Position numbers and translations under genes: made by a program | Notes under the pieces: model-generated | Database searches by the model: none | The model's input: only the letters and a program-made list of their open reading frames with translations | What the model was told of the DNA's origin: nothing | Shown here: one piece after another, positions 1 to 64,000 of the stretch | Numbering within the stretch: the first letter of the stretch is position 1 | How the letters are laid out: each line of letters starts with the position of its first letter | Assembly: GCA_028281345.1 (NCBI GenBank) | Contig: JANQKB010000051.1 | Location: 7,276-71,275, forward strand | Source: Chlorobium sp. | Lineage (GTDB): Bacteria > Bacteroidota > Chlorobiia > Chlorobiales > Chlorobiaceae | Length of the DNA: 64,000 nucleotides | Reading direction: 5' to 3'

Positions 1-711
1 AATACCAAAACCCTTCAGAGAGTGGGTTTTAAAATGCTTTGCTATCACCTGCGAGGCATTCTCTTCGCTGAACATCCAGTCATCCAGAACGCTTACCACT
101 GCTTCTGACGGCAGTACCCTGCTGATGGTTTCTCTGTATTCTTTGTCCCTCGAAGAAATCAGAATCTCCGAAGGCTGAATGGACTGCAGCATGTCTGCAA
201 CCTCATCGGGCTGCATATCCGAAATTCTGAATTCGGCGGTTGTCACATCGATAAAGGCGATACCTGCCCGACGCTCACGCCCCTTCTTCAGAAAACTTAA
301 CGCGCAAAGGTAGTTGTTGTGCTTATCTTCAAGTATCTCATCGCTGTACGTTACTCCCGGCGTCACAATATCGGTAATCTCGCGCTTGACAAGGCCCTTT
401 GCCTCCGAAGGATCTTCAACCTGGTCACAGACGGTAACCTTGAACCCCTTTTTTACAAGACGGGCAATGTAGCCTTCAGAAGCATGATGCGGAAAGCCTG
501 CCATAGGAATCTCGGCAGCAGCCCCGTTTGATCGGCGGGTCAATACAATATTGAGAGCCTCTGAAACCTTACGGGCATCATCGTAAAAGGATTCATAGAA
601 ATCCCCGACCCGAAAAAGCAGTACATATTCCGGATACCGTTCCTTCACCTCGAGATACTGTCGCATCATCGGCGTTTGACTGTCTTTTTTTTTGCCTCGG
701 GTCACCTTCAT
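1..711 (-). CDS. mutS: DNA mismatch repair protein MutS, N-terminal part (runs off the window edge)
   Basis: Manual minus-strand translation from the ATG at 711 gives [40 protein letters not shown], the MutS N-terminal signature. It is absent from the ORF track because its stop lies outside the window. Confidence 0.95.
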
Positions 712-900
712 ATGTATTTGTTCATAAAACGGTTTTCAGGTAAATCAAGCTACTTCAGAGCGATAAAAAAAACAAGCCTGCCCACTCCCACCCCGACTGC
801 ACAGAACAACCGGCGTCGGCTTGAGGCCTGACCGCCTTGTTAGCCTTGTTTTTTCTATATTGTCCACCATTGAACCTCTACCATTATTCACATTGTTACC

Positions 901-1338
901 ATGGACTGGCACACCATACTCCGCTTCATTCACATCACATCTTTTGCCGCATGGTTCGGCACCGTGTTCACGTCGCTTTTCGTACTGAAAACACTTGAAC
1001 CGAAACTGACAGGATCAGCCACTGACACTGCAACCTATCCAGAGTTTCTGCAGTCCTTTATCAAACGTGAAACCAAAGTAGCCGATGCAGGTTTTAAAAC
1101 CGCAATTGCCTCAGGCCTGCTTCTTGCTTTCTTTTTTCATGGCTGGACCATCGGCGTACTGGTCAAATCAGGACTTATCATTCTTCAGGTCGTATTGACC
1201 ATGGGATACATTATCAAGGCCATACAACCTCTCACCTATCCCTGCACCCGGTCCGAGTATAAAAAATGGTACAATCTTTTCACGATCTCGCTATCGATGT
1301 TCGCCTTGGTACTTGGGATAACGTTCTTTCTGTTGTAA
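901..1338 (+). CDS. Hypothetical membrane protein (about 4 TM segments)
   Basis: 145-aa ORF with hydrophobic segments and an N-terminal 'FIHITSFAAWFG' helix. Confidence 0.7.
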   Translation: MDWHTILRFIHITSFAAWFGTVFTSLFVLKTLEPKLTGSATDTATYPEFLQSFIKRETKVADAGFKTAIASGLLLAFFFHGWTIGVLVKSGLIILQVVLTMGYIIKAIQPLTYPCTRSEYKKWYNLFTISLSMFALVLGITFFLL

Positions 1339-1403
1339 AAAATCAGGGGCCGCCATCGATATCAACAGTTCAACAATCACTATCGCAACAAGACATATTG
1401 CAT

Positions 1404-1432
1404 TTGAAATTATAGTTGCTTTGCTGTATATT
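1404..1432 (+). promoter_or_regulatory. Putative sigma70 promoter of rplU-rpmA
   Basis: TTGAAA, 17-bp spacer, then TATATT preceded by TG, 35 bp upstream of the rplU ATG. Confidence 0.55.
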
Positions 1433-1467
1433 GCCGGTCAACAATTCTTAACATAACATGAAACGTA

Positions 1468-1758
1468 ATGCAGGCACTGATAGAGATTTCAGACAAGCAA
1501 TATCTGGTCAAGGCAGGTGATAAGCTGTTCATTCCGCATCAGAACGCTGAAGTTGGCAATGTTATTGACCTTACGCCGTTGGCCCGGATCGATCAGGACA
1601 AGACATCAATGGAGCCTTCAGGAAATGTGCAATTGAAAGTACTTGAACATCTCAAAGACGACAAGGTTGTTGTTTTCAAGAAAAAACGAAGAAAACGTTA
1701 TCAGAAAAGAAACGGGCACCGTCAGTTGATGACTCAGGTTGAAGTTCTTTCGATGTGA
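1468..1758 (+). CDS. rplU: 50S ribosomal protein L21
   Basis: KQYLVKAGD and VVVFKKKRRKRYQKRNGHRQ motifs; adjacent to rpmA. Confidence 0.97.
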   Translation: MQALIEISDKQYLVKAGDKLFIPHQNAEVGNVIDLTPLARIDQDKTSMEPSGNVQLKVLEHLKDDKVVVFKKKRRKRYQKRNGHRQLMTQVEVLSM

Positions 1759-1797
1759 CGGCATTCATGATATTTTCAACATTAATCATTTCGACAT

Positions 1798-2052
1798 ATG
1801 GCTCATAAAAAAGGTGGCGGTTCAACAAAAAACGGCCGTGACAGTAACCCGAAATATCTGGGAGTAAAAGCATCAGGAGGTTCACTTGTCTCCGCGGGTT
1901 CAATTATCGTACGCCAGAGAGGCACGGTTTTCAAACCCGGTAATAACACGGGAATCGGCAGGGACCATACTATTTTTGCCCTTGTTGACGGTAAAGTCCA
2001 TTTCAGAAACGGACGAAACAACAAGAAACACATTGACATACTCCCCGCCTGA
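1798..2052 (+). CDS. rpmA: 50S ribosomal protein L27
   Basis: [16 protein letters not shown]...LGVK...IIVRQRGT signature. Confidence 0.99.
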
Positions 2053-2088
2053 CTGCTTGTCTCGAAAATAAATTAACCGTATATTTCT

Positions 2089-2120
2089 AAAGCCGACCGT
2101 AAAAGGCCGGCTTTTTTTTT
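2089..2120 (+). terminator. Rho-independent terminator after rpmA
   Basis: Stem aaagccgacc/ggccggcttt followed by a long T run. Confidence 0.8.
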
Positions 2121-2128
2121 GCTTCATA

Positions 2129-2272
2129 AAGGGACCTCTATTAAGTGTCGTGAGCGCCTTGAGTACAAGGCGGGCGGAGCGCAGAAACCGGAGTGTACAC
2201 AGAGTACATGAGGATTTCGAGCACCGGCCAACGAAGTAATCATGGTGCACAACAAATAAATGGAGGCGCCTT
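2129..2272 (+). repeat. ~144-bp MITE-like interspersed repeat, copy 1
   Basis: Shares the core gagcgccttgagtacaaggcg...gcagaaaccggagtgt...tacatgaggatttcgagcaccg..caacgaagtaatcatgg with copies at 12430, 14326 and 20770; imperfect terminal inverted repeats. Confidence 0.9.
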
Positions 2273-2274
2273 AA

Positions 2275-3282
<1,008 letters not shown>

Positions 3283-3301
3283 TACTGCAGCTTGTGTAGT
3301 G

Positions 3302-3391
3302 AAAAAATAAAAAGCGCCCCGAGAAATCAGGACGCTTTTTTTGTGGGCAGGTGTCCCCCATTACACCTGTCCAACCTCACGGGCGTGAGGC
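3302..3391 (-). ncRNA. Candidate small RNA (two hairpins plus terminator; Chlorobi-1-like architecture)
   Basis: Minus strand: hairpin CCUCAC/GUGAGG, hairpin CAGGUGU/ACACCUG, then AGCGUCCUG/CGGGGCGCU plus a U tract. This last stem pairs fully (with G-U pairs) only on the minus strand, where no credible CDS lies. Confidence 0.55.
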
Positions 3392-3653
3392 ATTTCGATA
3401 ATAAAGGATCAAACACCGTGCCAAACATCATAAAACAACGGTAAAAAGCCTTAAGCATCATAAAACAAAAGGGTTGAAAGGTTTTTCTCATGAAACAGTA
3501 TCTGCGTTCTCTGCCTAACAATCCATCTCATATTGATATTTCTTCTCATTTTGAAACCACATATGAAACAATAATCCCTCATTACGTCGCTGAACGTACC
3601 GAATTAAAAACCCTATATTCTCAGAAAACCACTTACAACAATCCCGACACACA

Positions 3654-4325
3654 ATGCGCATTCACGATCTCGATCCTGAAGAAAGACCGCGAGAACGTTT
3701 CCTTCGCTCAGGCGCATCAGCTCTGAGTTCGGCTGAACTGATAGCACTGATCTTAAAAACAGGAACCAAAGGAAAAAACATCCTGGAAGCATGTAACGAG
3801 TTGATGGGCCGTTACGGCCTTGAAAAGCTGGCCGATCTTTCGATGGGAGAGTTGCAGGAAAACGATGGGATAGGACCGGCAAAAGCAATGCAGATACAGG
3901 CTGTTTTTGAATTGCATAAACGTCTGCACTTCAGGCGCAATACCGGAAAAAAGATATCCTCAGCCAGGGGAGTCTTTGAGTATATGAGCGGGAGAATTCC
4001 TGACGAAACAAAAGAGCATCTGTTTTTGCTTCACCTGAATACAAAAAACCAGATCATACGCCACGACATTGTTTCGGTCGGAACGCTGAACGCCTCGCTG
4101 ATTCACCCGAGAGAAATCTTCAAACCGGCCATACGGGAAAGTGCCCATGCCGTTATCCTGGTACACAATCATCCGTCAGGAGATGTTGAACCGAGCAACG
4201 CAGACAAAAAGGTGACAAAACTACTCAAACAGGCTGGTTCAATACTCCAGATCGATCTCCTCGACCACGTGATAGTCGGAAGGGATAACTGGTTCAGCTT
4301 CAGGGAGCAATCATTGCTCGGATAG
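3654..4325 (+). CDS. radC: RadC family JAB-domain protein
   Basis: [39 protein letters not shown]...[12 protein letters not shown]. Confidence 0.95.
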
Positions 4326-4867
4326 CAGGAACAACATTTTTCCTACCTTCATATCCTGTGTTTTTCGAGAATTTACTTGATAATCTCACCATGTTTGGCG
4401 AAATTACGAAGTAAGCGACTTGTTTCAACCTGTTGTAAAAGACACGATACTCTGATCCGGTATTGTGCAGTATATCGTTTACCGTACATTCAGTATCTCC
4501 TTTGCGGCATGTTCTCGTTCCGAAGCCCAATAAACCGGTTGCAAGAGAATATGTTTTTAATGACCCGCAAAATGCTGGAATAAAAAGTCACAAACACCCC
4601 GACCCCCTTAAATCAGATAGATTAACGATTTTTTTTTCACTGTTTCTGATTGAGCCCTCATATGGGTTGAAAATCAAAAACCCGCAGCTTAGGCGGGGCG
4701 ATCCGATTAATCTTAGCCTTTATAAAAAGGAGGTGATAAAAGAGGTTCTACCACTGCAGAGAAGGCAAGCAGTAATGGCAGGCGATAAGAGGAGTACGAG
4801 CATGCTGAAGTTATTTACGTTGTGTTTCCAAGCTTAAATACTAAATGTGAACATTCAGGAGGAAAAC

Positions 4868-5845
4868 ATGAGCAACACCAAGAAGATGCAACAATTTCAG
4901 TACGACCCTAAGTATATAGTAAATTCAGCAGTTGGCAGTGAAAAAGATTTTTGCATGGGGTACCTTAACCCCAGCCCTTCAGGTAATGGTTATATTACCA
5001 CGATCAAGCTCTCCGTCGGATTAGTCAATATTCCACAGTCAGCAATAGGTGGCGTACCGTTTGACAAAGGTACGGCAGGAATCGTTTCCTATGACCGTTG
5101 CGAATGTAATGACGCCTATATCGGCGCAATCAATATGGTGACCGCATCATCCTTCAGCGGTCTGAATGGAGTAATATGGGGCTATGATCTGGCTCGTGCC
5201 GAGAACCTCCGGGATGTCCTTTTATACAAGCAGCCATGGCCTGATGGCTCGAAAACCCCTGTATACAGCATTCACCCTTTGCTTGATACAACCCAGAGAC
5301 TTTTCGGAATAGATTCCCAAAGGCGTTTTAACCCTTTACCGGGTTCCATGGTGGTTTGTGCAAATAAAAACGCCACCAACGACCCCAGTACCCAACCTTG
5401 CGGATGGGCCTGGTCTTTCATCGCCTTATCTATCCTGGAAGATCGCAACAGCGGCTCCAATCTTTTTATCGAAGACTGCGGTTTTATCGAGGGCAATCCC
5501 CCGTATAGCGAGGTAAAAAAAACCATGGATGAAACCCTGCACAAGGTCACTGAATGCGCAGTGCTCTGTGGAGTCGATCAGGACATAAAATACAAAGAAA
5601 CGTTTATCGGTTATAAGCTGGTAAAATTTGGCGATAACCAGGTAGGCTGTGCCCTTGCCTGCGCCCCTTACGTGACCCTGGCAAGGAATGCCATCACCGC
5701 CGGTAAAAACCCTTCGGACCTGACAGACATGACAATCAGCGAATGGGAACAATCGTTGGGTCTGGAACCCCTTCCTCAAATCTCCAAACTGGAGCAGGGC
5801 TTTCTCGGATCGGAAGGCTTTAACGAGCAATACGGGGTTTTGTAA
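4868..5845 (+). CDS. hdcA: Pyruvoyl-dependent histidine decarboxylase proenzyme
   Basis: SYDRCE, autocleavage site NMVTAS/SFSG, VCANK and LFIEDCG correspond to Lactobacillus HdcA Tyr62/Asp63, Ser81-Ser82, Lys155 and Glu197. AGGAGG RBS precedes the ATG at 4868. Confidence 0.85.
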   Translation: MSNTKKMQQFQYDPKYIVNSAVGSEKDFCMGYLNPSPSGNGYITTIKLSVGLVNIPQSAIGGVPFDKGTAGIVSYDRCECNDAYIGAINMVTASSFSGLNGVIWGYDLARAENLRDVLLYKQPWPDGSKTPVYSIHPLLDTTQRLFGIDSQRRFNPLPGSMVVCANKNATNDPSTQPCGWAWSFIALSILEDRNSGSNLFIEDCGFIEGNPPYSEVKKTMDETLHKVTECAVLCGVDQDIKYKETFIGYKLVKFGDNQVGCALACAPYVTLARNAITAGKNPSDLTDMTISEWEQSLGLEPLPQISKLEQGFLGSEGFNEQYGVL

Positions 5846-5877
5846 AGATCCCTTGAACAGTAAAGATACCCCCCCGC

Positions 5878-5917
5878 TTCCCGTACCGGTTCGGCGTTTG
5901 CCGAACCGGTACGGGAA
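5878..5917. other. Perfect 18-bp inverted repeat (hairpin) between hdcA and the peptidase gene
   Basis: ttcccgtaccggttcggc-gttt-gccgaaccggtacgggaa; no U tract on either side. Confidence 0.9.
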
Positions 5918-5948
5918 CTAACGTTAATATCGTGAAAAGGAGGAGACG

Positions 5949-7640
5949 ATGTCCCGGATTATAACAGAAATAATTAACCTTTGGTCGGATCTCAATCCTG
6001 TCGCCGGCTATACCAGCGGTCATCTAAAGGAGTTAAAAACTTTATTTATCCAAACCCCAGGCAATGCCGAAAACATGCGGGCACGCATTGACAACCTGCA
6101 AAAAAGAATTGACGAAATAAAAGACAATATGTTAAAAGCTACGGCCGATGCCGTGTTGGTAGCTCTCAAGACACAGCTGGATATGGCTCGTCCCAGTGGA
6201 GCAGGTCCCTCTGGAACAGGTATGGGAGGCGTTTATGCAGCCGCAGACGGTATTTTTTATATCGTTCTCAAGCAAAACTATCAAGCTGATTTTGTTCCCC
6301 AATATCTGGAAGCTGTAGAAGAAATGGTGCAGTTTGAAACACAAAAATGGCAGTACCAGGAATTTTCCATATTGGTACGTAAAGAGTGTCTGAACACTGT
6401 CAATTATATGAACGGAACGCTGGAGTCACTGTTAAAAGTACGATCCGACCAAAGCACTAAAAAACAAGTGAAAGAAATCCGGCAATCACTTGAAGAGTAT
6501 AAAAACCTTTTTTACATCAAAGGCCTTGACTCTGACCAATTTAAAACCTATTGGCCGATATTCCGGAAATGGGATGAGATAACCGGCCCCCAGGTTACTC
6601 CCGGTTACCCGGCAAGCTTACAAAATTACTATTGTCTGACACAGAGCGCTGACGAGATCAAGACCATGGCACACAGCTGGCTGCAGCAGGACTTACCGGT
6701 AACGATCCACATCGCCGAGAGAATCACGGCCCTGCCTTTTGTGAAATGCGAAGGCAACCTTCAGGAAATCTGGGACAAAGTAAGCAACCATTACAAAGTG
6801 GATTTCGATCAAAAATTGATAGAAGAAGTCAAGAACAGATGTGTTGCATTCGGAGCCCAGTATATCATTAAACCTCCTCCCGGAGACAAGGTAAAATTCG
6901 ATCCTACTCCGGGTTACCTGGTCAACCTCGTGACAGGAGGAGAAGATTTCGCCGTTAATTACCTGGAAGGCAAGAATGCCTACTCCCAACTTTATTTAAC
7001 TGCGTCCAAAAATACGTCATTATTGACCATGATCAATATTTTGGTGCATGAGGCATCCCACGGATATAACTTCGTATTATCGGCAGAACATGCCCAAAAA
7101 TTGCTCAATCTCAACACTTCCCTGGAAGTACCTATGACCGAAGGCATGGCCTTTTATCGGGAATATCAATATTGGGCCGCTGCCCAGGATTTATTGGGAC
7201 AAGACAACTTGACCGACGTTCAAAAAGAGTACCTGGAACTCTATGGCAATAACCCCGAAGAGCAGGAACAAGGCGTGCTTTGTGCACAGCTGGAAACGTA
7301 CATCTGGCGCATCATTCGCTACATAAGAGCCCTTTGCGACGTCAATGTAAACGGAGGCAAAATGACATATACCGATTTCATTGCCTGGGCTGCTTCTGCA
7401 ACCGGATTATCCGAAGAAACCCTGCATGGTGAATGTTTTACCCTGCTTGCATCACCCGGTTATGCCCCCTGTTACGCAGTAGGTGGAGCGACCTATGCCA
7501 TGATGCAGAAAAAAGGGATTAACAAAACGAGCGATAGAGTATCGGAAATAGACTTCAACACCTTTGCTTCGGAGCAGGGTTTTTATGCCTGGCCGATCGC
7601 CGTTGAATTAATGAACGGCTATGTGTCCACAAAACAATGA
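5949..7640 (+). CDS. DUF885-like HExxH metallopeptidase
   Basis: HEASH, downstream TEGMAFYRE (cf. EGWALYAE) and PGYAPCYAVG (cf. PGQA..Y..G); AGGAGG RBS. Confidence 0.7.
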   Translation: MSRIITEIINLWSDLNPVAGYTSGHLKELKTLFIQTPGNAENMRARIDNLQKRIDEIKDNMLKATADAVLVALKTQLDMARPSGAGPSGTGMGGVYAAADGIFYIVLKQNYQADFVPQYLEAVEEMVQFETQKWQYQEFSILVRKECLNTVNYMNGTLESLLKVRSDQSTKKQVKEIRQSLEEYKNLFYIKGLDSDQFKTYWPIFRKWDEITGPQVTPGYPASLQNYYCLTQSADEIKTMAHSWLQQDLPVTIHIAERITALPFVKCEGNLQEIWDKVSNHYKVDFDQKLIEEVKNRCVAFGAQYIIKPPPGDKVKFDPTPGYLVNLVTGGEDFAVNYLEGKNAYSQLYLTASKNTSLLTMINILVHEASHGYNFVLSAEHAQKLLNLNTSLEVPMTEGMAFYREYQYWAAAQDLLGQDNLTDVQKEYLELYGNNPEEQEQGVLCAQLETYIWRIIRYIRALCDVNVNGGKMTYTDFIAWAASATGLSEETLHGECFTLLASPGYAPCYAVGGATYAMMQKKGINKTSDRVSEIDFNTFASEQGFYAWPIAVELMNGYVSTKQ

Positions 7641-8947
7641 GAGGAAAAATCATGAAGGCACAAAAAGACGATGCCCGTCTACCTGAATGTGAAACCGGTG
7701 AAGTAACGAAACTTCCTGGCTATGGCACAGTAAAGGAAAAACAACTGTCGGGGTACCTGCCAGTTACGGACAAAAATGATGCGTTTATCTATTTCTGGTT
7801 TTTCGAATCCCAGGGGAACCCCGATAAAGACCCTATTGTCCTCTGGCTCAACGGCGGACCCGGCTCCTCCAGTTTCATCGGATTATTCGCAGAAAACGGT
7901 CCTTACAAAATCCAAAGAGACAGGCTTTATGTGGATAACTATTATCTCGTGGACAATCCATACAGTTGGAACAAGAATGCCAGCTACTTAATGATCGATC
8001 AGCCTGCCGGGGCCGGCCTGTCCTATGTAACGGACCCGAAAGAATCGGCCAGAACCGAGCAAGAAGCTACCGACCAACTTTACAGGGGCTTACAGTGTTT
8101 TTTCGATCGCTGGCCGGCATACAGGAAACTGGACTTTTATATATTCGGTGAATCCTTTGCCAGGGTGTACATCCCGATGCTGGCAACCGCCATATTGGAC
8201 GAGAACCTGAAAGATCAACCCTACATCAACCTCACAGGAATCGGTGTCGGCGACGGCTTTGTCCATCCCTATATCCAGGAATCGACATACGGGGATTATG
8301 CCTATGCCCACGGTCTTATAGGGTTGAACGAAAAAAAGGAAGCCGATAAACTGTACAGGAAATGTGCTCGGGCCATCAAGCGGTCACAGCCCGTTACCTC
8401 GCGAAGGGCCGACAAAATATGCAACAAAATCGAAGAGTACATTTCAAAGGTAAGCGGTGGTGCAAACGTATATGATGTGCGCCTCATCGGCGATTACAAT
8501 TTCGACATTATCGGCGGGTACCTGGATCAACCTGCGGTTCGCAAAGCCCTGCATGTTTCACCTCACGCCAAGGCCTGGAAAGATACATCCAAACGAATTG
8601 CTTATTTGCTGGAACGTGGGGAACAAAATTCCTATGCCGATTTATATCCGCGGCTGTTTGAATCGTTACCGGTACTTATTTATAACGGTATATATGATAT
8701 GGACTGTAATTTCATGGGAACCGATGCCTGGATAAAAGCACTGGACTGGTCCTACAAAAAACAGTTTTTAGAGCAAGAACGTCTACCATGGTTCAACGAA
8801 GGACAATTGGCAGGCCATATCCGCTCCTACAACAACCTGACACAGGTGTTGGTAGCCGGCGCCGGGCACTTGGTTCCGCTGGATCAACCGAAACATGCCT
8901 TGGCGTTATTGAATAACTTTACACAAAAAAAGCCACCCACCCTGTGA
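7637..8947 (+). CDS. Serine carboxypeptidase, family S10
   Basis: SGYL, YFWFFES, PIVLWLNGGPGSSS, NASYLMIDQPAGAGLSY, GESFA (Ser), YDMDC (Asp), AGHLVP (His). ATGA overlap with the upstream gene; no signal peptide. Confidence 0.9.
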   Translation: MRGKIMKAQKDDARLPECETGEVTKLPGYGTVKEKQLSGYLPVTDKNDAFIYFWFFESQGNPDKDPIVLWLNGGPGSSSFIGLFAENGPYKIQRDRLYVDNYYLVDNPYSWNKNASYLMIDQPAGAGLSYVTDPKESARTEQEATDQLYRGLQCFFDRWPAYRKLDFYIFGESFARVYIPMLATAILDENLKDQPYINLTGIGVGDGFVHPYIQESTYGDYAYAHGLIGLNEKKEADKLYRKCARAIKRSQPVTSRRADKICNKIEEYISKVSGGANVYDVRLIGDYNFDIIGGYLDQPAVRKALHVSPHAKAWKDTSKRIAYLLERGEQNSYADLYPRLFESLPVLIYNGIYDMDCNFMGTDAWIKALDWSYKKQFLEQERLPWFNEGQLAGHIRSYNNLTQVLVAGAGHLVPLDQPKHALALLNNFTQKKPPTL

Positions 8948-9091
8948 CGTTGAGCCAAGCAACGCGGACAAGCAGATAACATCCATCCTAAACAGACCGG
9001 TTCAATCATCCAGATCGATCTCCTCGACCACGTGATAGCCGGAAGGGATAACTGGTTCAGCTTCAGGGGACATTCAATGCCGGGCTCATAG
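8946..9091 (+). pseudogene. Duplicated, diverged radC 3' end (~48 codons, one frameshift)
   Basis: Translates as [15 protein letters not shown](k)[32 protein letters not shown], versus intact Rad[48 protein letters not shown]. Confidence 0.9.
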
Positions 9092-9108
9092 CAGCGAGAA
9101 AAATCGCA

Positions 9109-9396
9109 TCATTGACCTGTGACGCTCTCACCTTGCTGAACAAAAGCCTGAGGGTGAACGGAAGGCTGAACAGGTGTTTCGCTCTGGCAAATTTCACAGA
9201 CATTTTTCGCCTGCAGGCCTTTTTGAGTCTGGTCAATTTCAAACTCTACCTCAGCATCCTGGTTCAAAACCTTGAAGCTCTGGTCGGAAATGATGGCTGA
9301 AAAATGGACAAAAATATCTTCGCCTCCATCCGGGTTGACAATAAAGCCATAACCCTTCTTGCCATCAAACCACTTGACTTTACTTTTCCTTTGCAT
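9109..9396 (-). CDS. Cold-shock domain protein with C-terminal extension
   Basis: [29 protein letters not shown]...KGLQAKNV. The ATG at 9396 is preferred. Confidence 0.93.
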
Positions 9397-9580
9397 GATC
9401 AAAACTGGGGGTTTATCCTTAAAGGTAGATGCAGTTGTATAACTGCATCGCGGGAGTGCTATACAGAAGAAATATAGGTTAATTATCAAGACGCAACAAC
9501 ATTTTGAGCATTTTTTTCGAAGTTAATACAGCGATTTCTTGACACAGGACGGCTATCACAACCATTTTAAGTCCCTTTTT

Positions 9581-10312
9581 ATGCAGAATATCATCTTACT
9601 TACCGGTGCCGGCAAAGGTATCGGAAAAGCGATCGCCCTTGAATTTGCAGCAAGAGCCCGGAGCAATCCGTCCTTTAATCCGGTACTGGTGCTTTGTTCC
9701 CGCACCATTACCGACATTGAAAACATTGCGAATGAATGCGAAGCGCTGGGCACGAAAGCAGTTGCAATAGAAGCCGATATAGCAAATCTTGACGATATCG
9801 ACCGGCTTGTAACCAGTACCCTTGAGAAGTTCGGCACCGTAGACTGTCTGATCAACAACGCAGGTGTTGGACGGTTCAAAAGCTTCACTGAACTTAATGA
9901 AGAAGATTTCGACTATACCATGTCAGTAAACATGAAAGGAACTTTTTTTCTGACCCAGAAAGTGTTCCCTGTCATGGAAAGCAGACGTTCAGGCCATATT
10001 TTTTTCATCACTTCCATTGCGGCCGAAACTGCTTTCAAAAGCTCCTCGATCTACTCCATGTCAAAATTCGGACAGAAAGGACTTGTTGAAGCCCTTCGGC
10101 TCTACGGCAGGGAATGCAATGTTAAAATCACCAATGTCATGCCGGGAGCGGTTTATACCCCAATGTGGGGTAATGCCGGAGAAGAGTTCAGGAACGTGAT
10201 GATGATGCCAGAGGATATCGCCGGGCCGGTTGTCAATGCATACCTTCAGCCGCACAGAACATCCGTGGAAGAAATTGTTATGAGACCTGTCGGAGGAGAT
10301 ATCAATAGTTAA
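9581..10312 (+). CDS. Short-chain dehydrogenase, Chlorobium-type sepiapterin reductase
   Basis: TGAGKGIG, NNAGVG and YSMSK motifs. The sequence closely follows the C. tepidum sepiapterin reductase as recalled (FNPVLVLCSR, MMMPEDIA.PVV.AYLQP). Confidence 0.85.
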   Translation: MQNIILLTGAGKGIGKAIALEFAARARSNPSFNPVLVLCSRTITDIENIANECEALGTKAVAIEADIANLDDIDRLVTSTLEKFGTVDCLINNAGVGRFKSFTELNEEDFDYTMSVNMKGTFFLTQKVFPVMESRRSGHIFFITSIAAETAFKSSSIYSMSKFGQKGLVEALRLYGRECNVKITNVMPGAVYTPMWGNAGEEFRNVMMMPEDIAGPVVNAYLQPHRTSVEEIVMRPVGGDINS

Positions 10313-10452
10313 ATTCTCTACGCTCAGCAACAAGTAACATGTGACGAGTGGCGAGAAGTACCTGAATCAGGTTTTCTTTTGTCTTTTGAATTCTTTGAGT
10401 TTATTTTGGCTGACAATATTTCACATATCGACCATAACAAACTGCTACACCG

Positions 10453-10908
10453 ATGAGTTTAAAAGAGCGTATCGACCAGGATTTGAAAGAAGCCATGAAA
10501 AGCGGCGACAAAAACAGGCTCAACACCATTCGTTCAATCAGAGCCGCTCTTCTTGAAAAAGAGGTCTCGATACGCGTAGGAGGCAAGGCGGAACTCAGTG
10601 ATGAACAGGAGCTCGAAGTTGTCATGAACCTTGCCAAAAAGCGTAAGGATTCCATCCAGCAGTATCAGGATGCCGACAGAAAAGATCTGGCGGAAATCGA
10701 ACAGGCCGAACTTGCGGTGATAACAACTTATCTGCCTGCCCAGATGCCTGATGAGGAGATCGAAGCAGCTGTCAGGGACATCATCGCCCAGGTCGGCGCA
10801 ACATCCATGAAAGACATGGGCAAGGTCATGGGAGCCGCCATGAAAAAGCTGAAAGGCAAGGCCGATGGGGGAAAGGTGCAGGAGATGGTTAAATCAGTCC
10901 TGTCATAA
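10453..10908 (+). CDS. GatB/YqeY domain protein
   Basis: [49 protein letters not shown]. Confidence 0.93.
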
Positions 10909-10931
10909 GAAAATTTATAGTTATCCATACC

Positions 10932-12215
10932 ATGCTTGATATCAATTATATCCGACAAAACCCGGAAGAAGTTGTCGAAATGCTGAAAAAACGGCGGCAG
11001 GAAGAGGATTGCTCCAGACTCGATGAACTGCTTGAATGCGACAGGCAGCGTCGGGAACTTGTCCGCAAAACCGACGAGTTGAAAGCATTGAGAAACAAGG
11101 TCTCAAAAGATATCGCTGTTATCAAAAGGACCGGCCAGGGCTCTGCGGAAGATCTCATTCAGGAGATGAAAGAGGTTGCCGATAATATTGCAGGTATGGA
11201 CGATACTTTGGGTGAGCTCGAAAAGGAAATAGAATCTATCCTGCTCTCTCTTCCAAACAAGTTGCACGCCGACGTTCCCGAAGGCAGTTCAGCCGAGGAC
11301 AACGCCGTTTACAAAGAACCGGTAACCTTTGATCATACGTTTGACTTCCCTTTGGTGAACCACCTTGACCTTGGCAACAGGCTCGGCATTCTTGACTTTG
11401 AACGGGGCGCAAAAATATCCGGCACCGGATTTCCAGTCTACACAGGTAAAGGTGCACGGCTTGAACGTGCGCTTTTGAACTTCATGCTGGATTACCACAC
11501 CGAACATCACGGCTACACCGAAGTTTTTCCTCCGTTCATGGTAAACGAAGATTCACTTCGGGGCACAGGTCAGTGGCCGAAGTTTGCCGATCAGGTATAC
11601 TACGTGAACGAAGACAGCCTTTATGCGATCCCGACCGCAGAAGTACCGGTAACGAACCTCCACCGTGAGGAAATGCTCCGCAACGAACAGTTACCCATAT
11701 CCTATGCCGCCTACTCCGCATGCTTCCGCCGGGAAGCCGGAAGCTACGGCAAAGATACACGCGGGTTTCTGAGGGTTCATCAGTTCAACAAGGTTGAAAT
11801 GGTAAAATTCACCCGTCCTGAAGAGTCCTATGACGCGCTCGAAGAGATACTAAAACACGCAGAAGCTATTCTTCACGCCCTCAAAATACCTTACCGGGTA
11901 ATGCTTCTCTGCAGCGGAGATATCAGCGCAAACGCTACAAAATGTTATGATATCGAGGTATGGTCACCTGCGGAAAACAAATATCTGGAAGCATCGAGCT
12001 GCTCCAACTTCGAGGATTACCAGGCACGGCGAGCCAACATCCGCTTCAAACCAGCCGGGAATTCAAAACCGTCTTACGTTCACACCCTGAACGGCTCGGG
12101 ACTTGCAACTTCCAGATTGATGGTTTCACTGCTTGAGAACTATCAGACAGCCGAAGGCACCGTTATCGTACCGGAAGTGCTGAGAAAGTATACGGGCTTC
12201 GACCTGATCGATTAA
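10932..12215 (+). CDS. serS: Serine--tRNA ligase
   Basis: [49 protein letters not shown]. Confidence 0.98.
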
Positions 12216-12429
12216 AGTTGTTTTTCTCACGAACCGGCATGTAAAATATCATCGTGCCACCGATGACTTTTACACGTTTCTACCGGAAGCACGGGACTTG
12301 GCCCAGCCTGGAAGTACCCATCAGGCATGTACGATGGTTCAAGAAGTGCTGCAAACCTTTCGCCGCCGCCTTTACACATTCCCCCCTCTTCGAAACCCGC
12401 CATGTTTTTTTTTATGTAAAACGATCTAA

Positions 12430-12573
12430 AGGGCACCGCTATAAATTGTCGCGAGCGCCTTGAGCACGAGGCGAACGGAGCGCAGAAACCGGAGTGTGCA
12501 CGTAGTACATGAGGATTTCGAGCACCGATCAACGAAGTAATCATGGTGCGCAGCAAATTAATAGAGGCGCCCT
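12430..12573 (+). repeat. ~144-bp MITE-like repeat, copy 2
   Basis: Ends agggcaccgctataaatt / aattaatagaggcgccct form inverted repeats; same core as copy 1. Confidence 0.92.
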
Positions 12574-12658
12574 AAAGTGAAACCTTTTTACGTCCCTCCG
12601 CATAGCAATAATTAAACGATGCTTTATTCAACGACAAAACTATGAGCAGGAAGAGGAC

Positions 12659-13144
12659 ATGAGCGTAAAAATGAAATCTTGGGCAACGCCACTGGCCGCC
12701 GGAACCTTCGTCATTCTTGCCGTAACCGGCATTCTGATGTTCTTTAAAATCAACATAGGGTATATCAAGCCCGTCCATGAATGGCTGAGCTGGGCAATGG
12801 TGATCGGGGTGGTTTTTCATACCATAGCCAACTGGAAACCCTTCACCTCATACTTTTCGAAAAAGCCATCCCTTTCCATTATCGGAGCAGGTTTGATTAT
12901 CACCATGCTTTCTGTTTTTATGCCGTCCGCCAACGATGGCAATCCAGGGATGAAAATGATCAAAGCACTCGGAACGGTAAAAATCGAAACCATTGCCGAC
13001 ATAGCAGGGCAAAACAGCGACGCTATCGTCACAAAGCTCGAACAAAAAGGTATTTCCGAAGCCGGGACATCCATGACCATCCGGGAGATTGCTACAATGA
13101 ACGGAAAAAAAGAGAAAGATATTCTATGGGTCATTTTCCAATAA
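12659..13144 (+). CDS. DUF4405-like membrane protein
   Basis: WATPL..GTFVILAVTGILMFF, VHEWLSW...FHTIANWKPF..YF. Confidence 0.7.
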   Translation: MSVKMKSWATPLAAGTFVILAVTGILMFFKINIGYIKPVHEWLSWAMVIGVVFHTIANWKPFTSYFSKKPSLSIIGAGLIITMLSVFMPSANDGNPGMKMIKALGTVKIETIADIAGQNSDAIVTKLEQKGISEAGTSMTIREIATMNGKKEKDILWVIFQ

Positions 13145-13171
13145 CCTCGTCTTCGGGCAAGAAAGAGACAA

Positions 13172-13201
13172 TAAAAAACGCACCTGCTATGATGCGGGTG
13201 C
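13172..13201 (-). terminator. Terminator for metX at a convergent gene junction
   Basis: gcacctgc/gcgggtgc stem with an adjacent A run (U tract on the minus strand). Confidence 0.6.
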
Positions 13202-13211
13202 TGAGGCACCT

Positions 13212-14285
13212 TTAAGCGGCTGAACTATCCTTGGCGGTTACCTCATCCCTGAACGCTTTCACCAGCCGGCTGACCTTGTCAACCTCGATCAGAAACGCGT
13301 CGTGGCCGTATGATTCGTGGAGGTACTCGATACGGCTGTCGGGAATATGCCGCACAAGCTCCTCCTGTTCCTCTTTGGGGTAGAGAATATCGGATGTGAT
13401 GGAAAGCACTTTGACCGGCATGGCAAAAGATTCAAGCACCCGGTTGTACTCCCCTCTTCCGCGCGAAAGGTCGTGGGAATCCATGGCCTTCGTAAGGGTG
13501 ATGTAGGTATTGGCGTCAAAGCGGTTGACGAGTTTCTCCCCCTGATAGCGAAGATAGCTTTCCGCCTGGAAGGTTTTTTCGTCTCTCTTGTCGCGCCCGA
13601 AACGGCCTTGAAAGTTGTCGAAACTCCGGTATGAGCACATCGCCATCATGCGGGCTGCCGCCAGACCCCTTGCCGGTTGCGCCTGAGGATCATACCATCC
13701 TTCCTTCCAGTCACGGTCAGCGATAATTGCCTGACGCTGTGCCTCGCTCTGTGCTATACACCATGCCGAATGTCTCCCGGATATGCCCATCGGCATGAGC
13801 GCGCACACCTTGTCGGGGAACATGCAGCCCCACTCCAGCACCTGCATTCCGCCAAGCGAAGCACCGACAGCCAGCTTCACCTGTTCGATACCGAGTTCAT
13901 CGAGCAACAGCCGCTGCAGCCTGACCATGTCACGTATGGTAATAGCGGGAAAGTCGGGGCCGTAACGCTTGCCTGTCAAGGGGTTTCGAGACAGAGGACC
14001 GGTCGTACCGTAACAGCTTCCCAGCACATTGCTGCAGATAATAAAATCCTTTGTATCGTCAAACCCTTTTCCTTCTCCGAACATTCCATCCCACCAGATA
14101 TCGGCATCTGCCGAGCCGGTCAGGGCGTGACAGATGAGCACAACATTGTTTCGCTCCCGGTTCAAAGACCCCCAGGTACGATACGCAATGATTGTTTCAG
14201 GCAGTTCACCTCCAAGCTCAAGGCTGAAAGGTTTACGGCTGACAAAAAATCCTGTTTTTTCTGATATGCTATCGATATACTCCAT
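13212..14285 (-). CDS. metX: Homoserine O-acyltransferase (MetX family)
   Basis: CHALTG, CSNVLGSCYGTTGP, GASLGGMQ, RFDANTY, DILYP, HESYGHDAFL. Confidence 0.95.
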   Translation of the reverse strand: MEYIDSISEKTGFFVSRKPFSLELGGELPETIIAYRTWGSLNRERNNVVLICHALTGSADADIWWDGMFGEGKGFDDTKDFIICSNVLGSCYGTTGPLSRNPLTGKRYGPDFPAITIRDMVRLQRLLLDELGIEQVKLAVGASLGGMQVLEWGCMFPDKVCALMPMGISGRHSAWCIAQSEAQRQAIIADRDWKEGWYDPQAQPARGLAAARMMAMCSYRSFDNFQGRFGRDKRDEKTFQAESYLRYQGEKLVNRFDANTYITLTKAMDSHDLSRGRGEYNRVLESFAMPVKVLSITSDILYPKEEQEELVRHIPDSRIEYLHESYGHDAFLIEVDKVSRLVKAFRDEVTAKDSSAA

Positions 14286-14325
14286 TCCCTGTTGATCGTT
14301 TTCAAAGTTTATGTTTCATTGTTCT

Positions 14326-14465
14326 TGGCACCACTATTAATTGTCGTGAGCGCCTTGAGTACAAGGCGGACGGAGCACAGAAACCGGAGTGTACACGCGG
14401 GGACATGAGGATTTCGAGCACCGGCCAACGAAGTGATCATGGCGCGCAACAAATTAATAGCGGTG

Positions 14466-14468
<3 letters not shown>
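14326..14468 (+). repeat. ~143-bp MITE-like repeat, copy 3 (between metY and metX)
   Basis: tggcaccactattaatt / aattaatagcggtgtca inverted ends. The right end includes the metY stop codon (tca at 14466-14468). Confidence 0.92.
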
Positions 14469-15809
<1,341 letters not shown>

Positions 15810-15857
15810 TCAACCGGGAAGGAAAAGAAAATGATATGAACACACAGAATGTACACA

Positions 15858-15964
15858 CAATCATCTTCCCCGCACAGCATGTCCGGGATGGAATTGGCAC
15901 CAATCATTACTGACGGTTGCCAAGGCTTCTCAGGGCCACTCCCTCCACCTTTCTGGATGATAAA
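15858..15964 (-). promoter_or_regulatory. SAM-I (S-box) riboswitch
   Basis: Minus strand atcatccagaaaggtggagggagtggccctgagaagccttggcaacc...ggtgccaattcc...ggaagatgat, upstream of metY-metX. Confidence 0.93.
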
Positions 15965-16164
15965 CCGAAAACTATATGGAAAGAACTCTTTTGTCTGGTC
16001 TCAATCTACAACAGAGATTGTTATTTTACAAGTATGAACACCTGCGCCGGGTAAAAACACTTCCGGCCAATCCCGTTGCTCTCCGTCATTGGAGAGAAAA
16101 CCGTCAAGAAACTGTGGATCGCAACCATTACAAACCAATCGAGGTTACACCTGATATGTACTTC

Positions 16165-16194
16165 AGAGCACCTCTAAAAGTGTCATGAGTCCCG
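16165..16194 (+). repeat. Left-end fragment of the MITE-like repeat
   Basis: agagcacctctaaaagtgtcatgagtcccg resembles the left end agggacctctattaagtgtcgtgagcgcc. Confidence 0.5.
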
Positions 16195-16206
16195 ATTTTC
16201 GGAAGA

Positions 16207-17034
16207 ATGGCCCGACAAGTCGGGATCAAAGACGCAATTGAAACGCAGAATAAACTAAATAGAGACACCCTAAAATCTGACACTGGAACAATGGCACGGT
16301 TTGATAAAATCATACAGAAAATAGAGCAAAAGTGCCCCAATGACTGGTGGATTATGTCCTTCAAAAAAAAGGCCCGGGAGGATCATCCATGTTATCAGCT
16401 CTACAAGAAAACAATCAGGGAATACAATAAAGCCCTGGACTGCTTGGACCCTCAATCTTTTTCTATTCTCAGTGATAAAGTTCTTTCCGAATTCAAGTGT
16501 GAAGCCGTTCAAAATGAAGATGGTCGCGGAAAGCAGCTATCGTTTGATTTAATGAATGAAGCGTTCGCGTATAAGTATTTACAAAACCGAGTTGTCAACA
16601 ATCTCTGTTTCGTTGAGGAAAACAAGGGTACAGGAAAAAATCAACCTAAAACGCCTGATATCAGGTTTGAGGAAAAAGGTCGAGTCGGTTATTGCGAAGT
16701 AAAAACGATCAACAGATCAGATAAGGACAAAAAGCGTTATGATGGCAAAGTATTCAGCGGGAGCGAATATAATCTGAATGACGGCTTTTTCAATAAAATT
16801 CGCACCGCATTGGATAGTGCTAAATCTCAGGTAAAAACCCCTTCCGATTCGGAATTCGGAATCGTTTACCTGATTATCAATTTTGACGATTTCACATTAG
16901 AAGATCACACGACATACAAAGAACAGCTTCATGTTTTTTTTCAGCAGTCTTATCCGGACATTGAAATACACGCCTTGATCCCGGGCGGAGGCTTTCATGC
17001 ACTCTATGAGATCCACCATACACCGGATTTGTAA
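16207..17034 (+). CDS. Hypothetical protein with PD-(D/E)xK nuclease-like motif
   Basis: MNEAFAY...KTPDIRFEEKGRVGYCEVKTINRS; AT-rich codon usage. Confidence 0.6.
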   Translation: MARQVGIKDAIETQNKLNRDTLKSDTGTMARFDKIIQKIEQKCPNDWWIMSFKKKAREDHPCYQLYKKTIREYNKALDCLDPQSFSILSDKVLSEFKCEAVQNEDGRGKQLSFDLMNEAFAYKYLQNRVVNNLCFVEENKGTGKNQPKTPDIRFEEKGRVGYCEVKTINRSDKDKKRYDGKVFSGSEYNLNDGFFNKIRTALDSAKSQVKTPSDSEFGIVYLIINFDDFTLEDHTTYKEQLHVFFQQSYPDIEIHALIPGGGFHALYEIHHTPDL

Positions 17035-17280
17035 AGTAATAATACCAAAACCGCACATAACAGCAGCGCCTACAAGTCCAAATCACAAAAGACATGGATT
17101 TCCGGGTTCTTGGTGTGGTAACGTGGGTGATTCGACAAACCGCTGACTATCCTTTCTTTCCTTTTTTAATCACGCTCATCCTCTTTCTTGCAGAAGCTTT
17201 TCACCATAGAATTGGATGGAAATAGATGTTTCATTGCTTCATCAGTTTGTTTTTGGGTGTAAATGGATGCATTATTGGGT

Positions 17281-18330
17281 ATGATTAACACACAAACTCT
17301 TGACATCACCCCTGAGGTATTGACTCTGATCGCAGAGATCGACGAGTTCAAAGGTGCATGGCGCACCATGGGGACACTTGCCCCGGAAAGACTTTCTATT
17401 TTACGCAGGATTGCAACCATTGAAAGCATCGGATCATCGACCCGCATAGAAGGCAGCAAAATGTCTGATCAGGAGGTGGGACGCCTTCTCTCAAACCTGG
17501 GAATCAGATCATTCAATTCACGTGATGAACAGGAAGTTGCCGGATACGCTGAGCTGATGGATCTTGTGTTCAGTTCATGGCAGATCATTCCATTCGACGA
17601 GAATCACATCAAACAACTGCATCAGGTTCTGTTGAGACACAGCCAAAAGGATACCCACCACCGAGGCCATTATAAAACCAGTTCAAACAACATCGCTGCT
17701 TTCAATGAACAGGGACAACAGATCGGCATCGTATTTGAAACGGCATCACCTTTTGATACGCCTCATCTGATGCAAGAACTGGCAACATGGGTAACCAACG
17801 AGCGGGAAAAAGCACTCCTGCATCCATTGCTGATCATAACTGTTTTCGTCGTCGTCTTTCTGGAAATACACCCGTTTCAAGATGGAAACGGGCGACTCAG
17901 CCGTGCGCTGACCACGTTATTGCTCTTGCAGGCAGGTTATGCATACGTACCGTACAGTTCACTGGAAAGTATCATCGAGCAGAATAAGGAAGCCTACTAT
18001 CTTGCTCTCAGACAAACACAGGGAACAATACGCACTCCTGCTCCTAACTGGCAGCCTTGGCTGATATTTTTCCTGCGTTCTCTGGCAGAGCAGGTCAGAC
18101 GGCTTGAACAAAAGATAGAGTGTGAGAAAATTGTTATGTCTTCTTTGCCCAAACTTTCACTGCAAATAGTTGAATTTGCACGTGAACACGGCCGCATCAC
18201 GATAGGCGAAGCTATCAGACTGACCGGAGCGAGCAGGAACACTCTCAAAGGGCATTTCCGAACCCTTGTTGAAAAAGGACATTTAGCAAGACACGGACGC
18301 GGGCGCGGGGTCTGGTATGAAATCAAATGA
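17281..18330 (+). CDS. Fic family protein with C-terminal HTH
   Basis: Canonical HPFQDGNGRLSR motif, N-terminal SSTRIEG inhibitory-type motif and a C-terminal winged-HTH-like segment. The ATG at 17281 is preferred. Confidence 0.93.
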   Translation: MINTQTLDITPEVLTLIAEIDEFKGAWRTMGTLAPERLSILRRIATIESIGSSTRIEGSKMSDQEVGRLLSNLGIRSFNSRDEQEVAGYAELMDLVFSSWQIIPFDENHIKQLHQVLLRHSQKDTHHRGHYKTSSNNIAAFNEQGQQIGIVFETASPFDTPHLMQELATWVTNEREKALLHPLLIITVFVVVFLEIHPFQDGNGRLSRALTTLLLLQAGYAYVPYSSLESIIEQNKEAYYLALRQTQGTIRTPAPNWQPWLIFFLRSLAEQVRRLEQKIECEKIVMSSLPKLSLQIVEFAREHGRITIGEAIRLTGASRNTLKGHFRTLVEKGHLARHGRGRGVWYEIK

Positions 18331-18440
18331 TGAGGACACATTGATTCTGATGAAATTTCCCGCCTTTGCATACATTGCTTTATTGTTGGCAAGATCATAG
18401 GAAGCTTTTTTAACACTACGTCGAGCCCGTCACTTTCCTC

Positions 18441-19772
18441 ATGAACGCAAGAGAAATAGCACTCCTGACACTACAGGAAACAGAAAAAAACAGCACCAAG
18501 TCGGAACAGTCTCTTCACCGGCTGCTTGATAAACACGATCCCGGCAAAAACGATAGTGCTCTTGCAACCGAACTTGTCAACGGCGTTCTGCGGTTCTGGC
18601 TGAGACTCGATTTCACCATAAGCCACTGTTACCACCATGACCTGAACAAAGCAGCTCCTGCACTGCGCAACATTCTGCGTCTTGGAACTTATCAGCTTCT
18701 TTTCCTCGACAAAATACCCGGCTGGGCAGCCGTTGACGAATGCGTCAAACTTGCAAGAAAATACAAGGGACGCCACATTGCCGGTATTGTCAACGGGGTT
18801 CTTCGCAGGATTGCATCGGAAAAGGAGCCTCTTGAAGAAGTCCTGAAAAAGGAACCGCTGACCAGAAGGTTATCGATAGAACATTCACATCCGGAATGGC
18901 TTGTTGCCCGCTGGCTGGAACTCTTCGGCGAACAGCAGACAGTGGGCATGCTTTCCGCCGACAATCGCCCTCCTCTGACGGCTCTGCGGGTCAATACCCT
19001 GAAAACAAGCCTTGAAACCATGGAAAAGGCCTTGCGGGACGCATCCGTCACGTTCAGGAGTGCCGGACCTGAGCAGTTTATCCTGACACGGGATTTCAAT
19101 GCTTGCGAACCGTTTATCCACCTTGGGCTGCTTACCGTACAGAACCCGACACAGGCACTCCCCTGTCTGCTCTTGAACCCCCTTCCCGGCGACAACATAC
19201 TGGATATGTGCGCCGCTCCCGGCGGAAAAGCAACGTTCATGGCGGAACTCATGAAGAACAAGGGACACATCCTGGCGGTAGACCGTTACCCGAACAAGTG
19301 TGAAAAAATCATGCAGCGGGCAAAAACCCTCGGCATAACCATCATCGAAACTGTTTCGGAAGACGCCAGAGCAGTTCAGGCGGACAAACAACCCGACGCA
19401 CTCCTCCTCGATGCTCCATGTACAGGAACAGGCGTCCTCGGCAGAAAACCCGAACTCAGATGGAGGAGTTCACCGCATAAACTCGATGAGCTGGTAAACC
19501 TTCAGGCGGAACTGCTCGACCACGCCGGAAAACTTCTGGGGCCGGGAGGAGTGCTTGTATACGCGACCTGTTCGGTCGAGCCCGAAGAAAATCATACCCA
19601 GGTAAACCATTTCCTGGAACGTAGCAAGGATTTCACAAGGGAAGACTCACCGGTCAAACTCCCGGATGTTTTCAGCCCAATGCCGTCAATTCCCGGAGCT
19701 TATCTTACCCTGCCGGGCAAACACGAGGGTTTTGACGGCGGCTTCGCACAGCGATTGAGAAAGAAACACTGA
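18441..19772 (+). CDS. rsmB: 16S rRNA m5C methyltransferase RsmB/Sun
   Basis: N-terminal NusB-like domain, DMCAAPGGKA, DAPCTGTG, YATCS. Confidence 0.93.
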   Translation: MNAREIALLTLQETEKNSTKSEQSLHRLLDKHDPGKNDSALATELVNGVLRFWLRLDFTISHCYHHDLNKAAPALRNILRLGTYQLLFLDKIPGWAAVDECVKLARKYKGRHIAGIVNGVLRRIASEKEPLEEVLKKEPLTRRLSIEHSHPEWLVARWLELFGEQQTVGMLSADNRPPLTALRVNTLKTSLETMEKALRDASVTFRSAGPEQFILTRDFNACEPFIHLGLLTVQNPTQALPCLLLNPLPGDNILDMCAAPGGKATFMAELMKNKGHILAVDRYPNKCEKIMQRAKTLGITIIETVSEDARAVQADKQPDALLLDAPCTGTGVLGRKPELRWRSSPHKLDELVNLQAELLDHAGKLLGPGGVLVYATCSVEPEENHTQVNHFLERSKDFTREDSPVKLPDVFSPMPSIPGAYLTLPGKHEGFDGGFAQRLRKKH

Positions 19773-19825
19773 ACCGTTGATTTGTTGACCCCGGCATGTC
19801 GGGCTTGTTGAACTATGGCAAGCTT

Positions 19826-19852
19826 TTTTGACTTTTGAATTTTGACTTTGCC
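19826..19852 (+). repeat. Heptamer tandem array (TTTTGAC/TTTTGAA)
   Basis: ttttgac ttttgaa ttttgac tttgcc. Confidence 0.75.
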
Positions 19853-19856
19853 TGTA

Positions 19857-20771
19857 ATGCACGTTCTTGAAACACCCTACAGCGATCATTTAGAGAGCTT
19901 CGTCAACTACCTGACGCTCGAAAGGAACTTTTCTCCTCACACAAGGACATCCTATATGAATGACCTCAATCGGTATCTTCTTTTTGCACAGAACCTTGAA
20001 AAACCGGTTACCGGGATAACCCTGACCGATATACAGAGCTTCATAAAGGAGCTTCACGACGCAGGACTTGAAGCACGTTCTGTTGCCAGAAACATCTCCG
20101 CCATCCGTTCTTTTCACAAATTCCTCGTTCGAGAAAATATTCTCAAGGAAAACGCGGCTGAAAACCTTCATCAGCCGAAACCCGGCCTGCACCTGCCGAC
20201 AGTACTGTCGGTTGACGAAGTGTTCAAACTCCTCGATGCGCCTCTCCTCGAAGAACCTCCCGGCAAGTACCGGCTGAGAGACAAGGCGCTTCTGGAATTT
20301 CTCTATGCGACGGGAATACGGGTCAGCGAGCTCGTCAATCTGCAGCAAAGCAATTGCTACTTCGATGCCGGTTTCGCACGCATTTTCGGTAAAGGCTCAA
20401 AAGAGCGTCTTGTCCCTGTCGGGCGTTCCGCAACAGAATGGGTAAAACGATACCAGCAGGAACTGCGCTTGAATATAGCAAACCGCGATTCCGGGGATTA
20501 CCTTTTTCTCAATGCACGCGGAACACAACTCTCCCGAATGTCAGCTTATACGATTGTTCGCCGTTGCAGCACGACAGCGGGAATTACAAAAAAAATAAGC
20601 CCGCACACCCTCCGGCACACTTTCGCCACCCACCTGCTCGAAGGAGGAGCAGACCTCCGGGCGGTACAGGAAATGCTCGGCCACAGCTCCATTATCGCCA
20701 CACAGATCTACACCCATATCGACCGCTCCTTCATCAAGGAGGTGCATAAAACCTTCCACCCCAGAGGGTAG
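19857..20771 (+). CDS. xerD: Site-specific tyrosine recombinase XerD
   Basis: RDKALLEFLYATGIRVSEL, GKGSKERLVP, HTLRHTFATHLLEGGADLRAVQEMLGH, TQIYTH, HPR. Confidence 0.93.
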   Translation: MHVLETPYSDHLESFVNYLTLERNFSPHTRTSYMNDLNRYLLFAQNLEKPVTGITLTDIQSFIKELHDAGLEARSVARNISAIRSFHKFLVRENILKENAAENLHQPKPGLHLPTVLSVDEVFKLLDAPLLEEPPGKYRLRDKALLEFLYATGIRVSELVNLQQSNCYFDAGFARIFGKGSKERLVPVGRSATEWVKRYQQELRLNIANRDSGDYLFLNARGTQLSRMSAYTIVRRCSTTAGITKKISPHTLRHTFATHLLEGGADLRAVQEMLGHSSIIATQIYTHIDRSFIKEVHKTFHPRG

Positions 20772-20913
20772 GTGCACCTCTATAAATTTGCTGCGCCCCA
20801 TGATTACTTCGTTGAGCGGTACTCGAAATCCTCATGTACCTTATGTACACTCCGGTTTCTGCGTTCCGCTCGCCTCGTACTCATGTCGCTCGCGACAATT
20901 TATAGAAGCACCC
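20770..20913 (-). repeat. ~144-bp MITE-like repeat, copy 4 (inverted)
   Basis: Reverse complement of the same core; one end overlaps the xerD TAG. Confidence 0.92.
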
Positions 20914-20933
20914 GCAGGAAATGGGATTTTACC

Positions 20934-20964
20934 TTTTGACCTTTGCCTTTTGAATTTTGACTTT
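20934..20964 (+). repeat. Heptamer tandem array
   Basis: ttttgac ctttgcc ttttgaa ttttgac ttt. Confidence 0.75.
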
Positions 20965-20968
20965 CTTC

Positions 20969-22381
20969 TTACCCTTTGATAACCGCGACAGGTTTCAGAA
21001 AAGCAACCTTTGTTGCAATACCGGCATTGGCAACCGTATCGACAACGTCATGGATATCCTTGTAAGCTTGCGGGGCTTCCTCGGCAAGCCCTTTCATCGA
21101 GCCTGCCTGAACGGAAATCCCCTCAGCTTCAAGCGTTTTTTTGAGCTGCTCTCCGTGTACCGTTTTTTTCGCCTTCGTGCGAGACATGCGCCTCCCGGCA
21201 CCATGGCAGCAGGAACCGAACGACTCGGCAAGGGCACGCTCGCTTCCCAGCAGAACAAAAGACCCGGTTCCCATACTGCCGGGAATGATAACCGGCTGAC
21301 GGGGAAAAGCCCTTGTCGCTCCTTTCCGGTGCACAAGCATTGTTTTCTGTTTTCCGTCATCGAGATGCTGCTCAAGCCTTGCAATGTTGTGACAAACATC
21401 GTAGACAACCCCAAGATTTACGGAAGGAACAACTTTCTGCCAGCTCTTGCGTATCTCCCAGGTGATGAGCTGCCGGTTCGCCCAGGCAAAGTTTGCCGCT
21501 GCCGACATGGCCCGAAAATAGTCCTGTCCTTCTTTTGAGCGAAACGGAACACAAGCAAGTTCCCTGTCAGGCACCCGGATACCGTACCGGGACATGGCAA
21601 CTCCCATGATTTTCAGATAATCCGATGCCGTCTGGTGGCCCAGCCCTCTCGAACCTGTGTGAACCTGCACAACCACCCGGCCTTCCGTAAGCCCAAGCGA
21701 TTCTGCAGCTTCAGGATCGTAAACAGTGTCAACTCTGTCGATTTCGATAAAATGATTGCCGGCCCCAAGAGTACCCAGTTGATCCATTCCACGAGCCTTG
21801 GCTTTTTGCGACACAGCCGCAGGGTCAGCCTCGGCTGCCCGGCCTCCTGACTCCTGATTCAGCAGATCATCTTCGTCTCCATATCCGAATCCAACCATTC
21901 CGGGCGCACCGCTCTCAAGGAGCGCATCAAGTTCTTTTTCGCTGAACGCTATCCTGTTGCCGTGCCCCACACCCGAAGGAACGTTGCGATACATCTCTTT
22001 GGCCAATGAGGGTATTTTTCCGCGGATATCATCATAGAGCTTGTTGCTCTTCAGCAGCCTTACCCCGCAGTTGATATCATACCCGATGCCTCCCGGCGAT
22101 ATAACTCCTTCCTCAGGGCCGAAGGCAGCCACCCCGCCGATCGGAAAGCCATATCCTTCATGGATATCCGGCATTGCAAGAGCATATTTCCGGATGCCGG
22201 GAAGCATGGCGACATGAACCAACTGCTGCAATGAACGATCGGCAAATATCTGATCGAGCATTGTTTCGGAAGCGTAAAACCGTCCCGGCACAAGCATTTC
22301 CTGTACCGTACCTTCCGGAATCTCCCACAGCCATGGGCTTATCCTCTGCAGGTCGCCCTTTTTCAATGAGAAAACACTCAT
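20969..22381 (-). CDS. rtcB: RNA ligase RtcB
   Basis: PDIHEGYGFPIGG, GYDINCG, GAGNHFIE, HTGSRG, HRKGAT, HGAGR, EEAPQAYK. Confidence 0.96.
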   Translation of the reverse strand: MSVFSLKKGDLQRISPWLWEIPEGTVQEMLVPGRFYASETMLDQIFADRSLQQLVHVAMLPGIRKYALAMPDIHEGYGFPIGGVAAFGPEEGVISPGGIGYDINCGVRLLKSNKLYDDIRGKIPSLAKEMYRNVPSGVGHGNRIAFSEKELDALLESGAPGMVGFGYGDEDDLLNQESGGRAAEADPAAVSQKAKARGMDQLGTLGAGNHFIEIDRVDTVYDPEAAESLGLTEGRVVVQVHTGSRGLGHQTASDYLKIMGVAMSRYGIRVPDRELACVPFRSKEGQDYFRAMSAAANFAWANRQLITWEIRKSWQKVVPSVNLGVVYDVCHNIARLEQHLDDGKQKTMLVHRKGATRAFPRQPVIIPGSMGTGSFVLLGSERALAESFGSCCHGAGRRMSRTKAKKTVHGEQLKKTLEAEGISVQAGSMKGLAEEAPQAYKDIHDVVDTVANAGIATKVAFLKPVAVIKG

Positions 22382-22650
22382 TCAGTTCTGTCCGTCCATT
22401 TCCTCAAGCAGTTCAATCGCTTTGGTCTTTCCAAGATCCGCAGCCGCCCCGAGTGGTCGATATGACCGTGGCTCAATACAACCGCATCTACCGTTCGGGG
22501 ATCAAAAGGAAACTCCTCCCTGTTGAGTGTTTCCTCTTCCGGACGCCCCTGAATCAGACCGCAATCGAGAAGAATCTGGCGGCCGTTTATTCTCAGTACA
22601 TGACAGGAACCGGTGATCCTTCCTGCTGCTCCGTAAAACTCGAGTTCCAT
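22378..22650 (-). pseudogene. Internally deleted MBL-fold (beta-CASP-type) RNase
   Basis: Has the N-terminus MELEFYGAAGRITGSCH..LLDCG..VVLSHGHIDHSGRL, then an abrupt end after about 90 aa. Confidence 0.85.
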
Positions 22651-22683
22651 GAGATATGACAAACCTGTAAATGCTGGTGGAAA

Positions 22684-23388
22684 TCACTCCCTGAGTTTTA
22701 TATATACTTTCCCTTCTTTTACCTCCAGGGAATCAACACCGTCGGCAAACCCTTTCCAGAAACCCTTTTCGCCACCGTACTCACCGATAAGGTCAATATT
22801 CTTGATTCCACCCAACCAGACGTTCGGAAGAGGAATTCCCATCAGGCTTACACCTCTGAGCTTTATGACAGGCCTGCCGTCACGCAGGGCAAGTTCAAGT
22901 CCTGCGCGCACACGGACGGTTTTGCCGCCGAGAACCGGAAAGTCGGGATCAACCGGAACCAGCAATTTGACGCTGATCAGATCCCTGGAAAGGTCTATAG
23001 CTGCTTTTTGGGCAAGATCGGTATTGTTGGCAAGAAGAGCGTTCAGTTCCCGCTCAGAGAGGTAGATTTCACGACTGGCACCCTCCTCACTGTATGGCTC
23101 GGGTTTAAGGAAACCCTCAGGGGTGAGTTCGTCCTCTCTTACGCCTCCGAACATGTCCTCGAGAGATATACCGCTGGCCTGCTCGATCCTGTCGAGTTTT
23201 CCGGCAAGTTCCTGCTTTTCGTGCTGGTTCAGTTCCACAGGAGTAAATGGGGCCGGGAAAAAGAAAAAACGAACAACAAGCAGCGTGACTGCTGCCGTGA
23301 CAATGACCACTCCGAGCACAATGGCAAAGACCTGTGAACCGGTAAATCTTTTTGAGGGATTTTCAGGAGCGCCCCTTTGTGTATCCAT
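22684..23388 (-). CDS. Conserved hypothetical protein with an N-terminal TM anchor
   Basis: 234-aa ORF with one hydrophobic segment; no function recognised. Confidence 0.7.
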   Translation of the reverse strand: MDTQRGAPENPSKRFTGSQVFAIVLGVVIVTAAVTLLVVRFFFFPAPFTPVELNQHEKQELAGKLDRIEQASGISLEDMFGGVREDELTPEGFLKPEPYSEEGASREIYLSERELNALLANNTDLAQKAAIDLSRDLISVKLLVPVDPDFPVLGGKTVRVRAGLELALRDGRPVIKLRGVSLMGIPLPNVWLGGIKNIDLIGEYGGEKGFWKGFADGVDSLEVKEGKVYIKLRE

Positions 23389-23394
23389 AAATCG

Positions 23395-25155
23395 TCATCC
23401 TTTTTTCCGTTTGACCCGCGGTGCACGCTTCGGCTTCCTTTTCGGTTTCCGCATGCTCCCTGCCGAAAAATCTCCCCGTCCATTGGAGTCCCTTTCGAGC
23501 CTCGAGGCATGAAGCTGCCGCTTGCATACCCATATTTTCTTAAGCTCTTTCAATACATCTTTCGGCATCCCCTCCGGCAGTTCGACCGTGCTGTAATCTT
23601 CGAATATGCTGATCCGGCCTACGGCATCACCTTCGAGCCCGATCTCATTGATGATCGCACCGGCAATGTTTCCGGGCTTTGCGCCGTGCTGTTCACCTAC
23701 TTCCAGACGATAACGTTCATACCCGATAACGTCGTAAAGCGGATCTTTTTTTCGTTTGGACGGCCTTGTCTCCCGGTAGTCCCCTGCCCCGGCTTTTTCC
23801 TTTTTCTGTCGCACCGGCTTTTGCGACCTTGCCGACATCAGCAAAGGGCTGTCACCCTGGTACAGACTCGCCAGTGCCGAAGCCGCATCTATAGCTGTAA
23901 CGTCGTGTTCAAAACAGTAGGATTCCACAAGTTCACGGAAAAAATGAAGGTCTGCAGTGGAGAGCGTATCGCTGATCTGTTGCTTGAAGCGCACAATACG
24001 TTTGTCGTTGATGACTTCAGTCGACGGCAGTTCCATCCTGTCAATTCTTTTGCGGATCGCCTTTTCAATCGTTCGCAGCATTGACATTTCACGCGGGGTC
24101 ACAAAAAGTATCGCCTCACCGCTGCGTCCCGCACGCCCGGTACGACCGATACGATGAACATAGCTTTCCGTATCGGTCGGGATGTCATAATTAATAACGT
24201 GACTGATCCTTTCTACATCCAGCCCCCTTGCCGCCACATCGGTGGCTATGAGAATATTATAGACGCTCTTTTTGAACTGGCCGACCGTTTTTTCACGATG
24301 ATTCTGCACCATATCACCGTTCAACGCAGCCGCAGCATAGCCTCTTGCCCTGAGCTTTTCGGACAACTCAACCGTCGCGGTCTTTGTGCGCACAAAAATG
24401 ATTACTCCGTCAAAAAGCTCTATTTCGAGAATACGGGTCAGCGCATCGAGCTTGTGATGACCGGAAACCGGAAGGTAACGCTGCGTCGTGGTCTCAACAG
24501 TCGAGCTTTTTGCCTTGATTGCAATTTCAGAAAAGTCACGCAGATATTTCCTTGAAATACGGCGGATTTCCGAAGGCATGGTTGCAGAAAAAAGTGTAAT
24601 CTGTCGCGTGGCAGGGATTCTTTCAAGAATCCACTCGACGTCGTCTACAAAACCCATGCGAAGCATTTCGTCGGCCTCGTCGAGCACGAGTGTCCGTAAT
24701 CCGTCAAGGATCAGTGTTTTCCTTCTGATATGGTCCATGACCCTTCCCGGTGTACCGACCACGACATGCACTCCCCTTTTCAATCGCCGAAGCTGACCAC
24801 TGTAGTCTTGTCCCCCGTAGATCGGAAGTACATGGAAATCCTCCATACAGGCAGCGTAGCGCTGAAAGGCTTCTGCCACTTGTATAGCAAGCTCTCTCGT
24901 AGGGGTAAGTATCAGCACCTGGGGCTCGGCCCTGGAAAGATCGATTGTAGAAAGCAGCGGCAATGCAAACGCCGCCGTCTTGCCGGTACCGGTCTGAGCC
25001 TGGCCGAGAATATCCCCGCCATCGAGAATAACCGGAATGGTTTGAAGCTGAATGGGGGTAGGTGTTTCGTAACCAATGTTGTCCAGAGCTTCAAGCACCT
25101 GACCTGAAAGACCCAGTTCCGCAAATCCGGCCGGCAAAGCATTTCTTTTTGTCAT
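23395..25155 (-). CDS. deaD: DEAD-box RNA helicase DeaD/CsdA
   Basis: AQTGTGKT, PTRELA, DEADEM, SAT, HRIGRTGRAG and a C-terminal DbpA-type RNA-binding domain. The ATG at 25155 is preferred. Confidence 0.95.
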   Translation of the reverse strand: MTKRNALPAGFAELGLSGQVLEALDNIGYETPTPIQLQTIPVILDGGDILGQAQTGTGKTAAFALPLLSTIDLSRAEPQVLILTPTRELAIQVAEAFQRYAACMEDFHVLPIYGGQDYSGQLRRLKRGVHVVVGTPGRVMDHIRRKTLILDGLRTLVLDEADEMLRMGFVDDVEWILERIPATRQITLFSATMPSEIRRISRKYLRDFSEIAIKAKSSTVETTTQRYLPVSGHHKLDALTRILEIELFDGVIIFVRTKTATVELSEKLRARGYAAAALNGDMVQNHREKTVGQFKKSVYNILIATDVAARGLDVERISHVINYDIPTDTESYVHRIGRTGRAGRSGEAILFVTPREMSMLRTIEKAIRKRIDRMELPSTEVINDKRIVRFKQQISDTLSTADLHFFRELVESYCFEHDVTAIDAASALASLYQGDSPLLMSARSQKPVRQKKEKAGAGDYRETRPSKRKKDPLYDVIGYERYRLEVGEQHGAKPGNIAGAIINEIGLEGDAVGRISIFEDYSTVELPEGMPKDVLKELKKIWVCKRQLHASRLERDSNGRGDFSAGSMRKPKRKPKRAPRVKRKKG

Positions 25156-25540
25156 ATAAGTCTGTCTCCTGGTATAAGGACACACGGAAAAGCCGTAACG
25201 AGCCGCGGCAATGCCTGGACCTTCAGCTTGTGTTCTGGTATCCACCAATGAATGTAACTATCGGAAGGACTCTATGAGAAAAGGCTGTGCCCTGCAGGGA
25301 TACCCCTGACTCGATTAAACGACTCTCAAGAAAATCATTACATCCCGCCCTGTCGGACAGTATCACAACATATCTCATCATTATCTTCAGGGTGCCTCAC
25401 CTCTCAAGAGACCCTGTTTACTTCCCTTTTTTCCCCAATCATTGCATCATACATCGATTGAGCACAGCCTATGGTACGAATTAATCTCACAAAACACTAA
25501 TGGACAGCTCTGTTAATTTGCAACTCACCTTGATTTTCCG

Positions 25541-26044
25541 CTATGACTCACTATCTTTGCTGCCCCCGCTGCCTGGTTTTTCCTCTTTCTCGTTGCGGAC
25601 GATAAAGACGCCCTCTTCATCGAATCGTGTTATAATATCATCAACCTTGCTTTCGGTCCCGCTGAATTTATCCTCAATACCCTGAACCTTGTTTTCCAGC
25701 GACTCAAACCTTTCCCCAAAAGCCCCGATCTGCTCTGAAATCGCATGTTGCAATTCGGTAATGCGGCTCTTTTCCTTGTTCATGGCAAGTTCACGAACCT
25801 CTTCAAGCTCCTTGTTGTATTTCCGCGCTTCCAGCATCGACGAGACCTCCAGCCTGCCGATAAAAAGCAGATAAATGATGCTTAAAACCCCTACTGTTCC
25901 CAACATGATAACCCCCAGCGGAGCCTGTATGCTGAAAAAAATAAAATTAATGGTGTCCTGCCGGGCAAAAAGTCCCCAGTTGATCCCGGCAAACAACAAC
26001 ACCAGAAACAAGACCAGTACCAGTATGATCGTATGCAGTTTCAT
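25541..26044 (-). CDS. LapA-domain membrane protein with coiled coil
   Basis: Two N-terminal TM segments with the 'N...INFIFFSIQAPLGVIML' LapA-like pattern. Confidence 0.65.
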   Translation of the reverse strand: MKLHTIILVLVLFLVLLFAGINWGLFARQDTINFIFFSIQAPLGVIMLGTVGVLSIIYLLFIGRLEVSSMLEARKYNKELEEVRELAMNKEKSRITELQHAISEQIGAFGERFESLENKVQGIEDKFSGTESKVDDIITRFDEEGVFIVRNEKEEKPGSGGSKDSES

Positions 26045-26259
26045 GAGGTTGTATCCTCCTTTGGCTTCTCCTTTCCTGCTTGATGTTCAGCAACAGATGC
26101 TTCGGCTAAAGCATCAAGTTTTCCGCCTGCTGCATCCTTTTCTATTTGTTCGTCCCATGCGTCGGAATCAAATTTTTCATACCACGCACGAAATTTTCTC
26201 AGTTGATCCTGTGGCAACCGTGTAACAAGCTTCTCAAGTTCTTCAACTGTTATACCCAT
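26041..26259 (-). CDS. Putative orphan type II antitoxin
   Basis: VEELEKLVTRLP..QL..FRAWY..FDSDAWDEQIEKDAAGGKLDALA pattern of small antitoxin-like proteins. Confidence 0.55.
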   Translation of the reverse strand: MGITVEELEKLVTRLPQDQLRKFRAWYEKFDSDAWDEQIEKDAAGGKLDALAEASVAEHQAGKEKPKEDTTS

Positions 26260-26347
26260 AGCTTATATTCACATCATCATTCACCGCTCAACATATCCTG
26301 ACAAGCCGGGAGCAGCAGGTTTTTCGAATCACCTTTAATATACGCTT

Positions 26348-26878
26348 TTATCCGGCTCCCAACTCCACCTCACACAGCACCCTATATTCAGCACCGGAAG
26401 GATGGAGTATGGACTCATAAAGACAAACCGAATTCAGTGTAGCTTTCCAATCAATGGTTTCAGGAGAGAGGTTTACCTTCTGCCCCTTCTTTATCCGCGC
26501 AAGCGTGACATGGAGCAAAAACCTCCTCTCAATACTATCATTTTCGGGTTCGGCAAGGCATGAGAGTTTTTCCTGAAGTTTTCCCAAACCATCATGCCCT
26601 CCTCCTGAAGCCCAGATAAGACGTGGCCTTCTCGCCGTCGGCCCGGCAGATATTTTGTTGAAACAAACCTCAAAAGCCCTTTCATTTTCAAGAAGGTCGT
26701 GCAGTTTTTCGCAAACCCTCTCGACATCATCGCAATACCAAGGGGGAACCAGTGTAACATGCTGGTTTTCGGGAGAAATCCAGCGAACAGGAAGACTATC
26801 GTGTAATACCCTGAAAGCACATGCCCTGTCACGAAACACTTCTCCTGCAGGCATCCCGATGAAAACCCGTTTCCCCAC
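26348..26878 (-). CDS. thpR: RNA 2',3'-cyclic phosphodiesterase (2H family)
   Basis: KRVFIG N-terminus, two HxT motifs (HVTLVP, HVTLAR) and LYESIL...GAEY. The GTG at 26878 is preferred. Confidence 0.88.
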   Translation of the reverse strand: MGKRVFIGMPAGEVFRDRACAFRVLHDSLPVRWISPENQHVTLVPPWYCDDVERVCEKLHDLLENERAFEVCFNKISAGPTARRPRLIWASGGGHDGLGKLQEKLSCLAEPENDSIERRFLLHVTLARIKKGQKVNLSPETIDWKATLNSVCLYESILHPSGAEYRVLCEVELGAG

Positions 26879-26880
26879 TT

Positions 26881-27282
26881 TCAGATATCCAGAACAAGAT
26901 TGGCAAGCCACGTACCTTTTTCTGTTTGCCGAACAAAAGCCTCATGCAAGGTAACGGCTTTTATCTCTTCCTCCATGCCGGTAATTTTCCTGCCTTTTAC
27001 CACGCCTTTGAAATGCGTTTCGGTAACAGCAACAGTCTGCAGTTCCTCATAAGCTTCATGGTGAACCTGTCCGAGAAACACAATCTCGTTGAGAAAATCA
27101 ACCAGGAGCGACAAAATGTCCGGTGAACTCACTTCCACCTGACGCTCAACCATTTCCGATGAAAAACCCGGGCAGGAAACCGCATTCATCGCTTTCATTG
27201 TTTCGCTGAAAAGACCGGCGAGGCTTTCTCCGGTCGCCTCCAACCGGATATCGGCTGTATGTTCATGAAGTTTATACGACAC
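26881..27282 (-). CDS. Archease
   Basis: YKLHEHTADIRL, EEIKAVTLHE, LVLDI. Confidence 0.92.
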   Translation of the reverse strand: MSYKLHEHTADIRLEATGESLAGLFSETMKAMNAVSCPGFSSEMVERQVEVSSPDILSLLVDFLNEIVFLGQVHHEAYEELQTVAVTETHFKGVVKGRKITGMEEEIKAVTLHEAFVRQTEKGTWLANLVLDI

Positions 27283-27359
27283 AGCAGCTTGCTGGCTTTG
27301 AAATTCCGGTTTTTAATGATACTTAAGGAAATAGTTTGATCTCTGGAAAACAGATACCC

Positions 27360-28640
27360 ATGGCACTACAGCTTATCCTCTACAATATAACAGTACCTTT
27401 TTTAGCAGGCTTTCTGAAACTGTTCAGCCGGGCCTTTCCGAGATTGCAGACTTTTTTCCAGGTAAGGAAAAACATCTTTGCAGAACTTGAAAAAGCCGCA
27501 GGAAATCCGACGGACAAAAAGCCCAGGATATGGATACATGCAGCTTCTGCCGGAGAGTTCGAGCAGGCCCGGCCGGTTATAGCCGAAGTAAAAAAAGCGC
27601 GTCCTGATGCGTTGATATTCATATCATTTCAATCCGACTCGGGCTACACTGTCTATCGAAACTATGCCGATGCCGAAGCGGTATTTTATCATCCGGTTGA
27701 CACAAAGAAAAATGCAGAGAAAACCGTTGCACTGATCAGGCCGGATGTTGTCATGGTAATGCGCTATGATTTCTGGCCGAACCATCTTCATGCCTCGAAA
27801 AAGGAGGGTGCAACTCTTGTTCTTGCAGCCGCTGTTCTTCAGGAACATTCCATATATTTCAAACCGTTTGTCCGGTGGTTCTACCGCTCGGTTTTTTCTC
27901 TTTTTGACTCCATTTACACGGTTTCGGAGAAAGACCGTGAGCGATTCGCGAAAACATTCGACAGAAAGGATGCCCTGCAGGCAGGAGACCCCCGATTCGA
28001 CCAGGTATTGAGGCGAAGCGAGAGCACCGGCAAAATCGAGCGTCTGAAAAACATCTATTCCGAAACAACGCTCCTTGTCGCAGGCAGTACCTGGCACAAG
28101 GATGAGGAGCTGCTCTTTCCGGCCTATATTGCCCTTGCTGAGCATCTGCGCATGATCCTTGTCCCGCATGATGTTTCCCCGGGCAACATTGCCCGCATTG
28201 AAAGCTCGCTCGAAACCTCCGGTATCCCCTGTGCGAAAATATCATCCCTGCCTGATGATTTTTCAGCAAAGCAGGTTCTTGTTGTCGACAAAATCGGCTT
28301 GCTTGCCGAACTCTATGTCCTGGCAAAGATCGCTTATGTAGGCGGAGGATTCGGGGTCAATGTCCACAACACCCTCGAGCCTGCCGTGTACGGCATTCCT
28401 GTCCTGTTCGGCCCGAACCATCATAACTCCCCCGAGGCAGAAGAGCTTGTCGAAATTCAGGCGGCGACAGAAATCCATGACGAGGCATCACTTCTCAATG
28501 CTCTACGGAAACTTGTTGAAAATCCCGGAGCAAGAGAACTGCAAGGCAATATCGCAGGCCGCTATATTCGAAACCATCTTGGCGCCTCCAAAACAGTTGC
28601 CGAAAAGATCCTGAACACTATTAACGGTCTTACAAAGTGA
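27360..28640 (+). CDS. waaA: 3-deoxy-D-manno-octulosonic acid transferase
   Basis: WIHAASAGEFEQ, RYDFWPN, GDPRFD, AGSTW, VGGGF..NVHNTLEPAVYG. Confidence 0.92.
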   Translation: MALQLILYNITVPFLAGFLKLFSRAFPRLQTFFQVRKNIFAELEKAAGNPTDKKPRIWIHAASAGEFEQARPVIAEVKKARPDALIFISFQSDSGYTVYRNYADAEAVFYHPVDTKKNAEKTVALIRPDVVMVMRYDFWPNHLHASKKEGATLVLAAAVLQEHSIYFKPFVRWFYRSVFSLFDSIYTVSEKDRERFAKTFDRKDALQAGDPRFDQVLRRSESTGKIERLKNIYSETTLLVAGSTWHKDEELLFPAYIALAEHLRMILVPHDVSPGNIARIESSLETSGIPCAKISSLPDDFSAKQVLVVDKIGLLAELYVLAKIAYVGGGFGVNVHNTLEPAVYGIPVLFGPNHHNSPEAEELVEIQAATEIHDEASLLNALRKLVENPGARELQGNIAGRYIRNHLGASKTVAEKILNTINGLTK

Positions 28641-28697
28641 ATGCTTATATTTATCTGAGTTTTATTCGTCTTTCAAAAGCTTAAATTTCTGGCCGCC

Positions 28698-29165
28698 ATG
28701 TTAGCGCGAATGCAAAACCTCTATCTCTTTATCGCTGCCCTTCTTGCTTTCTCAAGTCTTTTCTTTCCGTTCTGGTACTTTATTACGGAAACCGAATATC
28801 TTCTGAAAGATTTCAGCCCTCTTGCCGGCGCAAACAGTATTCACGTTTTCGGTCTTTATGTTTCCGGTATTGTCTCTCCGGTAACCGGACTGCTTTCGAT
28901 TGTTGCTGTTTTTCTTTACAAAAACCGGGCACTTCAGAGTAAGCTGATTGTTGTTCTGATTCTGCTTTTTCTTGTTGATATCCTTTCGGGCCTTACTGCA
29001 GCACACTTCATGAACGAGCATCTCAAGCAAAGCTTCGGCCCCGGAGTAGAACACCTTCCGGGGGCGGGCTTTTTTGTCCTTCTTCCGGAGCCCCTGCTTT
29101 TCTGGCTGGCTATGAAGGGGGTGAAAAAAGACGAGAAAATTGCCAGCGCTTATAAACGCCTGTAA
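28698..29165 (+). CDS. DUF4293-like membrane protein
   Basis: MLARMQNLYL, FLYKNRALQ and C-terminal KKDEKIA...RL. Confidence 0.75.
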   Translation: MLARMQNLYLFIAALLAFSSLFFPFWYFITETEYLLKDFSPLAGANSIHVFGLYVSGIVSPVTGLLSIVAVFLYKNRALQSKLIVVLILLFLVDILSGLTAAHFMNEHLKQSFGPGVEHLPGAGFFVLLPEPLLFWLAMKGVKKDEKIASAYKRL

Positions 29166-30187
29166 TGATGTTTACCGCATGGACAACCGGTGATATTCAC
29201 GGGATCGGTCCTGAAATCATTCTGAGAAGTTTTCAGGAAATCGGCAACAGCACCTGCAGGCCGCTGGCCGTGGGTTCAGTCGAGGCACTGCGGTTTTATA
29301 ACAGGGAGCTTGATCTGGGCGTAACGATTAACGAATCCGGGTCGTTCAGGGATTTGGAAAACGTTGCTGATTTTCCGGACAACATCCTCCCGGTACTCAG
29401 TGTCGCCGAACCCACAGAGCCCATCAGCCCCGGTGTTGTCTCGACCGAAGCAGGACACATAGCCATGAAAGCCATAGAAACTGCCGCGAGGTTGTGCCTC
29501 GAAAAAAAGGTTCGCGCCATGGTAACCGCTCCTATTCAAAAAGAAGCAATAGCCAAAGCAGGGTATGCCAATACCGGGCACACCGACTTTCTTGCGGAGC
29601 TCTGTGACGTTCCCGCCCCGATAATGCTTTTCCACGATCGGGCCTCTTCCCTTACGGTTGCTCTCGCGACCATTCATGTACCGCTCCTTTCCGTACCGGG
29701 CCTGATACGCTCCATGGACCTTGAGAGCTTCCTTCTCAGGCTATCCGAATCTCTGCGAACGGATTTCCATATTGCTTCACCGCGAATAGCCGTTCTCGGT
29801 CTCAACCCTCACGCATCGGACGGCGGTGTTATCGGCACTGAAGAAGAAACGGTTCTTGCTCCCTGCTTTGAAAAACTTGCAGGAAAAGAATGCATCGAGG
29901 GACCGTTTCCCGCTGACGGGTTTTTCGGTGGCGGCATGTATCGCGAGTATAATGCTGTTGTTGCAATGTATCATGACCAGGGGCTGCTCCCTTTCAAAGT
30001 TCTGGCATTTGAAACAGGCATCAACGTCACTACCGGACTTCCCATCATACGCACCTCTCCCGGCCATGGGACGGGTTTTGACATTGCCGGAACCGGTAAT
30101 GCATCCCCGAAAAGCTTTACAGAAGCCGCTCTTCTGGCTGAAAGAATCGCGGATAACAGGGCTGAAAAGTCAAAATTCAAAAGGTAA
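29165..30187 (+). CDS. pdxA: 4-hydroxythreonine-4-phosphate dehydrogenase
   Basis: TGDIHGIGPEI, VTAPIQK, GHTDFL, LGLNPHA, GPFPAD, YHDQGL, RTSPGHGT. Confidence 0.93.
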   Translation: MMFTAWTTGDIHGIGPEIILRSFQEIGNSTCRPLAVGSVEALRFYNRELDLGVTINESGSFRDLENVADFPDNILPVLSVAEPTEPISPGVVSTEAGHIAMKAIETAARLCLEKKVRAMVTAPIQKEAIAKAGYANTGHTDFLAELCDVPAPIMLFHDRASSLTVALATIHVPLLSVPGLIRSMDLESFLLRLSESLRTDFHIASPRIAVLGLNPHASDGGVIGTEEETVLAPCFEKLAGKECIEGPFPADGFFGGGMYREYNAVVAMYHDQGLLPFKVLAFETGINVTTGLPIIRTSPGHGTGFDIAGTGNASPKSFTEAALLAERIADNRAEKSKFKR

Positions 30188-30196
30188 AAGTCAAAC
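30165..30196 (-). repeat. Heptamer tandem array (reverse orientation) overlapping the pdxA 3' end
   Basis: aaaagtc aaaattc aaaaggt aaaagtc aaac. Confidence 0.75.
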
Positions 30197-30242
30197 ATTC
30201 ACCGTGACAGCACGGTATTGTGCTGCAAATCAACAACCGGAA

Positions 30243-30938
30243 ATGATCTCATTTGTCAACGTAGATCTGGAGCTTGGGAAAAAACCTATCCTCAAGGAAG
30301 TCAATCTTGCCATTGAACCGGGCCAGCTTGTCTATATCGTGGGGAAAAGCGGAAGCGGAAAAACAACGCTTCTCAAAGCGCTGTACATGGAAATCAAACC
30401 GACAAAAGGAGAAGTTTCCATAGGGGGATATAAATCATCCTCCATCAAAAGAAGGCACATTCCTCATCTTCGCAGAAAACTGGGCATCGTGTTTCAGGAT
30501 TTCCGGCTTCTCGAAGACAGAACAGTCTTTGAAAATCTCGCATTTGTACTCAAGGTTACGAACACAAAGAACAAGCTCATAAAAGACAGGGTGATGACCG
30601 CTCTTCAGGAAGTGGGTCTTGAACACGCAGCAAAACAGATGCCCTTGAACCTTTCAGGAGGAGAACAGCAGCGCATAGCGATCGCCCGGGCACTTGTCAG
30701 GGAACCAATAGTAATCCTCGCGGATGAACCTACGGGAAACCTGGACCCGGATACTTCACTGGAAATCCTCGAATACCTCAAAAAAATCAACCACAATGGC
30801 ATTGCGGTGATCATTGCAACGCACGACTACGAACTGGCACGCCACTACCCGTCAAAAACCATGCAGATTAACGGTCAATCTCTCCAGGCAGCAACCTTTG
30901 CCGATTCACCGGCAGGATACCGGCCGGTATCCTCTTAG
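30243..30938 (+). CDS. ftsE: Cell division ABC ATPase FtsE
   Basis: GKSGSGKTT, LRRKLGIVFQDFRLL, LSGGEQQR, ADEPTGNLD. The ATG at 30243 is preferred over the track start at 29826. Confidence 0.9.
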   Translation: MISFVNVDLELGKKPILKEVNLAIEPGQLVYIVGKSGSGKTTLLKALYMEIKPTKGEVSIGGYKSSSIKRRHIPHLRRKLGIVFQDFRLLEDRTVFENLAFVLKVTNTKNKLIKDRVMTALQEVGLEHAAKQMPLNLSGGEQQRIAIARALVREPIVILADEPTGNLDPDTSLEILEYLKKINHNGIAVIIATHDYELARHYPSKTMQINGQSLQAATFADSPAGYRPVSS

Positions 30939-31053
30939 GAACAACCTGCTCTCAGAAGAGTTTTGCCATGAAGAAGTGGTTACTTGATCGGGGGCACGTC
31001 CCCAGCACCTATAAATAAATACTATATCACCCATTTCGTTGTTTCCTTCCTAT

Positions 31054-31114
31054 GCATAACGCCAGGGCTCAATCGCGACACGCCAACGGCGTCGATTGCA
31101 GCCATTTGTTATCC
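31054..31114 (-). mobile_element. Integron attC site (59-base-element type)
   Basis: Minus strand: R'' GGATAAC, AAATG, L'' GCTGCAAT, central palindrome, L' ATTGAGC, CCTGGC, R' GTTATGC. The extra G in L'' fits the extrahelical base, and the TIR gene's TAA lies in R''. Confidence 0.8.
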
Positions 31115-32518
31115 CCCGTCATCAGTCTCACCTTCCAGTTCAGTAAAAGTCCTTATTGCGTCTTCAACATCATCAAAGACCTCATTTATGTTATCCGCCG
31201 GGTCTGCATCGGAGAGAATCTTGACAGAAGCAGCCAACGCTTGCTTCTTTTGTCGAATCGCTCTGTTGATTAGAGCAAAGCCGATGCCTGCCGCACCGCC
31301 TTCTCTTTCGGGCTTTTCTTCGTCCTTGGCCATGGATGAGGTGACTTCATCCAGTTCCACCTCAAAAAGCAATTTGAGTTTCTTTGTCTTCTTCTCATCA
31401 GGGATATCGCTGTTCTTGATTTCAGCAACTTGTGAAAGGAGTTGCCTGCCAAAATTGTGTCCGCCTTCCCACAATTTGTCAATCAGACCCTTGAAAGCTT
31501 CGGCTCCCGGGCCATCGCCCATGGTTTCTTCTTCATCGGCAGTTTCCGGCCGTTCTTCTTTGATTTCACCAGTCATCAATACTGGCCCCTGCCGAACTCG
31601 CAAGATGGCGTCGACATGTTTTTGATATGTAGCAGCGAGTTCCGGCGTGATCTGCAACACTTTACCGAGGTCGTTTACAAATTGGTGAATTTGTGCTGCA
31701 GAATCCAAGCGAAGCGCGTTGAGCCCCTTTAATGGGCCGGCAAGAACAGCTGCCGAAGTGCCGGGGGCCAGCAATGGAAGAAGGTGCTTCTTGACACCCC
31801 AGCGAGCGCCTAATTCAAAGACGACATACATCGAATCGATGCTGTTAGAAGAGATCACACCAATGAATGCTTCAGAGTCATGAACTTCACCGCGAAGTTG
31901 GTCATCGGTGTCGGCACCACCAGGTAGTCGATATCCATCGATACTTGTGCAGCGGATATCCCCAGCGTTCAAGTTGAGCGCTGAGCGAATTAGATCGACA
32001 AGTGGCTCTACTATCTCGACGTCTTTCGAGCAGTGGCTCACGAATAACTTAAGCATTGTAATGGCTCCTTGATTTCCTTTCGAAATTATCCTTTCGTCAA
32101 TAAAAAGTTTTATTTCTGATAGAGTGTTGTTCATCTCATTTTCAATTTCTGGCATATACCTCTCTCGAAGCTCTGGCTTTGAAGAATGTTCACACGATTT
32201 GGTCATGTTTTCAAATATTGATCCATGAAGTTCGGTATACATTTCTGAAATTGAAGTCGTAATCCTTGAGATAGAAACTCCAGTTAGAAATACAGCTTCA
32301 TCCGACATTACTTGAAGGTTTTGTATGCATATATCTCTAAATGATTTAAAGGCATTTCTGCCGATTTCTATTTCAGCAGCTATCGTTGCTCCCGACCGTA
32401 ATATTCCTTTAGCTGCATGCATATTATGCATGGCTTTCGAATTTTCTTGAACTTTTTCCTTTAGCCTCCCCAGTTCGATTTTAAGTCGTTGAATCGTGAT
32501 GTCACATAGGTCATTCAT
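31109..32518 (-). CDS. TIR-domain protein (probable internal start at 32056) with an AT-rich N-terminal extension
   Basis: LFVSHCSKD...AFIGVISSNSIDSMYVVFELGARWG TIR signature with the catalytic-type Glu. AAGGAG RBS lies 8 nt before the ATG at 32056. Confidence 0.85.
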   Translation of the reverse strand: MNDLCDITIQRLKIELGRLKEKVQENSKAMHNMHAAKGILRSGATIAAEIEIGRNAFKSFRDICIQNLQVMSDEAVFLTGVSISRITTSISEMYTELHGSIFENMTKSCEHSSKPELRERYMPEIENEMNNTLSEIKLFIDERIISKGNQGAITMLKLFVSHCSKDVEIVEPLVDLIRSALNLNAGDIRCTSIDGYRLPGGADTDDQLRGEVHDSEAFIGVISSNSIDSMYVVFELGARWGVKKHLLPLLAPGTSAAVLAGPLKGLNALRLDSAAQIHQFVNDLGKVLQITPELAATYQKHVDAILRVRQGPVLMTGEIKEERPETADEEETMGDGPGAEAFKGLIDKLWEGGHNFGRQLLSQVAEIKNSDIPDEKKTKKLKLLFEVELDEVTSSMAKDEEKPEREGGAAGIGFALINRAIRQKKQALAASVKILSDADPADNINEVFDDVEDAIRTFTELEGETDDGG

Positions 32519-32635
32519 TAGAAAATATTGATTGTTCGCCCAAGATTATTTTATTATCTGCGCTGTAGATTTTCCCAAGAATTTTTAAAAATTACCACAA
32601 TCTTGCTTTACGCTCAAACAAACGTCTGAATTTAA

Positions 32636-32737
32636 TGCCCGTAACAGCATACTATACTATTAGCATACCTATGCGACTAGCGAAAAGCCATGAGGACTGG
32701 TAGGTTACAGGCAAGAGATGCTGTAACGTTATGGGCA
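32636..32737 (-). repeat. attC-like imperfect palindrome upstream of the TIR gene
   Basis: Outer arms TGCCCATAAC / GTTACGGGCA (9/10 complementary) with inner AGCAT/ATGCT. Confidence 0.4.
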
Positions 32738-32763
32738 TATCTATTAGACGTATCGGGGAGACG

Positions 32764-32792
32764 AAAAAAAGCCCTGCTCTCTGTGCAGGGCT
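32764..32792 (-). terminator. Terminator downstream of nrdJ
   Basis: agccctgc/gcagggct stem with an A7 run. Confidence 0.75.
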
Positions 32793-32884
32793 CTTCACTT
32801 TGTTCAAAAGTCCGAATCTCGGCGGAATGTATCCAGGTAGCCACATTCAGAAACTCAACGGCAGGATACCCGGCCGGTGTCTTC

Positions 32885-35800
32885 TTAAGAACAGCCGGTC
32901 GTCATTCCGCAATCCTCGCAAACCTTGCAGGTTCCGTTCTGGCGGACTCTCATTGAACCACAGTTTTCACACTGCTCGCCGGAGTACCCCTGAACCTTTG
33001 CCTGTATAACCTGGGTATCAACAACTCCCGGCTGCTCTTTTTCTGCAAGTGACTTCGGCGCCTTACGATGTTGTCCGGCAGCGGCGGGAACCTCTGAAAC
33101 CCCGGAACCGCGGGCGGCGGTACCGTTCGATAGCCCGTCCTCACCTTCCGATTCATCATCTTCCGAAGAGATTTCATCAACCGCCTTGATATGAATGAAG
33201 TCTTTTCTGCCGAGATAATCGTAGCCGATGGAGCGAAAGACATAATCAAGAATCGATGTTGCATTTTTGATCACGCTATGTCCCTGAACCATTCCTGCCG
33301 GTTCAAATCTGGTGAAAGTAAAGCTGTCAACCAGTTCCTCAAGCGGCATGCCGTACTGAAGCGCCTTGGATGCAAGTACGGCAAAACAGTTAAGAAGACC
33401 TTTAAATGATGCCCCCTCCTTGTACATGTCGATAAATATCTCACCGAGAGAACCATCCTCATACTCGCCTGTCCTCAAAAAAACCTTGTGCGCACCGACA
33501 TATGCTTCACGGATATAGCCTTTCCTGCGTTTTGGCAGCATACGGCGTTCCGAACGGTGATAGATTCTCTCGACAATCCGTTCCTGCAGTTCTTTAGGGC
33601 CCTTGGTCTCGTCGAGGTCCTCCTCTGTTCCGAGCATAATCACTTCATCGAGGTCATCATAACTGTTGATATTGAGCGGCTGGGAAAGTTTTGATCCGTC
33701 CCGGTAGATGGTAATGGCCTTGATCATATGCTGCCATGCCGAGAAATAAACTTCCGCTATTTCCTGGTTCGTAGCCGTCGCAGGCATATTGACGGTCTTT
33801 GATATCGCTCCTGAAATAAAGGGTTGAACAGCCGACATCATCCGTACATGTGCCATATGGTTGATATAACGAAGCCCTTTACTGCCGCATTTTCCGGCAC
33901 AGTCGAATACCGGGAGATGCTCCAGCTTCAGATGGGGCGCACCCTCAACGGTCATGGTGCCGCAAACATAGTCATTCGCCGCTTCATAGTCGTCCGGGGC
34001 AGCTCCTAAAGCCTCGAGCATGTTGAAGTTCTGGTCCTTGAGCTGTTCCTCCGTAAAACCGAGGGCTTCACAGAAATCCTCTCCAAGAATCCACTTGTTG
34101 AACGCAAAGCGGATATCAAAAACATTTTCAAGCTGGGCCTCGACAGCCTCGACTTTATCCTCGGTGAACCCTTTGTTTTTGAGCCACTGGCGATTGATCG
34201 TCGGGCACCCGGACAATGTGCCGTGGCCTTTGCAATATTTCTCGATATCCTCTATCTGCTTGGGACTATAGCCAAGGCGTTCGAGGGCCTTGTGAACCGA
34301 CTGGTTGACAATCTTGAAATAGCCGCCGCCGGCAAGCTTTTTAAACTTGACAATTGCGAACTCGGGTTCGACACCTGTCGTATCGCAGTCCATGACCAAT
34401 CCGATGGTACCTGTTGGTGCAATAACGCTGACCTGGGCGTTTCTGTAACCATGTTTTTCCCCCATATCGAGCGCCTCGTCCCAGACCTTTCCGGCAGCTT
34501 CGAACAGATAGGTCGGACAGTATTCCGAATCTATCCCGCGGGGCCTGACTGTAAGTCCTTCATAATCTTCTTCCGACATGTTGTGCGCCGCCCTGCGATG
34601 ATTTTTTATTACCCTCAGCATTTCTCCGGCATTCTCCTCATAACGGGTGAAAGGCCCCAGATCCTTTGCCAGCTCCGCCGATGCCTTGTACGATTCACCG
34701 GTTATCAAGGCGGATATCGCTCCGGCAATCGCCAGCGCCTTTGGTGAATCATAGGGAATTCCCATGATCATGAGAATCGTACCAAGGTTCGCAAATCCGA
34801 GACCGAGTGTTCGGAATTCATAGCTGAGACGTGCAATTTCCCTTGAAGGGAAATGGGCCATCAGCACCGAAATTTCCAGAACTACCGTCCAGAGCCGTGC
34901 TGCATGAAGCAAATCGTCAACTTTTATCGCCCCCTGCTTTTCATCAAGAAAGCGCCCGAGATTCAGACTGGCAAGGTTACATGCGGAATCATCAAGGAAC
35001 ATGTACTCCGAACAGGGGTTGCTGGCATTGATACGGCCGCTTTTCGAACAGGTGTGCCAGTCATTGATCGTTGTATCGAACTGCAAACCGGGATCGGCGC
35101 ACTTCCAGGCACTCATCACGATCTTATCCCAAAGGTCACGGGCTCTGACCGAGCGTGCATGTCTGCCTGTTGTCCGCTCTTTCAGCTCCCACAGTTCATC
35201 ATTTTCAACAGCTTTCATGAACGCATTGGTGACCCTGACGGTATTGTTCGAGTTTTGACCGGACACCGTCTGATACGCTTCCGATTCATAATGAGTGTTG
35301 TACTCATCGAAGTCGAGCGATGTAAACCCCTGATCCACAAGCGAAAGTACCCTGACGATGTAATTCATCGGAACACCACGACCAACAGCGTTTTTGATCA
35401 GAATGTTCAGCTTTTCATTCTGGTGCCGGTCACTGCCGTTGTCAACAGCCTCATCGACAATTGCCTTGAGAAACCTCGAGCAGACTCTGGAGCCCGATAC
35501 CAGTGACGCCACCTTGTCTTCCTCCCTGGCTTTCCACTCTATAAACTTTTCTACATCGGGATGGTCGATATCGACAATGACCATTTTCGCAGCTCTCCGG
35601 GTTGTACCTCCGGATTTTATAGCTCCTGCGGCGGAATCAAAAATCTTGAGGAAACTCATCAGACCGGAAGAGCTTCCCCCTCCACTGAGCTTCTCCCCTG
35701 ACGAACGAAGGTTTGAAAAGTTGGTGCCGGAACCGCTGCCGAACTTGAATACCCTCGCCTCTCGTACGGCAAGATCAAAAATCCCGCCATCGTTTACCAG

Positions 35801-36373
35801 GTCATCCTTGACCGATTGGATAAAACATGCATGTGCCTGAGGCCTTGAATAGGCGTCTTTCGACTCCTTCGTTTCACCACTCTTGCTGTCAACATAAAAG
35901 TGGCCCTGTGCCGGACCCTCTATGCCGTACGCATACTTGAGGCCTGTATTGAACCACTGTGGCGAATTGGGGGCACCCATCTGACTGACCAGCATATAGG
36001 CAACCTCGTCATAAAAAGCCTGGGCATCCTCCTTGGTATCGAAGTAGCCATGTTTTTCTCCCCACTCTTTCCAGCAGCCGACAAGGCGGTGAACAACCTG
36101 CTTGATCGAATGCTCACTACCGGTCACAGGCTGCCCTTTCTCATCCAGCATGACATTACCCTTCTCATCCCGCTGTGGCACCCCTGTTTTTCTGAAATAC
36201 TTTTGCGCGAGAATATCAGCGGCAACCTGGGACCACTCTTTCGGCACTTCTACATCATTCATTTCAAATACCTTCGATCCATCGGGGTTTCGAAGTACCG
36301 ATGAACGCATCGTGTACTCGAACATATCGTAAACATTGCGGCCTTTCGTGGTAAAACGGCGGGAAATCTTCAT
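32885..36373 (-). CDS. nrdJ: Class II (B12-dependent) ribonucleotide reductase
   Basis: PNSPQWFNTG, ACFI, GSGSGTNFS, GGTTRRAAKM, ASNPCSEYMF, CNLAS, APTGTIG, ITIYRDGSK and a C-terminal CxxC...CxxC zinc ribbon. Confidence 0.96.
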   Translation of the reverse strand: MKISRRFTTKGRNVYDMFEYTMRSSVLRNPDGSKVFEMNDVEVPKEWSQVAADILAQKYFRKTGVPQRDEKGNVMLDEKGQPVTGSEHSIKQVVHRLVGCWKEWGEKHGYFDTKEDAQAFYDEVAYMLVSQMGAPNSPQWFNTGLKYAYGIEGPAQGHFYVDSKSGETKESKDAYSRPQAHACFIQSVKDDLVNDGGIFDLAVREARVFKFGSGSGTNFSNLRSSGEKLSGGGSSSGLMSFLKIFDSAAGAIKSGGTTRRAAKMVIVDIDHPDVEKFIEWKAREEDKVASLVSGSRVCSRFLKAIVDEAVDNGSDRHQNEKLNILIKNAVGRGVPMNYIVRVLSLVDQGFTSLDFDEYNTHYESEAYQTVSGQNSNNTVRVTNAFMKAVENDELWELKERTTGRHARSVRARDLWDKIVMSAWKCADPGLQFDTTINDWHTCSKSGRINASNPCSEYMFLDDSACNLASLNLGRFLDEKQGAIKVDDLLHAARLWTVVLEISVLMAHFPSREIARLSYEFRTLGLGFANLGTILMIMGIPYDSPKALAIAGAISALITGESYKASAELAKDLGPFTRYEENAGEMLRVIKNHRRAAHNMSEEDYEGLTVRPRGIDSEYCPTYLFEAAGKVWDEALDMGEKHGYRNAQVSVIAPTGTIGLVMDCDTTGVEPEFAIVKFKKLAGGGYFKIVNQSVHKALERLGYSPKQIEDIEKYCKGHGTLSGCPTINRQWLKNKGFTEDKVEAVEAQLENVFDIRFAFNKWILGEDFCEALGFTEEQLKDQNFNMLEALGAAPDDYEAANDYVCGTMTVEGAPHLKLEHLPVFDCAGKCGSKGLRYINHMAHVRMMSAVQPFISGAISKTVNMPATATNQEIAEVYFSAWQHMIKAITIYRDGSKLSQPLNINSYDDLDEVIMLGTEEDLDETKGPKELQERIVERIYHRSERRMLPKRRKGYIREAYVGAHKVFLRTGEYEDGSLGEIFIDMYKEGASFKGLLNCFAVLASKALQYGMPLEELVDSFTFTRFEPAGMVQGHSVIKNATSILDYVFRSIGYDYLGRKDFIHIKAVDEISSEDDESEGEDGLSNGTAARGSGVSEVPAAAGQHRKAPKSLAEKEQPGVVDTQVIQAKVQGYSGEQCENCGSMRVRQNGTCKVCEDCGMTTGCS

Positions 36374-36580
36374 AGCGGTATGTCCTTTTAGAAATAATAA
36401 ACTTACGGAGCCTCTAACCTATTGCATTAAAGTCACTTAAACAAAATCATCCATCACCGGGCAACGATAATGGGGGTATGAAAAATAATATACACCTGTT
36501 CTGCGGTAATAAAAAACCTAACGAAAAGACAAAACCCCAAGATCCATCCGGGGTTTTGAAACCATAAGGATTGCGGCAAT

Positions 36581-36610
36581 AAAAAAACCCCCTGTCGAAG
36601 GGGGTTTTTT
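36581..36610. terminator. Bidirectional-type terminator after icd
   Basis: aaaaaaaccccct-gtcga-agggggtttttt. Confidence 0.85.
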
Positions 36611-36631
36611 CATGGTCATTCCACTCTGCTA

Positions 36632-38875
<2,244 letters not shown>

Positions 38876-39067
38876 TTATGCACTTATGATTGATTATGAA
38901 CTACTACGAAACGTCCTCTTGAAAAAATTCATGCTGCCACCCGGCAAAAAAACAGCCCCCTCATCGCCGATAACAGGCGATTTCAAAATTTCATATGCCA
39001 TGCCGAAAACCGTCAAGTCTTTGGCAGAATAAAAACCGGAAACGGTGTGTGTCGAGTCCCCGGCAGA

Positions 39068-39949
39068 TTATTTGGAGGGTGAAAAATCTTCCAGCCCGAC
39101 CCTTTCAGCAAGCTCCTTGTCATGAAGAGCTTCATGGGCAAGCCTGATCATGGGTATGGTTGCCCCCATGGAGCTGTAGCCCCCGTCATGAAAGAGATTC
39201 TGCATTGTCACCTTTCGTGTCAGATCACTCAGCAGGGTAACTGCATACTCTGCACACTCTTCCGCCGAAGCGTTACCAAGCGGAGACATAAGGTCACTGT
39301 ATTCGTGCATCTTTTCAAAACCTGGGATACCGCTTCCGGCCTTGGTGTACGTAGGGCTCTGTGAAATCGTGTTTATGCGGATACCGCGTTGTGCAAGGCG
39401 TGGCCCGTAACTTCTGACTATCGATTCAAGCAGCGATTTGGCATCCCCCATATCGGAATAGGTCCAGTAGTTTCTCTGGGAAGCGATATAGGACAATGCC
39501 AGAATGCTTCCTCCGTCATTCAGTACATTGTTTTTCAAGGCATACGATACCAGCCGATGCAATGAAATCCCCGACACATTCAATGTCTTCATAAACCATT
39601 CGTAGTTCAGTTCCTCATAGGGAACCTGCTTGCGAATGTTTTGCGACATTCCTATCGAATGAACGATAAAATCAACGGAACCCAGTTTCTCCTGAAGCTC
39701 CCTGAATGCATTATCAACATCCTCGTCCTTGCTCGCGTCGCACATGATAACAGGAGCATTACCACAAACCTCAGCTAACTCGTTTATGTTACCAAACCTC
39801 AATGCAGTAGCTATATTGGAAATTGCTATCTCGGCTCCTTCCCTGTAGGCATGCAAGGCAACCTGCCAGCCGATGCTGCTCTCATCCAGCGGGCCGAAAA
39901 CAATCCCTTTCTTTCCTCTCAAAAGACCGTAATGCGCTTTATCAGGCAT
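39068..39949 (-). CDS. fabI: Enoyl-ACP reductase
   Basis: GKKGIVFGPLDESSIGW, SILALSYIA, Y..MGDAKSLLES, RINTISQSP. Confidence 0.85.
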   Translation of the reverse strand: MPDKAHYGLLRGKKGIVFGPLDESSIGWQVALHAYREGAEIAISNIATALRFGNINELAEVCGNAPVIMCDASKDEDVDNAFRELQEKLGSVDFIVHSIGMSQNIRKQVPYEELNYEWFMKTLNVSGISLHRLVSYALKNNVLNDGGSILALSYIASQRNYWTYSDMGDAKSLLESIVRSYGPRLAQRGIRINTISQSPTYTKAGSGIPGFEKMHEYSDLMSPLGNASAEECAEYAVTLLSDLTRKVTMQNLFHDGGYSSMGATIPMIRLAHEALHDKELAERVGLEDFSPSK

Positions 39950-40073
39950 GTTATAAGCTGATTCTTTTAACAGTTATCCGGGGCGAAAACCACCTGCAAA
40001 ATTAACATTTTAAAAGGAGAAGATACAAAGAATACAACCAAATGCACAATGTATCACCAAGAAAACTTGCTTT

Positions 40074-40105
40074 AGGACGCCTCTTTTAATTGTCGTGAGC
40101 GACCT
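40074..40105 (+). repeat. Left-end fragment of the MITE-like repeat
   Basis: aggacgcctcttttaattgtcgtgagcgacct matches the element's left end; it lies a few bp from the ArsA-like gene's stop. Confidence 0.7.
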
Positions 40106-40111
40106 GAACCT

Positions 40112-41413
40112 TTAGAATTTCATTTTCCTCAACGAGCGCAGCTTGTTCAGCACGTTCTTGTTCACGTTCAGTTCCATCTCTTCCTTATCAACGGGAACCT
40201 CCCTGAACAGCAACCTCAACAGATCGTCCTCCCGAACATATTTTTCCATTTCCAGACTGTAGAGCGCTCTGGGAAGCGTAATGATACGCTGAGCACGGTC
40301 AACAGTTACAACGATATCGGTGCCCATCCGCTTCACCTCGACATTTTCCGCTTCTTTCAGAAACGGGATACGAATACAGAGTATTTCAAGATGCTCTTCG
40401 CCGTGCGCGCTTTTCTTGGACTCGATCCAGAAATTTTTTCCTGAATAATAAACCTTGTCAGGAGACTTGTCGCCAAAGACCAGCTTACTGACTTCATGGA
40501 GCGCGTCCGGGCCTATCGGCTCGGTACGCTGCAACTGACAGCGAAAAACCGGTGTCGGATAGAATGAGTTATCGATTTCCATCAGATATTTGCTGTGCAG
40601 GTCTGCCCAGAACTCGAAATACTCACCCACCGTCTTTGATGTCGGCAGAATCTTGTTGATAACGATACCGTCAATATTGATCCCGTAAAGATGAACGAAG
40701 GTGTATGCCCTTTTTGTTTCGAGAATTGAAAGTTTTTCAGGGTTGAGAACAAGTCGAAAAGTAACTTCCGGCCCAAGAATGAATTTATTGATATCCTCCA
40801 TCTGTTTCAGCAGGACATTGACCTCATTGAAAAACTCTTCATCAGGAATTGAGTTTTTGCCCATCGGGCGCGCAAGAGAAGACATGCTTTTGTACAACTT
40901 GAAAAACTGTTTGCCCATATTCCCCCCGATTATAATTTCAGGGTAGGCAAGCAGTCTGAGCGTATTACCTGTTGGAGATGTATCAAGCACAACGGCATCC
41001 CATTTGCCGGACTGTGCCTCGTCAACCAGTCTGCTCAACGCAAAGATTTCATCGAGCCCCGGTTGTGTCGTCAGTTCGGAAGCCATTCCGCTGTCTATTC
41101 CCTGGTTCTGGTAAGACGAAGAGACAAATTTCTGAAACCCGGACATGTTTTTCTTCAGCTCATGAATGGTATCGACTTCAAGACCATACAAATTTTGCTC
41201 GATCTTTTGGGGTTCGTTCCTGCTTATAGGAGTGTTGAATACGTCCGAGAGTGAATGGGCGGGATCGGAAGACATGATAAGCACCCGTTTATTTTTTCTC
41301 GCCAAAGCAACAGCCGTGGATGAAGAAATAGTGGTTTTACCCGTTCCCCCTTTGCCGGAATAAATAATTACCCGTGGTTGTGACTGACCCTCTTCGAGAT
41401 CCCTGGACAACAT
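40112..41413 (-). CDS. ArsA/GET3-family ATPase with a C-terminal HSP20-like domain
   Basis: SGKGGTGKTT, SSDPAHSL, PGLDE, LDTSPTG..LRLL. Confidence 0.9.
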   Translation of the reverse strand: MLSRDLEEGQSQPRVIIYSGKGGTGKTTISSSTAVALARKNKRVLIMSSDPAHSLSDVFNTPISRNEPQKIEQNLYGLEVDTIHELKKNMSGFQKFVSSSYQNQGIDSGMASELTTQPGLDEIFALSRLVDEAQSGKWDAVVLDTSPTGNTLRLLAYPEIIIGGNMGKQFFKLYKSMSSLARPMGKNSIPDEEFFNEVNVLLKQMEDINKFILGPEVTFRLVLNPEKLSILETKRAYTFVHLYGINIDGIVINKILPTSKTVGEYFEFWADLHSKYLMEIDNSFYPTPVFRCQLQRTEPIGPDALHEVSKLVFGDKSPDKVYYSGKNFWIESKKSAHGEEHLEILCIRIPFLKEAENVEVKRMGTDIVVTVDRAQRIITLPRALYSLEMEKYVREDDLLRLLFREVPVDKEEMELNVNKNVLNKLRSLRKMKF

Positions 41414-41486
41414 AGATTTTTTCTCCTGTTTTAATCCGAAATTCCCTTTGGCAGGTTTAGAGCACTAAAAGTACCATTTTCCAGCT

Positions 41487-42071
41487 TCATATAAAATGGA
41501 TCTTTCTCCTCAACGCATGGCGCAGAAGCTCCATATACTCTGCATGATCAACTTCCACAGCGCCAAGACGACCAAGGTGGGGGTTCATGATCTGAGCGTC
41601 AAGAAGCTCGTAACCCTTTTTTTTAAGATGAACTACCAGGCTATCAAAAGCCACTTTGGAAGCATTGGAAATGTTGTAGAACATGGACTCGCCGAAAAAA
41701 ACCCCTCCAATTGCAAGCCCGTACAAACCACCGGCGAGCTCATTCCCGCAGTAACACTCAACACTGTGCGCAAGTCCTTCTTCGTGAAGCTCCGTGTACA
41801 CCGCAATAATCTCTTCTGATATCCATGTTTGCGATTCTTCTTGACGTGGGGTGGCACAGCTGCGGATGACTTTTTCGAAGTTGCGGTTAAAACAAACGTC
41901 GAACGTCCCCTTTCTGACCAGACTTCTGACAATCCGGGATGCACGGTAGCTGTCAAGAGGAATGATCGCCCGCCGGTGCGGCTGACACCAGTAAACTTTC
42001 CCGTCTTCCGGGTCAGCCATAGGGAAATAGCCCTGAAGATATGCCCGGATGACTTCATCAAGCCTCAACAT
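41487..42071 (-). CDS. aat: Leucyl/phenylalanyl-tRNA--protein transferase
   Basis: AYLQGYFPMA, TWISEE, AHSVE, GGLYG..IGGVFFGESMF, ASKVA, LLDAQ. Confidence 0.95.
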   Translation of the reverse strand: MLRLDEVIRAYLQGYFPMADPEDGKVYWCQPHRRAIIPLDSYRASRIVRSLVRKGTFDVCFNRNFEKVIRSCATPRQEESQTWISEEIIAVYTELHEEGLAHSVECYCGNELAGGLYGLAIGGVFFGESMFYNISNASKVAFDSLVVHLKKKGYELLDAQIMNPHLGRLGAVEVDHAEYMELLRHALRRKIHFI

Positions 42072-42089
42072 GTTTCCCCCGGACCATTC

Positions 42090-43130
42090 TCAGCTATCAA
42101 CCAGGCAGTCCGCCCACGCAGCCTCAACATATTCAGGCAAATCATCCCACTGCCCTTTCGTGATCCATTCGGCAATATAGTTCACGGTTTTGCTGAACCC
42201 CATGGGACTTCTGTCCGGCTTGAGCAGCCAGTCTTTGAGGACGTCTCCATCAAGCGAATGCATGGTCATGCCGAGTGAAAGCTCTTCGACCGCCAGTGCA
42301 TTTGACTCCTGTTCAATCTGACCGTCAAGAGGTCTCACAAGCAGTTTTTTCCCCAGATGCAACGCCTCACCCGGCAGTTCGAACCCGGCATTGCAGACAA
42401 CTCCTGTACTCTCCTGAAGGTCCCGGAGAAAACCTTCACGTGAATACCCTCTGTATCGCAGATGACCATCATCACGATCGTCCTTGACCTTTCCGTATAT
42501 ATAGAACTCATGATTGTCAAAAGGAACAAGAAGTCTGGATACATCCTCAACCTCTTCAAAAGGGAGATAGACAAGCACCTTGTTCTCTTTTGGCTTGACA
42601 TTCCCGGCATCATAAAGGCTCTGGGGAATTACAGGAGGAAATACAGGCTCGTTAAAATGGTGCCAGTGGAGACCGGCGTTGTATTGTGCCGGAGCAAAGT
42701 TCAGCAAGGTGTAGCGCTCAAACACATTCCCCCTGGCCATGGGAACATGATAGCAGAAAGCGTACTGGTGACCGAACCCCATAGATGGAATATTCTTTAT
42801 CCTTGCCGCCATAGCGGTTACCGGCTCAAAGTCGGTAATGACAAGGTCAATCCCGTTTACATCCAGCGTAAACACATCCGACATAAGCCGCCCCAGATCG
42901 AGCTGGAACATGGTTTCGATGTAGTTCATCTTTCCGCGATAAGTTACCAGCGTAAGACCTTTCAACACCCTGTAAGGAGAAAAAACCTCGATTTCTTTCA
43001 GTTCTTCCTCTTTTCGTCCGCTGATTATTACCTCAACTTCGTGCCCCGAATCGCGCAGTCTGGTTACCAGTTCCCTGCTCCGGCTGATATGACCGTTTCC
43101 CGTTCCCTGAACGCCAAAAAGGATTTTCAT
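42090..43130 (-). CDS. Glycosyltransferase (MJ1255/VC2487-like)
   Basis: MKILFGVQGTGNGHISRSR, ITDFEP, NAGFELPGEA..LGKK, GQIEQESNA. Confidence 0.85.
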   Translation of the reverse strand: MKILFGVQGTGNGHISRSRELVTRLRDSGHEVEVIISGRKEEELKEIEVFSPYRVLKGLTLVTYRGKMNYIETMFQLDLGRLMSDVFTLDVNGIDLVITDFEPVTAMAARIKNIPSMGFGHQYAFCYHVPMARGNVFERYTLLNFAPAQYNAGLHWHHFNEPVFPPVIPQSLYDAGNVKPKENKVLVYLPFEEVEDVSRLLVPFDNHEFYIYGKVKDDRDDGHLRYRGYSREGFLRDLQESTGVVCNAGFELPGEALHLGKKLLVRPLDGQIEQESNALAVEELSLGMTMHSLDGDVLKDWLLKPDRSPMGFSKTVNYIAEWITKGQWDDLPEYVEAAWADCLVDS

Positions 43131-43142
43131 GTGCCACTAAAG

Positions 43143-45356
43143 CTATTTTTCGACGGTAAGATTGGCATACTGAACCATAAGCGTTTTCTCACCGGCATTT
43201 CTGAACTTGATTTTTGCCTTCTGGTGCTCGCCGCTCCCCTGAACAGCCTGAACAATGCCGGGGCCGAACATGGCATGATGCACCCTCATCCCCGACTCCA
43301 ACCCGGAAAATTTCTCCTGCAGGTCACTTTTTTCACCACCGCCTGAAAGCGATGAAGGTACAGAAGCTTTGCCGTTATAGTGACGAACGGTTTGTTTCTC
43401 TCCGGGAGGACCCGCCGTTTCTTGTTTTCTTCCGCCTTCCGTAACAAGAATATCGCTGTCAACCTCATCGATGAACATGGATTTCATGCACATCTGGGGT
43501 TGACCGTAATAGTACCGACTCTTGGCCCAGGAAAGAAAAACTTTCTGCTTTGCTCTTGTTACTGCAACGTAGAACAGCCGTCTTTCCTCTTCAAGCTCGT
43601 CCGACTCGTAATAATTGAGCGGAAAAAGCCTTTCTTCAAGACCGGTAACAAACACGACAGGAAACTCGAGACCTTTGGCCGCATGAACCGTCATTAAGGA
43701 AACGTAGTTGTCCGACTCCTGGATTGTATCGTAATCGGTTGCAAGAGAAATGCCATTCAGAAACTCGTTCAGACTGTTCGTCCCTTCGTTATGATCCGAG
43801 AAATCTCTTGCCATCGACAACAATTCCTGCAGATTTTCATGACGGGCCATCGATTCCGGGGTATTCTCCACCTGAAGTAACGAGGTGATACCCGTCAATT
43901 CATACAAGGCAGAGAGAACATCATAAACCGACCCTTCTTTTGCAATATCTTTCAACTGCTCTACAACAGCGATGAACCCCTGAAGAGCATTGCACAGTCT
44001 CGCAGGAAAAGCAGCCTTTTCGGCTTTGAGAATAGCCTCATAAACGGAGACGTTATTGACGACCGCATAGTCACGAAGCTTGCCGATACTGACCTCGCCG
44101 ATCTTTCGGGGCGGAAAATTGATAATCCGCAACAGGGACTCGGTATCCTGGTCATTACAGATAAACCGAAGATACGCAACAGCGTCCTTGATCTCCTTGC
44201 GTTTGTAAAACGAGACGCTCCCGAAAATCCTGTAAGGAATTCTGTCCATACGAAAGATATCCTCCAGAACCCTCGACTGTGCATTGGTGCGGTAAAAAAC
44301 CGCAAAATCCCTGTAGTCGAGCCCTTTCGTCAGTTTCCAGGTTCGAATGTACTCCCCGACCTTTTCCGCCTCTCGCTTCTCGTTGAATGATTCGAGAAGC
44401 GTCAGGGGTTCACCGCTGCTCTGCCTGGAAACAAGCTCCTTTTCTATCTGCTTCCGGTTGCGCCTGATAATCCCGTTCGCCGCCTGAAGAATTGTCTGTG
44501 TACTGCGATAGTTCTCGACCAGCTTGAACACCGACGCCTCAGGGTAATCATCCTGGAAATTCAGAATATTGGTGATATCTGCACCGCGCCAGGAATAGAT
44601 GGACTGTGCGTCATCCCCTACCACAAAAATGTTTCGATGAACAGCGGCAAGGGATTTCGCAACAAGGTACTGGGCACGATTCGTGTCCTGGTACTCGTCT
44701 ATCATGATGTAACGGAAATAGTTCTGTAGCTGGTCGAGAACCGCTGGTTGCGCCTGAAAAAGCTCTAGCGGTTTTATGAGAAGATCATCAAAGTCAAGAG
44801 CGTTGTTTTCCCGTAACTTGCGGGCATACACTTCATAGATCTGCGCGGCTTTCTGACCGTTATAGTCAGAAGCCTTTACTTGAAACTGGTCCGGCAGGAT
44901 AAAACTGTTTTTCGCCTTGCTGATAATACTCTGAACGATATTGACCGGAACGGAATCGACAGGAATGTTCAGCTCCTTCATTACCTGCCTGATAAGGCTC
45001 TTGCTGTCGTCGGAATCATAAATCGAAAAATTGCCGTCATAGCCGATGAGGTGAATGTAATTGCGAAGCAGGCGGGCAAATATCGAGTGGAATGTGCCTA
45101 TCCAGAGTCCTCTGGAACTCCCGCCGTGCAGCAGTTCATCAACCCTCTGACGCATTTCATTGGCGGCCTTGTTGGTGAAGGTCAATGCAAGAATCTGATG
45201 TGGAGCGACCTTCTCTTCACCGATCAGATAGGCTATTCTATAGGTAATAACCCTGGTTTTACCGGAACCCGCTCCTGCGAGCACCATAACCGGGCCGTCT
45301 GTTGTCTGAACGGCCTGCCGCTGCACGTCATTCAGTTGCTGAAGAAAATCAATCAA
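43143..45356 (-). CDS. pcrA: UvrD/PcrA helicase
   Basis: LAGAGSGKT, TFTNKAA, DEYQDTN, VGDDAQSIYSWRGA, NYRS, MTVHAAKGLEF, EERRLFYVAVTRA. Confidence 0.95.
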   Translation of the reverse strand: MIDFLQQLNDVQRQAVQTTDGPVMVLAGAGSGKTRVITYRIAYLIGEEKVAPHQILALTFTNKAANEMRQRVDELLHGGSSRGLWIGTFHSIFARLLRNYIHLIGYDGNFSIYDSDDSKSLIRQVMKELNIPVDSVPVNIVQSIISKAKNSFILPDQFQVKASDYNGQKAAQIYEVYARKLRENNALDFDDLLIKPLELFQAQPAVLDQLQNYFRYIMIDEYQDTNRAQYLVAKSLAAVHRNIFVVGDDAQSIYSWRGADITNILNFQDDYPEASVFKLVENYRSTQTILQAANGIIRRNRKQIEKELVSRQSSGEPLTLLESFNEKREAEKVGEYIRTWKLTKGLDYRDFAVFYRTNAQSRVLEDIFRMDRIPYRIFGSVSFYKRKEIKDAVAYLRFICNDQDTESLLRIINFPPRKIGEVSIGKLRDYAVVNNVSVYEAILKAEKAAFPARLCNALQGFIAVVEQLKDIAKEGSVYDVLSALYELTGITSLLQVENTPESMARHENLQELLSMARDFSDHNEGTNSLNEFLNGISLATDYDTIQESDNYVSLMTVHAAKGLEFPVVFVTGLEERLFPLNYYESDELEEERRLFYVAVTRAKQKVFLSWAKSRYYYGQPQMCMKSMFIDEVDSDILVTEGGRKQETAGPPGEKQTVRHYNGKASVPSSLSGGGEKSDLQEKFSGLESGMRVHHAMFGPGIVQAVQGSGEHQKAKIKFRNAGEKTLMVQYANLTVEK

Positions 45357-45427
45357 CGCAGTGTCTCTGGAAAAAAGTTAATCCGCAAGTGCTTGCTCAA
45401 GCCTCATCATTTCATCGCGGTTAAAAT

Positions 45428-45455
45428 AAAAAAAAAAGCCGGGTCAACGCCCGGC
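45428..45455 (-). terminator. Terminator of the lipoprotein operon
   Basis: gccggg/cccggc stem plus an A10 run. Confidence 0.8.
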
Positions 45456-45483
45456 AAAATCATCTGTAACCAATAAATGTTTT

Positions 45484-45906
45484 TTACTCCACTTGGTGAG
45501 CAGTCAAAAACATTGCCTTCTCAAGTGCAGAAAAAAACTGCTGATACGGTTCAGGTTCTTTAACAGGCTTGATATTGTGCTGTGCATTAGCTCGAACCAA
45601 CAACTGAGTTTTGCCTCTGGGCCGAACAGTAACAGTCATGCGAAGTGAATAGTTGTCAAGTTTTGTAGCACTGACTGAGCCAAGCACCGCATCTGCCTTA
45701 TCGATAACAAACCCAAGGTCTTGCAGTGTTGATATAACCGTTCGCAAAGTTTTCTCTTTATCTGTGGTATCAAAAGCCCTGGTCTGTATACTCCTGATTT
45801 GAACCTGGCTTACATCGGAATCAAGCAGGCGCTCCTTTGTCGATGCACACCCTATAACCCCCATCAACAAAAAAACTGACATTACAGTAACTAACGTTTT
45901 TTTCAT
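45484..45906 (-). CDS. Hypothetical lipoprotein (paralog of the adjacent gene)
   Basis: Lipobox VIGC; QTRAFDT..K..TL..VI..LQDLGF.I motif. Confidence 0.8.
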   Translation of the reverse strand: MKKTLVTVMSVFLLMGVIGCASTKERLLDSDVSQVQIRSIQTRAFDTTDKEKTLRTVISTLQDLGFVIDKADAVLGSVSATKLDNYSLRMTVTVRPRGKTQLLVRANAQHNIKPVKEPEPYQQFFSALEKAMFLTAHQVE

Positions 45907-46433
45907 ATTTCTTGCGCCTCCAAGAATATTGATTTTGAAAGTTTGTCAAAAAAACCCTGATAAATTTCCTCGTCATCAATGCATTCTGCCTTTGTGACCT
46001 GTCCATGTGTATTCCACACCATTCTCTGAAAAGTAACCCTGACTGCGGTGTACCCAGCGTTTTCACCCAAAGGCCTTGTTACAACAGAAGCACGAATAGT
46101 CTGATCTTTATCTGTTGGAGTAGCTCCACCACCAAATAGCGCAATGAAAACGGCCATTGCCTGTTGCCCAGCGTCAACAGCACTGCGTTTTTTTGAGGCA
46201 GAAATAACACCCAACTTCGACTCGCTTTCATTGAGGTTAAAACCCATATCCTGAAGAACAGCAGCGACAGCTGATAAAATTTCACCCTCATTTTTAGTCT
46301 CATACTTGCGGGTTTGCTGTTGTCTGGTAGCCAATGATTCATTTGACATTACCAGCGCATCTTTCGGCAACGTCGACTGACAGCCTGAAACAAAAAAAAC
46401 GCCGATCAGAAAAAGTGATAGTAATTTTTTCAT
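45903..46433 (-). CDS. Hypothetical lipoprotein
   Basis: Lipobox VSGC; QTRKYET..E..IL..V..VLQDMGF.L motif. Confidence 0.8.
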   Translation of the reverse strand: MKKLLSLFLIGVFFVSGCQSTLPKDALVMSNESLATRQQQTRKYETKNEGEILSAVAAVLQDMGFNLNESESKLGVISASKKRSAVDAGQQAMAVFIALFGGGATPTDKDQTIRASVVTRPLGENAGYTAVRVTFQRMVWNTHGQVTKAECIDDEEIYQGFFDKLSKSIFLEAQEI

Positions 46434-46445
46434 TGAAACTTTTGG

Positions 46446-46838
46446 TTAAAACCTTGAAGAATGATATGCGTAATCACGAACATTATTATCGCGATCGAAT
46501 TTTATAACTATTGTCAATGTTCTCTGACTGGTTGATACCGCGCCGGTTGAGATAAACAACCCCCCTTTTGAATACACTTTATCGGTAGCCACCTTATCAT
46601 ATACCCATACTTCACGTCCTTGCTCATCAGTAGAAACAACATTTGGAGAGCCAAGCTCCTCCACAACTTCTGCGCTTGACATTCCTTTTTTTATTTCTTT
46701 CTGAACAACTCCTACCGTAACTCGGTCACCTTGAAGTCCTTTTTGGGTTTCGGCTGCATGATGCGAAGCACTACACCCGGAAAACGTTAACGACCCTAAT
46801 GCCAGCACACATAAAATTATCAGATTCGTTATTCTCAT
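46446..46838 (-). CDS. SmpA/OmlA (BamE)-like lipoprotein
   Basis: Lipobox FSGC; IKKGMSSAEVVEELGSP...VWVY...LTIVIKFD. Confidence 0.75.
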   Translation of the reverse strand: MRITNLIILCVLALGSLTFSGCSASHHAAETQKGLQGDRVTVGVVQKEIKKGMSSAEVVEELGSPNVVSTDEQGREVWVYDKVATDKVYSKGGLFISTGAVSTSQRTLTIVIKFDRDNNVRDYAYHSSRF

Positions 46839-47218
46839 AACTATCCTCCTAAAAAGGGATTAAGTTTAACATCGTTTATGGAAATAATTAAGGCTAATTA
46901 TACAATTTTTTATGCTTATTACCCACAAAACATCACTATTTTACTTAATGACAACTTCAATCATACAAAACAATTAACTTCCGCCGGGAAAGTTGAGTCG
47001 TCTTTGAGCAAACGCAATCAGAGAAGCTACTCCTTATCGCCCCAAGAATAAGACAACGTATTTTACATGTTGCCCCTGATTCACAACGTGTAAGCTGACA
47101 CCAATAATGAAAAATCTATCCAAAAGATGAATGACAAAAAAAACAGCCCCCTTTGAAACATTCACTTTCAGGAAAATATGCCCCCCTCAAAAGTATATCT
47201 GTCTCAGGCACTTGACAT

Positions 47219-47497
47219 TCATGCATCTCCTTCAAGCCTCCCCTTTATCCATGCCGGGTTTTTTCGGCAATCGAGCACCGCATAGACCAGAATGTCATCA
47301 TTGTTAGACTTTGTAATAAATTGCGAAAGGAAAACGTTTGAATGAATGGGATGTACACCGTAGTAGAGAATCAGGAAATCGATATCCGAAAAAAGCGTAT
47401 CAAGGAAATAACTGCCTAACCCGGCTGATTGGCGCTCGTAGAAGTAAAATCCGTTGATGAGGTCTTCGTTGGCAGAGGGCAGTATCTTGATTTTCAT
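47219..47497 (-). CDS. RelE/ParE-family toxin with an internal out-of-frame segment (probably defective)
   Basis: N-terminus MKIKILPSANEDLINGFYFYE..GLG.YF and C-terminus ILVYAVLDCRKNP are typical. The KRFPFAIYYKV motif is present only in an alternative frame. Confidence 0.8.
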   Translation of the reverse strand: MKIKILPSANEDLINGFYFYERQSAGLGSYFLDTLFSDIDFLILYYGVHPIHSNVFLSQFITKSNNDDILVYAVLDCRKNPAWIKGRLEGDA

Positions 47498-47718
47498 TGC
47501 GTTTTAGCTCGAATTTCCTTTTTTGCCACTGCCCAATCCATCGGCTCCTCTTCACAACTGACCACTTTTTTCTCACGTGATGCCAACACATCGCTGTGCC
47601 AATCAGGTGATTGCATAGCGTCATTGCGGCAAAGATCATCCCAGATCAATTCCATCATTTCAAGCTTTTCCTCAATACTCATACCTTGAATCGATACGGT
47701 AGACATAGTCATATCCAA
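47494..47718 (-). CDS. Addiction-module antitoxin component
   Basis: MSIEEKLEMMELIWDDL...SPDWH..VL..R...MDW..AK..IR; overlaps the toxin start. Confidence 0.85.
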   Translation of the reverse strand: MDMTMSTVSIQGMSIEEKLEMMELIWDDLCRNDAMQSPDWHSDVLASREKKVVSCEEEPMDWAVAKKEIRAKTQ

Positions 47719-47803
47719 CCTTCTTTAATGGTTTCTACCTTTAAAGGTATTGATATTTTCAATCTTCTTCATGCTTAATCGCATGTATTAACAGAGTATT
47801 CTT

Positions 47804-48100
47804 TCAGCTTTCATAAAGGCTGGACGTTTTCTCGGCCATTTCGAAATCCTTCTCGCTCAACCCGCCGAGCGAGTGGCTCCACCAGGAAACTGTTACCTTT
47901 CCCCATTCGGTAAGCACTGCCGGATGATGATCGGCTTTTTCGGCAATCATCCCGACTTTTACACTGAAAGCCATTGCCCCGACAAAGTCGTCAAATGTGA
48001 AAACTCTTACGAGACGCTTCTCCCCATCAACCGCAATCACCTCCCATCCGGACAGCTTCCGGGCTTTCTCTTCAACAGCACTGTCAGCCAGCTTTTCCAT
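47804..48100 (-). CDS. phhB: Pterin-4-alpha-carbinolamine dehydratase
   Basis: F.FDDF..AM.F, AEKADHHP, WGKVTVSWWSH..GGLS..DF. The ATG at 48100 is preferred. Confidence 0.9.
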   Translation of the reverse strand: MEKLADSAVEEKARKLSGWEVIAVDGEKRLVRVFTFDDFVGAMAFSVKVGMIAEKADHHPAVLTEWGKVTVSWWSHSLGGLSEKDFEMAEKTSSLYES

Positions 48101-48272
48101 AGAGAGTCCCTCCGTTTGCTTTAACAAGTTACCGGCGCCTTTAAAAAACAATATCCTTCTTTTATTCTATCCCCGGGCAACACGCAATGACACAATCATT
48201 TTACATTTTATCGATACACATTCAGTGCTATATTAGAACCCGAAACCAATAACGCACCACCACACTGAGGCA

Positions 48273-49721
48273 ATGTTCCCATTAGTTTACGAAATAAACA
48301 CCAGGATCTGGCTCCGCCGGCTTTCCGACATATACCAGAAACCCGTCACGCTTGGCACGATTCCGGAAAAAGAGTTTGACTTTTTCAAGACTTGCGGCTT
48401 CAACATCATCTGGCTGATGGGCGTATGGAAACCAAGTCTTTACAGCCAGGCAATAGCCCGCTCGCACCAGGGCCTCCGAACGGTCTTTCTTGAACAGCTT
48501 GAAAGCCTTGCTCCTGAAGACATTGGGGCCTCTCCTTATGCCATACCCGAATACAGTCTCAACCCCTCTCTCGGTGAGAAAGAAGAGCTCGATATATTCC
48601 GCAAAAGACTCAGCGATTCAGGAATAAAGCTCATGCTTGATTTTGTTCCCAACCATCTGGCGCTCGACAACAAATGGCTTCCTGAACACCCGGAATATTT
48701 CGTTGCCGTATCGAGTGAAGAGCACTACCTCGACCCTGATTCATGCTTCGAATACAAGCACGATCATTACCTGGCCCACGGGAAGGACCCATACTTCCCT
48801 GCATGGACGGATACCTTGCAACTGAACTATGCAAATCCGGAGACCCATGAACTTATGATGGAAAACCTGCTTTCGGTCAGTGAACAATGCGATGCCGTCC
48901 GTTGTGATGTAGCCATGTTGATCCTCAAGTCGGTTTTTGACACAACATGGGCTCCTCTCAGCGGTCCGATGCCCGAAGAATTCTGGCCAAAAGCAATCAG
49001 TGCCGTAAAATCCCGAAAACCGGACTTTCTTTTTCTTGCAGAATCATACTGGAACAAGGAGTGGGAACTGCAGCAGCTGGGTTTCAACTACACCTACGAC
49101 AAGCCGTTTTATGACCATATCACCTCACATCCGGTCAACATAACCAGGCTCAGAGAGCATCTGAAAGCCGAATGGCGCTACCAGTCAAAGCTGTGCCTTT
49201 TCCTGGAAAACCATGACGAACCCCGCGCCGCAAAAAAGCTCGGGCCGAATCATCTTGTCGGTGCTTTGATCCTGCTGACTTCACCCGGAATGCATCTTAT
49301 TCACCAGGGGCAAATGGAAGGGTTCAAGCTTCAGCTTCCTGTGCAGTTGCTCCGCCATGCAAATGAACCTCCGAGCGTCGAACTGTCGAAATTCTATCAG
49401 AAACTTTTCGATCTTACCAATACAGACGTTTTCACAAAGGGGAAAATTGAGGTTCTGCACCTCAATGTCCATGACACTTCAGGCTGTGTAGGATATCGCC
49501 GCCATCTCAACGGAGAGTCGGCATTCATCGTGACAAACTTCAGCTCAACCGGAGTTGAGATCAGCATTGAACACGAAAAACTGGTACAGCTTGAAAAAAG
49601 GAACTACACGATTTTCAGCACACAGCAGAAACAGAACCCTTTCGAAACATGTCCTCATGAAACAGGCATAAGCATCAGGCTTTTTCCGCACGAGGGAATC
49701 ATCATCCACTGCAAAGATTGA
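48273..49721 (+). CDS. GH13 alpha-amylase family glycosidase
   Basis: Catalytic triad motifs AVRCDVAM, FLAESYW and LENHDE; LMLDFVPNH. Confidence 0.9.
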   Translation: MFPLVYEINTRIWLRRLSDIYQKPVTLGTIPEKEFDFFKTCGFNIIWLMGVWKPSLYSQAIARSHQGLRTVFLEQLESLAPEDIGASPYAIPEYSLNPSLGEKEELDIFRKRLSDSGIKLMLDFVPNHLALDNKWLPEHPEYFVAVSSEEHYLDPDSCFEYKHDHYLAHGKDPYFPAWTDTLQLNYANPETHELMMENLLSVSEQCDAVRCDVAMLILKSVFDTTWAPLSGPMPEEFWPKAISAVKSRKPDFLFLAESYWNKEWELQQLGFNYTYDKPFYDHITSHPVNITRLREHLKAEWRYQSKLCLFLENHDEPRAAKKLGPNHLVGALILLTSPGMHLIHQGQMEGFKLQLPVQLLRHANEPPSVELSKFYQKLFDLTNTDVFTKGKIEVLHLNVHDTSGCVGYRRHLNGESAFIVTNFSSTGVEISIEHEKLVQLEKRNYTIFSTQQKQNPFETCPHETGISIRLFPHEGIIIHCKD

Positions 49722-49823
49722 CTATCCGGCTTCCTCTCAGCGTTGCACAGTTCATCTTGCGAACGTACATTACTACCTGATTTTCCTTTACTGTAAGCAT
49801 ACCGGATATAACACCATTGCCGC

Positions 49824-50372
49824 ATGCATGAACGTAATCGATTGCTCAACGGTGAAATTCTTATTGATCTTTCCTATTACGAAAATGATGTCATAGGTGT
49901 AACCGGCGGGATATATATTGAAGCCCGGCCTCAAGAAGTCTGGAAAACACTGACGGATTATGACAATCTCAGCAAAACGCTCCCCAAAGTTGTAGCAAGC
50001 CGTCTGATTGAAAAGAAAAACGGGGAAATAATCCTTGAGCAAACCGGCAAAACCGGCATCCTGATCTTTGAAAAAACCGTCAATTTCCGGCTGAAGATAT
50101 ACGAAGAGTACCTTCACCGGGTTTCATTCGAACAGATAAGCGGTGACTTCCATGTCTATCATGGAGAGTGGCTGCTGGAAAAACACCCTGAGCAAAAGGG
50201 AACGTTCCTGCACTATAATGCTAAAATAAAACCTCTGTTCTTTGCCCCGCCGATTCTGGTGAGTTTCGTGCAGCGACAGGATCTTCCCGGCATACTCTCT
50301 GCACATAAAGAACATGCCGAATCTGCAGCTCTGTACCGAAAAAAAACAAACATGAAAGGGCATGCTCTATAA
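49824..50372 (+). CDS. SRPBCC/START (cyclase-dehydrase) family protein
   Basis: VWKTLTDYDNLSKTLP.V..SR, VSFEQISGDF..Y.GEW.L. Confidence 0.85.
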   Translation: MHERNRLLNGEILIDLSYYENDVIGVTGGIYIEARPQEVWKTLTDYDNLSKTLPKVVASRLIEKKNGEIILEQTGKTGILIFEKTVNFRLKIYEEYLHRVSFEQISGDFHVYHGEWLLEKHPEQKGTFLHYNAKIKPLFFAPPILVSFVQRQDLPGILSAHKEHAESAALYRKKTNMKGHAL

Positions 50373-51033
50373 AAAAGGAATATTCCCGGTATTGCTTGTT
50401 ACTGTATTGCTCCTGCTGTTTATCACACGCCTTTCTGCAACTGAACATGCACAGAATACCCTTACTGCAGACCAATTCCGACTGCTTGACGGGGAAACGG
50501 TAATCAATCTTCAGAGAAATGACGACGACATCGTCGACGTATCAGGATCTATCTACATCCACTCTATGCCTGAAACAATATGGACAGTCATCACCGATTA
50601 CAATAACCTGGCCAACACAATGCCCAGGGTAAAGGAAAGCCGTGTCGTCCAGGAAAACGGCAATGTCAAAATTGTCGACCAGACCAGTAAAACCGGCGTG
50701 CTGTTCCTGAAAATCAAGTTCAGCACCAGAATGACAATTACCGAAGTTTTTCCGGACACGCTTTCTTTTGAACTTATCAGCGGGGATTTCGAAACTTTCA
50801 ATGGAAAATGGGTTCTTACACCTCACAAAGAAGAGAACGGAACATTTCTTTCGTGGTCAGCCAGGGTAAAACCCGACTTTTCGGCTCCAGGGTTCATTAT
50901 CGATGCCGTCCAGAAAAGAGACCTCCGCCAGTTGCTTGAAACCATCAAGAAACTTTCCGAACCCGGCGTGACCGCACCTTCCGAAAAAGAAAAAAAGGAA
51001 GTTCAGAAACACCAGTCCGCACACAACGGATAA
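50362..51033 (+). CDS. SRPBCC family protein with a signal peptide (paralog of the upstream gene)
   Basis: IWTVITDYNNLANTMPRVKESR, LSFELISGDF..F.GKW.L; hydrophobic N-terminus. Confidence 0.85.
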   Translation: MLYKKGIFPVLLVTVLLLLFITRLSATEHAQNTLTADQFRLLDGETVINLQRNDDDIVDVSGSIYIHSMPETIWTVITDYNNLANTMPRVKESRVVQENGNVKIVDQTSKTGVLFLKIKFSTRMTITEVFPDTLSFELISGDFETFNGKWVLTPHKEENGTFLSWSARVKPDFSAPGFIIDAVQKRDLRQLLETIKKLSEPGVTAPSEKEKKEVQKHQSAHNG

Positions 51034-51045
51034 GAATAACCAATC

Positions 51046-52101
51046 TCATTTTTCAGCGCATCCGGACATTTTTCTTTCCGGAGCGTTACGTCTGAAAAGT
51101 ATAGATACCGGGGCATTACGGAAAAGCCGGAAGTCGGAAACCTTTCGCTCGCCCTGAACTTTTTTGCGTTTACTGACTGTTTTGTGCAGATGCAATACAT
51201 TGTCCCACAACGCACGCAACACACTCAAGGCACTCCTTTGTTCCCTTTTTGCAAGATAGCGGACCACAGCCGCACATTCGAGTAACAGGCGGAGAGGGAG
51301 AACCCAGGCAAGAGCAGCTGCACTCCTGTCTTTGAGAAGCATCGCAATGTTGTTTCGATGATTCAGGAAAGTCTTTTCAGGTTCTCCTGCACGAAGAGAA
51401 GCTCCCCCCTCATGGTACACCACGGCCGAAGGGACGGCAACAACCCGGTAGCCACGGAGCAGGATACGCCAGCAAAGATCAATCTCTTCCATATGCATAA
51501 AAAAATCCTCGTCAAACCCTCCGAGTTCAGCAACAACGTCTCTCCTGGCGAACATGGCAACTCCGGAAGCCCAGAAAATGTCCTGCCCTCGGTCATACTG
51601 ACCATAATCGTTTTCCGTCCGGGAAAATGTCCTGCCGTAACAGTACGGATAGCCCAGCCTGTCAATCAACCCGCCTGCTCCGCCTGCATAATCAAAAACC
51701 CGGTTTCCGGTGCGCCGTGCCGGCAAAGAGAGAACTTTCGGCTGAAGCGCCGCGATTGTACCATCAGCCTCAGCTGTATCTACAATAAAATCAAGCCATG
51801 ATGGATCATCAACAGCGGTATCATCATTCATGAAAACCACGTACTTTGCAAGCGAAGAAAAAAGACCGCTGTTGCAGCCTCCGGCATAACCCCTGTTGGA
51901 CGGCAGTGAAAGAACCCTAAGCTTCTCGAACCTTTTTGCAAGGCTCAACAGGGCGGGCTCTTCCCCGCTGCCATTATCGACAACACAGATACGCATTGCC
52001 TCGTAAGAGGTTTTTGCAAGAGAATCAAGGCATTGCTCCAGCATGGTAATCCCCCTGAAGTGTGGAATGATGATCTCAACAGAGGATTTTTGCTGCGCCA
52101 C
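51046..52101 (-). CDS. GT2 family glycosyltransferase
   Basis: IIIPHF, VVDNGS, NRGYAGGCN, MNDD, WASG, FDEDFFMHMEEIDLCWR. Confidence 0.92.
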   Translation of the reverse strand: MAQQKSSVEIIIPHFRGITMLEQCLDSLAKTSYEAMRICVVDNGSGEEPALLSLAKRFEKLRVLSLPSNRGYAGGCNSGLFSSLAKYVVFMNDDTAVDDPSWLDFIVDTAEADGTIAALQPKVLSLPARRTGNRVFDYAGGAGGLIDRLGYPYCYGRTFSRTENDYGQYDRGQDIFWASGVAMFARRDVVAELGGFDEDFFMHMEEIDLCWRILLRGYRVVAVPSAVVYHEGGASLRAGEPEKTFLNHRNNIAMLLKDRSAAALAWVLPLRLLLECAAVVRYLAKREQRSALSVLRALWDNVLHLHKTVSKRKKVQGERKVSDFRLFRNAPVSILFRRNAPERKMSGCAEK

Positions 52102-52118
52102 GTTTAACCGTTAGTATG

Positions 52119-52928
52119 TTAGTCGTTCCTCAACGCCTTCCAGAATTCAGAAGCCATATCAGCCGCTTCCTCAGGGGTCGAGGCATCCCGAACTGCCTGC
52201 AACAGAGCGGTACCGACAACAGCACCGTCGGCAAGGCTCCACATTTTTTCCACACGTTCCCAGTTCTTGATGCCAAAACCAACGACGAACTTCTTTTGTG
52301 TATTCTCCCTGACCCGGTGCAAATAGGCTTCAGTATCAGCGTCACGCCCGGCGTCAACCAGCTTGCCTGTGCCGGTCGTCGCATTGACCGCAAAACAGTA
52401 AGAAAAATCAGTAGACAACCCGTCGATCATCCTGATGCGTTCGGAAGGAGTAACAGGAGAAATAAAAAAGACGACGGAAAGCCCAAATCCCTGGGCTCTG
52501 GAAAGAAAACTTTCCGCTTCCTCAGGAGGCAGATCAGGAATGAGCAGCCCGTCCACCCCGGCTTCCGAAGCATCGTTCAGAAAGCAGTCTCCACCATAAG
52601 CCATCAGGGGACTGCAGTACCCCATAAGCAGAATTGGAACGGTTATCTTTTCACACCCTTCTCCCGCCCTTGCTTTTCTGACCGAATCAAGAATACCCGC
52701 GATATGAGTACCGTTTTTAATCGCCACCTGGGCAGCTTCCTGTATCACAGACCCGTCACCTATGGGGTCGGAATAAGGTATGCCAAGCTCAATGATGTCC
52801 GCCCTGCTCCTCTGCAGTGCTTCAAGAACAGGCAGCGTCGATCCGGGAACCGGATATTCGGGCATATAGTATGCTATGAGAAGCTTTCTCTGCTCCTGCA
52901 TTAACTGTGAAATCCTGTTTTGCTCCAT
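52119..52928 (-). CDS. trpA: Tryptophan synthase alpha chain
   Basis: DIIELGIPYSDPIGDGSVIQ, LMGY, DGLLIPDLPPEE, VVGFGI, ADGAVVGTA. Confidence 0.96.
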   Translation of the reverse strand: MEQNRISQLMQEQRKLLIAYYMPEYPVPGSTLPVLEALQRSRADIIELGIPYSDPIGDGSVIQEAAQVAIKNGTHIAGILDSVRKARAGEGCEKITVPILLMGYCSPLMAYGGDCFLNDASEAGVDGLLIPDLPPEEAESFLSRAQGFGLSVVFFISPVTPSERIRMIDGLSTDFSYCFAVNATTGTGKLVDAGRDADTEAYLHRVRENTQKKFVVGFGIKNWERVEKMWSLADGAVVGTALLQAVRDASTPEEAADMASEFWKALRND

Positions 52929-52945
52929 GAGTGAACTGCAACTGA

Positions 52946-53635
52946 TTATCCTAAGACAAGTTTTGGAATGACGAAAATATCAAGCAGCATGGAAACCATG
53001 GTCATCGTATGAAGCAGAACACTGCCCCATACATTTTTGCTTTTCAGTACAATATATCCCCCGACAATACCTATAGGAAACGCCATCATGGCCATCAAAG
53101 CACGCTCAAACATACCGACCGGCGCAACGGCAAAATGATTGATCGTATAAAAAATCGCCGTAAGAAATACCGTAAGGTGACCATTGATACCCCTCTGAAT
53201 CATCGAGGAAAACATGATGCCCCGCCACAGGAACTCTTCAGCAAGAATAAGTACGGGGAAAGCATACATCAGCGACTTGCCGACAAGCAGTATCTCCATT
53301 TCAGCCATGGGAGTCCCGCCGTTTTTGTAATACATAACCGTATTCATGATATCCATCAGAAAAAGGACAGCACCTGCTATTGCTCCCCAAAAAAGTGATT
53401 TTTTCAGGTTTCCTCCCGCAAGGAACATCTTTTGCCAGTCACCGTACACATTTCCCCTGTACAAAACGATTCCTATAGAGCCAAACAGGTAGAGAAAAAG
53501 TGCGGGCCACTCCATGAAAGGCGTAAAATGTCCGACAAGACCTGTAATCCAGATGAGTGCCATCAACCCGAAGGAGAGCTTCAACCTTTCTTCGTCACCT
53601 GCGGTTACGGCAGGCAGCGTCTTTACTGATTTCAT
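52946..53635 (-). CDS. CPBP (CAAX/Abi) family intramembrane metalloprotease
   Basis: AEEFLWRG, F...H and H...N-like motifs; multiple TM segments. Confidence 0.85.
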   Translation of the reverse strand: MKSVKTLPAVTAGDEERLKLSFGLMALIWITGLVGHFTPFMEWPALFLYLFGSIGIVLYRGNVYGDWQKMFLAGGNLKKSLFWGAIAGAVLFLMDIMNTVMYYKNGGTPMAEMEILLVGKSLMYAFPVLILAEEFLWRGIMFSSMIQRGINGHLTVFLTAIFYTINHFAVAPVGMFERALMAMMAFPIGIVGGYIVLKSKNVWGSVLLHTMTMVSMLLDIFVIPKLVLG

Positions 53636-53672
53636 TTGCCTGTGGTGATTTTATAGAGTTTAACAAAAAGAG

Positions 53673-54353
53673 TTAAATATAGTTGGGCCGCTTTTCATAA
53701 TCAATCGGGTCGGGCATCCCGACCTGCTGAAAAGCTCTGAGTCTGCGAGCGCAACTGTCACAGACCCCGCATGCGCTACCCTCACTTTTGTAACATGACC
53801 AGCTATGAAAAAACGGGACATCGAGTTCAAGACCTTTTCTGACAATCCCGGATTTCTGCAGCTCTATCAGCGGCGTCTGTATTTCAATTGTTGTTTCAGG
53901 CCTTGTCCCAAGCTCGATAACCCTGTTGAAAGCATCATAAAACACTTTTCGACAGTCAGGATATCCGGAAGTATCCTCTTCGACCGCACCAATGAATATT
54001 TTGTTTGCCCCGATAACCTCCGACCAACTTACAGCCATGGAAAGGAAGCTCGCATTTCGAAACGGCACATAACTCGAAGGCACTTCCGAAGCCATCAGGC
54101 TTGCCTGCTCTACCGGGATGGAACTGTCGGTCAGCGACGATCCTCCTATATGTGCAAGAAAAGGCGCATCAACCTCCAGCCTCTGTTTAATATTGTAATG
54201 GCTGCATATTTTCCTGAATGCTGCCTGCTCCTTCTGCCATGTGCGCTGACCGTAATTAACATGCATCGCTGCAACATCATACCCCAGGAAATCCGCCTGG
54301 GCTGTTACAACAAGACTGTCCATTCCACCGCTTATCAACACTACGGCTCTCAT
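53673..54353 (-). CDS. queC: 7-cyano-7-deazaguanine synthase
   Basis: SGGMDS, YGQR, YVPFRN, SGYPDCR, SWSCY, CGVCDSC..R. Confidence 0.96.
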
Positions 54354-54484
54354 TGTTTCTCTAACTTCAGGTTGATTAATGGTACACTCCCCATCTCACA
54401 TTTCCTGCAGCCGGCTATCTTCTCCCGGTTACAAATGCAGTTATGCCGAGTCCAGGTATAGACCAAAGTAGGAATTTTCCCCAT

Positions 54485-54520
54485 AAAAAAAGCTGTCCCG
54501 ACTAACACCGGGACAGCTTT
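54485..54520 (-). terminator. Terminator after groL
   Basis: aaagctgtcccg/cgggacagcttt stem with an adjacent A run. Confidence 0.88.
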
Positions 54521-54544
54521 CAGTAACACACTCCAGCGGCACTC

Positions 54545-56197
54545 TTACATCATGCCGCCCATGCCACCCATACCGCCCATGCCACCTGGAGGCATAGCCG
54601 GCATATCGGGCGCATCTTCCTTGACATCAGTAATGGCGGCTTCAGTGGTCAGGAGAATTCCTGCAACCGAAGCTGCATTTTCAAGAGCTGTTCTTGTTAC
54701 CTTGGTGGGATCGACAACCCCTGCTTCCGTCATCTTCTCATACTCCTCTGTTCTGGCGTTGAAACCAAAGTCGCCTTCTCCCTGCTTTACCTTCTCGACA
54801 ACAACTGCTCCATCAGTTGTTCCGGTGTTTGCAACGATCTGACGCAAAGGTTCTTCAAGAGCACGGCGAACGATTTCCACGCCGGTTTTCTGGTCTTCGT
54901 TCTCCGGCTGTACATTATCCAGACCTTTTGCAGCGCGAATCAGGGCAACACCGCCGCCTGCGACAATACCTTCCTGAACAGCAGCACGTGTGGCGTGAAG
55001 AGCATCTTCAACACGAGCCTTTTTCTCTTTCATCTCAACCTCGGTTGAAGCACCAATGTTGATAACCGCAACACCGCCCGAAAGCTTCGCAAGACGCTCC
55101 TGAAGCTTCTCAGTATCATAGTCCGAAGTTGACGAATCAATCTGATTTTTGATTTCGTTGATACGGGCCTTGATGTCGTCAGCCTGTCCCTTACCCTCAA
55201 CAATGGTTGTGTTGTCTTTATCAACCGTAACAGTTGCAGCCTGACCCAGGTAGGAGATTGTTGCGTTTTCGAGTTTATAGCCTTTTTCCTCCGAGATAAC
55301 GGTTCCGCCGGTAAGAATAGCGATATCCTCCAGCATGGCTTTACGACGATCACCGAATCCCGGGGCTTTAACGGCGCATACCTTAAGAGTACCACGAAGC
55401 TTGTTGACAACGAGAGTGGCAAGCGCTTCACCTTCGATATCCTCTGATATAATCATCAGTGGGCGACCCGACTGTGCAGTCTTCTCAAGTATCGGCAGAA
55501 GATCCTTCATGTTGCTGATCTTCTTGTCGTGAATGAGAATATAAGGGTCTTCAAGCTCGGCATCCATCTTCTCGGAATTGGTCACAAAGTAGGGAGAAAG
55601 ATAACCGCGGTCAAACTGCATACCTTCTACAACTTTCAGCTCGGTGTCCATACCCTTGGCTTCTTCAACGGTAATAACACCGTCTTTACCAACCTTTTCC
55701 ATCGCATCGGCAATGAGTTGACCGATTTCGGGATCATTGTTGGCAGAGATGGTTCCAACCTGGGCAATTTCCTTTTTACCCGAGATATCGCTGCTGATAC
55801 TTCTCAGCTCACCGATAACTCCTCTGACAGCCTTGTCTATACCTCTTTTGAGATCAATCGGGCGTGCACCTGCCGCAACGTTCTTCAAGCCTTCACGGTA
55901 GATCGCCTGAGCAAGAACAGTTGCTGTTGTTGTACCATCACCAGCGACATCACTTGTTTTTGAAGATACTTCACGAACCATCTGGGCTCCCATGTTTTCA
56001 AAGGAATCCTCAAGTTCAATCTCTTTTGCAACGGTGACACCGTCTTTCGTTGAGGTCGGTGCACCAAATTTCTTGTCGATGAGGACATTTCGACCGGCCG
56101 GGCCGAGTGTAACCTTTACGGCATCTGCGAGTTTATCGACGCCAACTTTGAGCTTTGCTCTGGCCGATGCGTCAAAGAGAATATCTTTTGCAGTCAT
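54545..56197 (-). CDS. groL: Chaperonin GroEL
   Basis: [35 protein letters not shown] and a GGM tail. Confidence 0.99.
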
Positions 56198-56244
56198 TGT
56201 TTAACGTTCCTCCTGAAAATATTTTAAGAGTATTATTTGAAAAA

Positions 56245-56532
56245 TCAGTCCAGAATGGCAAAGATATCAGACTCACGCATAATGAGATAATCTTCACCTT
56301 CCACAGCCACTTCAGTACCTGAATATTTACCATACAGTACTTTATTTCCAACCGCAACCTGCATTTCGAGGACCTGACCGCTGTCGGCAACCTTACCCGG
56401 CCCAACAGCAACAACTTCACCATACTGAGGTTTTTCTTTACCGGTATCTGGAATGTAAAGCCCGCCTTTGGTCTTCTCCTCTGCTGGCGCTGGCTTGACG
56501 ATTACTCGGTCAGCTAAAGGTTTTAAGTTCAT
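56245..56532 (-). CDS. groS: Co-chaperonin GroES
   Basis: [40 protein letters not shown]. Confidence 0.99.
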
Positions 56533-56614
56533 CTTTCCTTCATAAGTTTTAGTTTAGAAAATGCGAATCTTCATTATACTACGGGGATCAACGGCAGACA
56601 TAATCAGCCGATCA

Positions 56615-56641
56615 TTAGCACTCTATAATGTCGAGTGCTAA
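56615..56641. promoter_or_regulatory. CIRCE element (HrcA operator)
   Basis: Perfect TTAGCACTC-N9-GAGTGCTAA upstream of groES. Confidence 0.97.
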
Positions 56642-56651
56642 AAACAGAACA

Positions 56652-56680
56652 AATATGAAAAAAAATTTCATCCCTGCCAA
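56652..56680 (-). promoter_or_regulatory. Putative sigma70 promoter of groESL
   Basis: TTGGCA, 17-bp spacer, CATATT, immediately upstream of CIRCE. Confidence 0.6.
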
Positions 56681-56765
56681 ATATTTTTCTGCCACGGACG
56701 GTGGAACGATAATTTCACTGAACTTGTTGATCTAAGGCACGTTATATTAATCGGATCGTGTTCTC

Positions 56766-57062
56766 ATGGATAAAGAAACCCTCTATAGAACAATCGGAAA
56801 AATCGCCGTAGAAAAATATGACAGTATCTGTTCGAAACTGAGTGACAATACCTCCACAGGTCAGGATCGTTGCAATGGCGAGCTGCTTTCCGAAATTATA
56901 GCCATGGCGAAAAACAGACTCACGGTTGCTGAAAATGAAAAAATCGCCGAGAAAGGTGGAGATGTATGGCTGGAGCGAACCTCGGACTCTCATTTTCCGC
57001 ATATCAGGCTGCACGGCGGAGCACTTGAAGACGACCCCCCTGAGCACAACTTCGAGAAGTGA
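56766..57062 (+). CDS. Hypothetical protein
   Basis: 98-aa ORF filling the groES-uvrA gap; no motif recognised. Confidence 0.6.
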   Translation: MDKETLYRTIGKIAVEKYDSICSKLSDNTSTGQDRCNGELLSEIIAMAKNRLTVAENEKIAEKGGDVWLERTSDSHFPHIRLHGGALEDDPPEHNFEK

Positions 57063-57107
57063 TGGAATAGTGACGAGAAAAACAATATCTGTTTCTTTGC
57101 AGACTCT

Positions 57108-59960
57108 TCACTTGCCACTCCCCCCATCAAGCCAGGGTTTCAGGTGAAGACCGGTAAGAGACCCTGAATCCTCAACTATTGACTCGGGTGTTCCAACCGC
57201 CACGACATCCCCCCCTTTGTCTCCTGCTCCCGGCCCCAGATCGATCACCCAGTCTGCCTGCTTGATGATGTCGGGATTGTGCTCGATGACCAACAGGGAA
57301 TTATTCTGTGCAAGAAGTCGTTCGAAACAGGTAATCAGCTTGAGAATATCATCAAAATGAAGACCTGTAGTCGGCTCATCGAAAATAAAAAGCGTATGCT
57401 CTACATCCGCTTTTGCAATAAAATGTGACAGTTTAAGCCGCTGTGCTTCTCCGCCGGACAGTGTACTTGATGACTGCCCAAGACGGATATATCCAAGTCC
57501 GACATCATCGAGAACCCCGAGCTTGCGCTGAATGGTTTTTTCACGGGAAAAAAATTCCAGCGCCTCCTGTACGGTAAGATCCAGAACTTCAGCGATGGAT
57601 AACCCCCTGTAACGAATTTCCAGGGTATCACTTTTATAGCGCTTGCCTTTGCAATCTTCACACACTGCCTCGATATCCGCAAGAAACTGCATTTCAATCT
57701 TAACCGTGCCTTCACCCAAACAGGTTTCACAACGCCCTCCAGGGATGTTAAACGAAAAGTATCCCGGTTTCCAGCCCCTTGACCGCGCCTCTCTTGACTG
57801 AGCGAAAAGCTGACGGATATCATCAAATATTTTCAGATAGGTAACCGGGTTGCTCCTGGTTGACTTGCCGATCGGCGACTGATCAACGTGCTCGATTTTA
57901 TGAACATACTCCGCTCCGGTAATAGAACGATGTGTCCCGACTTTTTCTCCCGTATTTTCTTTCGCCCGCACAATCCCTTTCTTGAGAATATCATTGACAA
58001 GCGTAGACTTTCCCGAACCACTGACACCTGTCACACAGGTCATGACCTGCAGAGGAAACCGCACATCGATATTCTTCAGGTTGTTCTGCATGGCTCCGGT
58101 AACCTCGATGCATCTTGAAAAATCAGGCTGGCGCCGCTTTGCAGGAACAGGAATTGTTTTTCTGCCCGCGAGATAGTCGGCAGTGAGTGATTCTCCTGTT
58201 TCGAAAATATCTCCGGGCGCTCCATGAAACATAACCTCACCGCCCATTCTTCCGGCCCTCGGGCCAAGATCAATGACCTCGTCCGCAGCCTCAATGATCT
58301 CACGATCATGCTCGACAACAACCACTGTATTACCGAGATCACGTAACCGCTTCAACAAGCGGATCAACCGTGCCGAATCGCTCTGATGCAATCCGATGCT
58401 TGGTTCGTCCAGAATATAGACAGCTCCGACGAGCGGCGACCCGAGTGATGTTGAAAGATTGATACGCTGGAACTCCCCCCCGCTCAACGTATGTGTAAGA
58501 CGATCAAGGGTAAGGTAATCGAGACCAACATCAAGCAAATACTTCAGGCGCTTCTGAATTTCCCGGAGAACAGCCCCGGCGACTTTCCTGTCAAATGGAG
58601 ATATATCGAGATCATTGAAAAAAACGCTGGCTTCCGCAATGTTCATCCGGCTTACCTCGCCGATGCCTTTCCCGGAAACCCTTACACACCTGGCTTCAGG
58701 CTTGAGTCTGCTGCCGCCACAGGCAATACAGGCTGCATAGCCCCTGTAGCGGCTGAGAAATACGCGCAAGTGCATTTTATAACCTGCGTCCTTTTCAATC
58801 TCTGCAAAAAAAGGCTGGATTCCCTTGTACCCCTTCTGCTCAATGCCCTTCCAGACAAGCTCTTTATGAACATGAGAAAGTTTTTCATACGGCTGGTCGA
58901 CCGGGATTCCTGTTTCATGCGCCACTTCAAGAAGCTTTCTCCTGTGTCGGCTGTACTTCTCGGAGTTCCAGCATGCGATAGCCCCGTCTGCAAGGCTAAG
59001 CGACTTGTTCGGAATCACCGCATCCTCATCAATGCCTGCAACCCGCCCGAAACCCTGGCACTCAGGACAGGCCCCAAGTGGAGAGTTGAATGCAAAAAGC
59101 TGAGGGGTTGGTTCCTGATACTCAACTCCATTCAACTCGAGACGATCACTGAAACGGAACGTCTTGCCTCCGACAACTTTCAGCACGGCATAACCACTGG
59201 ACTCGTTGAAACTCGTCTCCGCTGCCTGCGCTACCCTGCTGACGGTTTTTTCATCATGAGCTGCTTTAAACCGGTCAACAAGCACCATCACATGCCTGAT
59301 CTCTTCAGCACTCATACCGGCAATACGTTTACAGACCTCTTCATCGTTGATGTCGAGAACTTCATCCCGGTAAACCAGGCGGAAAAAACCTTTCTGCAAC
59401 AGATTATGCAGTTCCTTATCCACGGGACAACGATGCAAAGACACATCAGTATGACAGGGAAAGGGGAATCCGATAAAAAAACGGGTTCCTTCTTCAAGAA
59501 AACTCACCTGCATGCCGACATCTTCAGGCGTATGTTTTAACACCAGTTCATCAGTATCGGGTGAGTAAATTTTACCTATCCTTGCGAAAAGCAGCCTCAG
59601 GTAATCATAGATTTCCGAAACAGTGCCGACAGTCGAGCGCGGATTTTTCGGGACAGCTTTTTGCTCGATAGCAATCGCAGGGGCAATTCCTTCGATCGAT
59701 TCAATATCCGGCCGGGGCATTCTTTCGAGAAACTGCCGTATGTATGCCGACATGGATTCAACATATCTTCGATGACCTTCAGCGTAAAGCGTATCGAAAG
59801 CAAGACTTGATTTACCTGAACCGCTTACACCGGTAATAACGACAAATTTATTTCTGGGAATCCGTACCGATATGTTCTTGAGGTTATGAGTGCCGACTCC
59901 CTGCAGGACAATATCGGGAAGCATTACCTCTTCGCCTGAAACAGACCTTACTTTCTGCAT
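57108..59960 (-). CDS. uvrA: Excinuclease ABC subunit A (divergent paralog type)
   Basis: Two Walker A motifs (GVSGSGKS), LSGGE signatures, [11 protein letters not shown] and [11 protein letters not shown] zinc fingers. The ATG at 59960 is preferred. Confidence 0.93.
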
Positions 59961-60111
59961 CACATTCTGTTGACAATGACTGATTGACGGCGGGTGCAAT
60001 AGCGGCTGCCCACAACAACCCCCCACCTGACTCAGGGGTTAATAAACTAACAGAAAATGGATTATGACACAATGCACATTATTAAACATGCAAGCACTTT
60101 TATGTCAACAT

Positions 60112-60534
60112 TCAGCGAAGACGGCCGTCCCGGCTTAACAGAAGAGCCGATACCGTTGTACCTGCCATAAGCGCATCGATCTTTCTTTCAAGCATGAACA
60201 TATAGCTGCGGTGAGAACACTTACTGACAATTTCACATTTTCCGCTTTCAACCGAACACCTCATAAGATGTGGAGTCCCTTCCGTTGCCCTTCCGATATC
60301 CGAAACATTTATGTTATCAGGCGATTTTGCGAGTTTGTAGCCTCCCTTGACCCCTTGAACCGATACAGCAAGACCGGCTTTCTTCAGATGCTGCATGGCT
60401 TTAGCCATAAACTCCTGCGAAAACCCTATCTCTGCAGCCATTTCCTTTACTGTAACTACCGTATCCGGCTCCTGACGTGCGAGGTAGACCACGGCATGAA
60501 GCCCGTATTCGAATTTTCTTGATACTTTCAACAT
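60112..60534 (-). CDS. Rrf2 family transcriptional regulator (3-Cys)
   Basis: MLKVSRKFEYGLHAV, LAVSVQGVKGGYKLAK, C-x6-C-x5-C. The ATG at 60534 is preferred. Confidence 0.9.
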   Translation of the reverse strand: MLKVSRKFEYGLHAVVYLARQEPDTVVTVKEMAAEIGFSQEFMAKAMQHLKKAGLAVSVQGVKGGYKLAKSPDNINVSDIGRATEGTPHLMRCSVESGKCEIVSKCSHRSYMFMLERKIDALMAGTTVSALLLSRDGRLR

Positions 60535-60672
60535 GGTATTGTATGCAATGGCTTTTCGTAAACAGGACAATTTTGAACCAATTTAATAATTATTCCATTA
60601 ATTAGCCTGTATATTTTAAGCTCTATCAGGTATATTACCTGCTAAATGCTCATTGCCACCGATATCAGTATC

Positions 60673-61545
60673 ATGAACGATCTCTCTTCAGATCTCTTTT
60701 TCAACTGGAAATACGAAAAGGGCAAAACCGCAAAAACGCGATACCGGGAGTTCGGTCAACCGACAGCAAACAAGCCGTCACTGCTGTTTGTTCACGGCTA
60801 CGGGGGCATGCTTGAACACTGGGACCAGAACATTCCTCCCCTTGTTGAGGGACATCACATACTGGCTATTGACCTCCTGGGTTTTGGAAAGTCCGACAAA
60901 CCCAATGCGAGATACAGTCTTTCACTTTTCGCCGAACAGATACGCTCATTTCTGGAATACAGGAAAGTTGATCATGTCATCATTGTCGGTCATTCCATGG
61001 GTGGCGCATCCGGGCTCTACTTCGCACATGAAAACCCGGATGATGTAAAAGGGCTCGTGCTTGCAAACCCTTCAGGCCTTTTTGGTGATTCAATGGATCC
61101 GATGGCGAAAACGTTTTTCGGCCTTATTGCTTCACCTGTCATCGGAGAAGTGATGTTTGCAGCTTTCGCCAACCCCGTCGGCGTCAGCCAGAGCCTTCTG
61201 CCCACCTACTACAACCAGAACAAGGTTGATTTACAACTGATCAGCCAGTTCACCAAACCCCTTCAGGATAAGGGCGCAGTATGGTCCTATCTGTCCCCGT
61301 CGCGAAGGCCGAACGACTTTACACTCGAATACCTCCCTAAACCCTGTAACTACAGGAACAAGGCGTTTCTTGTCTGGGGTGCTGAAGACAGTGCACTGCC
61401 CCCCCATAAAATCATACCTGAATTTCAGGAATTGCTGCCTCAGGCCGGAGCCTATATCATTCCGGAAGCGTCTCACTGTATCCACCACGATGCGCATGAA
61501 ACATTTAACGCCAGGCTCGACTATATTCTCACTCATGAACTCTGA
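60673..61545 (+). CDS. Alpha/beta hydrolase
   Basis: [36 protein letters not shown]. Confidence 0.9.
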
Positions 61546-61583
61546 TCTCTGAACTGGAAATCATCTCCGGCAACCCACACCGG

Positions 61584-64000
61584 TCAGGATGTGCCAAGCC
61601 TTCTGTTCTGACGGAATCTGATATCCTGCAAGTGCGGAGCCTTGATTCCGATCTGGAAAAAGTAACTCCTGTACTCACCGGTCGGAACCCATTGCAATCT
61701 TACGTCCCAGCAGTCAAAATCACCATAGAGATTGAGCTGAGGATAGACAAGCTCACTCCTTTCAATATCGTAGCCGGTATTCAGTCCAAGGTTCCACACC
61801 TTGCTCAAAGACACCCTGGCTGATGTGTTTAGCAACGCTGTCGTCGTTGCCGGTTCAAGGGGCTCATATTTACTCGAATTCAGATAAAGCGACAACCTCA
61901 ACTGCCATGGAAGCCGTCTATTGGCATACCTGTATGCATCACGATCAAAGCGTTCCCTGTATATCGCTTTTTCGACGTGTATCTCATCGTAATCTTCAGA
62001 TGACAAGCCGATAGCCCTTCTTTCTCCATTGTTGTCATCCCCGGAGCCTTTGGAGTCAAAACTCCCCTTGAGGCTCAGGCTCATATTTACAAACCCCTGG
62101 ACAAAACGCAACAATCCATTTCCTTCATTAACATTCAGTTTATCAATACGTTCGCCCGTCACGGGATCAAAACCGTAAAAATCATATGTAGCACCTGCCC
62201 GCAATAACAGGTTGGGGGCGAGAGCATTGCTCGACGCCGAAAGCTTCAAGGGAGCAAGTCTCAGCGAATCTGCCGCGAAATTGTAACTTGTCGAAGCGGT
62301 AAGAGAAAGCAACTGGAGAATCCTGTCATTGGCTACCACACCCTCGGAGGAAACATCCCCTTTCAGCTTCGCCTGCAAAAGATTTTGTACGGATATGCCA
62401 ATTGCACTCTTTTCGGCAAAAACATTGTTATAGAGGGCGTTCTGGAACTTGCTGTAGCGTACAGGCTGGTTTAGTGCATCGATGTAGGTACCATAATAAT
62501 CATGGTCCTCTCCTGTAAAATCAGGATTGTAAGAAAACGTGAGGCTCGGGATTACAGTGTGCCGTAACGCCTTTACCCCTGTCAAATCCTCAAGCGTTCG
62601 GGAATACAACGTCCCGTATAACCTGGTTTGAGCATCAAGGTCCAGTGAATAGGTAGAAAAATGGACTGGATCATGTATCGTCTCCGTCACGACCTCATCG
62701 GCAATCGGATCGTAGTATTTTTCAATAAAGCTATCGACATAATAATTGTTAAAGTTAACGCTCCCGTTAACATTGAAGTACTTGAAAAGAGTTGACTGGA
62801 TGCTGAAAGGAAGCTCAAGTCTGGCTCCCCAGCGGTCATCATCGACCGGATTATTATCAATCCTTCCCTCAAGGTTGACCTGCTGGGCAAAGCTCGCTTT
62901 ATATCCTTTGGCAAACTCCTGCAGGTATGCCATCCGTAAACCGGCCTGACCCGTATAATCACTATAGTTCAGGCCATCTATTGTTGCATACTGTGCATTT
63001 GCTGATGCACGCGGGGTAAGGGAAAAACGGGACCTCCAGTCATCCGTCGGACCATCTTCACCCCGGAAAGGATAGATACGCTCCTGGTAGTAGGACATGC
63101 TCACCGACTGACTCAGGTCGTCGTTCCTGAGGTCTTGTGAGCGTTGATAACCTGCTGTCAGGCTTTTACTGCCCTCATCAAATGTTTTCGAAAAAGACGC
63201 ATAGGAATTGGCCTGTTCATTGATTATCGACTCCGGATTTATCGAATTAATGTCATAGTAACGGCGCCCGCCCTGATACATCAGATTAAGATCAAGCTTT
63301 GTGGTAGGGTCAAACCAATGGTGATGCACGAGTTTGACATTCCAGTTATCATAATCAGTATAGTCCGGGTCATCAGGGTGTGACAAAATGTAACGTTCAT
63401 ACTCCCCCTCGAGGTAGCCGTCGAAAAGGTATCGTTTCCTGTACCTGAAACGCTCCCCAAGCCGCCAGCTCCCGTTAAACGACACATCGCTTTCAAGACG
63501 AAGGTCCATATAATCGTCAAATGCCCAGAAATATCCGAGGTTTGAAAAATAAATTCCCCGCTCATCATCACTGAACTTCGGAACGAGAAATCCGGACGAA
63601 CGCTCGCTCTTTATCGGAAGAAACATGAACGGCAAAGGTACGAGAGGAACCGCAGGCATTCGCCAGAAAAAAGGTTTTGGCCTGATATACAGAATAAAAG
63701 GTCTGGCGACGACTTTGTCGCCGGGAATAATCTTCATATCCTTGCCGTAGAACCAGAAATCCGGATCATCTTTCGGGCATGTCGTATAGATACCGTCCCT
63801 GATATACAGCTCGCCCGTCTCCAGTCTTTTAACATCGGCTCCGGTATAGTACCCCTCCCTGATTTCCGACGACACATTGATTGTCCTTCCCTTTCTCGTG
63901 GAGAAATTGTACTTCATGTGTTCAGCCTCGAACCCTCCATCTTTGTCGGAGAACACGGGAAGCTCGGAAAACTCTCCAAGGGAGTCTTTTGCCGCAAAGG
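61584..64000 (-). CDS. LptD-like outer-membrane LPS assembly protein (start lies outside the window)
   Basis: [34 protein letters not shown] and a beta-strand-rich C-terminus. The frame stays open to the window edge. Confidence 0.8.

Follow-up and report, generated by a model that had tools for sequence, protein, structure and literature searches.

In the 64,000-nucleotide stretch of DNA that was analysed (the window), which comes from a coral-associated green sulfur bacterium, positions 4868-8947 hold three intact genes in one orientation, encoding an HdcA-like histidine decarboxylase (HDC), a DUF885-like protein and an S10 serine carboxypeptidase, bracketed by a duplicated 3' end of radC (Table 1). 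These three families, the co-orientation and the flanking radC duplication had been proposed in a sequence-only reading. The families are borne out by full-length or above-cutoff profile matches (PF02329, PF05960 and S10), and the duplication was found again at ~145 nt, longer than first given. No hydrophobic, signal-like segment is present at any of the three N-termini, as that reading had also held.

Table 1. Features of the radC-csp region, in positions of the window.
Feature	Position	Strand	Basis and remarks
radC (UPF0758 N-terminal domain + RadC JAB domain)	3654..4325	+	Pfam RadC E 7e-44; insertion target
Proximal radC 3'-end copy, now completing radC	4181..4325	+	Repeat comparison
Left islet spacer, 542 nt, no convincing gene	4326..4867		ORF list
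hdcA-like pyruvoyl-dependent histidine decarboxylase proenzyme, 325 aa	4868..5845	+	Pfam HDC PF02329 E 2.8e-67
Intercistronic hairpin, 18-bp perfect stem, 4-nt loop, no U-tract	5878..5917	+	Repeat search
DUF885-fold putative gluzincin, 563 aa, predicted cytoplasmic	5949..7640	+	DUF885 PF05960, HEASH
S10 serine carboxypeptidase, 431 aa (436 aa from ATG 7637)	7652..8947	+	Pfam S10 PF00450 E 1.6e-104
Distal radC 3'-end remnant, non-coding, right islet border	8946..9090	+	Repeat comparison
Cold-shock protein gene (csp)	9109..9396	-	Pfam CSD; native right neighbour of radC, outside islet

radC is a core gene in the Chlorobiaceae and has the same position in relatives; it is intact here because its last ~145 nt are duplicated. 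The repeat has a core with 90% identity across 91 nt (4227-4317 against 8990-9080), and the homology extends over ~4181-4325 and ~8946-9090, with the distal copy beginning at the S10 stop codon and carrying a 1-nt deletion relative to radC. This distal copy is contiguous with the native csp flank and its 3' part runs into the sequence that follows radC at the empty site L094; the sequence 'caggaacaacattt', immediately 3' of the proximal copy, is common to the islet-bearing L095 and absent from empty sites. At the empty sites L094 and L096 radC directly adjoins csp. A relative with this arrangement is the closer one (radC 94% identical), whereas the same insert is present in a more distant Prosthecochloris, at 93-96.5% nucleotide identity with flanks of only 80-85%. 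In the comparison with Prosthecochloris sp. A305, dS is 0.12-0.30 in the islet and 0.94-1.12 in the flanks. The empty sites in relatives indicate that the islet is an insertion and not a chance arrangement, and an empty site in the closer relative together with an insert more similar than its flanks in the distant one points to recent exchange. The left spacer is only 75.5% identical to that of strain A305, against 93-96% for the cassette genes; it has a terminator-like hairpin on the minus strand at 4681-4697 and gave no match to Rfam.

No integrase, transposase or tRNA target was found in the islet, where two short ORFs of the spacer (68 and 124 aa) lay outside the Pfam scan. By these comparisons ~4326-9090 is evidently a horizontally acquired islet in the radC 3' end that carries no integrase, and homologous recombination through the flanks would better account for its spread among Prosthecochloris lineages. 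The islet resembles genomic islands integrated at 3' ends in that the 3' end of the target is directly repeated at its borders, the target stays intact and relatives have empty sites; it differs from them in its size of only 4.8 kb and in the absence of integrase, transposase and tRNA target. Elsewhere, at locus L003, the cassette adjoins an ISL3 transposase.

The hdcA-like protein covers positions 10-294 of the 294 in the PF02329 profile (full length) and matches both the alpha and the beta chain of PDB 1HQ6/1PYA, the alpha chain with an E-value of 3.7e-28. Its likely start is ATG 4868, with an AGGAGGA Shine-Dalgarno sequence upstream; GTG 4847 was also considered and was set aside in favour of this preceded start. 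The predicted self-cleavage site is the Ser-Ser of 'VTASSFSG', where 'TASSF' aligns with 'TTAS/SF' of the Lactobacillus 30a enzyme (the stroke marks the cleavage), and the Ser-Ser column is invariant in 34 homologues and in every cassette-linked HDC. The Lactobacillus 30a residues I59, Y62, D63, E66, S81, S82, F195 and E197 are all identical in the islet protein. The equivalents of Ile59, Tyr62, Asp63, Glu66, Phe195 and Glu197, which we take to be substrate-pocket or catalytic residues, are identical in every cassette-linked HDC as well; Glu197 and Glu66 are named in the title of a paper by McElroy and Robertus from 1989. The protein scores 219.6 bits against TIGR00541, under the NCBIfam equivalog cutoff of 346.65, so we place it in a divergent HDC subfamily and infer its function. 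All three cassette genes have dN/dS values of 0.06-0.09, that is, they are under purifying selection. In the 103-nt spacer behind hdc (5846-5948), which folds at -42.8 kcal/mol (z = -5.1), lies the hairpin of Table 1, whose stem is kept in L069 and L003 with changes on both sides, while an unrelated stem is found at the same place in L092. It was not scored as an intrinsic terminator. Its probable role is to stabilise the mRNA, to mark a processing site or to act as a partial stop by which the ratio of hdc to peptidase expression is set.

The second protein is a marginal member of DUF885, since its match to PF05960 scores 38.6 bits (gathering cutoff 32.4) and spans residues 221-540 only, and many of its close homologues have no precomputed Pfam match. 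H367, E368 and H371 (the HExxH motif) and the downstream E398 are invariant in 31 homologues and would form a zinc site of the gluzincin type (clan MA). An AF2 model (pLDDT 92.8) gave 3O0Y, 3IUK and 3U24 as best PDB matches in Foldseek (TM 0.58-0.68, E 7e-11 to 4e-8), followed by weak matches to ACE, neurolysin, PepF and Dcp. With the solved DUF885 proteins and the ACE/M3/PepF fold it has in common a two-lobed helical fold and a putative HExxH...E zinc site, yet its sequence identity to the former is only 10-15%, and it is predicted to be cytoplasmic, in contrast to two of the three solved proteins, which carry the annotation of putative lipoprotein. To our knowledge the substrates of ACE, Dcp, neurolysin and PepF are oligopeptides only. 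We found no demonstrated activity for any DUF885 member in the literature searched. The family around the islet protein is tight, with 126 close homologues and a mean column identity of 64% across phyla, and a subfamily profile recovered just 157 clusters among 1.84 billion representatives, which suggests that it is probably a small lineage apart from mainstream DUF885.

The S10 protein covers positions 5-419 of the 420 in PF00450 (full length) and matches carboxypeptidase Y (E 2.8e-59) and cathepsin A (E 2.5e-60). Its catalytic triad is kept, with GES, the D of 'YDMDC' and the H of 'AGHLVP' aligned with Ser146, Asp338 and His397 of carboxypeptidase Y, and the alignment to 1WPX shows that the carboxylate-binding motifs WLNGGPG, ENGP and GES are kept as well; in carboxypeptidase Y the binders of the substrate's C-terminal carboxylate are presumably Asn51, Gly52, Glu65 and Glu145. 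Cys56 of that enzyme is replaced by Ser (GPGSSS against GPGCSS). Characterised eukaryotic members are typically secretory or vacuolar, with a signal peptide and disulfides; the N-terminus of the islet protein has no hydrophobic segment, and the protein appears to be a member of a cytoplasmic prokaryotic lineage. An ATGA overlap with the preceding gene had been proposed; the overlap is present at 7637-7640, but ATG 7652, with GAGGA 7 nt upstream, agrees with the start called in the records of relatives and gives an 11-nt gap instead. The junction is tightly coupled with either the 4-nt overlap (ATG 7637) or this gap. A look through RNA runs found none that contains the sequence.

The sequence-only reading had named, as one outcome that would refute it, that the trio never co-occurs elsewhere; a neighbourhood search found the trio or close variants of it at no fewer than 26 independent loci, from many phyla of both bacteria and archaea and in unrelated genomic contexts. 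The hosts belong to the Chlorobiota, Desulfobacterota, Actinomycetota, Nitrospirota, Bacteroidota, Pseudomonadota, Thermoplasmatota and Methanosarcina, and HDC, DUF885-like and S10 genes occur together also in Desulfobacteraceae, in the actinomycete Nocardioides vastitatis, in a Thermoplasmatota archaeon and on unassigned metagenome contigs. Among 33 non-redundant loci, the DUF885-like gene is adjoined by an HDC gene in 14 and by a gene for a PsiD-like pyruvoyl decarboxylase in 11; at one further locus (L075) the PsiD-like gene lies ~5 kb away on the opposite strand, and the remaining DUF885-like loci, L091 excepted, are truncated at one end or both. The PsiD-like protein, which stands in for HDC in about half of the loci (Pedobacter nototheniae and others), has PSDC and PS_Dcarbxylase domains and a GGSS self-cleavage motif, and its best solved relatives are of the PsiD type (E 3e-26). 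At least two switches of decarboxylase type can be read from the trees of the DUF885-like and S10 proteins. The third gene is S10 in most loci, a C69 dipeptidase in two (L004 and L079, the exchange seen in Methanosarcina barkeri) and a phospholipase-B-like Ntn hydrolase in three (L011, L074 and L086). One 979-aa protein, P0191, is a fusion of DUF885-like and S10. The DUF885-like gene is the invariant core of the cassette, and the three genes appear to form a single functional unit. We consider it extremely unlikely that they are mere neighbours on transferred DNA; the strong hairpin between hdc and the peptidase genes would suit such an arrangement, but linkage repeated in these independent, unrelated contexts of both domains, the gene fusion and the modular replacement within functional classes speak against it.

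The function that we favour, with an even chance of being right, is an intracellular pathway in which peptides would yield free amino acids and these in turn an amine, which in the islet would be histamine. Short peptides that are imported or arise in the cytoplasm would be cut by the DUF885-fold zinc enzyme, after which the S10 enzyme would release C-terminal amino acids. HDC would cleave itself at Ser-Ser, giving its pyruvoyl group, and would turn the freed histidine into histamine and CO2 with the use of one cytoplasmic proton. The two peptidases may thus be suppliers of the decarboxylase substrate, and histamine may be the product of the islet cassette. In favour of this reading are the intact active sites, the repeated linkage and the gene fusion, the switches of decarboxylase type, the low dN/dS values, the islet's recent transfer, the lack of a permease at the cassette loci and the precedent of peptide-derived amines in lactic acid bacteria. 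For the cassette at large histamine is not the defining output, since the PsiD-like enzyme replaces HDC in so many loci. The sequence-only reading had proposed this route too, with peptides trimmed to release His; a His preference of the peptidases is not supported, since only two columns in S10 and one in DUF885-like co-vary with decarboxylase type, so that the peptidase sequences hardly track it. Such a low number would also be unexpected for a substrate supply tuned to His versus another residue. Other observations that sit uneasily with this supply are that neither an amine exporter nor a peptide transporter is linked, that general peptidases are already in the cell, which leaves the need for a dedicated and strongly conserved pair unexplained, and that the three alternative third partners would also fit a transferase.

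Another hypothesis, which we regard as rather unlikely, is that the substrates are small amino-acid conjugates (N-acyl-histidine, gamma-glutamyl or beta-alanyl dipeptides or another pseudopeptide) that the two hydrolases would deconjugate before decarboxylation, serving either a dedicated pathway of catabolism or detoxification or else salvage. The phospholipase-B-like and C69 proteins belong to the Ntn-hydrolase group, whose members often cleave non-peptide amides, S10 enzymes readily cleave N-blocked dipeptides, a GNAT acetyltransferase gene precedes the DUF885-like gene in Roseibium, and the narrow, highly conserved DUF885-like family suggests one defined substrate. However, the zinc enzyme resembles oligopeptidases in fold, no particular compound is indicated by a linked transporter or regulator, and the exchange of HDC and PsiD-like enzymes speaks against a single defined conjugate unless both use the same amino acid. 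In a further reading the cassette would transfer amines: the decarboxylase would make a primary amine (histamine or, with the PsiD-like enzyme, another one), and the acyl-enzyme hydrolase would use it in place of water as the nucleophile, so that a peptide shortened by the zinc enzyme would lose its last residue, gain the amine and become a peptidyl-amine. The extreme conservation of the DUF885-like protein would suit a specific substrate over bulk peptide turnover. We find amine transfer quite unlikely, although S10 (through Ser) and C69 and phospholipase-B-like proteins (through an N-terminal nucleophile) all work through a covalent acyl-enzyme, which leaves room for such a role in place of plain substrate supply, and no metallo-dipeptidase was seen at the third-gene position among the loci sampled. 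Carboxypeptidase Y carries out transpeptidation with amine nucleophiles, plant S10 homologues are acyltransferases, and in Rhodobacteraceae the same HDC family lies directly behind a TGL-type transglutaminase, a class of enzymes that join amines to the side chains of glutamine. Against this, the S10 protein keeps the full C-terminal-carboxylate-binding set of true carboxypeptidases, no conserved precursor peptide gene, exporter or extra tailoring gene lies beside the cassette, and with three partner types sampled only, the acyl-enzyme pattern may be chance.

It is very unlikely that the peptidases serve the decarboxylase itself by maturing, trimming or turning over its proenzyme as a functional analogue of HdcB. 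The two interchangeable decarboxylase families share only their pyruvoyl chemistry, for which a proenzyme cleaves into two chains, and hdcB is absent from the islet; but HDC-type and PSD-type proenzymes process themselves by different built-in mechanisms, and two large peptidases, one of them a carboxypeptidase, would be an implausible apparatus. Ser81, the C-terminus of the beta chain in Lactobacillus 30a, presumably lines the active site, and trimming would remove it. Maturation assisted by HdcB is known from lactic acid bacteria (Trip et al. 2011, cited in PMC5313534).

The peptide-to-amine route can be compared with the classical hdcP-hdcA-hdcB-hisS clusters of lactic acid bacteria and their relatives, which have the same decarboxylase family (the islet HDC is about 35-40% identical to the Lactobacillus enzyme) with an identical Ser-Ser site and identical substrate and catalytic residues, and which likewise lie on mobile islands that were acquired horizontally (PMC5313534). 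In the islet, two dedicated cytoplasmic peptidases take the place of the His/histamine antiporter, hdcB and hisS; as had been noted before, these are missing, with no permease in 3400-9700 and only three genes between the radC repeats. An antiporter-like permease (AA_permease_2) lies beside HDC in 17 of 61 loci without a DUF885-like gene, and beside the decarboxylase at none of the cassette loci with one in that set. Classical hdc hosts are fermenters, whereas the cassette hosts are environmental Gram-negatives, actinobacteria and archaea. In the HDC island of L. parabuchneri an M20 peptidase and a peptide-binding protein are nearby (PMC5313534). In lactic acid bacteria biogenic amines can have peptides as their precursors inside the cell, as with tyramine from tyrosine-containing peptides in Lactobacillus plantarum (PMC3492074), and the route proposed for the cassette follows the same logic of peptide uptake, intracellular hydrolysis and decarboxylation. 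In lactic acid bacteria hydrolysis falls to general housekeeping peptidases whose genes lie elsewhere, and the amine is exported by the pathway antiporter; in the cassette the peptidases are genetically tied to the decarboxylase and no transporter is linked. The fungal L-tryptophan decarboxylase PsiD (PDB 9JER, 8ZIA and 8X4Q; PMC11929908) belongs to the phosphatidylserine-decarboxylase family, like the HDC substitute of other cassettes, but this type is absent from the window and the bacterial PsiD-like proteins are tied to peptidases, not to a psilocybin-type pathway.

Overall, the family assignments, the radC insertion and the missing antiporter of the sequence-only reading stand, and a His preference of the peptidases is not supported. 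No published description of the three-gene cassette was found in the literature searched, as that reading had supposed, and we rate the cassette as a widespread, previously undescribed variant of the biogenic-amine module in which two of the three parts are modular. For its hosts the physiological pay-off may be pH homeostasis, energy or the production of the amine itself.

ORF reading of the window shows three ORFs, all in one orientation, between radC and a cold-shock gene (csp), in a segment that is not distinguished by its GC content. They encode a pyruvoyl histidine decarboxylase (HDC), a DUF885-like peptidase and an S10 carboxypeptidase, and what the sequence-only reading had observed here was confirmed as a whole. 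ATG 4868 is the most likely start of hdc, since AGGAGGA lies ahead of it and the 325-aa product has the length of the closest homologue. The ATGA overlap that had been claimed between the DUF885-like and S10 genes is present; an alternative S10 start, ATG 7652, has GAGGA 7 nt upstream and matches the start annotated in the records of relatives. None of the three N-termini contains a signal-peptide-like segment, in agreement with the same reading.

Features of the islet (the insert between radC and csp) and of its surroundings in the window
Feature	Position	Strand	Description
radC	3654-4325		left neighbour of the three-ORF set
Left spacer	4326-4867		542 nt
Terminator-like hairpin	4681-4697	minus	in the left spacer
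hdc	4868-5845		pyruvoyl histidine-decarboxylase proenzyme, full length; PF02329, E 2.8e-67
Intergenic hairpin	5878-5917		between hdc and the DUF885-like gene
DUF885-like gene	5949-7640		DUF885 match weak yet above threshold; HEASH motif
S10 gene	7637/7652-8947		serine carboxypeptidase, full length; E 1.6e-104
Distal radC copy	8946-9090		about 145 nt
csp	9109-9396	minus	cold-shock gene, right neighbour of the three-ORF set
Dispersed repeat	2128-2275	plus
Dispersed repeat	12429-12576	plus
Dispersed repeat	14325-14470	plus
Dispersed repeat	20774-20906	inverted

Alignment of the window HDC to the Lactobacillus 30a enzyme (PDB 1HQ6/1PYA) shows that the Ser81-Ser82 cleavage site is kept and that Ile59, Tyr62, Asp63, Glu66, Phe195 and Glu197 are all retained, the substrate-pocket and catalytic residues of that enzyme; work by McElroy and Robertus from 1989 reportedly deals with Glu197 and Glu66. 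Its score against the NCBIfam equivalog model (219.6 bits, cutoff 346.65) indicates a member of a divergent subfamily. In the DUF885-like protein, H367-E368-x-x-H371 and E398 are invariant among aligned homologues. Its sequence has no match in the PDB at E <= 1, and only a fold search with the model (pLDDT 92.8) gave matches: the DUF885 structures 3O0Y, 3IUK and 3U24 (TM 0.58-0.68) and, more weakly, ACE, neurolysin, PepF and Dcp, enzymes that are limited to oligopeptides. The S10 protein has the equivalents of Ser146, Asp338 and His397 of carboxypeptidase Y (CPY) and its carboxylate-binding motifs (WLNGGPG, ENGP, GES), while its S1' equivalents (I, A, E and L against T60, F64, E65 and M398) are uninformative on specificity. 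In all three genes dN/dS is 0.06-0.09, which means strong purifying selection, and judged by their sequences all three proteins look functional.

Between hdc and the DUF885-like gene there is a perfect 18-bp hairpin without a U-tract; the 103-nt spacer around it folds with -42.8 kcal/mol (z = -5.1). Two relatives keep a stem here in which both sides have changed, and a third has a different one; the hairpin may set the ratio of decarboxylase to peptidase. A riboswitch or other known RNA in the spacers was rejected, as Rfam gave no match in 3400-9700 at E <= 1. A promoter consensus scan found fewer promoter-like sites than in shuffled sequences and is uninformative; the same holds for its finding no plus-strand terminator between the cassette genes.

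The window comes from a Prosthecochloris lineage associated with corals; its best reference match is the Prosthecochloris sp. A305 MAG. Metagenome records contain near-identical contigs, and the sequencing runs that contain the window sequence are coral, reef and marine DNA metagenomes, with no RNA run among them. The flanking duplication of the radC 3' end that had been reported is real: the distal copy starts at the S10 stop codon and its central 91 nt are 90% identical to radC. By looking up RadC homologues, empty sites were located in a TARA metagenome scaffold (RadC 94% identical) and in the complete Prosthecochloris sp. SCSIO W1101 genome, in both of which csp directly follows radC; the insert is present at this position in strain A305 and in a sister contig. 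The distal radC remnant continues into the sequence that is found after radC at the empty site, and the sequence after the proximal copy is common only to islet-bearing strains. At the DNA level the window shares 93.1, 95.9 and 96.5% identity with A305 in the three islet genes and 80-85% in the flanking rplU, mdh, radC, csp, SDR, yqeY and serS; synonymous divergence is 0.12-0.30 in the islet against 0.94-1.12 in the flanks. We read this as a single original target-duplicating insertion that then spread among Prosthecochloris lineages by flank-mediated recombination.

Within this comparison, dS against L006 declines along the islet (hdc 0.30, DUF885-like 0.16, S10 0.12) and the left spacer is only 75.5% identical, which points to a recombination breakpoint within hdc or immediately to its left. 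The islet has no integrase, and its left spacer has only two short ORFs (68 and 124 aa, by ORF reading) and no Rfam match. A relic of an IS or integrase in this spacer was considered and rejected, as it has no similarity to the corresponding regions of the homologous loci L003 and L069. On the minus strand of this gene-less spacer lies a terminator-like, leftward-pointing GC hairpin with a T-run behind it; it could be left over from a minus-strand gene since lost, or could stop antisense transcription. Elsewhere in the window an intergenic repeat, about 135-150 nt long, is dispersed in four copies that are 84-89% alike; it also occurs at matching places in related Prosthecochloris contigs, and against Rfam it has sub-threshold matches only (sX9, 27.8 bits, cutoff 44).

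The HDC family comprises 444 clusters, including Methanosarcina, Nitrospirota, Acidobacteriota, cyanobacteria and Bacteroides, and thus reaches far beyond the known Gram-positive fermenters; the classical layout, with an amino-acid permease beside HDC, is found at 17 of 61 reference-genome HDC loci. By neighbourhood comparison, the window layout of HDC, DUF885-like and S10 genes recurs in a Desulfobacteraceae MAG, an Actinomycetota MAG, an Egibacteraceae MAG, Nocardioides vastitatis, a Thermoplasmatota archaeon and an unassigned metagenome contig in which an ISL3 transposase adjoins the cassette, so that the trio does co-occur elsewhere. Methanosarcina barkeri combines HDC with a C69 dipeptidase and the DUF885-like protein, and in one Nitrospirota MAG and two metagenome contigs the third partner is a phospholipase-B-like Ntn hydrolase. 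No transporter is linked to the conserved unit, all parts of which are cytoplasmic.

The DUF885-like protein was then used as bait, with its close homologues and the metagenome loci encoding them. These homologues number 126, all of about 560 aa and at least 42% identical, and a HMMER family-profile scan of 1.84 billion representatives gave only 157 clusters at E <= 1e-3; the family appears to be a small lineage apart from mainstream DUF885. An S10 gene follows at almost every locus, and in one case, P0191 (979 aa), the DUF885-like and S10 proteins are directly fused. The decarboxylase alongside is HDC at some loci; at others it belongs to the phosphatidylserine-decarboxylase family, carries a GGSS self-cleavage motif and a PSDC domain, and has PsiD-type L-tryptophan decarboxylases (E 3e-26) as its best solved relatives; in Pedobacter nototheniae and one Bacteroidota MAG the DUF885-like, S10 and PsiD-like genes overlap or are adjacent. 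Among the distinct loci, 14 are HDC-linked and 12 PsiD-linked, the latter including L075 with its decarboxylase about 5 kb away on the opposite strand. NJ trees of the DUF885-like and S10 proteins place one PsiD-linked clade within the HDC-linked group, which indicates that the decarboxylase was exchanged at least twice, and the third partner was exchanged several times.

Some of these loci show further variation. L003 is the sole tallied locus with both decarboxylase types: HDC lies upstream and a divergent 505-aa PS_Dcarbxylase-family protein (12388-13905) downstream of S10, with an ISL3 transposase on the other side, and it may be an intermediate in decarboxylase replacement. Roseibium sp. 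AS2 (L091, 5020-8943) is the one full-flank locus with neither type nearby; a GNAT acetyltransferase precedes the DUF885-like gene and S10 follows in pieces of 73 and 300 aa, and this may be a decaying copy. At L076-L083 the PsiD-like genes, upstream of the DUF885-like gene, encode about 590 aa with a conserved C-terminal extension of about 150 aa, which in the one protein scanned (L078) has no Pfam match. An HDC homologue of 439 aa (P0075) is fused to a jacalin-like lectin domain (PF01419).

HDC is also found in other settings. In Rhodobacteraceae (Palleronia, Roseibium and others; L037, L042-L045) a TGL-family protein-glutamine gamma-glutamyltransferase (PF20085, E 1e-10) is encoded just ahead of HDC, about 1.5 kb upstream of its position at 10001, and a divergent regulator-like protein of about 1270 aa is also encoded before it; this third, likewise undescribed, context hints at amine conjugation. 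In gut Bacteroides (L023-L029, L055; B. oleiciplenus, B. stercorirosoris, B. salyersiae and others) a conserved block encodes an M23 peptidase, a C69 dipeptidase, a putative phosphoglucomutase of about 580 aa (by its sequence), HDC, a PvlArgDC-like protein (PF01862) and an amino-acid permease, and thus joins HDC with both a dipeptidase and an antiporter-type permease. An anti-phage role of the islet was rejected, since no PADLOC model matches any of its three proteins. At L069 (4527-8436) the cassette is directly followed by a gene for a KAP-family P-loop NTPase, by an unknown gene and by one that resembles QueC weakly and below the cutoff. The arrangement may resemble Qat-type defence; it more likely marks a variable, mobile region, here too, than a defence role of the cassette.

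The simplest mechanism is a short intracellular line from peptide to amino acid to amine, to which we give about an even chance. The predicted zinc enzyme would cut oligopeptides, S10 (or C69) would release free amino acids, and the decarboxylase would turn its amino acid, here histidine, into an amine and CO2 with the consumption of one proton; we infer this direction of flux, its product and any benefit to the host, while the linkage, the fusion, the intact active sites and the selection are observed. In lactic acid bacteria, biogenic amines are known to arise inside the cell from peptides (PMC3492074), and near hdcP-hdcA-hdcB-hisS in the HDC island of L. parabuchneri there are genes for an M20 peptidase and a peptide-binding protein (PMC5313534). 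These cases are without dedicated, co-inherited peptidases, which the cassette has. Against such a supply line we count that no amine exporter is linked, that the need for so conserved and dedicated a peptidase pair is hard to see, and that the peptidases barely co-vary with the decarboxylase type. Only three columns switch in both independent PsiD-linked clades (S10 139, R to K; S10 284, I/F to T; DUF885 425, Q to E), too few for a His-specific pocket to be proposed. The earlier interpretation as a peptide-to-histamine module is partly supported. As a PsiD-like enzyme replaces HDC elsewhere, it should be widened to a pyruvoyl decarboxylase that can be exchanged and peptide hydrolases that are coupled to it.

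Another option, which we regard as unlikely, is that the substrates are small amino-acid conjugates instead of ordinary peptides. It is a little more doubtful that the amine is coupled to peptides by the third partner. S10, C69 and phospholipase-B-like enzymes all form acyl-enzyme intermediates, aminolysis and acyl transfer are known for S10 enzymes, and Rhodobacteraceae pair the same HDC family with a TGL-type transglutaminase; taken together, these suggest that such coupling might occur. In its full form, which we consider slightly less probable again, the cassette would be a machine, not recognised before, that puts amines onto peptides rather than supplying the decarboxylase: the pyruvoyl enzyme would make histamine (a different amine where it is of the PsiD type), the DUF885-like enzyme would prepare the substrate, and the acyl-enzyme partner would then move the peptide acyl group onto the amine. 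The resulting peptides, capped with histamine at the C-terminus, would serve as signals, metallophores or antimicrobials, and the tailoring chemistry would be new, ribosome-independent and horizontally spread over bacteria and archaea. Maturation of the pyruvoyl proenzyme by the peptidases is very unlikely, and least credible of all is that the genes are chance neighbours with no functional tie, which the comparative data contradict.

The literature search found nothing on the cassette itself, no combination of DUF885 or S10 with histidine decarboxylase, no paper joining Prosthecochloris and histidine decarboxylase and no DUF885 enzymology. The component families are known; as far as we have checked, a mobile, modular and transporter-less decarboxylase-peptidase cassette in both prokaryotic domains is undescribed, and we classify it as a variant among the biogenic-amine modules. 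Cultured carriers (Nocardioides vastitatis, Pedobacter nototheniae and the genetically tractable Methanosarcina barkeri) allow direct testing. If the cassette works as a peptide-to-amine line, it would be a second, transporter-independent prokaryotic coupling of peptide breakdown to biogenic-amine formation, with hosts among coral-skeleton green sulfur bacteria, soil actinobacteria, Bacteroidota, methanogens and other archaea. For the first time, a functional context would be available for this very conserved and uncharacterised DUF885 zinc-peptidase branch, for the rare cytoplasmic prokaryotic S10 carboxypeptidases and for the bacterial PsiD-like decarboxylases. Likely histamine producers would then extend well past fermenters and enteric bacteria, which would be relevant to communities living with a host, coral holobionts and guts among them.

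Follow-up and report, generated by a model that had tools for sequence, protein, structure and literature searches.

Pyruvoyl-dependent histidine decarboxylases (HDCs) have been studied almost only as antiporter-coupled systems of acid resistance or food spoilage, in Gram-positive and gut bacteria. If such a gene stands in a green sulfur bacterium with neither an antiporter nor the maturation factor HdcB beside it, then it must be asked whether it encodes a working decarboxylase, and in what setting that enzyme would act. A gene of this kind lies at 4868-5845 (+ strand) of the window, that is, of the whole 64,000-nt stretch of DNA that was analysed. The original prediction took it for a horizontally acquired and probably active hdcA of a green sulfur bacterium. 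The host assignment was right: a Chlorobi-1 RNA is located at 3330-3396, and the nearest genome is that of Prosthecochloris sp. A305. By reading hdcA as a gene on its own, the same prediction overlooked both the operon that it forms with genes for a DUF885-type metallohydrolase and an S10 carboxypeptidase, and a second HdcA in the genome. The reading preferred here, with a probability of about 0.55, is that of a functional HdcA-family enzyme heading a three-gene peptidase cassette, which would lead from peptide through histidine to histamine.

The reading frame at 4868-5845 is open, is preceded by an AGGAGG ribosome-binding site 7 nt upstream, and encodes a proenzyme of 325 aa. Its identity as a pyruvoyl-type HDC was borne out by a full-length match to Pfam PF02329 (HDC; 227.5 bits, E 2.6e-67, cut-off 25; profile positions 10-294 of 294) and by fold comparison. 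An AlphaFold2 model of the protein (pLDDT 80, pTM 0.84) has chain B of 1PYA as its top PDB match (TM 0.82 on the target, rmsd 2.6 Å, E 9e-15), and the protein is predicted to share the HDC alpha/beta sandwich fold. Within the HdcA family it belongs to a divergent clade. It is 33-35% identical to HdcA of the characterised hdc clusters of Tetragenococcus halophilus and Limosilactobacillus reuteri, and it scores 219.7 bits against TIGR00541, the NCBIfam equivalog model 'histidine decarboxylase, pyruvoyl type', which is below the curated cut-off of 346.65 bits. The same is true of six relatives from the clade and of further family members (207-254 bits).

Individual residues were mapped by phmmer alignment to the chains of HdcA of Lactobacillus 30a (PDB 1PYA/1HQ6), which belongs to the same Pfam family and has the same fold and Ser-Ser site. 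All of the motifs on which the original prediction relied (TAS/SF, SYDRxE, ANK and FIED) fall on catalytic or binding residues of that enzyme. The cleavage site TAS/SF (A93-S94/S95-F96) corresponds to A80-S81/S82-F83; SYDRCE (S74-E79) supplies the equivalents of Y62, D63 and E66, ANK (A165-K167) that of K155, and FIED (F200-D203) those of F195, E197 and D198, and I72 corresponds to I59. I72, Y75, D76, E79, S94, K167, F200, E202 and D203 are all kept in the window HDC, which shares the set I59/Y62/D63/E66/S81/F83/K155/F195/E197/D198 with the Lactobacillus 30a enzyme. In a family alignment of 83 sequences that takes in HdcA of T. halophilus and L. reuteri, I59, Y62, D63, E66, S81, S82, F83, K155, E197 and D198 are invariant. 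In the Lactobacillus 30a enzyme, E197 is presumably the proton donor, D63 and the carboxylate of S81 would contact the imidazole, I59, Y62 and F195 would line the pocket, and K155 and E66 are taken to have roles as well. We also take serinolysis at the Ser-Ser bond, in the TAS/SF context, to produce the pyruvoyl group at the N-terminus of the alpha chain. The structural literature behind these roles is reportedly Gallagher et al. 1989. In contrast to these shared positions, the pH-sensing D53/D54 pair is not kept, the window HDC having D-K inside an inserted loop, and a conserved C-terminal extension sets it apart from the characterised HdcA proteins.

The gene is under purifying selection. 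Comparisons with A305 and with more distant copies give dN/dS values of 0.06-0.12 for all three cassette genes, and in independent metagenome contigs indels are confined to the non-coding parts of the islet that holds them. These values, with catalytic residues that are all intact, support the expectation of a probably active protein, and 4868-5845 apparently encodes a functional pyruvoyl-dependent decarboxylase of the HdcA family. Its specific substrate is most probably L-histidine. HDCs about 55% identical to it, in the clade next but one, adjoin APC antiporters and a lysine/ornithine-type decarboxylase; because these neighbours resemble classical biogenic-amine loci, they are counted in favour of histidine specificity.

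The window HDC is the promoter-proximal first gene of a predicted three-gene operon on the + strand, in which it is followed after a gap of 103 nt by the DUF885 gene (5949-7640) and then by the S10 gene (7637-8947), which overlaps the DUF885 stop by 4 nt (ATGA). The gap contains a perfect 18-bp hairpin without a U-tract (5878-5917, + strand; centroid fold -37.7 kcal/mol, z-score -5.9 relative to shuffles). A305 keeps this hairpin with its loop inverted, and the relatives L110 and L088 have hairpins of different sequence at the same position. Such a structure may stabilise the mRNA or act as a partial terminator.

The second gene encodes a 563-aa DUF885-type gluzincin-like hydrolase (Pfam DUF885, 38.6 bits) in which H367-E-x-x-H371 and E398 are invariant. 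An alignment of ten such proteins has a mean column identity of 67%, and the subfamily, with 126 database proteins that are all named hypothetical, is divergent and tightly conserved. A phmmer search of PDB sequences gave no match for this protein, and its link to solved structures comes from fold search only: the AlphaFold2 model (pLDDT 81.7) is closest to the DUF885 (PF05960) structures 3IUK, 3O0Y and 3U24 (TM 0.55-0.66), whose function is unassigned and with which it shares the fold and HExxH, followed by weaker matches to M3 and ACE peptidases. The model points to a zinc hydrolase with a clamshell gluzincin-like fold, and probably to a peptidase. The third gene encodes a 436-aa S10 serine carboxypeptidase (Pfam Peptidase_S10, 351 bits), which can be aligned over its whole length with cathepsin A and carboxypeptidase Y at 200+ bits and keeps the serine of GESF, the aspartate of YDM, the histidine of GAGH and WLNGGPG. 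We take the three former residues to be the intact Ser-Asp-His triad, and N-G-G and E-S to be carboxylate-binding motifs; the protein is a putative peptidase. No signal peptide is apparent by eye in either partner, whereas the solved DUF885 proteins are putative lipoproteins and S10 enzymes are mostly secretory or lysosomal proteins of eukaryotes. None of the three cassette proteins matched a PADLOC model, and a known defence system is therefore unlikely.

The three genes occupy an islet of about 4.8 kb in a Prosthecochloris lineage that is associated with corals. The islet was inserted where radC ends, and it separates that gene from a cold-shock gene (csp). On the left it is bounded by a direct repeat (4182-4328, + strand) that is the 3' end of the intact radC (3654-4325, identified through its RadC and UPF0758_N domains). 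Over 150 nt, this repeat shares 81% identity with a second, decayed copy of the 3' end of radC, which closes the islet on the other side (8946-9094, + strand). The second partial copy is present only in genomes G000 and G005, and in four islet-free relatives the site is empty, with radC followed directly by csp. Furthermore, the HDC family occurs in only 2 of 61 related genomes, as do full-length S10 and the islet itself. Horizontal acquisition of the islet, one of the points of the original prediction, is well supported by these comparisons. The identities of the two radC 3' copies to the islet-free relatives are too similar to tell which copy is native. Base composition was rejected as a marker of the islet (46.3% GC versus 48.3% in the genome). 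No integrase or transposase was found inside the islet; one relative cassette (L088) adjoins an ISL3 transposase.

The first part of the islet is a non-coding leader of about 540 nt (4329-4867, + strand), which is roughly 80-98% conserved in Prosthecochloris A305 and one metagenome contig. Since its indels in these relatives are not multiples of three, a 124-aa open reading frame at 4463-4837 was ruled out as a gene. Even at a permissive threshold, a search of 3200-9600 against Rfam revealed neither a riboswitch nor a T-box in the leader; the sole match was the Chlorobi-1 RNA upstream of radC. No clear sigma-70 promoter was found, and a promoter and terminator scan gave nothing beyond shuffled expectation. 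A search for RNA-seq runs containing the HDC gene returned none.

The original prediction was also correct that hdcB and an antiporter are not adjacent. No transporter gene lies within 10 kb of the window HDC, and tblastn searches of the whole genome with proteins of the two characterised clusters (T. halophilus and L. reuteri) returned nothing significant for HdcC (best E 0.56) or HdcB (best E 0.002 over 61 aa); HdcB likewise had no match in any non-Firmicute locus examined. Neither the cassette nor its surroundings contain a histamine exporter, so there is no evident sign of a proton-motive or acid-resistance cycle. The hdcP(hdcC)-hdcA-hdcB-hisS clusters of T. halophilus and L. reuteri have horizontal mobility in common with the window locus, IS elements being found around the plasmid clusters. 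In contrast to them, the window locus has no linked antiporter, HdcB or hisS, and two hydrolases are the partners instead. The second HdcA, on another contig (C28), is more canonical (408.2 bits against TIGR00541, above the cut-off) and could be the main histamine producer of this genome. It is adjoined by a GNAT/HATPase fusion that is not conserved next to HDC genes elsewhere.

For comparison across genomes, a cassette was defined as a pyruvoyl decarboxylase gene that adjoins a member of the DUF885 subfamily (HEASHG...TEG motif) and a hydrolase of the S10, C69 or phospholipase-B-like type, in a compact arrangement on one strand. The window locus, HDC-DUF885-S10, is a cassette in this sense. 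The same order was seen in Desulfobacteraceae, several Actinomycetota, one Thermoplasmatota archaeon, Roseibium and others, with variants in Methanosarcina barkeri (HDC-C69-DUF885) and in a Nitrospirota genome (HDC-DUF885-phospholipase-B-like). A class regarded as typical of Gram-positive fermenters does occur outside them here, as first noted; because the HDC family is spread over many phyla, however, this is less exceptional than was implied.

When the search was made from the DUF885 side, a pyruvoyl decarboxylase adjoined DUF885 in 17 of the 19 loci with enough flank. This decarboxylase is either HDC-type or a PSDC+PS_Dcarbxylase protein, and the latter takes the place of HDC beside DUF885-S10 in many loci. 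For the one PSDC-type protein compared with the PDB, the best match was the fungal tryptophan decarboxylase PsiD (95 bits). PsiD-type L-tryptophan decarboxylase (PSD superfamily; PMC11929908) is also a self-cleaving pyruvoyl amino-acid decarboxylase, although its fold and family are unrelated to HDC; it is an alternative cassette head only and is absent from the window. The DUF885 tree implies at least 2 switches of decarboxylase type and at least 4 of the third hydrolase, S10 being replaced by C69 (a dipeptidase family) or by a phospholipase-B-like Ntn hydrolase. On the HDC tree, the triad is joined to at least 3-4 separate HDC lineages. An all-against-all comparison of the flanks found no fourth conserved gene. 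These gene arrangements and trees indicate a cassette that is conserved across phyla, archaea included, with modular swapping of its parts, and that is evidently a small, mobile unit.

If the cassette works as the preferred reading proposes, then serinolysis would cleave the proenzyme between S94 and S95, and its maturation would need no HdcB. The cytosolic DUF885 hydrolase and S10 would degrade oligopeptides from the C-terminus to free histidine, which the window HDC would convert to histamine and CO2 in the cytoplasm. The cassette would thereby constitute a 'peptide to biogenic amine' route in place of the classical histidine/histamine antiporter, and its physiological purpose may be proton consumption or the use of histamine as an excreted signal. 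Because the DUF885-S10 pair also serves PsiD-like decarboxylases, it is not specific to histidine, and roles in maturation or conjugation fit too.

A biosynthetic cassette is one such alternative, and an unlikely one. Here the S10, C69 or Ntn hydrolase would transfer an acyl or peptidyl group onto the amine made by the decarboxylase (histamine in the window, an aromatic amine in PsiD-type cassettes), and the DUF885 protein would prepare or trim the donor. Every interchangeable third enzyme acts via a covalent acyl-enzyme, aminolysis is a known reaction of carboxypeptidase Y, and the SCPL proteins of plants act as acyltransferases; moreover, the cassette is without an amine exporter, and the decarboxylase swaps while DUF885 and the hydrolase stay, as expected for a variable amine building block. 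However, the cassette has no gene for acyl-donor activation, a carrier protein or a precursor peptide, S10 retains carboxypeptidase-type carboxylate-binding motifs, and no product is known. It is doubtful that DUF885 and an acyl-enzyme hydrolase are the constant core of a so far unrecognised, horizontally mobile cytosolic pathway that recruits any available pyruvoyl amino-acid decarboxylase, HdcA-type or PsiD-like, and that yields, instead of free biogenic amines, a new class of conjugates (N-peptidyl or N-acyl histamine or arylamines) through aminolysis of the acyl-enzyme. If they were, amine conjugates from coral-skeleton Prosthecochloris could affect the animal host or neighbouring microbes. 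The sole property common to the HDC-type and PsiD-like heads is that both are self-cleaving pyruvoyl proenzymes, which would suit hydrolases that supply no substrate and serve instead as maturation or quality-control factors, analogous to HdcB, PanZ/PanM or PrdH. Several pyruvoyl enzymes do have such accessory factors (PMC11929908; PMC11229817), and the lack of HdcB in this genome and in the non-Firmicute loci would also agree with this role. Yet many HDC-family genes are accompanied by neither HdcB nor DUF885, so that proenzymes evidently often mature unaided; as help for a single cleavage, a pair of large hydrolases whose catalytic sites are intact would be costly, and the freedom with which dipeptidase-type enzymes take the place of S10 suggests that the substrate is a generic small peptide. 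A maturation role is judged improbable.

The window HDC might instead act on another amino acid or a modified histidine, with the cassette handling a specific metabolite. Its sub-cut-off TIGR00541 score would allow this, as would the long stem branch of its clade on the HDC tree (0.73) and the clade-fixed substitutions Q74A, T/C84S, A199C and H/F149M (Lactobacillus 30a numbering), which adjoin active-site residues and flank F83, D198 and K155-region residues; in addition, the genome also has a canonical HdcA, and functional divergence is frequent among paralogues. But the imidazole-binding D63 and S81 and the other mapped pocket residues are invariant in the 83 family members, and HDCs a few nodes away pair with amino-acid or amine antiporters; a different substrate is judged improbable. 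Least probable is a stand-alone acid-stress HDC whose adjacency to two peptidase genes has no functional meaning. Acid resistance or energy gain is the classical role of the family, and the strong hairpin does part the HDC gene from those downstream. This reading is already disfavoured by the comparative data: the trio recurs in unrelated contexts in many phyla and archaea with no other gene conserved around it, different HDC lineages have repeatedly entered the association, and the antiporter is absent.

A large uncharacterised part of the HDC family thus appears to sit in a setting other than the classical one, a mobile cassette with two uncharacterised hydrolases that ranges over green sulfur bacteria, sulfate reducers, actinomycetes and archaea and whose head can be replaced by a PsiD-like enzyme. 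For one DUF885 subfamily, and likewise for the cytosolic S10 carboxypeptidases of bacteria, it offers a first functional context that can be tested, and it points to a biogenic-amine route independent of an exporter. In the literature searched, no description of the HDC-DUF885-S10 cassette was found, nor a characterised member of the window HDC clade, of the DUF885 subfamily or of bacterial cytosolic S10; searches on Prosthecochloris with HDC, DUF885 with HDC, Methanosarcina HDC and bacterial S10 with HDC gave nothing relevant.

Islet DNA in metagenomes comes mostly from coral, coral-reef and marine samples. This occurrence is the sole new support, and an ecological one, for the suggested role of histamine in host or neighbour interaction, which remains speculative. 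With the cassette, endolithic phototrophs of coral skeletons would have a putative capacity to form histamine, in a place where an animal-active amine could matter. A GTDB survey of HDC-plus-antiporter 'histamine secretion' clusters (Mou et al. 2021; PMC8465708) found pyruvoyl HDC outside Firmicutes in six phyla, with Chlorobiota and archaea not among them. Because an adjacent antiporter was required, cassettes like that of the window were excluded by design, and surveys of 'histamine-producing bacteria' that make this demand overlook cassette genes. The Bacteroidota members of those clusters lie near the lineage that holds the window HDC on the tree. In Bacteroides hdc loci a C69 dipeptidase is also present, after the antiporter.

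The putative histidine decarboxylase (HDC) gene is an open reading frame of 325 codons on the forward strand (4868–5845), with its start 7 nt past an AGGAGG ribosome-binding site. The encoded protein matches the Pfam HDC profile (PF02329) over its whole length at 227.5 bits, and can be aligned to Lactobacillus 30a HdcA (PDB 1hq6/1pya) along both of its chains. In this alignment, the motifs named in the original prediction are all borne out: A93-S94/S95-F96 (TAS/SF) corresponds to A80-S81/S82-F83, the serinolysis site at which S82 gives rise to the pyruvoyl group; S74-Y-D-R-C-E79 (SYDRxE) bears the equivalents of Y62, D63, and E66; A165-N-K167 (ANK) bears that of K155; and F200-I-E-D203 (FIED) bears those of F195, E197, and D198. 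I72 likewise corresponds to I59. The functional positions are invariant or nearly so across an 83-sequence family alignment, which takes in HdcA of the Tetragenococcus halophilus and Limosilactobacillus reuteri hdcC-hdcA-hdcB-hisS plasmid clusters. An AlphaFold2 model (pLDDT 80.1, pTM 0.84) has 1PYA chain B as its top PDB match (TM 0.82 on target, rmsd 2.6 Å), followed by the distantly related pyruvoyl arginine decarboxylase. Profile, motif, residue, and fold tests all place the protein in the HdcA family, and it is very probably an active pyruvoyl decarboxylase. Judged from its sequence it is a divergent member: it is 33–35% identical to HdcA of T. halophilus and L. reuteri and scores 219.7 bits against the NCBI equivalog model TIGR00541, under the cut-off of 346.65 bits. 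The host is indeed a green sulfur bacterium, as a Chlorobi-1 RNA (Rfam RF01696; 3330–3396, reverse strand) is present between mdh and radC at 80 bits (gathering score 50), and Prosthecochloris sp. A305, a MAG from coral skeleton, is the closest genome. Profile, residue alignment, fold, and host identity thus confirm a pyruvoyl HDC in this group.

Downstream of HDC, on the same strand, are genes for a 563-aa DUF885 protein (5949–7640) and a 436-aa S10 serine carboxypeptidase (7637–8947), the start of which overlaps the DUF885 stop codon as ATGA. The S10 protein can be aligned over its full length with carboxypeptidase Y and cathepsin A (about 200 bits), and retains the GESF serine, YDM aspartate, GAGH histidine, and WLNGGPG motif. 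The DUF885 subfamily is a tight one of 126 database proteins, 42–99% identical and all labelled 'hypothetical'. The encoded protein has an invariant H367-E-A-S-H371 and E398; its model (pLDDT 81.7) matches DUF885 crystal structures 3IUK, 3O0Y, and 3U24 (TM 0.55–0.66) and, more weakly, M3 and ACE clamshell peptidases. No N-terminal signal sequence was seen by eye in any of the three proteins. Between HDC and DUF885 is a perfect hairpin of 18 bp that lacks a U-tract (5878–5917, forward strand; −37.7 kcal/mol, z −5.9), the loop of which is inverted in Prosthecochloris A305. Loci L110 and L088 carry hairpins unrelated in sequence at the same position of their cassettes, and the feature is therefore conserved by position. 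One 979-aa database protein (P0193) joins a DUF885-subfamily sequence to an S10 domain; the fusion may be natural, or an artefact of a frameshift at the ATGA overlap.

These three genes and their leader form an islet of ~4.8 kb bounded by repeats of the radC 3' end: the last ~150 nt of radC (4182–4328) recur, at 81% identity, directly past the S10 stop codon (8946–9094). The second partial radC copy is found only in the source genome and an A305-like relative, which are also the 2 of 61 genomes with a full-length S10 gene. Three of the four islet-free congeners fetched have the order mdh-radC-csp-SDR, with csp directly after radC, and the fourth has radC without islet genes downstream. The duplicate, the islet-free radC sites, and the restricted S10 gene thus indicate that the islet was inserted at the 3' end of radC, and with the equal restriction of this HDC to the same two genomes they uphold the predicted horizontal acquisition. 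No integrase is present within the islet, and its GC content is nearly equal to that of the genome (46.3% vs. 48.3%). An assembly artefact was ruled out for its placement, because in each of two other studies both junctions lie on one contig (10.3 kb in metagenome run X4 and 5.4 kb in X11). In these variants, the listed indels spare all three genes and are confined to the leader, the hairpin region between HDC and DUF885, the radC remnant, and sequence downstream of the islet. Pairwise dN/dS is 0.06–0.12 for all three, which are therefore under purifying selection. Islet DNA was recovered from at least seven studies, mostly of coral, coral-reef, and marine metagenomes. The leader also holds an 11-codon mini-ORF (MLKLFTLCFQA; 4802–4837, forward strand) just 5' of the HDC start, preceded by AGGAG; it has no His codons, and only 9 codons in A305.

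Similar cassettes are widely distributed. Among 80 genome loci with HDC homologues, HDC-DUF885-S10 occurs in a Desulfobacteraceae MAG, a Thermoplasmatota archaeon, Roseibium, four Actinomycetota (including Nocardioides vastitatis), and several other assemblies, while the order is HDC-C69 dipeptidase-DUF885 in Methanosarcina barkeri and HDC-DUF885-phospholipase-B-like in a Nitrospirota MAG. No fourth conserved gene was found in the flanks of these loci. From the DUF885 side (24 metagenome loci plus three additional look-ups), the gene is followed almost always by S10 and otherwise by a C69 or phospholipase-B-like enzyme, and a pyruvoyl decarboxylase adjoins it in 17 of the 19 loci with enough flank. 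This decarboxylase is either HDC or a ~470–660-aa PSDC+PS_Dcarbxylase protein; the one compared with the PDB best matches the fungal tryptophan decarboxylase PsiD (95 bits, vs. 36 bits for phosphatidylserine decarboxylase). The latter type replaces HDC, heading or following the DUF885-S10 pair, in L117–L124, L132, and L114, for instance in Pedobacter nototheniae. A PSD-family gene is also present 3' of HDC in L088, L090, L058, and L073. In L088, a 75%-identical HDC-DUF885-S10 cassette is immediately preceded by an ISL3-family transposase (4417–5637), a possible clue to how the cassette moves.

The DUF885 tree requires at least two changes of decarboxylase type and at least four of the third hydrolase, and in the HDC tree the triad is joined to at least 3–4 separate lineages. 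The window HDC falls in a fully supported clade of six, including those of Desulfobacteraceae and M. barkeri, none with an antiporter and all with peptidase, DUF885, or PSD-type neighbours. Bacteroidota HDCs beside APC antiporters form a lineage branching next to this clade and two DUF885-linked loci. In gut Bacteroides spp. (L023–L029) the order is HDC, APC antiporter, C69 dipeptidase, and thus a peptidase partner is also found in antiporter-type loci. That the three genes work together is strongly supported by comparison, because the association is repeated, independent, and spans domains; that their adjacency is without meaning is very improbable, as the comparative data speak strongly against it.

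The classical hdc locus has an antiporter and HdcB, and the present locus, with neither, is outside that definition. In a GTDB-wide survey of pyruvoyl HDC genes, an adjacent antiporter was required for a gene to be counted, and six phyla were listed (PMC8465708). Our literature search found no paper linking Prosthecochloris or DUF885 to histidine decarboxylase, nor one characterising the Methanosarcina homologue. The enzyme family is known, and the novelty lies in its setting, a widespread operon architecture for which the literature searched has no description.

An intact HdcA-family proenzyme under selection, co-oriented and partly overlapping genes, and a conserved cassette with interchangeable parts suggest a route from peptide to histamine, to which we assign a probability of roughly 0.55. 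The DUF885 zinc hydrolase and S10 would work inward from the C-terminus of peptides, cytosolic or imported, to release free amino acids, and HDC would decarboxylate free L-histidine. Pyruvoyl enzymes require a free alpha-amino group, so that a peptide-bound residue is no substrate, and replacement of S10 by the C69 dipeptidase family would fit a last step on very short peptides. It is unlikely that an acyl-enzyme hydrolase instead conjugates the amine, which would then not be released. Histidine is the probable substrate, since the pocket is unchanged throughout, including D63 and S81, which bind the imidazole; a substrate other than free L-histidine, which we consider unlikely, is suggested by the sub-threshold TIGR00541 score, the long stem branch of the clade, and its specific substitutions (Q74A, C/T84S, H/F149M, and A199C). 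The proenzyme would self-cleave between S94 and S95 without HdcB, which, beyond the predicted lack of an adjacent hdcB, is also absent from the whole genome and from every non-Firmicute locus fetched. Maturation of the proenzyme by DUF885 and the hydrolase is an unlikely alternative to trimming of peptides. The noted lack of an adjacent antiporter likewise extends to the whole genome for the HdcP type, and the cassette contains no transporter; a classical proton-motive cycle is thus not evident. The cassette might serve to consume protons in the cytoplasm, or histamine might be released to act as a signal within the coral skeleton.

A search of the complete assembly for members of the family revealed a second, more canonical HDC gene on another contig (C28, 22464–23327, reverse strand; locus L004, 9450–10574). 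It scores 408 bits against TIGR00541, above the cut-off, is 44–46% identical to the Firmicute enzymes, and is placed in the other deep half of the HDC tree from the window HDC. None of 60 related genomes searched has this type, and only one, the A305-like relative, has any HDC-family gene, of the window type only. It is directly followed by a gene for a 494-aa HATPase_c_2+GNAT fusion protein, which was not found adjoining HDC at the other loci checked. An APC permease gene lies 2.7 kb from this second copy.

Follow-up and report, generated by a model that had tools for sequence, protein, structure and literature searches.

A probable single integron cassette encoding an SpbK-like TIR protein at the nrdJ-ftsE locus of a green sulfur bacterium

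A TIR-domain gene and the attC site at its stop codon very likely make up a single integron gene cassette on the minus strand of the window (the whole 64,000-nt stretch of Chlorobium DNA that was analyzed). The inferred cassette measures 1484 bp (31060..32543), from a 5′ end reading TTGGGC... to a 3′ end at the G of R′, and would represent a SALIN, which is a CALIN with just one cassette. Its ORF (31109..32518) encodes an SpbK-like TIR protein of 469 aa, an assignment based on the ORF itself and on Pfam, PADLOC, PDB, AF2 and Foldseek. As an attC cassette with a TIR gene, it illustrates well a kind of element that is already known.

The 61-bp site (31054..31114, minus strand) is a genuine attC, as judged from sequence, fold, an anatomy scan, a covariance model and alignment with class 1 and metagenomic attCs. 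From 31114 to 31054 (minus strand) it runs GGATAAC-AAATG-GCTGCAAT-CGACGCCGTTGGCGTGTCGCG-ATTGAGC-CCTGGC-GTTATGC. The R″ box GGATAAC (31108-31114) includes the TAA stop of the TIR ORF (31109-31111) and is followed by the spacer AAATG, the L″ box GCTGCAAT with a bulged G, an imperfect central stem, the L′ box ATTGAGC, the spacer CCTGGC and the R′ box GTTATGC (31054-31060), in which the crossover is predicted between G31060 and T31059. The two core sites are inverted and complementary at 6/7 positions, and L″ and L′ pair at 7/7 positions plus the bulge (GCT[G]CAAT with ATTGAGC), set off by spacers of 5 and 6 nt, an inequality that makes the two strands asymmetric. Both the length of 61 bp and the placement, with the stop inside R″, agree with what is expected of an attC, which measures 57-141 bp and follows an ORF directly, in the orientation of that ORF. 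A hairpin is predicted on both strands, with the R boxes paired, the 5/6-nt spacer unpaired and the L box carrying a one-base bulge; the bottom-strand fold has an energy of -14.1 kcal/mol (z = -3.5), and none of 200 shuffled sequences folded as well. On the top strand, the bulged base is a G, which it shares with the attCs of cmlA1, VIM-2, IMP-1 and estX; aadA-type attCs have a C. The geometry, too, matches that of the cmlA1, VIM-2 and IMP-1 sites. The core sites are imperfect, R″ agreeing with RYYYAAC at 5/7 positions and R′ with GTTRRRY at 6/7, which counts against an attC.

A chance or terminator-type hairpin 3′ of an accessory gene, only coincidentally resembling an attC, would also place a fold at this point. 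Hairpins past stop codons are common, and such a reading draws further on the imperfect core sites, on the presence of one site only with no integrase and on the post hoc selection of the site when it was originally predicted. No T-run follows the hairpin, however, and the anatomy itself is rare. In a strict scan that demanded AAC/GTT, R boxes at 6/7 or better, L boxes at 7/7 plus the bulge, spacers of exactly 5 and 6 and a length of 50-150, positions 31054-31114 were the sole match in the window, against an expectation of 0.03 per 64 kb from Markov simulations and 0.05 per 64 kb from 1.33 Mb of related Chlorobi DNA. The scan applies no central-stem criterion and accepts bona fide class 1 attCs; an earlier version with that criterion dropped the candidate and most true attCs.

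A home-made covariance model (R1), serving as a proxy for attC_4 of IntegronFinder, gave a second measure. R1 was built from 10 class 1 integron attCs, used ungapped and with trimmed centers since MAFFT misaligned the 3′ halves of full-length attCs, and was calibrated briefly; its E-values are therefore rough. It matched the site over the full model at exactly 31054-31114 with 27.8 bits (E 3.2e-5), and in a filters-off search of the whole window the runner-up reached 11.6 bits (E = 1), leaving the attC 16 bits above any other site. R1 gives 42-61 bits to training-type sites and 20 bits to the held-out estX attC, and is conservative, as the held-out real attCs of dfrA1 and IMP-1 were not reported. 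Filters-off runs missed 88-89-nt sites in the related loci L005 and L050 that the default search had seen, probably through a hit-length limit, and absence in such runs was not counted as evidence. Positions 30000-34000 gave no match in Rfam with E up to 1; Rfam apparently has no attC family. The full attC anatomy that the original prediction had placed at the TIR stop is borne out by sequence, fold, the unique strict match and R1, and the site passed the covariance-model check that had been proposed with it.

Similar sites accompany relatives of the TIR gene. Among 80 metagenomic loci of homologous TIR proteins, R1 found 32 attCs in 14 loci, every one on the gene strand (32/32). These sites start between 5 nt before and 85 nt after the TIR stop or finish just before the ORF, and the TIR homologue of L094 has attCs on its flanks. 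The TIR family therefore travels as integron cassettes. One point counts against the cassette reading: past the stop of P0002 (L081-L083), the nearest homologue that shares the C-terminal domain, no attC is recognizable. Given the rarity of the anatomy, the R1 score, the attCs that accompany the same TIR family, likewise placed and oriented, in many unrelated contigs and the attC arrays at the same locus in other Chlorobiaceae, a coincidental hairpin is highly improbable. As a separate observation, the hairpin that follows the P0002 homologue in L081 is a strong fold (z = -6.9) that R1 does not recognize as an attC.

The cassette lies between two core genes. Upstream is nrdJ, for a class II ribonucleotide reductase (32885..36373, minus strand), identified by its ORF and in 80 related loci; downstream and convergent is ftsE, for the cell-division ABC ATPase (30243..30938, plus strand), identified by its translation and by tblastn in related loci. 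The TIR gene is accessory: it is absent from 80/80 related nrdJ loci, and no part of 30947-32540 is present in any of them. Vertical inheritance of the TIR gene is rejected on this count, and the conservation between ftsE and nrdJ that the original prediction had named as evidence against itself occurs in 0/80. The nrdJ-ftsE gap of many relatives is 3-160 bp, the gene ends lying 3-15 bp apart where the site is empty, and others hold 0.6-9 kb of variable DNA. Three other Chlorobiaceae (L005, L050 with two sites, and L054) have R1 attCs just 3′ of nrdJ. Indeed, all other R1 matches of at least 27.8 bits in the 1.33 Mb of Chlorobi DNA lie 0.5-2 kb 3′ of nrdJ and on its strand. The cargo of this locus in other genomes is defense-like and includes a TIR protein with a deoxyribosyltransferase, DUF4145, HNH and AbiJ_NTD4.

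Between nrdJ and the cassette lies a conserved non-coding platform (32544..32825, minus strand), made up of the nrdJ terminator hairpin (~32764-32793), ~170 bp of conserved DNA, a promoter-like module and a junction. It is ~80% identical to its counterparts in L004 and L009 and is present twice in L009. Considered as a long attC or an RNA, the platform has no significant fold (z = -1.1), no Rfam family and no R1 match, and a search of the JGI metagenome collection with the platform pattern gave 0 matches. The promoter-like module, TTTG-N20-TAATTTTT (32587..32618, minus strand), lies 69 nt upstream of the TIR ATG and occurs in six copies in five genomes, each ahead of different cargo. The -33/-7 promoter consensus of Bacteroidota/Chlorobi is TTTG / TAnnTTTG, and by its sequence the conserved module would fit this type, which a sigma-70 promoter scan does not cover.

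The platform ends at the junction AATAAT-C|TTGGGC (32538..32550, minus strand), delimited by alignment and by listing the junctions of related genomes. There the corresponding sequences are AATAAT-G|TTGGAT, G|TTAGAT, G|TTGCAA and TATG|TTCGGC; the left side of G|TT is conserved, the right sides are unrelated and divergence begins directly after the junction base. Because related genomes diverge at AATAAT-G|TT, this end of the platform looks like an integrase-less attI. The junction base is G in 5/6 platform copies (four as G|TT, L009b as G|AT), and in the window it is C (C|TT), a base shared with the metagenome contigs X1-X3 and with L084; a CTT instead of a GTT counts against a simple integration reading. 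Downstream of the platform, cassettes with attCs are found in the window and in L005, weakly in L008, and none was detected in L009; a mini-attC and then more cassettes come after the L005 platform. Far from being an arbitrary point of arrival, the nrdJ-ftsE locus is one where cassettes recur, with a conserved promoter-like module and G|TT junction.

These comparisons also fix the limits of the cassette. Its left edge, 32543/32544, is the point at which homology with L004, L005, L008 and L009 ends, and its right edge is the crossover point in R′. The left edge of 32737 proposed originally is not a cassette boundary. A second cassette had been suggested to begin with an RBS-ATG at 31034, yet this start opens only an unsupported 42-codon ORF (30909-31034) that is antisense to the 3′ end of ftsE and enters the duplicated nrdJ/ftsE junction. 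The 113 bp between the attC and this junction (30947..31059, minus strand) may once have been the right half of the target, or may be what is left of another cassette; among the loci compared, only L084, itself the same locus, shows similarity to them.

As the original prediction had stated, there is no intI in the window; tblastn with IntI1 found only a 309-aa XerD-like ORF (19842-20771) 10 kb away, and the same search over the related loci found no IntI. A complete integron, with intI beside attI and cassettes, is therefore not present in the 64-kb window, and the cassette is an isolated one. The description as a stranded CALIN-type cassette holds as regards an attC cassette with no intI in the window. 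It fails on number: a CALIN has at least two attCs within 4 kb and no intI, and since the window has one attC (other matches have E of at least 1), the element is a SALIN rather than a CALIN. Integrons are known in Chlorobi, and single attC sites are discarded by default by the authors of IntegronFinder as possible false positives (PMC4889954, PMC9024848). SALINs and insertion into the genome by IntI have been described (10.1101/2022.09.11.507474).

On the favored reading, a cassette of one ORF, with no promoter of its own and a 61-bp attC starting inside the stop codon, sits between nrdJ and ftsE in a marine, coral-associated member of the Chlorobiaceae. The platform directly upstream would supply the promoter and end in the attI-like G|TT junction. 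The folded bottom strand of the attC would have been joined to G|TT by an integron integrase that worked in trans, either in a donor or already in this lineage. Because the window has no integrase, the cassette is now probably immobile. More tentatively, the nrdJ-ftsE region of several Chlorobiaceae might be a fixed, integrase-less landing pad (promoter plus AATAAT-G|TT) that is loaded by integrases in trans, encoded elsewhere or on transient elements, and serves as a dedicated expression slot for defense cassettes; the 1.95-kb unit as a whole might circularize or form tandems, which would add a second level of mobility, and the rare C-terminal bundle of the TIR protein might be a new module for regulation or sensing.

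An imperfect direct repeat of the nrdJ/ftsE junction, ~70 bp long, encloses the entire 1.95-kb insert, the two copies being 73-85% identical at a spacing of 1949-1950. Copy 1 (30877..30946) consists of the functional last ~20 codons of ftsE and a pseudo-copy of the last nrdJ codons, and copy 2 (32826..32896) of a pseudo-copy of the ftsE tail and the functional last codons and stop of nrdJ. IntI insertion makes no such direct repeat, and a second mechanism must therefore have shaped the locus. It is possible, if somewhat doubtful, that the attC and cassette are real but that the unit of platform, cassette, 113-bp stretch and 70-bp repeat was moved or exchanged as a block, not by an integrase at G|TT. 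Homologous recombination between strains over the conserved flanks could perhaps account for this, as could a circle that integrates and excises in Campbell fashion at the nrdJ/ftsE junction, in which case the unit might conceivably be a cis-mobilizable element served by an unknown recombinase. Apart from the flanking repeat, movement as a block would explain the presence of the platform twice in L009 and a contig of metagenome X4 in which 32858 runs on into 30910 (a step back of 1949, at a depth of 17.9), as expected of a circle or tandem junction; in X4, depth over the platform and the 113-bp stretch is also 2-4 times that over the TIR gene. The X4 joint, however, is one 131-nt assembler contig from a mixed community, and the unit holds no recombinase gene. 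Nor does block movement predict the exact coincidence of the intergenomic breakpoints with G|TT, or the attC cassettes that follow the platform in L005. Insertion by an integrase and movement as a block are not exclusive.

The protein encoded by the cassette has the SpbK-type architecture of an N-terminal helical bundle, the sensor in this type, ahead of a TIR domain, as seen with AF2 and PADLOC. In the AF2 model (pLDDT 80), helices at residues 2-37, 42-74, 80-109 and 115-150 form an N-terminal four-helix bundle (residues 2-150, about 32069-32515), and the TIR fold follows (residues 154-310, 31589-32059, minus strand). A disordered acidic linker (residues 314-335) then leads to a C-terminal four-helix bundle (residues 339-459, 31142-31504, minus strand). 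Pfam places TIR_2 at residues 159-272, the PADLOC spbK profile aligns to residues 82-255 (E 2e-16), the sequence matches SpbK in the PDB (9phb, E 2.6e-8) and the best Foldseek match is the SpbK TIR domain (TM 0.73). With the full model, Foldseek matched TIR domains only and neither helical bundle; NCBIfam has no family for the TIR protein. PADLOC matches to ThsB are weaker than that to spbK, the best having an E of 5e-7.

The segment F234-E235-L236-G237-A238-R239-W240 aligns with N-E-M-G-A-T-W of SpbK, in which E192 is the catalytic glutamate and N191, E192, G194 and W197 are BE-interface residues (PMC12847820). E235, G237 and W240 are invariant in 53 homologues, with F in place of SpbK N191. 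The FELG glutamate that the TIR domain was originally said to keep is E235 (codon 31814-31816), which aligns with SpbK E192. The accompanying picture of a standalone TIR protein with a novel C-terminal domain is right for the latter part, as this domain belongs to no family, is very rare and has so far been seen only on TIR proteins, but it overlooked the N-terminal four-helix bundle. Because that bundle is present, the protein is SpbK-like and not a bare TIR domain with a tail. One might guess that the C-terminal bundle is regulatory or a second sensor.

By analogy with SpbK, the product is probably an anti-phage NAD-degrading enzyme. An SpbK-type abortive-infection NADase would bind a phage protein through its N-terminal four-helix bundle and cluster, the TIR domains would then assemble into an active oligomer, and E235 would cleave NAD+, stopping the infected cell. 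SpbK makes ADPR and N1-cADPR and is alone sufficient for defense (PMC12847820). Its production of N1-cADPR besides ADPR, the weaker PADLOC matches to ThsB and a C-terminal domain with no known function would be compatible with a protein that is not a self-contained NAD-depleting effector but a ThsB-like signal generator with a partner elsewhere, or one with a role outside defense. This is unlikely: SpbK, which is self-sufficient, is the best match by family, by sequence and by structure, and no gene for a ThsA-like or other effector lies in or beside the cassette, the neighbors being nrdJ and ftsE. Integron cassettes, moreover, generally hold compact, self-sufficient functions.

Read as an SpbK-type defense cassette, the element would bring green sulfur bacteria and SpbK-like TIR enzymes within the link between integron cassettes and anti-phage functions. 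The TIR family occurs in attC arrays at about one in six of the sampled metagenomic loci, which makes it a convenient, compact candidate for defense screens. The conserved promoter-like module and G|TT 3′ of nrdJ, reused in several genomes with no integrase nearby, offer a testable case of cassette capture and expression outside complete integrons, and the C-terminal bundle poses a tractable question for TIR regulation.

With SALINs and CALINs (Cury 2016; Neron 2022; Loot 2023 preprint), the element shares a chromosomal attC cassette with no intI nearby and the proposed origin by integrase-mediated insertion outside a complete integron. It differs from a CALIN in having one attC, below the threshold of two, and from both classes in its insertion point, a conserved promoter-bearing junction reused in related genomes rather than an arbitrary GWT site. 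The attC resembles those of class 1 integrons, cmlA1 most closely and then VIM-2, in the order R″-5 nt-L″(8)-stem-L′(7)-6 nt-R′, in the AAC/GTT core triplets, in where the one-base bulge of L″ falls, in its top-strand G and in starting at the stop codon. Class 1 attCs are 60-72 bp long against 61 bp here, and the strings AACAAATnGCTGCA and TGAGCnCnGGCGTTA are held in common, cmlA1 again being closest. In contrast to class 1 attCs, the core sites GGATAAC and GTTATGC do not fully fit RYYYAAC/GTTRRRY, a green sulfur bacterium is the host and the 27.8 bits scored with R1 lie under the range of training-type sites and over estX. The anti-phage cassettes reported by Darracq et al. (2024, preprint) and Kieffer et al. 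(2025, preprint) are likewise compact single-gene defense candidates in cassette form, but come from Vibrio-type sedentary integrons and clinical mobile integrons; the Darracq et al. text, when searched, named neither TIR nor SpbK nor Chlorobi.

The closest counterpart of the protein, by PADLOC, PDB-sequence and Foldseek matches alike, is SpbK of the Bacillus subtilis element ICEBs1, a TIR NADase of known structure (PDB 9phb) that acts by abortive infection against SPbeta. Like SpbK, the cassette protein places a four-helix bundle N-terminal to its TIR domain, and the two share the motifs FISHSSKD and N/F-E-x-G-A-x-W, in which E235 corresponds to E192, G237 to G194 and W240 to W197. The TIR domains are about 21% identical; the N-terminal bundle comprises 150 residues compared with 94 in SpbK, an acidic linker and a C-terminal four-helix bundle are added, and the carrier is an integron cassette rather than an ICE. 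With Thoeris ThsB, the protein shares a bacterial TIR_2-type domain with a catalytic glutamate, but the ThsA partner that stands beside ThsB in Thoeris is absent here and the profile matches are weaker than those to SpbK.

The TIR gene (469 codons, 31109-32518, minus strand) ends in a TAA stop (31109-31111) overlapped by a 61-base site that runs from 31114 to 31054 on the same strand: GGATAAC AAATG GCTGCAAT CGACGCCGTTGGCGTGTCGCG ATTGAGC CCTGGC GTTATGC. Either strand of the site folds with the outer boxes paired, a 5/6-nt internal loop unpaired, an inner helix carrying one bulged base and then a short terminal stem, as the attC anatomy claimed in the original prediction requires. The bottom strand reaches -14.1 kcal/mol (z = -3.5), a stability equaled by none of 200 shuffled sequences. 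Inspection of the sequence 3′ of the hairpin revealed no T-run, which indicates that it is not an intrinsic terminator. On the top strand the bulged base is G, the same as in the attCs of cmlA1, VIM-2, IMP-1 and estX, and the cmlA1 attC of class 1 integrons has long strings in common with the window site.

A scanner for this anatomy (R boxes ...AAC and GTT..., 5- and 6-nt spacers with no deviation allowed, 8/7 L boxes paired around one bulge, length 50–150 nt) was calibrated on real class 1 integron arrays taken from plasmids. At its strictest setting (R ≥ 6/7, L 7/7), which the aadA1 attC passes, the candidate at 31054-31114 was the sole match in the window, against a chance expectation of 0.03 per 64 kb from simulations and 0.05 per 64 kb from 1.33 Mb of related Chlorobi DNA. 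A home-made covariance model (R1) was built from attCs of six plasmid integrons, ten sites being aligned with trimmed centers and canonical pairing. Run over the whole window with filters off, R1 scored the minus-strand site at 27.8 bits (E 3.2e-5) over the full model and at the exact coordinates; the second-best match had 11.6 bits (E = 1). R1 is conservative: the estX attC, held out of training, obtained only 20 bits, and the long attCs of dfrA1 and IMP-1 were missed. The expectation that an attC model should score the site is thus borne out with R1 as a proxy for the IntegronFinder model, its E-values being rough. The 61-bp site is very probably a genuine attC.

Independent evidence that gene and attC form a cassette, and do not adjoin by coincidence, comes from attCs at TIR homologues. 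The TIR core (residues 155–310) is 50%–70% identical to hundreds of metagenomic proteins with varied N- and C-terminal extensions. In a further survey of 80 metagenomic loci encoding TIR homologues, R1 (E ≤ 1) found 32 sites in 14 loci, all 32 on the gene strand; some attCs start between 5 nt ahead of the TIR stop and 85 nt past it, and others end just before the ORF. The gene of one homologue (P0006, contig L094) has attCs on its flanks, and PycTM, DUF4365 and Piwi-domain genes are its neighbors in the array. In L081, the gene for the TIR homologue P0002 is followed by an almost perfect hairpin of 88 nt that has two bulges (5610-5697, z = -6.9). The hairpin has GAATAAT at its start and GTTATTC at its end, 18 nt of its loop recur immediately after it, and R1 did not recognize it as an attC. 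L081 also carries a degenerate attC-like site at 2687-2746.

The surroundings of the cassette were compared across 80 loci around the nrdJ C terminus, from Chlorobiaceae and a few outgroups. In many of these, nrdJ and ftsE converge with 3–160 bp between their stops, and in about fifteen the gap consists of 0.6–9 kb of unrelated DNA. The TIR protein is encoded in none of the 80, so the gene is not vertically conserved between ftsE and nrdJ, the contrary outcome that the original prediction had named; nor was similarity to window 30947-32540 found in any of them. The TIR gene is accessory, and the nrdJ-ftsE locus is a hotspot. A TARA metagenome scaffold (L084) represents the same locus at 99.5% identity, and the TIR-locus sequence is also present in coral and marine metagenomes. 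In L084, the TIR ORF is split into ORFs of 346 and 142 aa by one extra base in the part encoding the acidic linker, at the equivalent of 31506; this frameshift could be natural or an assembly error.

Over the 80 Chlorobi loci, all R1 matches scoring at least as high as the window site lie 0.5–2 kb 3′ of nrdJ, on the nrdJ strand. In locus L050, attCs occupy 12297-12348 and 13212-13299, and each of the two following ORFs has a weaker site behind it, which makes at least four cassettes in this array; L054 has one attC at 12733-12793 and L005 one at 11865-11953. Attributed to three other Chlorobiaceae MAGs, the attC-bounded arrays directly 3′ of nrdJ span 12297-15028 (L050), 12199-12794 (L054) and 11865-12889 (L005). 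The cargo is defense-like in L050 (DUF4145, HNH (HNH_2), AbiJ_NTD4) and in L005 (TIR and a deoxyribosyltransferase-like protein), and in L054 a fragment of a TIR gene follows the attC. At 12199-12217, L054 carries in addition a core-only site, ATCTAACAAGTTGTTAGGC. No IntI homologue was found in the window, as had been claimed, or in the related nrdJ loci; the sole match in the window is a XerD-like ORF of 309 aa (19842-20771).

Other features mark these loci. The nrdJ genes of L050 (6755-11338) and L054 (6755-11320) encode 1521–1527 aa versus 1162 aa in the window, and the ∼360 extra residues look like an intein (CVTAETLV...VHNCSEY). A MITE-like repeat, CTG(C/T)TGCGCGG(T/C)TCGATTGC...GGGCGGTGCTCGAAATCCTCA..., is inserted just 3′ of nrdJ in many genomes, within the first ∼100 nt past the stop in L002, L003, L005, L009, L030, L036 and L038. 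REP-associated IS200-like (RAYT) transposase genes or fragments occur in L009 (17012-17971, with a partial copy at 14899-15124) and L054 (∼13030-13393).

The 345 bp 3′ of nrdJ (32540-32884), here called the platform, are ∼80% identical to L004 and L009 and contain the nrdJ terminator and a 32-nt module, TTTGAGCGTAAAGCAAGATTGTGGTAATTTTT (32618-32587), of the form TTTG-N20-TAAnTTTT. Six copies were found in five genomes, each followed by a different gene: window 32587-32618, L004 6126-6157, L005 15643-15674, L008 11629-11660 and L009 11714-11745 and 15233-15264. The module is a putative promoter and fits the Bacteroidota promoter type (-33 TTTG / -7 TAnnTTTG). Homology of all copies stops ∼45 nt 3′ of it, at an AATAAT-G\|TT junction, and the sequences beyond are unrelated; the junctions read GTTGGAT, GTTAGAT, GTTGCAA and GTTCGGC, whereas the second copy of L009 has GATAGAG and the window CTTGGGC. 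Judged from sequence, this break at G\|TT is the signature of an integron crossover point. The L005 junction is followed by a 58-nt mini-attC lacking an ORF and then by more cassettes. Because homology ends at the junction, the cassette is placed at 32543-31060 (1484 bp), and its left edge moves from the 32737 first proposed to 32543. The fold of the platform is not significant (z = -1.1), as expected of a double-stranded attI-type site, and the platform may be read as a promoter plus attI without an integrase. That an integrase acting in trans inserted the cassette at the G\|TT junction is slightly favored. At the window junction C replaces G, a change that every examined metagenome copy shares and that should prevent excision.

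The whole platform-plus-cassette insert lies between the two copies of an imperfect direct repeat of ∼70 bp (30877-30946 and 32826-32896, 73%–85% identity, spacing 1949–1950), in which the ancestral junction of nrdJ and ftsE, tail to tail, is duplicated. Insertion by IntI creates no such direct repeats, and integron recombination leaves this one unexplained. The locus has probably been shaped by a second process as well, whether exchange as a block or integration of the Campbell type at the nrdJ/ftsE junction; such a process does not exclude cassette insertion. Two observations in metagenome run X4 point the same way: position 32858 is linked to 30910 by a single assembler contig of 131 nt (depth 17.9), the joint that a 1949-bp unit would give as a circle or in tandem, and the platform (32700-32867) and the stretch after the attC (30936-31019; the 113-bp stretch is 30947-31059) are 2–4 times as deep as the TIR gene. 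A 45-nt piece of this post-attC stretch (30957-31001) occurs with 4 mismatches on a separate ∼2.2-kb contig of similar depth in three coral metagenomes (runs X1-X3), which indicates that it is repeated elsewhere in the genome or community. The next cassette proposed to begin at the ATG at 31034 is not upheld: there is no second attC and hence no second cassette, and the 42-codon ORF, antisense into ftsE, is unsupported.

The protein matches Pfam TIR_2 at residues 159–272, its best PADLOC family is spbK (E 2e-16, residues 82–255 aligned), and SpbK (9phb) was the only match in a PDB sequence search (E 2.6e-8). The AlphaFold model (pLDDT 80) comprises an N-terminal four-helix bundle (2–150), the TIR fold (155–310), a disordered acidic linker (314–335) and a C-terminal four-helix bundle (339–459); Foldseek ranked the TIR domain of SpbK first (TM 0.73). 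The SpbK motif N191-E192-M-G194-A-T-W197 aligns with F-E235-L-G-A-R-W, and mutagenesis showed N191, E192, G194 and W197 to be needed for NADase activity and defense (PMC12847820). All of 53 homologues keep E235, G237 and W240, the first of which is the FELG glutamate noted at the outset. By analogy, the N-terminal bundle would sense phage, and clustering would activate NAD+ cleavage. The description of the C-terminal domain as novel is fair. No Pfam family was found for it (31142-31504; motif GIGxALINRAVRxKxQAL), and 1.84 billion representative proteins include only four true relatives (P0002, P0121, P0122 and P0124), three of them recognizably fused to TIR domains, in one case from a different TIR lineage; the remaining one, P0122, has 177 aa and no Pfam domain. 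GC content is 35%–39% in the platform and the N-terminal coding part of the ORF (32000-32600), versus ∼50% in the rest of the gene and flanks, and P0002, the closest relative, starts at the equivalent of M154 without the N-terminal domain, which suggests domain shuffling. The unit is probably an integron cassette encoding an SpbK-like TIR effector; that the protein provides NAD-depleting abortive-infection defense is somewhat better than an even bet.

Overall, the original observation is confirmed and its interpretation supported with these corrections. Integrons and CALINs are documented in Chlorobi (PMC4889954, PMC9024848). The stranded CALIN-type cassette first proposed is indeed isolated and by definition a SALIN, not a CALIN; SALINs have been attributed to integrase-mediated insertion at genomic sites (10.1101/2022.09.11.507474). 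Integron cassettes with defense systems were reported in 2024–2025, and the element is a clean, fresh example, as a SALIN. Two points are less expected: a promoter-bearing junction is reused with no integrase nearby, and the SpbK-like TIR family occurs in cassettes so often.
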